DNA of 20,000 nucleotides from IMG/VR virus record IMGVR_UViG_3300001592_000009, one strand, 5' to 3'. The number at the start of each line of letters is the position of its first letter. The stretch's first letter is position 1. The stretch is from an uncultured virus (IMG/VR IMGVR_UViG_3300001592_000009). Lineage: Duplodnaviria > Heunggongvirae > Uroviricota > Caudoviricetes. Position numbers and translations under genes: made by a program. Shown one piece after another: positions 1 to 20,000 of the stretch. The notes beneath the pieces are model-generated. The model searched no databases. It was not told the DNA's origin and saw nothing but the letters and a program-made list of their open reading frames with translations.

Positions 1-1700
1 CGGTTCGCCGAGCTCCAGCTGTCCACGATCGTGGTAGCGTCGATAGCGGCCGGTTCGAAGAACGTGGGACGGACGTGGAAGCGCGAAGCGCCCAGACCTT
101 CCGGCAGTTCCAGCGGGTCGCCCGACTGGGTGTGGTTGCGCAGACCTTCAACGGCGTCGAACACGGCGGTCACGGCGTCGTTCTTCAGGCGGAAGCGGGT
201 CGTGGTCACCAGGGCTTCGAAGTCACCGGCATCCATCTGACCATCGGTCGACTGAGGACGCTGAGCGGTCACGGGGGACAGCAGCGGGACATCATAGAGC
301 TGGGTGAAGCTGGTGCGGTCGATGAAGTCGCCACGCTCACGCATGTTGACGTTGGTGACCCATGCACGAACATCGTAACCTTCGATGGTGGCAGCACGGA
401 AGGCAGCCAGGATGGCGTCCACGTCCACGTCGGTCGCAGGCAGCACCTTCATGTCGGAGTCCAGCACGCGCACTGCAGCGACCTTGTTGCCGAAGACCTG
501 GACCGTGCCGAACTCGGTGTTGGCCGAACCAGCCATCTTCAGCGAAACGCCGATGGTCAGGTTGCGGGTGGCGACAGCAGCCAGAGCGCCAGCCAGTGCC
601 GAGCCGTCCACGTTCAAGGTGTTCTTGTTGATGCGAGGCGACTTGGTGTCGAGACTCAGCATCTTCATCTTGTCCGTGCCCTGCGGCGCGTAAGTGAAGT
701 TGGACGAAGGCAGACCCAGGGTCTTCAAGCGGATGACGTTGTCACCGACCTTGATGTAGACGTTCTTCAGATCGATAGCCGGGTCCAGCGTATCGGTTTG
801 GTTGGGAGCGCCACCTTCCAGCTTGGCGTCGGTGCTGTTCAGACCGATGATGCCGATTTCTTCACCGACGCGCAGAGGAGCCGTGCGGCGGGTCTCACCT
901 TCGACAGTGATGTCGTAATCGGCAACGATGGCGTTGTCCACGAACTTCTCGGCAGCTGCCGGACGGAAGATCGGGTACACGCTGGTGCGTTCCTTGCGAA
1001 GGATCGTGTGGTCTGCTTCAGCGCGCATCAGGTCGACCTTGCCGAAGTCCACGGGCTTGCCGTCCACGGTGTGGGTCACGCCGCGATGGATGGTCAGGCG
1101 GTTCACCACGATGCCGAAGCCGACTTGGTCCGCAGGCAGGGTCAGGGTAGGCCACAGCGTTTCGCCGAAGTCACCTTGACGGGCCACGCTGTAGTTGTAC
1201 GCCATGGTGTACAGCACAGCCGAGCGGGTTTCGCGGTTGTCGAACGCTTCGGTAGCGAACACGCTGGAACGGTGACCCAGGTAGTTGGGCACGCCGTCGC
1301 CAGAGACCACGAAGGTGTTGCCGCTGGACTGACGGGGGAAGCTCACTTCACGCGACAGGTACTCACCAGCCACGGAGGCCAGATGGGCTGCTGTCACGGC
1401 GGCCGTCTCCTGCACGAAGCGGCGCGACTTCTCACGCAGGGCTTCGACACCGGTCATCTTGTTGTCGTCGAGGCTCAGAGCGCTCAGCACGCTGGTCAAC
1501 ACAGAGCTCATGGTCTGTGCAGAGCGGTTCAGCATCGTCAGCTGTTCGCCGCTGATGCTTTCCGTTGCAAACGTGGCGCGAGCCACGCTGTCAGCCACCG
1601 GAGCCGTGTCCAACAGGGCACGATTCAGTTCTTTGAAAAAGGTCACATCAGTGCTTGCTTGCGGCAGGCTGTCGGACCGGACCTGGATTTGTTGGTTCAT
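1..1700 (-). CDS. Major capsid protein, phiKZ gp120-like (3' end lies beyond the left edge of the window)
   Basis: Not in the ORF track because it has no stop in the window. Manual translation from ATG 1700 (GAGG 9 nt upstream) gives MNQQIQVRSDSLPQASTDVTFFKELNRALL...FATEAFDNRETRSAVLYTMAYNYSVARQGDFGETLWPTLTLPADQVGFGIVVNRL. The same frame at the window edge reads ...DFEALVTTTRFRLKNDAVTAVF...IVDSWSSAN. This resembles the phiKZ-type capsid E-A-F/Y-D...N...A-R-Q...F.E...P-T segment. Codons are strongly C/G-ending, and the helicase / gp119-like / capsid order matches phiKZ gp118-120. Confidence 0.9.
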   Translation of the reverse strand, partial: MNQQIQVRSDSLPQASTDVTFFKELNRALLDTAPVADSVARATFATESISGEQLTMLNRSAQTMSSVLTSVLSALSLDDNKMTGVEALREKSRRFVQETAAVTAAHLASVAGEYLSREVSFPRQSSGNTFVVSGDGVPNYLGHRSSVFATEAFDNRETRSAVLYTMAYNYSVARQGDFGETLWPTLTLPADQVGFGIVVNRLTIHRGVTHTVDGKPVDFGKVDLMRAEADHTILRKERTSVYPIFRPAAAEKFVDNAIVADYDITVEGETRRTAPLRVGEEIGIIGLNSTDAKLEGGAPNQTDTLDPAIDLKNVYIKVGDNVIRLKTLGLPSSNFTYAPQGTDKMKMLSLDTKSPRINKNTLNVDGSALAGALAAVATRNLTIGVSLKMAGSANTEFGTVQVFGNKVAAVRVLDSDMKVLPATDVDVDAILAAFRAATIEGYDVRAWVTNVNMRERGDFIDRTSFTQLYDVPLLSPVTAQRPQSTDGQMDAGDFEALVTTTRFRLKNDAVTAVFDAVEGLRNHTQSGDPLELPEGLGASRFHVRPTFFEPAAIDATTIVDSWSSAN

Positions 1701-1728
1701 ACTCTTTCGCCTCATGAGGTTTTGATTT

Positions 1729-1768
1729 GACGTGGTTTTGATGCCGGTAGCGCTACCGGACCCACGTC
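1729..1768 (-). promoter_or_regulatory. Stem-loop in the capsid gene leader
   Basis: An outer stem GACGTGG (1729-1735) / CCACGTC (1762-1768) encloses the perfect 16-bp palindrome CCGGTAGCGCTACCGG (1744-1759). Confidence 0.5.
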
Positions 1769-1787
1769 GGGGACAGTGACAACAAAA

Positions 1788-2516
1788 TTACAGACTTGCC
1801 TGTTGAAGGACATGTACATAATTCCGATACCACACGGAAAGGTTCACTGTCGAGATCGGCAGCGCTGCATAAGCAGCTTTCAGAACCTGTTGAAAGAAGG
1901 ACAGCCGCGCGGCTTTTCCCGAGATACGGGACAGGAACCCTTCCTCCACAATGATATACAGGGAATCGTTGACGTACTCGACACGATAGCCCAGAGACTT
2001 AGGATCTATGCCGGGCGTAACGCCAGGCACGAACGCGATAGGAAAGACTTCTTCGCAGACAGGCTGACCGTCGTCGGTGTCCCGATAGCGCGCCATCACC
2101 GTGCGGCGGAACGACTCGTCCTGCTCGTAGAGCGTGACGGAAGCTTTGTACTCACTGTATTGTTCATCTGTGAGCACAGGCTGGTTCATGGCGCGGTCTT
2201 CGAAGTTCTTAACCTTGAAGAAACTATGCATGTACGGCTCATGGCGGGATCCGTTCCGAACCTCTTTCTCCTGGGTCAGGAAACAGTTCGTGACCACCAG
2301 AGCTCCGATATCCTGGAGAGAAGCCACCTGTCGGACTTTTCCATAGTCATGGATCTCACCCAGGCTGTACTTCCTGGTAAAGGCTCGATGGATCCAGGCC
2401 GGCACGATGAAGGCACGCAACTGATCTCGACCTCCCTGGAAGTCGGAGATAGGGCGATTGGCAGGACTGGCCTGCTGTGACCAGCCGTGTACATTCGGCG
2501 GATTCGAGGTATACAT
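1788..2516 (-). CDS. Conserved phage protein, positional equivalent of phiKZ gp119
   Basis: 242-aa ORF with AAGGAG Shine-Dalgarno. It lies directly upstream of the capsid gene and is divergent from the helicase, as in phiKZ. Confidence 0.75.
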   Translation of the reverse strand: MYTSNPPNVHGWSQQASPANRPISDFQGGRDQLRAFIVPAWIHRAFTRKYSLGEIHDYGKVRQVASLQDIGALVVTNCFLTQEKEVRNGSRHEPYMHSFFKVKNFEDRAMNQPVLTDEQYSEYKASVTLYEQDESFRRTVMARYRDTDDGQPVCEEVFPIAFVPGVTPGIDPKSLGYRVEYVNDSLYIIVEEGFLSRISGKAARLSFFQQVLKAAYAALPISTVNLSVWYRNYVHVLQQASL

Positions 2517-2616
2517 AACACTCCTTGTGTTTTAGCTGGCGAGAAGAGGGGATAAAAGCTGTTCAGGTCGGATATGCTCTGGCCCAAAACAATCAAATCA
2601 AGACGGAATTCTCGAC

Positions 2617-4143
2617 ATGGATGAAAACGTCATTCTTACCAAGTGTATCACGCTGCTCTTCCGAGAATCCCAATTGGAGAGCGGTTCCGAGTCCAGTGTG
2701 GACACGGTAAGGACACTGTTGGAGAAGCTGAAGATCAGCAACCACGACATCGGCATCGCTACACGCCGTAGCTCCATGCTGGCTATGAAGAACCTGGCGC
2801 TGGATCTGTGCAACCGATCTTCGGATGAACCCATGGATGCTACGGAACTGCTTCAACAGATCCGTGTCATCACCAATGGTGACAACAATCTCTACACTGC
2901 TTTTGAGCAGGGTATCCAGCCGGAGCTGGTGGGCGCGAGCCTCAAGAGGACCATCACAAACCTTCGGAAGACACTGACCAACCATTACCGAGAACAGCGA
3001 ACCATAGACATCGTTCGGAAAGCCAACCGTGAACTGGGCTTTGAACGTCATAATATCCCAGATCTCGGTAACTACATCCGAGACCTGATGACGGAACTGG
3101 AAGCCAGCACCATGAAGTCCTCGGGTAAAGACCCAGCTCTGGTGTTCTCCATGGATGTGGGTGATGACAGTTCCATGGCTGAAGTTTTTGAGAAGGTGAC
3201 CAGTTCCAACGACGCAGGTTTGGCCTATACGACGGGTTGGAAGGAGATGAACGATGCCCTTCAAGGCGGTCCTCGTTCCGGCGACTGTGTGGTGATCGGT
3301 GCGCTTCAACACAACTACAAGTCCGGGATGTCCTTGTCGATGACGACTCACATTCCGATCTACAACAAACCGAAGTGCAAAGACCCTACCAAGAAGCCCC
3401 TGATTTACCGAGCCACCTTCGAAGATCCAGCTCGTAACAACGCGCAGTTCATGTACCAGCTCCTCAAGTACGATGAGACTGGCGAGCATGTAGATGTCAA
3501 GGGCGTGTCTGCCAAGGANATGGCGAACTATGTCCGTGACCGTATCCGCGTCAACGGCTACCATTTCATCATCGATGAAGTGAACCCGGCGGACTGGACC
3601 TATCAATCTCTGATTTCCCGCATCATCGAACTGGAATCGGAAGGCTACTGTGTCGAAGTGTTGTCTGTGGACTACCTGGCCAAGCTGCCTACCACGGGCT
3701 GTGTTCAAGGTTCTATCGGCGACGACATGCTGGATATGCTTTCCCGCGTCAGAGGGTTCTGCTCAGCCCACGGCATCCTCTTCATCACGCCCCATCAACT
3801 TTCCACTGAAGCTGCACGTATCATGCAGACAGTATCTAACGACCAGTTTCTCCACGCCATCAAGGGTGGTGGCTACTTCGAAAAGACCAAAGGACTTGGT
3901 CGCATCTATGACATCGGCATCTTGATCCACAAATGTGAGACAGAGACAGGCGACTACCTTCACGTTGTGGTGGATAAACATCGGTTCCCATCGGTAGCGG
4001 ATTCTCGATTGAAGTCCTTCTTCATGAAGTTCCCATCGAACAAAATGCCTATCCCGGCCAATGTGAACAATCCGGAGCACAAGACTCTGCGCAAGATCCC
4101 TCGGACGACCCAGTCCAAGGACGATTCATTCTTTGAGCTCTGA
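2617..4143 (+). CDS. dnaB: DnaB-like (SF4) replicative helicase, phiKZ gp118-like
   Basis: 508 aa. It has TTGWKEMNDALQGG before a variant P-loop (VVIGALQHNYKSG), Walker B-like VLSVDYL, ITPHQLS (H3-like motif) and a KHR arginine-finger region. These are typical of phiKZ-type DnaB helicases. Confidence 0.9.
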   Translation: MDENVILTKCITLLFRESQLESGSESSVDTVRTLLEKLKISNHDIGIATRRSSMLAMKNLALDLCNRSSDEPMDATELLQQIRVITNGDNNLYTAFEQGIQPELVGASLKRTITNLRKTLTNHYREQRTIDIVRKANRELGFERHNIPDLGNYIRDLMTELEASTMKSSGKDPALVFSMDVGDDSSMAEVFEKVTSSNDAGLAYTTGWKEMNDALQGGPRSGDCVVIGALQHNYKSGMSLSMTTHIPIYNKPKCKDPTKKPLIYRATFEDPARNNAQFMYQLLKYDETGEHVDVKGVSAKXMANYVRDRIRVNGYHFIIDEVNPADWTYQSLISRIIELESEGYCVEVLSVDYLAKLPTTGCVQGSIGDDMLDMLSRVRGFCSAHGILFITPHQLSTEAARIMQTVSNDQFLHAIKGGGYFEKTKGLGRIYDIGILIHKCETETGDYLHVVVDKHRFPSVADSRLKSFFMKFPSNKMPIPANVNNPEHKTLRKIPRTTQSKDDSFFEL

Positions 4144-4145
4144 TC

Positions 4146-4188
4146 AAAAAAGAAACACAGGTGGATGGGGTCTTCCCATCCACCTGTG
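4146..4188 (-). terminator. Intrinsic terminator between convergent genes
   Basis: 14-bp perfect stem CACAGGTGGATGGG / CCCATCCACCTGTG (4156-4188). The A-rich run at 4146-4155 forms a U-tract on the minus strand. Confidence 0.75.
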
Positions 4189-4198
4189 ACGCTATCCA

Positions 4199-4432
4199 CT
4201 ATAGGTGGTCTTTGAGCAGCTGCTTTCTACGCTGATCGTATTCGCTGGTGGAAAGAGGTTTCGATTGACTCATCAGGTCGAAAGCTGCCGATTTCGAGCT
4301 ACTGATAACTTCCTTAACTTTCTTTTTAGCTCTTTTATGCAGGTAGAGAGCTGCAAAACAGACGAGCAGCACGAGAACGAAGAGCGTAATAGCGACAAGA
4401 TATTCGGAAAAGAAGTTCATAAGAGAGCTCAT
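4199..4432 (-). CDS. Small single-pass membrane protein
   Basis: 77 aa. The hydrophobic stretch LVAITLFVLVLLVCFAALYL is followed by a basic patch (HKRAKKKVK). AAGGA lies upstream. Confidence 0.7.
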   Translation of the reverse strand: MSSLMNFFSEYLVAITLFVLVLLVCFAALYLHKRAKKKVKEVISSSKSAAFDLMSQSKPLSTSEYDQRRKQLLKDHL

Positions 4433-4458
4433 TGGAAAGTCCTTTGATTGAAGTGGAT

Positions 4459-4860
4459 TTAGGATGGTTTCTTCTTGTTGTCGATATCGTCCCAGTACTC
4501 ATGGTAGATCTCAGCACGGAGGACAAACCCATCTTTGTCAACCAGCAACTTGACTGGAGTGCCTGTGCGCTCGCATTCACGAAGAATGTCCCGGGTATAG
4601 AGATCAACTCCCTCTGGAGAGCGGGTAGTGTGGAGCTGATAAGCCACTAGCAGTTCAGCCGAGAGATCGTATCGATGTAGAACAAAACGACCATGTCCGA
4701 CGTTCATTTTCGCTTCGAATACATTTTCGAAAACCATGATGAACTTTACATCTTCACACTGGCAGTCACTTCTCTGGTGAAAGTGCTGAATGGTCAGAAT
4801 GGCGGGGTTCGGACTATAACCCGGTGGGTGAAAATTAACGAGTTTGTAACTGTGTTTCAT
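4459..4860 (-). CDS. Hypothetical protein (133 aa)
   Basis: Start revised to ATG 4860 (MKHSYKLV..., GGAAGG upstream), because the longer ORF-track start runs through a hairpin. Confidence 0.65.
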   Translation of the reverse strand: MKHSYKLVNFHPPGYSPNPAILTIQHFHQRSDCQCEDVKFIMVFENVFEAKMNVGHGRFVLHRYDLSAELLVAYQLHTTRSPEGVDLYTRDILRECERTGTPVKLLVDKDGFVLRAEIYHEYWDDIDNKKKPS

Positions 4861-4893
4861 TACGACCTTCCGATTGGATCGAGTGATAGCTCC

Positions 4894-4938
4894 ACATAGC
4901 CTCCAGGAGCCCCTTAGAGGGCTCCTGGAGGCTCTTGT
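4894..4938. terminator. ACATAGC-flanked GC-rich hairpin, probable terminator
   Basis: AGCCTCCAGGAGCCC-cttaga-GGGCTCCTGGAGGCT, a 15-bp stem immediately after the stop of the upstream minus-strand gene. Confidence 0.6.
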
Positions 4939-5222
4939 CACGCAATATAGATGATTGCCACCACAGTGACATAGAGAAGGAAGCCGAAGATTACAGTGGC
5001 TCCTCGAAACATCCCCATCGCCGTATGGTAGACTTCCTCGAAAAGCTTCCTCAGCAGATGGATGTCCTCCTGGATACAGTTCGAGTTGTGTTCCTTGGCG
5101 TACTCAGAGGAGAGCCTTCTGAGCTCTTTCCAGAGATACTCTTCCCCGTGTTTCAGAAAGGAGAACATGACGATGGCTGTAAGGCCGGACCAGGCAAAGA
5201 TGTAGAGAAGTTTATAGAGCAT
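4938..5222 (-). CDS. Small two-TM membrane protein
   Basis: Hydrophobic N-terminal (LLYIFAWSGLTAIVMFSFL) and C-terminal (ATVIFGFLLYVTVVAIIYIA) segments. The start is 5222 or 5246. Confidence 0.65.
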   Translation of the reverse strand: MLYKLLYIFAWSGLTAIVMFSFLKHGEEYLWKELRRLSSEYAKEHNSNCIQEDIHLLRKLFEEVYHTAMGMFRGATVIFGFLLYVTVVAIIYIA

Positions 5223-5227
5223 GTTAA

Positions 5228-6529
5228 TCAGTAGTGGTGGTACCACTCAGATCTTTGTTTTTCACCGCCTTCAGCAAACAAGAAGACTATCTCCTTATCC
5301 ACTTTCTCATCGAACTCAAGATAAGTCTTAGGCATGCCTGCGTAAAGAATCGCTTTCAAATCACTGAGGAGAGGACTTTCGAAACCTACTTTGAGACTAT
5401 AGAACATCAGTCTGGAGTGGTAGTGAAGCAGGGCACTATAGACATCTTCACCCGGTACAGAGAGCTGTTTCAAACGCTCCGCCGCAGCGGTGTCGAAAAT
5501 AGTCGATCCACCTTCACTAATCCTGCTGAAAGCCAGAGCTGTGATGATGGTGTTTCTTTCCTCCATGAGATGGTTGGCTTTCTCAATGCCGACAGTCAGC
5601 GAGTGAGATGTTTCGTCCTCGGAGACTTTCGGAGTCTCTGTGAAAGGTTTCTTCTGAGAAGCTTCACGCTCTTCGATGAAGTGACAAATACGCCTCAACG
5701 TAGCAACGATCCAACGAGCATCCGTATCGAGGTTACGAGATCCCCATTGGCCAATGGCCCCGACATAGATCAATGCCGGTGGTATCGTCTTAGGGTTGCC
5801 GTCCCACCCATTGAAAAAACTCGTGAGATTGTCCTTGAGGTAAGAAGTCTCTCTGCTACTAGGCACAATCAGAGTGAGAAGGGTTCGAAGGATCGCAATG
5901 GACAGAACGAGCTTTTCCGGGTTAAGGACAGCTGTCAGCTTATCCAGCATGGTGAAAAGCGTAGAGATCTCCTCTAAACGTCCGGAAGGCTGGATGTTCG
6001 GAAGAACTGACCGATCTGAAGAAGGTTCTTTGACCTCTTCTTTCTGTGAAGAGTCGAGAACGGTGATGACGCCTATTCCCATATCCACCTCAATACTCGA
6101 AACATTCTGCCCTTTTACTATCTTAAAGCTGCCGTATCCGTTCTTCCGGATGTCGACTGCCCAGAGGTCTCGGAGATCGACCTCCGACAGAAGTCCGTAC
6201 TGTGCGGTTCTTTTGTGAAGACCTAATGGTGAAAAGGTGGTCTCTCCATCAGAGAGTTTGATGTAGATCTTTCGATCTTTCTTGAGGGTACTGCTGTTCT
6301 CACGATCAGATGGGAAAACATGGACGTCGGGAGATGGATCGCCTGAAGTGAATATTCGGTCAAATTCAAGCTCGGTTGGCGGACGCTCCCCTTCCGTCAG
6401 ATTCAGAAATTCTTTCACGAAATTGCGTCGGATGATCGTCAGTCCGACAAGTTCTGCCGCTTTGATGAACTCTTCACGGAGCTCTTTGAACGTGGCGAAG
6501 CGAGCTTCTAAGATCTTTGAATGTGTCAC
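5228..6529 (-). CDS. Hypothetical protein (~433 aa)
   Basis: Long ORF with no recognised motif. The likely start is GTG 6529 after AAGGA, since the ORF-track start at 6583 abuts the terminator. Confidence 0.7.
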   Translation of the reverse strand: MTHSKILEARFATFKELREEFIKAAELVGLTIIRRNFVKEFLNLTEGERPPTELEFDRIFTSGDPSPDVHVFPSDRENSSTLKKDRKIYIKLSDGETTFSPLGLHKRTAQYGLLSEVDLRDLWAVDIRKNGYGSFKIVKGQNVSSIEVDMGIGVITVLDSSQKEEVKEPSSDRSVLPNIQPSGRLEEISTLFTMLDKLTAVLNPEKLVLSIAILRTLLTLIVPSSRETSYLKDNLTSFFNGWDGNPKTIPPALIYVGAIGQWGSRNLDTDARWIVATLRRICHFIEEREASQKKPFTETPKVSEDETSHSLTVGIEKANHLMEERNTIITALAFSRISEGGSTIFDTAAAERLKQLSVPGEDVYSALLHYHSRLMFYSLKVGFESPLLSDLKAILYAGMPKTYLEFDEKVDKEIVFLFAEGGEKQRSEWYHHY

Positions 6530-6581
6530 GGTGAGGTTTCCTTGGACGATGTGGTTGAGACAGTTTAAACAAACAGCAGAC

Positions 6582-6611
6582 AAAAAGAGAGAGGCCGAAG
6601 GGCCTCTCTCT
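6582..6611 (-). terminator. Intrinsic terminator after chimallin
   Basis: On the minus strand, AGAGAGAGGCC-cuuc-GGCCUCUCUCU is followed by UUUU, about 20 nt after the chmA stop. Confidence 0.85.
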
Positions 6612-6631
6612 GTTCTTATGCACCGAGGTGC

Positions 6632-8551
6632 TTATGCACGGCCGTAGCCGCCACGGTAGCCGCTGTAGCTGTAGCCGCGCGAGGAAGAGCGCGGCTGGTA
6701 GCCAGACCGGTAGGTCGAAGTGCCGCTGGACAGCGAACGGCTCACGAAGTCGGGCGAAGGAACACCACTGCGCAGCTCGTCTGCGTTGAGCGGGGTATTC
6801 ACCGTGGTCGGGATGTTCATCTGGCTGATGGCGTTCGAGATGGCCTTCACGAAGTCATCCGAGAAGGTCACGCGAGCGCTGTAGCGATCGATGGTGGCCG
6901 ACTGGTTGCAAGCATCTTGGATGATGCCTTCGCGGATGGCGCAGTTGCGTTCGGGAGACACGCCGGGGCGGTTCACGAAGGTGTTGCTGTACTCGAAGAT
7001 GACCGCGGGGTCGTTCTTGTACAGGTTGCAGATCGCCGTCAGGTCGATGTTGGCCAGATCCTGGATGCTGCCATCCGAGGCACGGTAGCGCCCACCCGGC
7101 ACCCGCACGATGTTGGTGAACATCGGCATCTTATCCAGGTCGAAGAAACTGCCGAAGTGGTTGTCGGTCAGCTCCATCAGCGCGTCGAAGATCTGGCGGC
7201 GTGCGTCGTTGTCACCGGAGGCGGCAGCGGCGAACACGTTCAGGTACCAGGACTGAGGGCCAGCTTCAGGGCAATCCATGGAAATCACCAGACCTTGACG
7301 GAACAGTGCCGTCAGGTAGGCGTTCACCTTGGGGATGTCGTTGGCGAACTTCTCGATGTTCACTTCACGACCGAAACCACCCAGGTCTTCTTCGCGATGG
7401 ATGTTGGCCGGGATGTTCAGGGCACCGATGTTCACGATATCCACATCACCCTTGGTCACACCCTTGGACTTGGGCAGGAAGCCTTGGATCCAGGTATCGC
7501 CATCAACCAGCGCCAGCACGCTCGAGATCGCCATCAGCACTGCCGCGGGAGACGTGGCAAACTCGGTACGCACGCTGGTCAGCACCAGTTCTGCGACGAA
7601 GGACTGCGTCGGCAGATTCTGGTTGTAGCCTGCGGGCTGAAAGCCGAAGTTCTGATGCTGGTGCAGGGGCGACCAGATCGGCTGCAGGAAGCCGCTCAAT
7701 TCGCAGATCTGCGCCACGCTATCCGCCACGTTCACGGTACGGAGACCGGTGAAGTTGTTGGCGTTCTTCTTCTGGCTGGTGTAGTTGATCAGCACCGATG
7801 CGCGCTGCGGGTTGCCGACGATGTCGACCACCTGGTGGTTGCCAAAGGTCACGTCGATCACGAAGCGGCAATCGGGATCCATCTGCGCCAGGTTCAGATC
7901 ACCGAAGTTGCCAGTGACGCCGTTGATCGTGGAGACGCAGGCCAGAGCGGCGTTGCGGGCCACGTTCTCGAAGTCTGCCGACATGTTGCCAGTACCGACA
8001 GCGGTGGAGACAGGCGGCTGGACATGACCAGGGACCACCATGGCATCGGCACTGTAGATGTGGCACGAGGGGAACTCGGCCGTCACAGCGTCGTAGGCCT
8101 TCTTCTGCAGCACGTCGTCGAAGGCGTCGCCGGTGACCATGTTGACACGGACTTGCTGGTTGTCCATGTTGACCATGCGAGGCGTCAGCTTCTCACCAGT
8201 GGCTTCGAGGATCAGGGTGTGGTAGGCTGCCACGTTGCTGCTGACCTTGGGCATGCGGACCGCCACCACGATGGCGGAGAAACGCATCTCCTGGGCGTTC
8301 TGGCGATTCAAGCTGATGATCTTCAGCTCTACACCTTCAACGATGTCCTTGAACAGCTCATTGATGGCGGTACGGAACTTGGTGAAGTACTCACCACCCA
8401 CACCTGCGGCCACGGGGGACTTGGTCAGGTTGGTTTGGTGGAAGGACCACATCCCGCCCTTCTGGGTCTGGGCAGCAGCACTCTGGTAGGCGTCCTGACG
8501 CGCGCCGGTGTTGNCTTGGTCGTTGCTGGTGTTGTCGTCTACGATGGCCAT
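6632..8551 (-). CDS. chmA: Chimallin, phage nuclear shell protein (phiKZ gp54 / 201phi2-1 gp105 family), 639 aa
   Basis: About 640 aa with a low-complexity N-terminus. Recognisable segments include FSAIVVA, AYHTLILEATG, VTGDAFDDVL, ICELSGFLQPIW, NIGALN, ISMDCPEAGPQSW, DLANIDL and ARVTF, plus a G/Y/S/R-rich tail. Codon bias is very strong, and the gene lies next to the gp52-like genes and DNA polymerase as in phiKZ. Start revised to ATG 8551 (MAIVDD...). Confidence 0.88.
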   Translation of the reverse strand: MAIVDDNTSNDQXNTGARQDAYQSAAAQTQKGGMWSFHQTNLTKSPVAAGVGGEYFTKFRTAINELFKDIVEGVELKIISLNRQNAQEMRFSAIVVAVRMPKVSSNVAAYHTLILEATGEKLTPRMVNMDNQQVRVNMVTGDAFDDVLQKKAYDAVTAEFPSCHIYSADAMVVPGHVQPPVSTAVGTGNMSADFENVARNAALACVSTINGVTGNFGDLNLAQMDPDCRFVIDVTFGNHQVVDIVGNPQRASVLINYTSQKKNANNFTGLRTVNVADSVAQICELSGFLQPIWSPLHQHQNFGFQPAGYNQNLPTQSFVAELVLTSVRTEFATSPAAVLMAISSVLALVDGDTWIQGFLPKSKGVTKGDVDIVNIGALNIPANIHREEDLGGFGREVNIEKFANDIPKVNAYLTALFRQGLVISMDCPEAGPQSWYLNVFAAAASGDNDARRQIFDALMELTDNHFGSFFDLDKMPMFTNIVRVPGGRYRASDGSIQDLANIDLTAICNLYKNDPAVIFEYSNTFVNRPGVSPERNCAIREGIIQDACNQSATIDRYSARVTFSDDFVKAISNAISQMNIPTTVNTPLNADELRSGVPSPDFVSRSLSSGTSTYRSGYQPRSSSRGYSYSGYRGGYGRA

Positions 8552-8575
8552 CGTTTTCTCTTTCTTTCGATTGTA

Positions 8576-8591
8576 GGACTGTGCACAGTCC
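8576..8591 (-). promoter_or_regulatory. Perfect 16-bp palindrome / hairpin in the chmA leader
   Basis: GGACTGTGCACAGTCC is its own reverse complement and lies about 25 nt upstream of the chmA ATG. Confidence 0.45.
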
Positions 8592-8885
8592 CATTGTTTC
8601 CAGGAGTTTTGGGAAAAGGGTACTCCAAGCTGACCCATTGCTACTAACCTAACCTACGACATCCGTAAGGCGTCGTCAAGTAGGATATACGTTACTGAAA
8701 CTCTGCTTGAAACAGACCTGTGGAGACTGCGGGCAGAGTACGGGGTGAGTGCACCGCGACCGTATTCACGATCGACTGGTGTGCTCCATAGATATAGGAA
8801 GTTGTAGAATCTTTTTACTGAAAGGGTGTAAAGAGGGACATCGTTTGAACGACAGCATCAGAAAACATCCTAAGGACACCTCTTC

Positions 8886-9962
8886 ATGTATTCCCTTTTC
8901 AGCGATCCTCCCAAGAAGCTGGGAGGGTCTATCCAACTTCCCCGGTTCCATGATGTAGAGAAAGCTACTATCAGGGACATTGAGAAGATCACGGACTACT
9001 ACCGCTACGGATCGTTTGCGGTAAAAACCAACCACATCCTGGTGAGACTGATTCTGAGCATGAATCTTCCGCTCAGTTATGACGCGTCTCAGTACTATGG
9101 GTTGGCTACCCAGCGTGCGCTGTACGTCGCCACAAGCCTAGGGATGACATCGTCTATCTCCAAAGGAAGATTGCATCCGGGTCTTTTTTACTACGGCTGC
9201 CCTGAGATCCTTATCGCTTACACGGATCTGGAACGACCTTTTGCCATGGAGACTTATTGGAAGGAGCTCTCCCCTGTCAAGGTGCTGAACCACCCTCTCA
9301 ACAACATGGGGTACACCATCCCCGATGGCGTGGAGAGAAATACCGAGACAGGTCTGGTTTCTATCGCGATCGACATACCGGAGCTGATGATGCAGTACCG
9401 AGGGTTTCGACTGGAACAAAGAGCCAGGTCTGAGGAAGGCAGTGATGAATCTCTAGGGATCCATCACTTTGTCTATCGCTATGTCCTGACCTCCATGTTG
9501 AAGAGCCAGACAGACCTTGCGATCTTCAACCGCCTCTACAACCTCTATGATGGCGCTCCCATGGGGGAATGTATCAAGAGACATCCGTTCCACATCACAG
9601 ACTACCGAGATTTGCTAGACAAACAGCTGGAAGAAGTCAGTCAGCGTCTAAGTAAGCTGGCGCTGCCCTACGGCAATGTGTTGGAACAGATCCCTCGGAT
9701 CTATAGCGAACATCCGTTCAGTGTTCCAGACATGGCGGAGACTCGCCAGGTATGGTGGGCGTTGTTTCTTTCAAGATACAAAGCCATCGACTATCTCTGG
9801 TCCATCTGTGGAGAGAAGGGGAGAAGTTTGAACGGGACACTGATCAATCAGTTGAAGCTGGATGTGAGAAGCTTCCGTATCGAGAACACCTGGAAAGCCA
9901 TGCTCCCTCCCGAGATGGCTACCGATGTTCAATACAACCTCAAGAAGTTTGAGAACGTCTAG
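8886..9962 (+). CDS. Conserved phiKZ-like phage protein (gp52-like, divergent from chimallin)
   Basis: 358 aa with AAGGA upstream. MYSLF..., ITDYYR...VKTNHILVRL, IAIDIPELMMQYRGF and QVWWALFLSR resemble the conserved gene next to chimallin in phiKZ-like phages (from recall plus synteny). Confidence 0.75.
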   Translation: MYSLFSDPPKKLGGSIQLPRFHDVEKATIRDIEKITDYYRYGSFAVKTNHILVRLILSMNLPLSYDASQYYGLATQRALYVATSLGMTSSISKGRLHPGLFYYGCPEILIAYTDLERPFAMETYWKELSPVKVLNHPLNNMGYTIPDGVERNTETGLVSIAIDIPELMMQYRGFRLEQRARSEEGSDESLGIHHFVYRYVLTSMLKSQTDLAIFNRLYNLYDGAPMGECIKRHPFHITDYRDLLDKQLEEVSQRLSKLALPYGNVLEQIPRIYSEHPFSVPDMAETRQVWWALFLSRYKAIDYLWSICGEKGRSLNGTLINQLKLDVRSFRIENTWKAMLPPEMATDVQYNLKKFENV

Positions 9963-10204
9963 TGGGCAAACTGATGGATGATGCCACTGATACTGTACAT
10001 GGGGAACTTCATCCACCTGGCGTGATGGTGGTCTGGAGACCCAGTTGGTACGAAGAAGGCTTCTTTCTTCGCCATGTCAATACAGTAGATGTGGTCATCC
10101 ATCGACTTGGAGAGTATCTCGGTCTGCTCCATGTTCAGACCTTCGATGTGACGATAGACTTCTTTGAGGAACGGAACATGGTTCGTTTCAATTTCAGTTT
10201 TCAT
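9959..10204 (-). CDS. Small hypothetical protein (81 aa), antisense insertion
   Basis: MKTEIETNHVPFLKEVYRHIEGL...IIHQFAH. It has the C-ending codon usage of neighbouring genes and fills the gap between two plus-strand genes. Its TAG overlaps the upstream gene's TAG at CTAG 9959-9962. Confidence 0.5.
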   Translation of the reverse strand: MKTEIETNHVPFLKEVYRHIEGLNMEQTEILSKSMDDHIYCIDMAKKEAFFVPTGSPDHHHARWMKFPMYSISGIIHQFAH

Positions 10205-10225
10205 TTTTATTAAAGGTAGTAGAAG

Positions 10226-11041
10226 ATGGACTTGATCACCTATGCGGTCGAGAGGATCCTGAACGTGGTGCCTAGGGAAATCTTGAGACTTGCCTATATC
10301 GGCAAGCAGGACTACCGCGGAGCACCCAAGAACCTCAGCACAGAGATCCGGCGAAAGACCGTAGAAGGTCGCGTAATCATCGACACCAACATCGTAGGTG
10401 GTGAGACGATCCACGTCGACCTCTCGGGCTTGAAACCGGTCTTTCATGACCAGTATCACTATGTCTTCGAAATTCCACCTGAACGGGTGAATCATCGCAA
10501 GATCATGACCGCTCTCTCTGTCAACTACATGAGCTATAACAAGGCTCTCAGCAAGTACCTCCCTGGCGTACCTGCGGGCACTGGTGGTAATGTCAGTGAC
10601 GTGATGAGTGCTGCTCATAGAGCTTTCGATAGCCGGAGCAATATCCCTGTCGTTTCGAACTCCGATGTCGATATGGTCAGTGACTACACGGTTCGGATAC
10701 GGAACCATCTCCATACCGCAAGTGTAGTGCAGTTGCGATGCATCGTGGAGAACGAGGAGCGACTGGCTAACATCTCCATGCGGAATGCTCCAGCCTTCGC
10801 TACACTCTGTCTGTATGCTGCCAAGGCCTACATCTACAAGGAACTCCTCTTGACCCTGGAACGTGGCTATCTGGAACATGGTCAGGAACTCGGAGCTGTC
10901 AAGAACTACGTGGATGGTCTCAGTGACGCGGAGGAGAACTACCAGACGTATCTGGAGGAAAACTGGGCAGCTATCTCCGTCATGAACGACCGCCCTCTCT
11001 ATGACGATCTGCTCAAGATGCAGCTCGACCCCGGTATCTAA
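10226..11041 (+). CDS. Conserved phiKZ-like protein, probably virion structural
   Basis: 271 aa with AAAGG upstream. ITYAVERILNVVPREILRLAY, RVIIDTNIVGG, AAKAYIY and GQELGAVK...DAEENYQTYL resemble a conserved chimallivirus gene found near the DNA polymerase. Confidence 0.7.
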   Translation: MDLITYAVERILNVVPREILRLAYIGKQDYRGAPKNLSTEIRRKTVEGRVIIDTNIVGGETIHVDLSGLKPVFHDQYHYVFEIPPERVNHRKIMTALSVNYMSYNKALSKYLPGVPAGTGGNVSDVMSAAHRAFDSRSNIPVVSNSDVDMVSDYTVRIRNHLHTASVVQLRCIVENEERLANISMRNAPAFATLCLYAAKAYIYKELLLTLERGYLEHGQELGAVKNYVDGLSDAEENYQTYLEENWAAISVMNDRPLYDDLLKMQLDPGI

Positions 11042-11053
11042 AAAGGAAGTCCC

Positions 11054-11383
11054 ATGGATCAAGTTATCCAGATCGTTACNTATCTCGCATTGCTGAGCGC
11101 AGCTGCTGAACGCTTTACGGACATCATCAAGCGATTGGTGTTGTCCAAGTACACGGTGAATGGCGCTGTCTATCAGCTGATCGCGGCAGGCTTTGGTTGC
11201 TTTGTCGCTTTGGTAGACAGCCCTCAGTTCTCNGCAGTTGATGTTGGGAAATACACACAAGTCATCCTCATCGGTCTGGCGGTCTCTGGAGGATCAGGCG
11301 CTTGGAACAGCATCCTGACTGTGCTCCAGGATTACTCCAGATCTCTCAAAGAGTCACTCGCTTCTGCAAAGAAAGAATCTTGA
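11054..11383 (+). CDS. Holin-like small membrane protein
   Basis: 109 aa with AAGGA SD, 2-3 hydrophobic helices, a GLAVSGGSGAWNSIL motif and a charged C-terminus. Confidence 0.55.
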   Translation: MDQVIQIVXYLALLSAAAERFTDIIKRLVLSKYTVNGAVYQLIAAGFGCFVALVDSPQFXAVDVGKYTQVILIGLAVSGGSGAWNSILTVLQDYSRSLKESLASAKKES

Positions 11384-11388
11384 GTCNN

Positions 11389-11430
11389 ACATAGCCCTAG
11401 GGGAGCCGTANGGCTCCCCTAGGGTCTGTG
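11389..11430. terminator. ACATAGC-flanked hairpin between convergent genes
   Basis: CCCTAGGGGAGCC-gtan-GGCTCCCCTAGGG lies between the holin-like stop (11383) and the reconstructed polymerase stop (11434). Confidence 0.7.
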
Positions 11431-11433
11431 CTG

Positions 11434-13558
11434 TCAATANCCTAAGTCGCTGATCATCCTGTCTTTCTTTGGGAAGTAGCCCAAAGANTCCAGGACGTTT
11501 CGNTGTGCCTTGGTAAGAGCAAGAACGATNCGGCGAACATCCATCGCTATNTTAAGTTCCTCAGGCTACTCCCTTGGAAACGCAGTGGTCGATAGGGATA
11601 GCTATCGAGGAAAGCGTATGTACCTCTTTCTCTTTGATCCATTCTACCAGGAGTCGGCCAGTCTGGCTGGTAGAGATCTGTTCCACCCACCCTTGGAGCT
11701 TAGACCTTTTATCAAGGTCCAGAGGGATGCGTACAGCCCCATAGGGCGGTTTGGATACCGACCCATAGGTTGGAGCAAAGCAACGCTCCCAGAGCGTGTA
11801 GTAAGCGTAGTTAGAATGCTCCGCATCCTGACTGTAGGACGATGCTTCCTTGATACGAATCCGCTTCAAGTACTTCACCTCTCCTCTGTACAGAGAATCG
11901 ATGATCTCCCTCTCGATGTCAGCCACTTCTTTGAGTTTCTCCAGGAGACTAATAGGCTTGGCCTTGATCACGTCATCCAGGATAGACTGCATAGTCTTAG
12001 AGCCTGCTTCAATCAGGTTGACTGGAACTGAAGAGTCTTTGAGGTGCACACCCTTGACATCAAACTTGGGAGCCTTGTAGACGTTACCTTCCTTGACCTT
12101 CATGCAAGTGTAATAGTGTTTCGCTACGGAGGTCTGTGCGAAGACTGGGAAGACATACTCAGGCTTCATGGCCAGGGTGAACAAGCGTTTCTTCTCCACG
12201 TTCATGTTGGCAGAGAAGATGCCCAAGAGATGCGCAATGGCCTGGGTAGCGATGTAGCTAACCGCTCCCCCTATGGCGTACTCTTCATCACTGAACTCCA
12301 TCTTGTTGAAATACCAGAGCACCCAGTTGTCCACAGAGAACATGGTGGAGTCTGTATCTGACAACACTACCGATCTCCGAGTCATGAAGGGGATGGTGGC
12401 GATGGTGGCAGGGCTGTTCTTGGTCAGGAAGAAGGCTTTGAAGAGAAGTCGGTACTTTTCCACAGCCTGCTCGATGGACTTGCAGGTGTTTGCTACGATG
12501 CACTGCTTGTCTTTCGAAATCTTCGAGTAGTCTTTACCGATGCCTTCCACGATGGAGATGCAGCTCTGGTGTGCGAAGTTCACGATGGCTTCATCGGTAG
12601 TCCGTATGACAGACACAGGGTCATCCATATCGACATCGCTACCTCTACGAGCAAGATCGGTCAGAAGTCCACGAATGAACGTGTTGTTGAGTATCCGGAG
12701 ATGGTAAAGATCCCCCGTGTAAACCACAGAAGCCCTCTCCTCTGGACTTAGTTTCTCCACAAAGTCCTGAATGTCTCGACTGTGTCTGCGGTCAGACCAG
12801 TAAGGCTCGGTAGAACGGTGGATACACTGCATGACGTCATCCACTGTGGGGTACGTCAGGTTGTAATGGCTAACGGCCTGCCGGATGGTGTCGCTGTCTG
12901 TCTCCTTGACAATGGAGATCAGGTTATTGAGTGCGATGTCCGGAGTATGGTAATGGCGATTGCCTTCAATGAGGCGTTCGTTGGACGCATTGCTCAAGGA
13001 AGACATGGAGCGCGTCATCGAGGTGAGGGTTGAGTGTGCACTCTTGTTAGAGATGATCACACCCTCTGCCACAAACCCACCACTACAAGCATTGTTGTCG
13101 CGCTTAGCGCCGTCCTGGGCTTGGTTGTAGTACTTGGCAAGACCAACCTCGTTGTTCGCCTCATACGCTTGCGACATCTTCTTGAACTTCGTACGCAGCC
13201 GCACGTTNNCGTCCATAAAGTCCACGATCAGAGAGGACTTCACACTCGGATGAAGATAAGTCGTGAAGGTGGGTGCGAGGATCTCTTTGTTCTGAAGGAC
13301 ATCTTGGATGTATCCGTACAAAGGGATGGTCTTCTTGTACTTGTCACCATTCTCCTCCCGCTGATAGTAAACCACAGTAGGGTTGAATGGCTTAATCTCT
13401 TTGGTCTTCAGCTTCTTTCGAAGATGGGCCAGACACTGTTCGTAGGGCTTCCCCAGCATGCGGGATGCGTAAAGAGCCGACTGCCTCACCCAGTCCCCGA
13501 TGGGGTCCAGGGATCTGCGGTACTGGTCTGGTTCCAATAGAAACGCATTTTTAGACAT
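11434..13558 (-). CDS. Family B DNA polymerase catalytic subunit, phiKZ gp50-like (~707 aa; 1-nt frameshift at ~11566)
   Basis: Contains the motif B-like AKRDNNACSG, motif C VLSDTDSTMF, AKHYY and KGVHLK. No 3'-5' exonuclease domain is evident, consistent with the split phiKZ polymerase. Start revised to ATG 13558 (MSKNAF). Removing one base at 11566 extends the frame by 43 aa to ...SLGYFPKKDRMISDLGY*. Confidence 0.88.
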
Positions 13559-13625
13559 GGTTGATCGGATAGTGTAGTCAGAAGATGACCTAGACCGGGT
13601 CGTTATTTCCAGATCTATGTAGATC

Positions 13626-14759
13626 ATGGAAGAACTTAGTGAAGGAAGAAACATGCCATTAGGACCGATGACCACGTATTATGTCCGCACAAGACATCGA
13701 AGCAGGAATGGCAAAGTGTCTCCATGGGCGACTGTCAAGCAGTTTAGAACAAAAAGTGAACTCTGGTTAGAGACGGCTGCGATCAATCGACCAGGACAGG
13801 CGTCTTCTAAATATGGACGTTCTGTTACCATGTCTGGCGATGGGATGTATTTTGCAGCCACTGACAGCGGTAAAAAGCGATACAGCTACGTGTATCGCAA
13901 AGAAGGTGTCAACTGGATCCTGGATGCTACCTTGGCGCATCCGAATTACAACATGGGGTACGACACGGACCTTAGCTACGATGGGAGTGTCTTCGTGGTG
14001 GGTGGGTATAACAACGGGACACGCACAGCCGTTTATCGAAAAACAAACGATGTCTGGAGCAGTGCCTACATCTTAACGTCAGACAACTACAACAACCATG
14101 GCTATTCTGTCTCGCTCTCTGGAGACGGTTCTACGGTGGTTGCGTCGTCCCCGACAAGAAACTCCGTTCGTGTCTATAACTGGAACGGTTCAGCCTACAC
14201 TCTGACCACAACTCTTAATCGTTCTGGAGTATCTAGTCTCGGTACCAGTTGCGCTATATCAAAAGACGGTTCTACTATCGTGGCTGGATCTACCGTAGCT
14301 AAAACCGCTGTGGTGTTCAGGAAAGTGAACGGGACATGGAGCTACGTTCAATCCATAGTTTCAGGATCGTCAAACTTCGGTATCGCTGTTGACATATCTG
14401 ACGACTGTGAAAGAGTGGCTGTGGGTTCTACCAGCGCCAAGAGCGTCTACATCGGACTCCTGAACTCTTCGACATCTCTCTACGATCTGGAGACCATGCT
14501 ATACAGTCCTAGCAACCCTTCGGAGTTTGGAAGATCTGTAGCCATCAGTGAGAACGGAGCGGCGGTTGTTGTGGGAGCCAGGGGTGGTGTTTCGGTCCAG
14601 AGACGAACAGATCAGGGATGGTTCGAACAACAGTTCCTAAACCCTTCTATCACTCCTAACAACGATGACAGCTTTGGGATGAACGTGGCGGTGGACCGCA
14701 GAAACACATCTGCGGTGATCGGCTATCATGCCAGCAAGGTCTTTGTCTTTAGCATCTGA
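13626..14759 (+). CDS. FG-GAP-like beta-propeller repeat protein (putative virion or adhesin module)
   Basis: About seven repeats of the type [FY]G.SV.[IL]S.DG..[IV]VVG...VY: YGRSVTMSGDG, MGYDTDLSYDG, HGYSVSLSGDG, LGTSCAISKDG, FGIAVDISDDC, FGRSVAISENG, FGMNVAVD. An alternative start at ATG 13653 follows AAGGA. Confidence 0.8.
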   Translation: MEELSEGRNMPLGPMTTYYVRTRHRSRNGKVSPWATVKQFRTKSELWLETAAINRPGQASSKYGRSVTMSGDGMYFAATDSGKKRYSYVYRKEGVNWILDATLAHPNYNMGYDTDLSYDGSVFVVGGYNNGTRTAVYRKTNDVWSSAYILTSDNYNNHGYSVSLSGDGSTVVASSPTRNSVRVYNWNGSAYTLTTTLNRSGVSSLGTSCAISKDGSTIVAGSTVAKTAVVFRKVNGTWSYVQSIVSGSSNFGIAVDISDDCERVAVGSTSAKSVYIGLLNSSTSLYDLETMLYSPSNPSEFGRSVAISENGAAVVVGARGGVSVQRRTDQGWFEQQFLNPSITPNNDDSFGMNVAVDRRNTSAVIGYHASKVFVFSI

Positions 14760-14770
14760 AAAGAAAAAAC

Positions 14771-14817
14771 GACATAGCGCCCAGGTAGAGCCGTGAGGCT
14801 CTACCTGGGGCTGTGTT
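14771..14817. terminator. ACATAGC-flanked hairpin between convergent genes
   Basis: CCCAGGTAGAGCC-gtga-GGCTCTACCTGGG with ACATAGC / GCTGTGT outer pairing and an A-rich run on the left. Confidence 0.75.
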
Positions 14818-14821
14818 TGCT

Positions 14822-15241
14822 TTAAGCGGCGGGTGGNTCGCTGACTGAGATCGCGTAGTCCCTGAGACCTGCTGCATTCAAGGCGTTACGGATGCGATCC
14901 GCATCACCCATGGAGGCGGTAGGGAAACTGACCGTGATCTGAACATGGTCGATCAACGCGATGGAATCCAGATCTATCCACTTGTCGCAGAGAACGATAT
15001 CTGATCCGTTCTGTCCTTCAAAGACATACCAGATCGCTCGCTCCACGTCATTGACCGTCCCGAGAGGAAGGGTCGGGTAGATGGAACGCCAGAGATGATC
15101 AACAGATGCAAACTTCCGCGCCACACTGGCACTGCATCCAATGATACTGGCCTTGGCTCGCTCGACCCGGTTTCCCAGGAAGACGGGCGACAGTGTATTA
15201 AAACTGTAGACCTTGTTGAGTTCAAAAAGCGGGGTTGTCAT
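14822..15241 (-). CDS. Conserved phiKZ-like small protein (gp49-like position, upstream of DNA polymerase)
   Basis: 139 aa with GAGGAG SD. VYSFNTLSPVFLG, IYPTLPLGT, WID and RIRNALNAAG resemble the small conserved gene preceding the polymerase in phiKZ-like phages. Confidence 0.7.
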   Translation of the reverse strand: MTTPLFELNKVYSFNTLSPVFLGNRVERAKASIIGCSASVARKFASVDHLWRSIYPTLPLGTVNDVERAIWYVFEGQNGSDIVLCDKWIDLDSIALIDHVQITVSFPTASMGDADRIRNALNAAGLRDYAISVSXPPAA

Positions 15242-15683
15242 GGACTCCTCTGTGGTTGTTGGTAGGAACCCCCTCCTCCGCAGGATAGGCGTTCAACACC
15301 AGGTAGGTGGCGGTGACTGACTCCATCACAAAGATGAAGGCGTGGTCTCGGTCGATAGAGTATGTTTCACAGAGCTTGGGGTAGAAGGCGTTCCAAACCC
15401 GTACTGCGAAAGAACGCACCTGGTCACCGAATCTTCGAATGAGGTTGAAGTCCACCTCATCCTCTGTGAAATTGATCGTCATGAAGTTGGGAACCGACAT
15501 GATGTTCAGCATGTAGGTTTGAAAGTCTTCATGGAAAGCGTGAACGATCTGGCTGACGATCTCAGCGTAGATGGCTTCAAGATGTTCTTGGTCATTGGGC
15601 TGGCGACTTTCCTGGATGTAGCCCATGATCTCATTCCTTAGCCGATGTCCATCGTGTTCAAGCCCAATAACAAATCGTGGCAT
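15222..15683 (-). CDS. Hypothetical protein (153 aa)
   Basis: ORF overlapping both neighbours in an operon-like chain, with GAGG upstream. Confidence 0.7.
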   Translation of the reverse strand: MPRFVIGLEHDGHRLRNEIMGYIQESRQPNDQEHLEAIYAEIVSQIVHAFHEDFQTYMLNIMSVPNFMTINFTEDEVDFNLIRRFGDQVRSFAVRVWNAFYPKLCETYSIDRDHAFIFVMESVTATYLVLNAYPAEEGVPTNNHRGVHDNPAF

Positions 15684-16027
15684 TCAACTACCTCTATCCG
15701 GATGATGTTAGGGAAACGTAGATGGATAGCCACCAGCCTCCTATGAGGATCTGAGAAGCGATCCACTAGCTCCGAAATGGATGCCACCAGCTCTTTCAGA
15801 GAAGCGACCACCTCCTCCTCTTCGAGTACGGATGGTAGCAACTCTATGTCCTTCACACGGTCTTCGATGTAGCTCTGGATCTCCAGATGGGATTCCAGGA
15901 AACTGTGGAAGATCTCGGTAAGCTCATCACTGAATGTCTTCAGGCATTCGTCATGCTGGTAGAGATGTTCAATGAAGGGCTGAAGGGAAAGTGTCTGGGG
16001 CAGATGTGCGTAGATGACTGACCTCAC
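15638..16027 (-). CDS. Hypothetical protein (129 aa)
   Basis: GTG start after AAGGAGCAGG. Acidic, probably helical protein. Confidence 0.65.
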   Translation of the reverse strand: MRSVIYAHLPQTLSLQPFIEHLYQHDECLKTFSDELTEIFHSFLESHLEIQSYIEDRVKDIELLPSVLEEEEVVASLKELVASISELVDRFSDPHRRLVAIHLRFPNIIRIEVVECHDLLLGLNTMDIG

Positions 16028-16094
16028 TACCTGCTCCTTTTTCTTTTGTAGTCCGCTACCCTATTAGCAAGAGAGAGGATCTAATTTCCCGCAC

Positions 16095-16544
16095 TTACTC
16101 ATACAGCGTAGAAGATTCCATGCTTGCTGAAGTAGGACCTACCCAATGGTCAAAGAGGTAGAGTCCGTCAAAGTCGATGTTCTCCCGCATAATCTGATCG
16201 CACAACTCTTCATCAGCGTCACTGATAATCAGTGAGATGACAAAGTCTAGGTTAGACCATGCTTCTGGATCAGGTGCCGTATCTTTGTCGAACAGCATGT
16301 CGTAGATGTCGTCATACCTGACGGATATAGCATCCCACACCACGTAGTCGGAAGCACTGCTTTCTGAATTACTGGCCAGAGCCGTCGCAATGATGTCTTT
16401 GACTGGAAACAGGTTCAGGAACCGACAAACCACGTTGTGCTTGCTGTGCTCGGGTTCGTCGTATCGATACTGTAGCCTCCATTTTTCCAGAGTCCTAGAG
16501 AAATCAGCAACGATCACCTTGGGGTGGTAGGTGAATGAAGGCAT
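16095..16544 (-). CDS. Hypothetical protein (149 aa)
   Basis: Acidic ORF starting 15 nt after the upstream gene's stop. Confidence 0.7.
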   Translation of the reverse strand: MPSFTYHPKVIVADFSRTLEKWRLQYRYDEPEHSKHNVVCRFLNLFPVKDIIATALASNSESSASDYVVWDAISVRYDDIYDMLFDKDTAPDPEAWSNLDFVISLIISDADEELCDQIMRENIDFDGLYLFDHWVGPTSASMESSTLYE

Positions 16545-16559
16545 GGTGTTACAGGATGC

Positions 16560-17354
16560 TTAACAACCTTCTTCGTCGAGACGGATGGCGTCCAGGTGTT
16601 CGAAGATACCTCTGTAGTACTCCACGACCCGGTAATCCAGACCCTTCTCGATGATGAGTTCCGTGTCATTCATCCGCATGGTCAGCAGATGATGTTTGTC
16701 TTTCCCGATGAACTCATCGACCCTGTTGATTACTGAATCGAAAGCGGTTGGGTAGTTTTCCTTGTACAGTTCGAGTCCTTCTCGCGTCACGTAGGTCAAC
16801 TCGTTCAGCTCGCTGCTCGGGAGAGCGCTGATAGGCAGGCAAAGGCTGTCTCGATACAGGAGACGATTCCAGACTTCTACCTTCAGGAGATGGACTCCTG
16901 TGTAGATCTCTCCGGGCGAAGAGGTGAAGAACTTAGACACGGCACGGGGGTTGCGACAGAAAAGTTTGAGTTTCCCGTCTTTCAACGTCATGTCACCACG
17001 ATAGACCGGCTGCGTGCAGTTGACGAAGTCTTCGTAGGTGAGGATATCGCAGACACTTGGATTGATCTCCGCTTGTTGAGAACTCACCAATCCTTGTTGT
17101 TCCCCGTTCCTCGGGTTGACGAAAGAATAGACTGGCTCAATAGAGCGAGAGAAATAAAGACCCTCGGGACCTGGGATAGATTCTTCCAAAACCACTGGAG
17201 GGAGTGCCTTGGCGTATTTGGAGAGATCGATCACGAGCACGGCCTCTACCACGGCCAGGACTTCGAAGAACGACTTATAGTCGAGAGAGTCGTAATTCAC
17301 CTCAGTGCTCCGCAGGTAATCTGATCGGTAGTTGAGGCGGCTGTGTGTGGACAT
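16560..17354 (-). CDS. Hypothetical protein downstream of phuZ (~264 aa)
   Basis: ATG 17354 after GGAG/AGGA. The C-terminal IIEKGLDYRVVEYY segment looks like a conserved phiKZ-like motif (recall only). Confidence 0.7.
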   Translation of the reverse strand: MSTHSRLNYRSDYLRSTEVNYDSLDYKSFFEVLAVVEAVLVIDLSKYAKALPPVVLEESIPGPEGLYFSRSIEPVYSFVNPRNGEQQGLVSSQQAEINPSVCDILTYEDFVNCTQPVYRGDMTLKDGKLKLFCRNPRAVSKFFTSSPGEIYTGVHLLKVEVWNRLLYRDSLCLPISALPSSELNELTYVTREGLELYKENYPTAFDSVINRVDEFIGKDKHHLLTMRMNDTELIIEKGLDYRVVEYYRGIFEHLDAIRLDEEGC

Positions 17355-17483
17355 AAATCCTGTCTCCAAGTGTGGAAGGGTGGTGTTTCATAAGACTTCC
17401 TAATCCAGGGCTTTTTAACCCGGAGATATATCCACCCCTTACCTGTGGATAAAAATGCGGCTGTGGACCAGCATAAGGGCCTG

Positions 17484-17512
17484 GCAGAGGGTGTCTTGAC
17501 GACACCCTCTGC
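17484..17512 (-). terminator. Hairpin after phuZ (terminator or stability element)
   Basis: GCAGAGGGTGTC-ttgac-GACACCCTCTGC, a 12-bp stem 14 nt after the phuZ stop. There is no clear U-tract. Confidence 0.5.
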
Positions 17513-17526
17513 TCAGGTTTCAGCGC

Positions 17527-18201
17527 TTAAAGAACGATACCGCCAACAGCCGTCTTCACAGACGACAGATCAATGCCACGAACCGGGTTGACGCGATAGA
17601 GCTCCTCAGCCTGTTGAAGCTGGTGACTCAACCGGTCCACGATCCCGGAGAACGACCCCTGGACCGTGTGGTAGTGGATCGGTGTCGGGATAGAGATCGC
17701 ATCGCTGGCATCCTGCGAGATCTCGCCGAAGCTGTGGTAAGACAGCATCATGCCGGGATCAGGGTTCTCACCGGGGCGGATCAGGGTGACAGCCGAGGAA
17801 ACAGCCTGACCCTTCTCCAGAGCCTTGAAATCACGGCTGTTCTGGCAACGGAGTTCCACTAGAGCCGGTTCGTACTTGGTCATCTTGGAATGATCCAGGA
17901 AGTGCTGGAGATCGCGAGTGTCCAAGCCATGGTTTTGGCCAGAGAACAAAGCAGCCAGCAGGAGGATGTTGACCTTGGCCATGGCATCCACGTCCGCCAT
18001 GCTGTTCTCCTGGTTGTTTTCCAGGTAGATGGAGCTGACCGACTTGTTCTGCGACTTGCAGATGTTGGCATAGGAGAGAACGGTACCGCGGGTATTGCGA
18101 ATCTCTTGTTCACAGGTCAGGGAACCGATCTGGATCACCACCACCATCTTGCCACGGGTCAGCAGCTCGCCAACCAAGACCGGACCAACCACAGAACCTG
18201 A
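17527..18201 (-). CDS. phuZ: PhuZ phage tubulin, exon 2 (224 aa)
   Basis: Begins SGSVVGPVLVGELL, the second half of the tubulin signature loop and the following helix. Contains T7-loop-like NHGLDTRDL and ends ...GGIVL*, resembling the PhuZ C-terminal tail. Confidence 0.92.
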   Translation of the reverse strand, partial: SGSVVGPVLVGELLTRGKMVVVIQIGSLTCEQEIRNTRGTVLSYANICKSQNKSVSSIYLENNQENSMADVDAMAKVNILLLAALFSGQNHGLDTRDLQHFLDHSKMTKYEPALVELRCQNSRDFKALEKGQAVSSAVTLIRPGENPDPGMMLSYHSFGEISQDASDAISIPTPIHYHTVQGSFSGIVDRLSHQLQQAEELYRVNPVRGIDLSSVKTAVGGIVL

Positions 18202-18943
18202 CGTTATCTTCACTACAGTTCGTTAGGCTGTAGCCGCGCCATTACGCGCAGCTGCATGTTTCCATGCAGACGAGACTATATCAATAACTTACTAAGGCAG
18301 TGGCTTGTTGAGTCTGGTAACACTTAGATTGGGTATGTTAACAGACTTGAGGACTCTTTCAAGATCGATGGTTCTGTAGAACTTTCTCTTGGTTTCACTA
18401 CAGTAAAGACCGACCGAAGGATAACCGTACCTGTCCAGCTTCTCCTTCAGTTCTCTCAGCTTGTCTTTTCTTCTCACGCGACCGTCCGAAGACACCTCAT
18501 AGCTCGGAAGTTCTTTTATCGTTCTCCATTCGTTCATGATTCTTAAATATTTAGCCATTAAGCCGTCCCAATTACGGCACCTTAATAAGTTAACCCCTGT
18601 TTCCACTCACTTGAGTGTACACGCTGGTCAATGCGTTAGTCGTTGAACTCGCTCCGTGGCCTTACGGCTGTAGGAGATCAGCTGCGGATTACCCATTCTG
18701 CCTAGTCTCGGTAGACTGATCGATGACAAGTCGATTGTTCAGTATTCCGGTTTTCACAGTGGTTTCTAACCATCTCTTAGAGTTTTTACTATTCCGAACA
18801 CTTCCATTACTGGGCTCGGTACATACGTGTATTTCTACCGCATGGTAGTATCTAAGAGCTTTAGGGTTTCCCCGCAATTAAGGGGTTTGTCACTGCAACA
18901 TCACTGTCGCAGCGGGCATGAACTCGACTTAGGCCGAGAGTTT
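18202..18943 (-). mobile_element. Group I self-splicing intron (IA-like, with P7.1/P7.2), 742 nt, in phuZ
   Basis: The 5' exon ends in U (GGU) and the intron ends in G (..GAUAACG). Core elements: P AAUUGCGGGGAA (18868-18879), Q AAUCCGCAGC (18681-18690), R GUUCAACGACUA (18637-18648), S UGAUAUAGUC (18274-18283). Pairings: P2 CUGCGACA-GUGA-UGUUGCAG, P3 AACCCCU/AGGGGUU, P7 GACUA/UAGUC, P8 AACUUAUUAAGG/CCUUAGUAAGUU, P9 CUGCAUG-GAAA-CAUGCAG. Removing the intron restores the reading frame. Confidence 0.93.
18292..18537 (-). pseudogene. Intron-encoded NUMOD4 homing endonuclease remnant (HNH domain missing), 81 aa
   Basis: EWRTIKELPSYEVSSDGRVR...LKEKLDRYGYPSVGL...FYRTI is a NUMOD4 motif. The HRLVA...H.N...N nuclease core that normally follows is absent. 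The ORF lies in the P8 loop. Confidence 0.8.
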
Positions 18944-19252
18944 ACCACCTGAGGAGGAATGGAAGACGATGTTGTAATCGCCGGGAGGGTGGGTGTGGAG
19001 AATGTCCGGCATAGCTGTCACAGCAGCCTGGAGGTTCACGGAGCGGTCCTTACCGGAGCCATCGGTGCTTTCATCGTAGCCCTTGATGTGGTAGAAGGCA
19101 GCATCCCCTACGGGAGGTTTGTTCGAACCGGAAGTGTCGATGAAACAGGTTTTGATCTGAGCGAAGCCGGGCATAGTTTTGCCGGGGTTGTGGAAGGTTT
19201 TGNCGATGTTGGTAGCAGCACCGCCACAGCAGTAGAGAGTGAGAGAAGCCAT
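18944..19252 (-). CDS. phuZ: PhuZ phage tubulin, exon 1 (103 aa)
   Basis: AAGGA SD. LYCCGGAATNI (T1), FIDTSGSN (T2), DGSGKDR (T3) and YNIVFHSSSGG (start of the T4 signature) are tubulin/FtsZ GTPase motifs in PhuZ form. The spliced product is 327 aa. Confidence 0.92.
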
Positions 19253-19283
19253 GGGAGAAAGTTCCTTTTGGTTGGGTTGAGGT

Positions 19284-19475
19284 TTAGGCAGCTGCGAGTT
19301 CGATCATGGTCGCCAATTCCATGATCGCGTACTGGATCTCGGGAGAGATGTCAGTTGGAGATGCTTCAGTGTAGCCTGGGGAAGTCAAATACTTCACCAC
19401 GATGGCAGCAGCGGCTTCGAGGGATGAGAGTTCGTTGAGAACTTCCTTCTCGTCGTCAGAAAGAGGAATAGTCAT
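19284..19475 (-). CDS. Small acidic hypothetical protein (63 aa)
   Basis: ATG after AGGA, co-oriented and immediately upstream of phuZ. Confidence 0.6.
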   Translation of the reverse strand: MTIPLSDDEKEVLNELSSLEAAAAIVVKYLTSPGYTEASPTDISPEIQYAIMELATMIELAAA

Positions 19476-19502
19476 GGTTCGGTTCCTGTCTATAAATAGT
19501 CG

Positions 19503-19910
19503 TTATGTTTCCTTCTCACGGTGTTCAATGAAGGCGACGACTGGGTTCTCGCTGTGCTTTTTGATATCTCTGATCTTGCGAGAGAGCCAGAGTTCATAAA
19601 AGAGACCAGAGAGTTCTCGAGACACCTTTGGGCAGAAGATCACGAACTGGTTCGCTTCCAGGCGATCACTGCGAGCATAGAGACATTTCACTGTCCCCTG
19701 GAGTTCAGATACTTCGGATACGACCTCGGTGAGTTGTTCTCGCGTGAAGAGTCGGTTAGCCGTGATGAGAGCTTCGAGATAGTCGCCCTCTCTTCGGATG
19801 ATGGGAGCGAAGAGATTGAGCTTCCGTAGTACGGCTTTGACAGACTTCTCGTCGGGATAGCCTTCAATGAAAAGAGAGCCGGATGTACTCTGAACAGCAT
19901 TTGATGACAT
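19503..19910 (-). CDS. Hypothetical protein (135 aa)
   Basis: ATG after AAGGA. No recognised motif. Confidence 0.65.
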   Translation of the reverse strand: MSSNAVQSTSGSLFIEGYPDEKSVKAVLRKLNLFAPIIRREGDYLEALITANRLFTREQLTEVVSEVSELQGTVKCLYARSDRLEANQFVIFCPKVSRELSGLFYELWLSRKIRDIKKHSENPVVAFIEHREKET

Positions 19911-20000
19911 AGAAATCCTTGGCTGAAGTGGTTTGAATGGATGGTGTCACGTACGATCTATGTCGCTCTAAGGAACTTCCATGCATGATGATCTTAGCTG

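Follow-up and report, generated by a model that had tools for sequence, protein, structure and literature searches.

A probably self-splicing group I intron with a decayed homing endonuclease gene in the phuZ tubulin gene of a nucleus-forming phage

The window analysed here is a 20,000-nucleotide stretch of an uncultured virus of the Caudoviricetes (IMG/VR IMGVR_UViG_3300001592_000009). A gene for chimallin, the phage nuclear shell protein, is encoded on its minus strand (6632..8638; phrog_4795; e-value: 1.8e-59), which marks the phage as a nucleus-forming chimallivirus. The gene for the phage tubulin PhuZ is found on the same strand in two parts. Exon 1 (18944..19252; 309 nt; codons 1-103) contains an N at position 19203 and its translation ends in HSSSGG, while exon 2 (17527..18201; 675 nt including the stop codon; codons 104-327) begins with SGSVVGP. 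Both were assigned to PHROG 4733 ('tubulin PhuZ') in a profile search, with exon 1 covering profile positions 4-101 (e-value: 4.4e-26) and exon 2 positions 102-299 (e-value: 8.2e-38), the two matches abutting at positions 101/102 with neither gap nor overlap. Exon 1 terminates in TCA GGT GGT, placing a U directly before the 5′ splice site, and exon 2 begins with TCA GGT TCT, such that the insertion point lies between codons 103 and 104, or GG/SGS, within a conserved S-G-G-S-G-S stretch.

Excision of the intervening sequence yields a 327 amino acid protein which matches the database protein P0011, recorded on thirteen contigs of up to 116,412 b, at all residues except the X derived from the N at 19203. 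The exon 1 translation is identical to P0011 residues 1-103, while that of exon 2 shares 100% amino acid identity with both P0001 and P0011. P0011 can furthermore be aligned, unbroken across the junction, with PhuZ/TubZ chains in the PDB (9pm9_C, e-value: 3.1e-31; 3zbp_A, e-value: 1.7e-19; 3r4v_A, e-value: 6.8e-14). A weak match to the Pfam Tubulin family (21.3 bits, below the cut-off of 33) spans the S-G-G-S-G-S stretch, which is conserved among the PhuZ relatives compared and which we take to correspond to the GGGTG(S/T)G signature of tubulins. The stretch does not occur as a tubulin signature in PMC3678025 (0 occurrences). An earlier, sequence-only reading of this locus had placed the gene at 17527-19252 and the intervening sequence at 18202-18943 with a U at the upstream junction and a terminal G, all of which proved exact. 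Its proposal of a single 327 amino acid PhuZ is borne out by the identity to P0011 and by the contiguous alignments to phrog_4733 and the PDB chains, and its placement of the break between GG and SGS likewise stands. It also anticipated that annotation would split the gene, and database entries P0015-P0019 are indeed fragments of 107 and 216-228 amino acids, P0015 being encoded on a 198-kb contig.

The sequence between the exons (18202..18943, minus strand; 742 nt) is a group I intron. Positions 18940-18252 match the Rfam group I family RF00028 over the full model (1-253/253; 67.1 bits; e-value: 2.4e-15; gathering score 50), which is the sole Rfam family matched in the 20-kb window. The intron ends in AUAACG, with the terminal omega-G at 18202, and an identical tail is found in two homologous introns described below, those of contig L001 and record L022. 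Across these two and the window, a set of three sequences of which only two are really distinct, 97.4% of the 90 predicted pairs are paired and 29 are changed on both sides, whereas slid alignments gave 0-5 compensatory changes and none of 500 shuffles reached the observed value. The fold of the phuZ intron is conserved, and together with the full-length RF00028 match the compensatory pairs uphold the class assignment made from the sequence.

In P1 (18915..18946), exon GGU and intron A1 pair with U26-G27-C28-C29, leaving a U.G wobble at the splice site, and an extension hairpin closes the helix. Consensus columns 4-7 and 32-35 are paired in 3/3 sequences and the extension hairpin shows three compensatory pairs, but the splice-site pairs are invariant in the three sequences and covariation is therefore uninformative on P1. 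P2 (18891..18914) consists of 10 bp capped by a GUGA tetraloop, with all pairs retained and 3/10 changed on both sides. The 5′ half of the core (18592..18887), delineated by cmscan and helices 4-16, comprises P3, P4, P5 with a long P5 extension, P6, the 5′ strand of P7 (18641-18637), two hairpins between P7 and P3′, and P3′. These two hairpins (helices 15 and 16, the latter with two compensatory pairs) resemble P7.1 and P7.2, the additional helices at this position by which subgroup IA is defined, and the intron may be of this subgroup (IA2-like). The 5′ strand of P8 (18578..18592) is a 15-bp complement to 18285-18299, while the P8 of L022 is 9 bp in length and differs in sequence. The region 18213..18278, delineated by covariation and P7 pairing, contains the 3′ strand of P7 (18278-18274), P9 with a GAAA loop, P9.1 and P9.2. 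P7 pairs as GACUA/UAGUC, one U-A pair being replaced by C-G in L022, and the 18 pairs of P9, P9.1 and P9.2 are all retained, three of them compensatory. No convincing P10 pairing was found on inspection by eye.

An open reading frame (18292..18606, minus strand; 104 amino acids as listed, with a likely ATG start at 18537) sits in the P8 loop, where the cmscan alignment shows the insertion point. Its translated product matches the Pfam NUMOD4 domain (e-value: 7.2e-11), with no HNH match. In contigs L001 and L002 the same intron is 1732 nt in length and encodes a 434 amino acid protein, which in L001 matches both NUMOD4 (39.1 bits) and HNH_3 (25.0 bits; cut-off 24.8). Alignment of the two products shows that residues 81-410 are absent from the window ORF, and 990 nt of the L001/L002 intron are missing from the window between direct repeats (1732 vs 742 nt). 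A single copy of the 16-nt repeat is left at the deletion junction (18363..18378, minus strand), as located by the BLAST overlap. The 104 amino acid ORF is a remnant of a NUMOD4 and HNH homing endonuclease from which the HNH domain has been deleted. The L001 endonuclease shares 25% amino acid identity with records of PhiKZ-like phages and also matches an Enterococcus phage record annotated as 'DNA endonuclease I-HmuI'.

Among near-identical phages the full-length form (L001 and L002), the decayed form of the window and intron-less phuZ alleles are all found, so that the suggested screen for intron-plus and intron-minus alleles returned both. Empty, full and decayed alleles coexist. The window and L001 differ at only 2/742 intron positions (181 and 578) as compared to 32/984 exon positions (Fisher p: 1.8e-6), while L001 and L002 differ at 0/1732 intron and 12/984 exon positions (p: 5.4e-6). 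The exon codons that differ, 32 and 36 in number, are all synonymous, and the exon difference closest to each splice site is 22 nt away on the upstream side and 81 nt away on the downstream side. Divergence is much lower in the intron than in the exons, which points to recent homing as its presumable cause. Furthermore, an intron-plus fragment (P0018) shares the exon haplotype LLNRGK with the intron-less P0021, P0022 and P0024. Intron-less joints, with synonymous differences at the site, are present in contigs of sequencing runs X13 and X5, and the short form of the intron also occurs in contigs of X13 and X6. Among the variants of the site in intron-less alleles is GGC GGC TCG instead of GGT GGT TCA, and the second glycine codon lacks its final T in 15 of 19 intron-less IMG/VR alleles.

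A distant PhuZ carries an intron at this position as well. In L022, a chimallin-positive record of 164,582 b whose PhuZ shares 37% amino acid identity with that of the window, a homologous intron of 1712 nt follows GGTGGT at the same GG/SGS position and encodes a 411 amino acid endonuclease sharing 42% amino acid identity with the L001 enzyme. In addition, P0006 and P0008, from PhuZ proteins sharing 52-53% identity, begin with a translated intron tail, M(V)KIT, followed by SGSV. At the gathering score, RF00028 gave no matches in L001 and L002 or in fourteen IMG/VR loci including L022, the intron of which scored 36.1 bits in the genome search against the cut-off of 50; the introns of L001, L002 and L022 are missed by a default Rfam search because of the ~1.3-kb ORF in P8. 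The identity of the ORF as a deleted HNH endonuclease, the polymorphism and apparent mobility of the element and the occupied site in L022 are observations that go beyond the sequence-only reading.

A HMMER search of 1.84 billion representative sequences identified 1032 PhuZ relatives (e-value ≤ 0.001) and, among the 150 of these that were listed, only P0089 (220 amino acids) resembles an exon 2 fragment. The exon 2 protein alone gave twenty pattern matches in IMG/VR, none of which is a relative, and megablast of 17400-19400 returned no match in isolate phages. Three IMG/VR loci with an exact match to a 17-nt pattern across the 3′ splice site (L003-L005) show no intron, PhuZ or endonuclease similarity and as such are chance matches. 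An endonuclease-alignment scan of IMG/VR, in which 80 of 511 loci were kept, yielded a single full-length match (L026), located on the same contig as L022, while the likeness of the other loci kept is limited to the generic NUMOD4/HNH N-terminus.

We consider it probable, at roughly 85%, that the phuZ gene of this nucleus-forming phage is split by a mobile group I intron which self-splices and whose endonuclease decayed after homing. The pre-mRNA would fold into a ribozyme with the inferred elements of P1 with its U.G wobble, P2 to P9.2, the two subgroup IA-like P7-P3′ hairpins and the terminal G, and would most likely splice itself with a guanosine cofactor. Splicing would ligate GGU GGU to UCA GGU, generating an mRNA for an intact 327 amino acid PhuZ. 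The P8 loop is likely to have originally encoded a NUMOD4 and HNH homing endonuclease, which would cut or nick intron-less phuZ genes during co-infection, with repair copying the intron into the cleaved gene. The window copy would then have lost 990 nt through recombination between two short direct repeats and may represent the decay stage of this homing cycle, being able to splice but, having lost this part of its endonuclease gene, no longer able to mobilise itself. Splicing in vivo, as well as the activity and target of the endonuclease, are what we infer from the genomic evidence.

Splicing was sought in Logan contigs of four runs, of which X15 is the only one on record as RNA. No ligated exons carrying the synonymous letters of the intron-bearing allele were found in these contigs, those of X15 containing only the unspliced form with the full endonuclease. 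Two joined contigs were recovered, from X13 ('DNA?') and X5 ('probably DNA'), and as synonymous differences set them apart from the intron-bearing allele they represent intron-less DNA alleles rather than spliced RNA. The lack of spliced RNA in the four runs would also fit an intron that no longer splices, with phuZ reduced to a pseudogene in a phage which, like some chimalliviruses, dispenses with the spindle. In PhiKZ, phuZ is dispensable, having been deleted and tolerating many transposon insertions according to PMC12676376, and intact exons are therefore weak proof of splicing; their synonymous-only divergence may also predate the arrival of the intron. In the sequence-only reading, spindle assembly would depend on splicing and GTP status could affect both, the latter a speculative idea that finds no support here. 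A nucleus-forming Erwinia phage lacking PhuZ is furthermore named in a cited title, and the endonuclease of the window copy has already decayed. Against this, only the two positions given above separate the ribozyme from that of the full-length copies and every predicted helix is still paired, both exons are intact and encode a protein identical to that of an intron-less allele, and the short intron form recurs in X13 and X6 contigs, such that we regard the loss of splicing as improbable.

Less probable by far is that the 107 and 228 amino acid ORFs are translated separately and reassemble as a tubulin without splicing. Both fragments are open, with the exon 1 frame continuing for four codons past the 5′ splice site and a GTG codon lying four codons before exon 2, and a split ribonucleotide reductase with retained function is a precedent cited in the literature. 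The break, however, interrupts the conserved S-G-G-S-G-S loop, the two pieces are separated by a complete ribozyme with covarying helices, and the GTG that opens the 228 amino acid ORF belongs to the 3′ tail of the intron, 12 nt before exon 2. A metagenome mis-assembly that placed the intron in phuZ can be given next to no weight: segments of the group I core reach very high abundance in X5 (depth of 16,000-18,000 over 18188-18335) and could seed chimeras, but identical junctions occur in the independent contigs L001 and L002, an 805-b X13 contig runs from exon 2 through the intron into exon 1, X6 contigs also carry the junctions, and the unrelated record L022 is occupied at the same site.

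With a self-splicing mobile intron as the preferred reading, phuZ appears to be a new host gene for chimallivirus introns, while the element itself is of a textbook kind; the finding thus represents an extension of known biology, not a change to it. Because annotation yields two fragments, counts of nucleus-forming phages with PhuZ can be wrong, and knock-down or antisense constructs may fail to target the true phuZ mRNA. A single phage population also documents the homing cycle in compact, natural form, with its empty, intact and decayed stages.

A more speculative proposal, which we consider doubtful, is that the HNH endonuclease of the phuZ intron may, beyond being a selfish element, serve as a weapon or reproductive barrier between co-infecting chimalliviruses, as does gp210 of PhiPA3 in the case of RNA polymerase, by attacking intron-less phuZ genes in a shared nucleus. 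Were this the case, the synonymous variation at intron-less sites would mark escape from cleavage and, phuZ being dispensable in PhiKZ, the system would be one of the few in which the costs and benefits of carrying an intron could be measured without killing the phage. The phuZ gene of phage Goslar is identical to the window exon junction over 17 consecutive bases and would offer a ready target. With this near-perfect insertion site, and with phuZ being non-essential in PhiKZ, the proposal would be open to testing in a gene that the phage can do without.

The td, nrdB and sunY introns of phage T4 belong to subgroup IA2, and natural decay of the endonuclease ORF is known among them. As in phuZ, they interrupt phage protein genes, carry extra hairpins between P7 and P3′ and hold an ORF in a peripheral loop, while their endonucleases belong to other families. 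Group I introns with HNH endonucleases are also found in the DNA polymerase genes of the Bacillus phages SPO1 and Bastille (I-HmuI and I-BasI). These share with the phuZ intron their architecture, in which a peripheral loop encodes an HNH endonuclease of the nicking type, but they differ in their Gram-positive hosts and DNA polymerase host gene, and the amino acid identity is ~38-41% over the N-terminal third only. Among isolate phages, the best DNA match to the 3′ core of the phuZ intron is the RNA polymerase beta intron of Pseudomonas phage 201phi2-1 (92.3% identity over 52 nt), which also shares 78.4% identity over 88 nt with the L022 intron. Only the P7′-P9 segment is alike, while the host gene and remaining intron differ, and the match suggests a ribozyme lineage common to chimalliviruses. 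Introns in chimallivirus RNA polymerase genes are described in PMC11620839, PMC11077065 and PMC12676376, and one in the Goslar DNA polymerase gene in PMC13648698; as the sequence-only reading had it for RNA polymerase, no phuZ intron is mentioned in the literature searched, including the available portions of these four papers, nor was one found among the 120 isolate-phage PhuZ matches listed of 189 (the 60 best and 60 spread, overlapping). The cytoskeletal phuZ would thus join the short list of intron-bearing chimallivirus genes documented in these portions, made up of RNA polymerase subunit genes and the Goslar DNA polymerase gene. In Goslar, as reported in PMC13648698, the self-splicing gp068 (DNA polymerase) intron with its gp069 homing endonuclease likewise cuts a conserved gene, after the active site, and truncates the annotated protein, although the host gene differs and the phuZ gene of Goslar itself is uninterrupted. 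A similar organisation is seen in PhiPA3, also a chimallivirus, where, according to Birkholz et al. (2024; PMC11620839), a putative group I intron with the HNH endonuclease gp210 directly follows conserved catalytic residues and an intron-less allele occurs in a related phage, as here. The PhiPA3 host gene encodes the virion RNA polymerase beta subunit rather than a tubulin, and the two endonucleases are only distantly alike. While the window copy lacks the HNH domain, gp210 is intact and, in the same source, is shown to nick DNA and confer a competitive advantage.

The phuZ gene is encoded in two pieces on the minus strand of the window. The first exon starts at 19252 and ends with the T at 18944, encoding 103 residues (...HSSSGG), beyond which the reading frame continues for four codons to a stop, while the second exon (18201-17527) encodes 224 residues from SGSVVGP onwards. 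In PHROG profile searches the two exons matched positions 4-101 (e-value: 4.4e-26) and 102-299 (e-value: 8.2e-38) of the tubulin PhuZ family phrog_4733, so that the matches adjoin exactly. The sequence-only reading proposed that excision at a U|...G junction (HSSSGG|SGSVVGP) yields a 327 amino acid PhuZ, and the junction and the product were both borne out at the sequence level: the joined product equals P0011, an intact 327 amino acid database protein in the top cluster, at all residues, with the X derived from an N at 19203 as the sole exception. Nine proteins matched exon 2 in a word-indexed search, seven of which are full length (327-341 aa). Alignments of P0011 with the solved PhuZ/TubZ chains 9pm9_C (e-value: 3.1e-31), 3zbp_A (e-value: 1.7e-19) and 3r4v_A (e-value: 6.8e-14) run unbroken across the junction, and the joined protein thus aligns contiguously to PhuZ. 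The junction stretch takes the conserved form HSxSGGSGS among 16 full-length relatives, and its SGGSGS presumably corresponds to GGGTG(S/T)G, the signature of tubulins. A passage of PMC12676376 describes phuZ as dispensable in PhiKZ, and intact exons are therefore weak evidence for splicing.

The intervening 742 nt (18943-18202, minus strand) are preceded by the U at the 5′ splice site and end in a terminal G. The proposed group I identity was confirmed by a match to the whole Rfam group I model RF00028 at 18940-18252 (minus strand; Bitscore: 67.1, gathering score: 50; e-value: 2.4e-15), the sole Rfam family matched in the entire 20-kb window. Homologous introns are carried by two near-identical metagenome contigs with a full-length intron (L001 and L002, from phages ~97% identical) and by a much more distant IMG/VR chimallivirus locus (L022), and the fold was compared among the window, L001 and L022. 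RNAalifold places P1, a P1 extension, P2, P3, P4, P5 with a long extension and P6 in the 5′ domain, as well as two hairpins between P7 and P3′. Of the 90 pairs in this structure, in which 97.4% of cells are paired, 29 have changed at both positions; sliding the partners by one to three columns gives 0-5 such pairs, and none of 500 shuffles attained the observed values. The covariation is based on just two truly distinct sequences. P9, P9.1 and P9.2 add 18 pairs (100% paired, three compensatory). P7 (GACUA/UAGUC) carries a U-A to C-G change in L022, and P8 consists of 15 bp in the window and of 9 bp of other sequence in L022. The claimed helices P2 to P9.2 are among the predicted elements, and the fold is conserved. 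P1, in which exon G-G-U and intron A1 pair with U26-G27-C28-C29, leaving a U.G wobble at the splice site, is invariant among the compared introns and lies outside the covariation support, and no P10 pairing was seen by eye. The exon-1 fragment products P0017 and P0019, from other contigs, end in GGELSA or GGKLST, against GGKLSA in the window (stretch compared: 18929-18943), which implies sequence variation in the first 12 bases of the intron, its P1-paired base 1 among them. No ligated exons in RNA were found among the assembled contigs of the runs examined. Interruption of phuZ by a group I intron is real and well supported, the finding is richer than the sequence-only reading described, and the intron is putatively self-splicing. 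The further suggestion that GTP level might couple splicing to PhuZ activity is speculative.

An ORF of 104 codons within the intron (18606-18292, minus strand) encodes only a NUMOD4 motif (e-value: 7.2e-11). The L001 and L002 introns measure 1,732 nt and carry in the P8 loop a 434 amino acid ORF with NUMOD4 (Bitscore: 39.1) and HNH_3 (Bitscore: 25.0; cut-off: 24.8) domains. Of this form, 990 nt flanked by the two copies of a 16-nt direct repeat are absent from the window (junction at 18378-18363, minus strand), removing residues 81-410, the HNH domain included, with the frame kept. Judged by its sequence, the window ORF is a decayed homing endonuclease.

Nineteen of the 20 PhuZ loci found in IMG/VR are uninterrupted, and the remaining one, L022 (on a 164,582-b record that encodes chimallin; e-value: 7.7e-84), is split exactly at residue 103/104, with a PhuZ 37% identical to that of the window. 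Its 1,712-nt intron follows GGTGGT, ends in ...AUAACG, shares 69-81% DNA identity in the core blocks and encodes an endonuclease of 411 aa with 42% identity to the L001 one. Three further RF00028 matches lie in the same record (G001:C1) at 35742-36080, 84628-84991 and 86672-87091 (Bitscores: 57.5, 47.4 and 37.8). Two proteins with 52-53% PhuZ identity, P0006 and P0008, start with residues translated from the intron tail, M(V)KIT, and continue into SGSV, and P0089 may be a further interrupted PhuZ. Exon 1 ends in GGTGGT in all three intron-bearing alleles. Of the 19 IMG/VR alleles that lack the intron, 15 have C, A or G as the last base of the second glycine codon.

P0011 belongs to a 90%-identity cluster of 64 proteins, 40 of which were read; among the 15 listed, six are full-length 327 amino acid proteins (contigs up to 116,412 b) and nine are shorter (contigs up to 198,026 b). 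The latter include types expected of intron-bearing genes, at 107 aa (GGKLSA-like end) and 216-228 aa, bearing out the predicted mis-annotation as two fragments. Three allele forms, of both intron-plus and intron-minus kinds, occur in contigs of the sequencing runs: the short form in X6 and X13, where an 805-b contig (18169-18973) bridges it, the full-endonuclease form in X5 and X15, and the intron-less form as two exact joints, in X13 (serine codon TCG, not TCA) and X5 (GGC GGC TCG), with all site differences synonymous. The window and L001 differ at 2/742 intron and 32/984 exon positions (Fisher p 1.8e-6), and L001 and L002 at 0/1732 and 12/984 (Fisher p 5.4e-6). The differing exon codons (32 and 36) are all synonymous, and no exon difference is closer to the splice sites than 22 nt on the upstream and 81 nt on the downstream side. 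The exon haplotype of the intron-plus fragment P0018 is otherwise known from intron-less proteins. The element is polymorphic and appears to have moved recently. These patterns fit, but do not prove, that it spread by homing in a population that had already diverged and that its endonuclease later decayed in the lineage of the window, and the exon divergence may be older than the arrival of the intron.

Summed contig depth in X5 is ~7,500-18,000 over the intron core (18188-18335 and 18558-18631) versus 12-80 elsewhere, and many joints bypass the intron ORF (18283 to 18600) with 22-34 other letters between. The core is common to abundant ORF-less group I introns of other genomes in this run. 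The PhuZ relatives P0026, P0044, P0046 and P0079 (486-514 aa) bear an N-terminal extension of 170-190 residues, which in P0026 begins like a signal peptide and contains an SLT transglycosylase domain (Pfam e-value: 4e-10); such extensions reflect either true fusions or neighbouring genes merged into a single prediction.

Besides phuZ, the window codes for chimallin (phrog_4795; e-value: 1.8e-59), a DNA polymerase and a DnaB-like helicase, and it therefore comes from a nucleus-forming jumbo phage. Megablast returned no close isolate relative, and the best PhuZ matches among 50,697 phage records share ~30-35% identity. An ORF of 377 codons (13626-14759, plus strand) with an FG-GAP repeat (Pfam e-value: 4.7e-11) adjoins the DNA polymerase gene at its start; it is missing from the otherwise collinear, ~97%-identical L001 and L002, making a 1.1-kb indel (13641-14749). 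A second indel of ~294 nt (19552-19845), present in the window and without counterpart in L001 and L002, where the flanks abut, lies inside a 135 amino acid ORF (19503-19910, minus strand) with no family match. Immediately past the phuZ stop is a long GC-rich inverted repeat (17480-17517), also seen as a reverse self-match; it lacks a T-run, and the terminator scan did not report it.

Catalytic motifs of phage genes are textbook insertion sites for group I introns that encode HNH endonucleases. As had been claimed, the passages retrieved on chimallivirus introns place them in RNA polymerase genes (PMC11620839, PMC11077065, PMC12676376), to which the DNA polymerase gene of Goslar is added (PMC13648698). 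The intron passages of two reviews (PMC12908238, PMC13282480) do not mention one in phuZ, and none was found in the portions of the literature reached by full-text searches. All 120 rows listed of the 189 isolate-phage PhuZ records (60 best and 60 spread, in overlapping lists) are single pieces over the site, and the claimed novelty holds within these rows and the literature passages searched. The phuZ gene of Goslar is likewise uninterrupted, unlike that of the window, and shares 17 consecutive identical bases with the window's exon junction. With the site ...GGTGGT|TCAGGTTCTGT..., the Goslar-type phuZ (MK327938.1, CDS Goslar_00201, our L106; also L023-L025) is a ready candidate target for an endonuclease of the L001 type.
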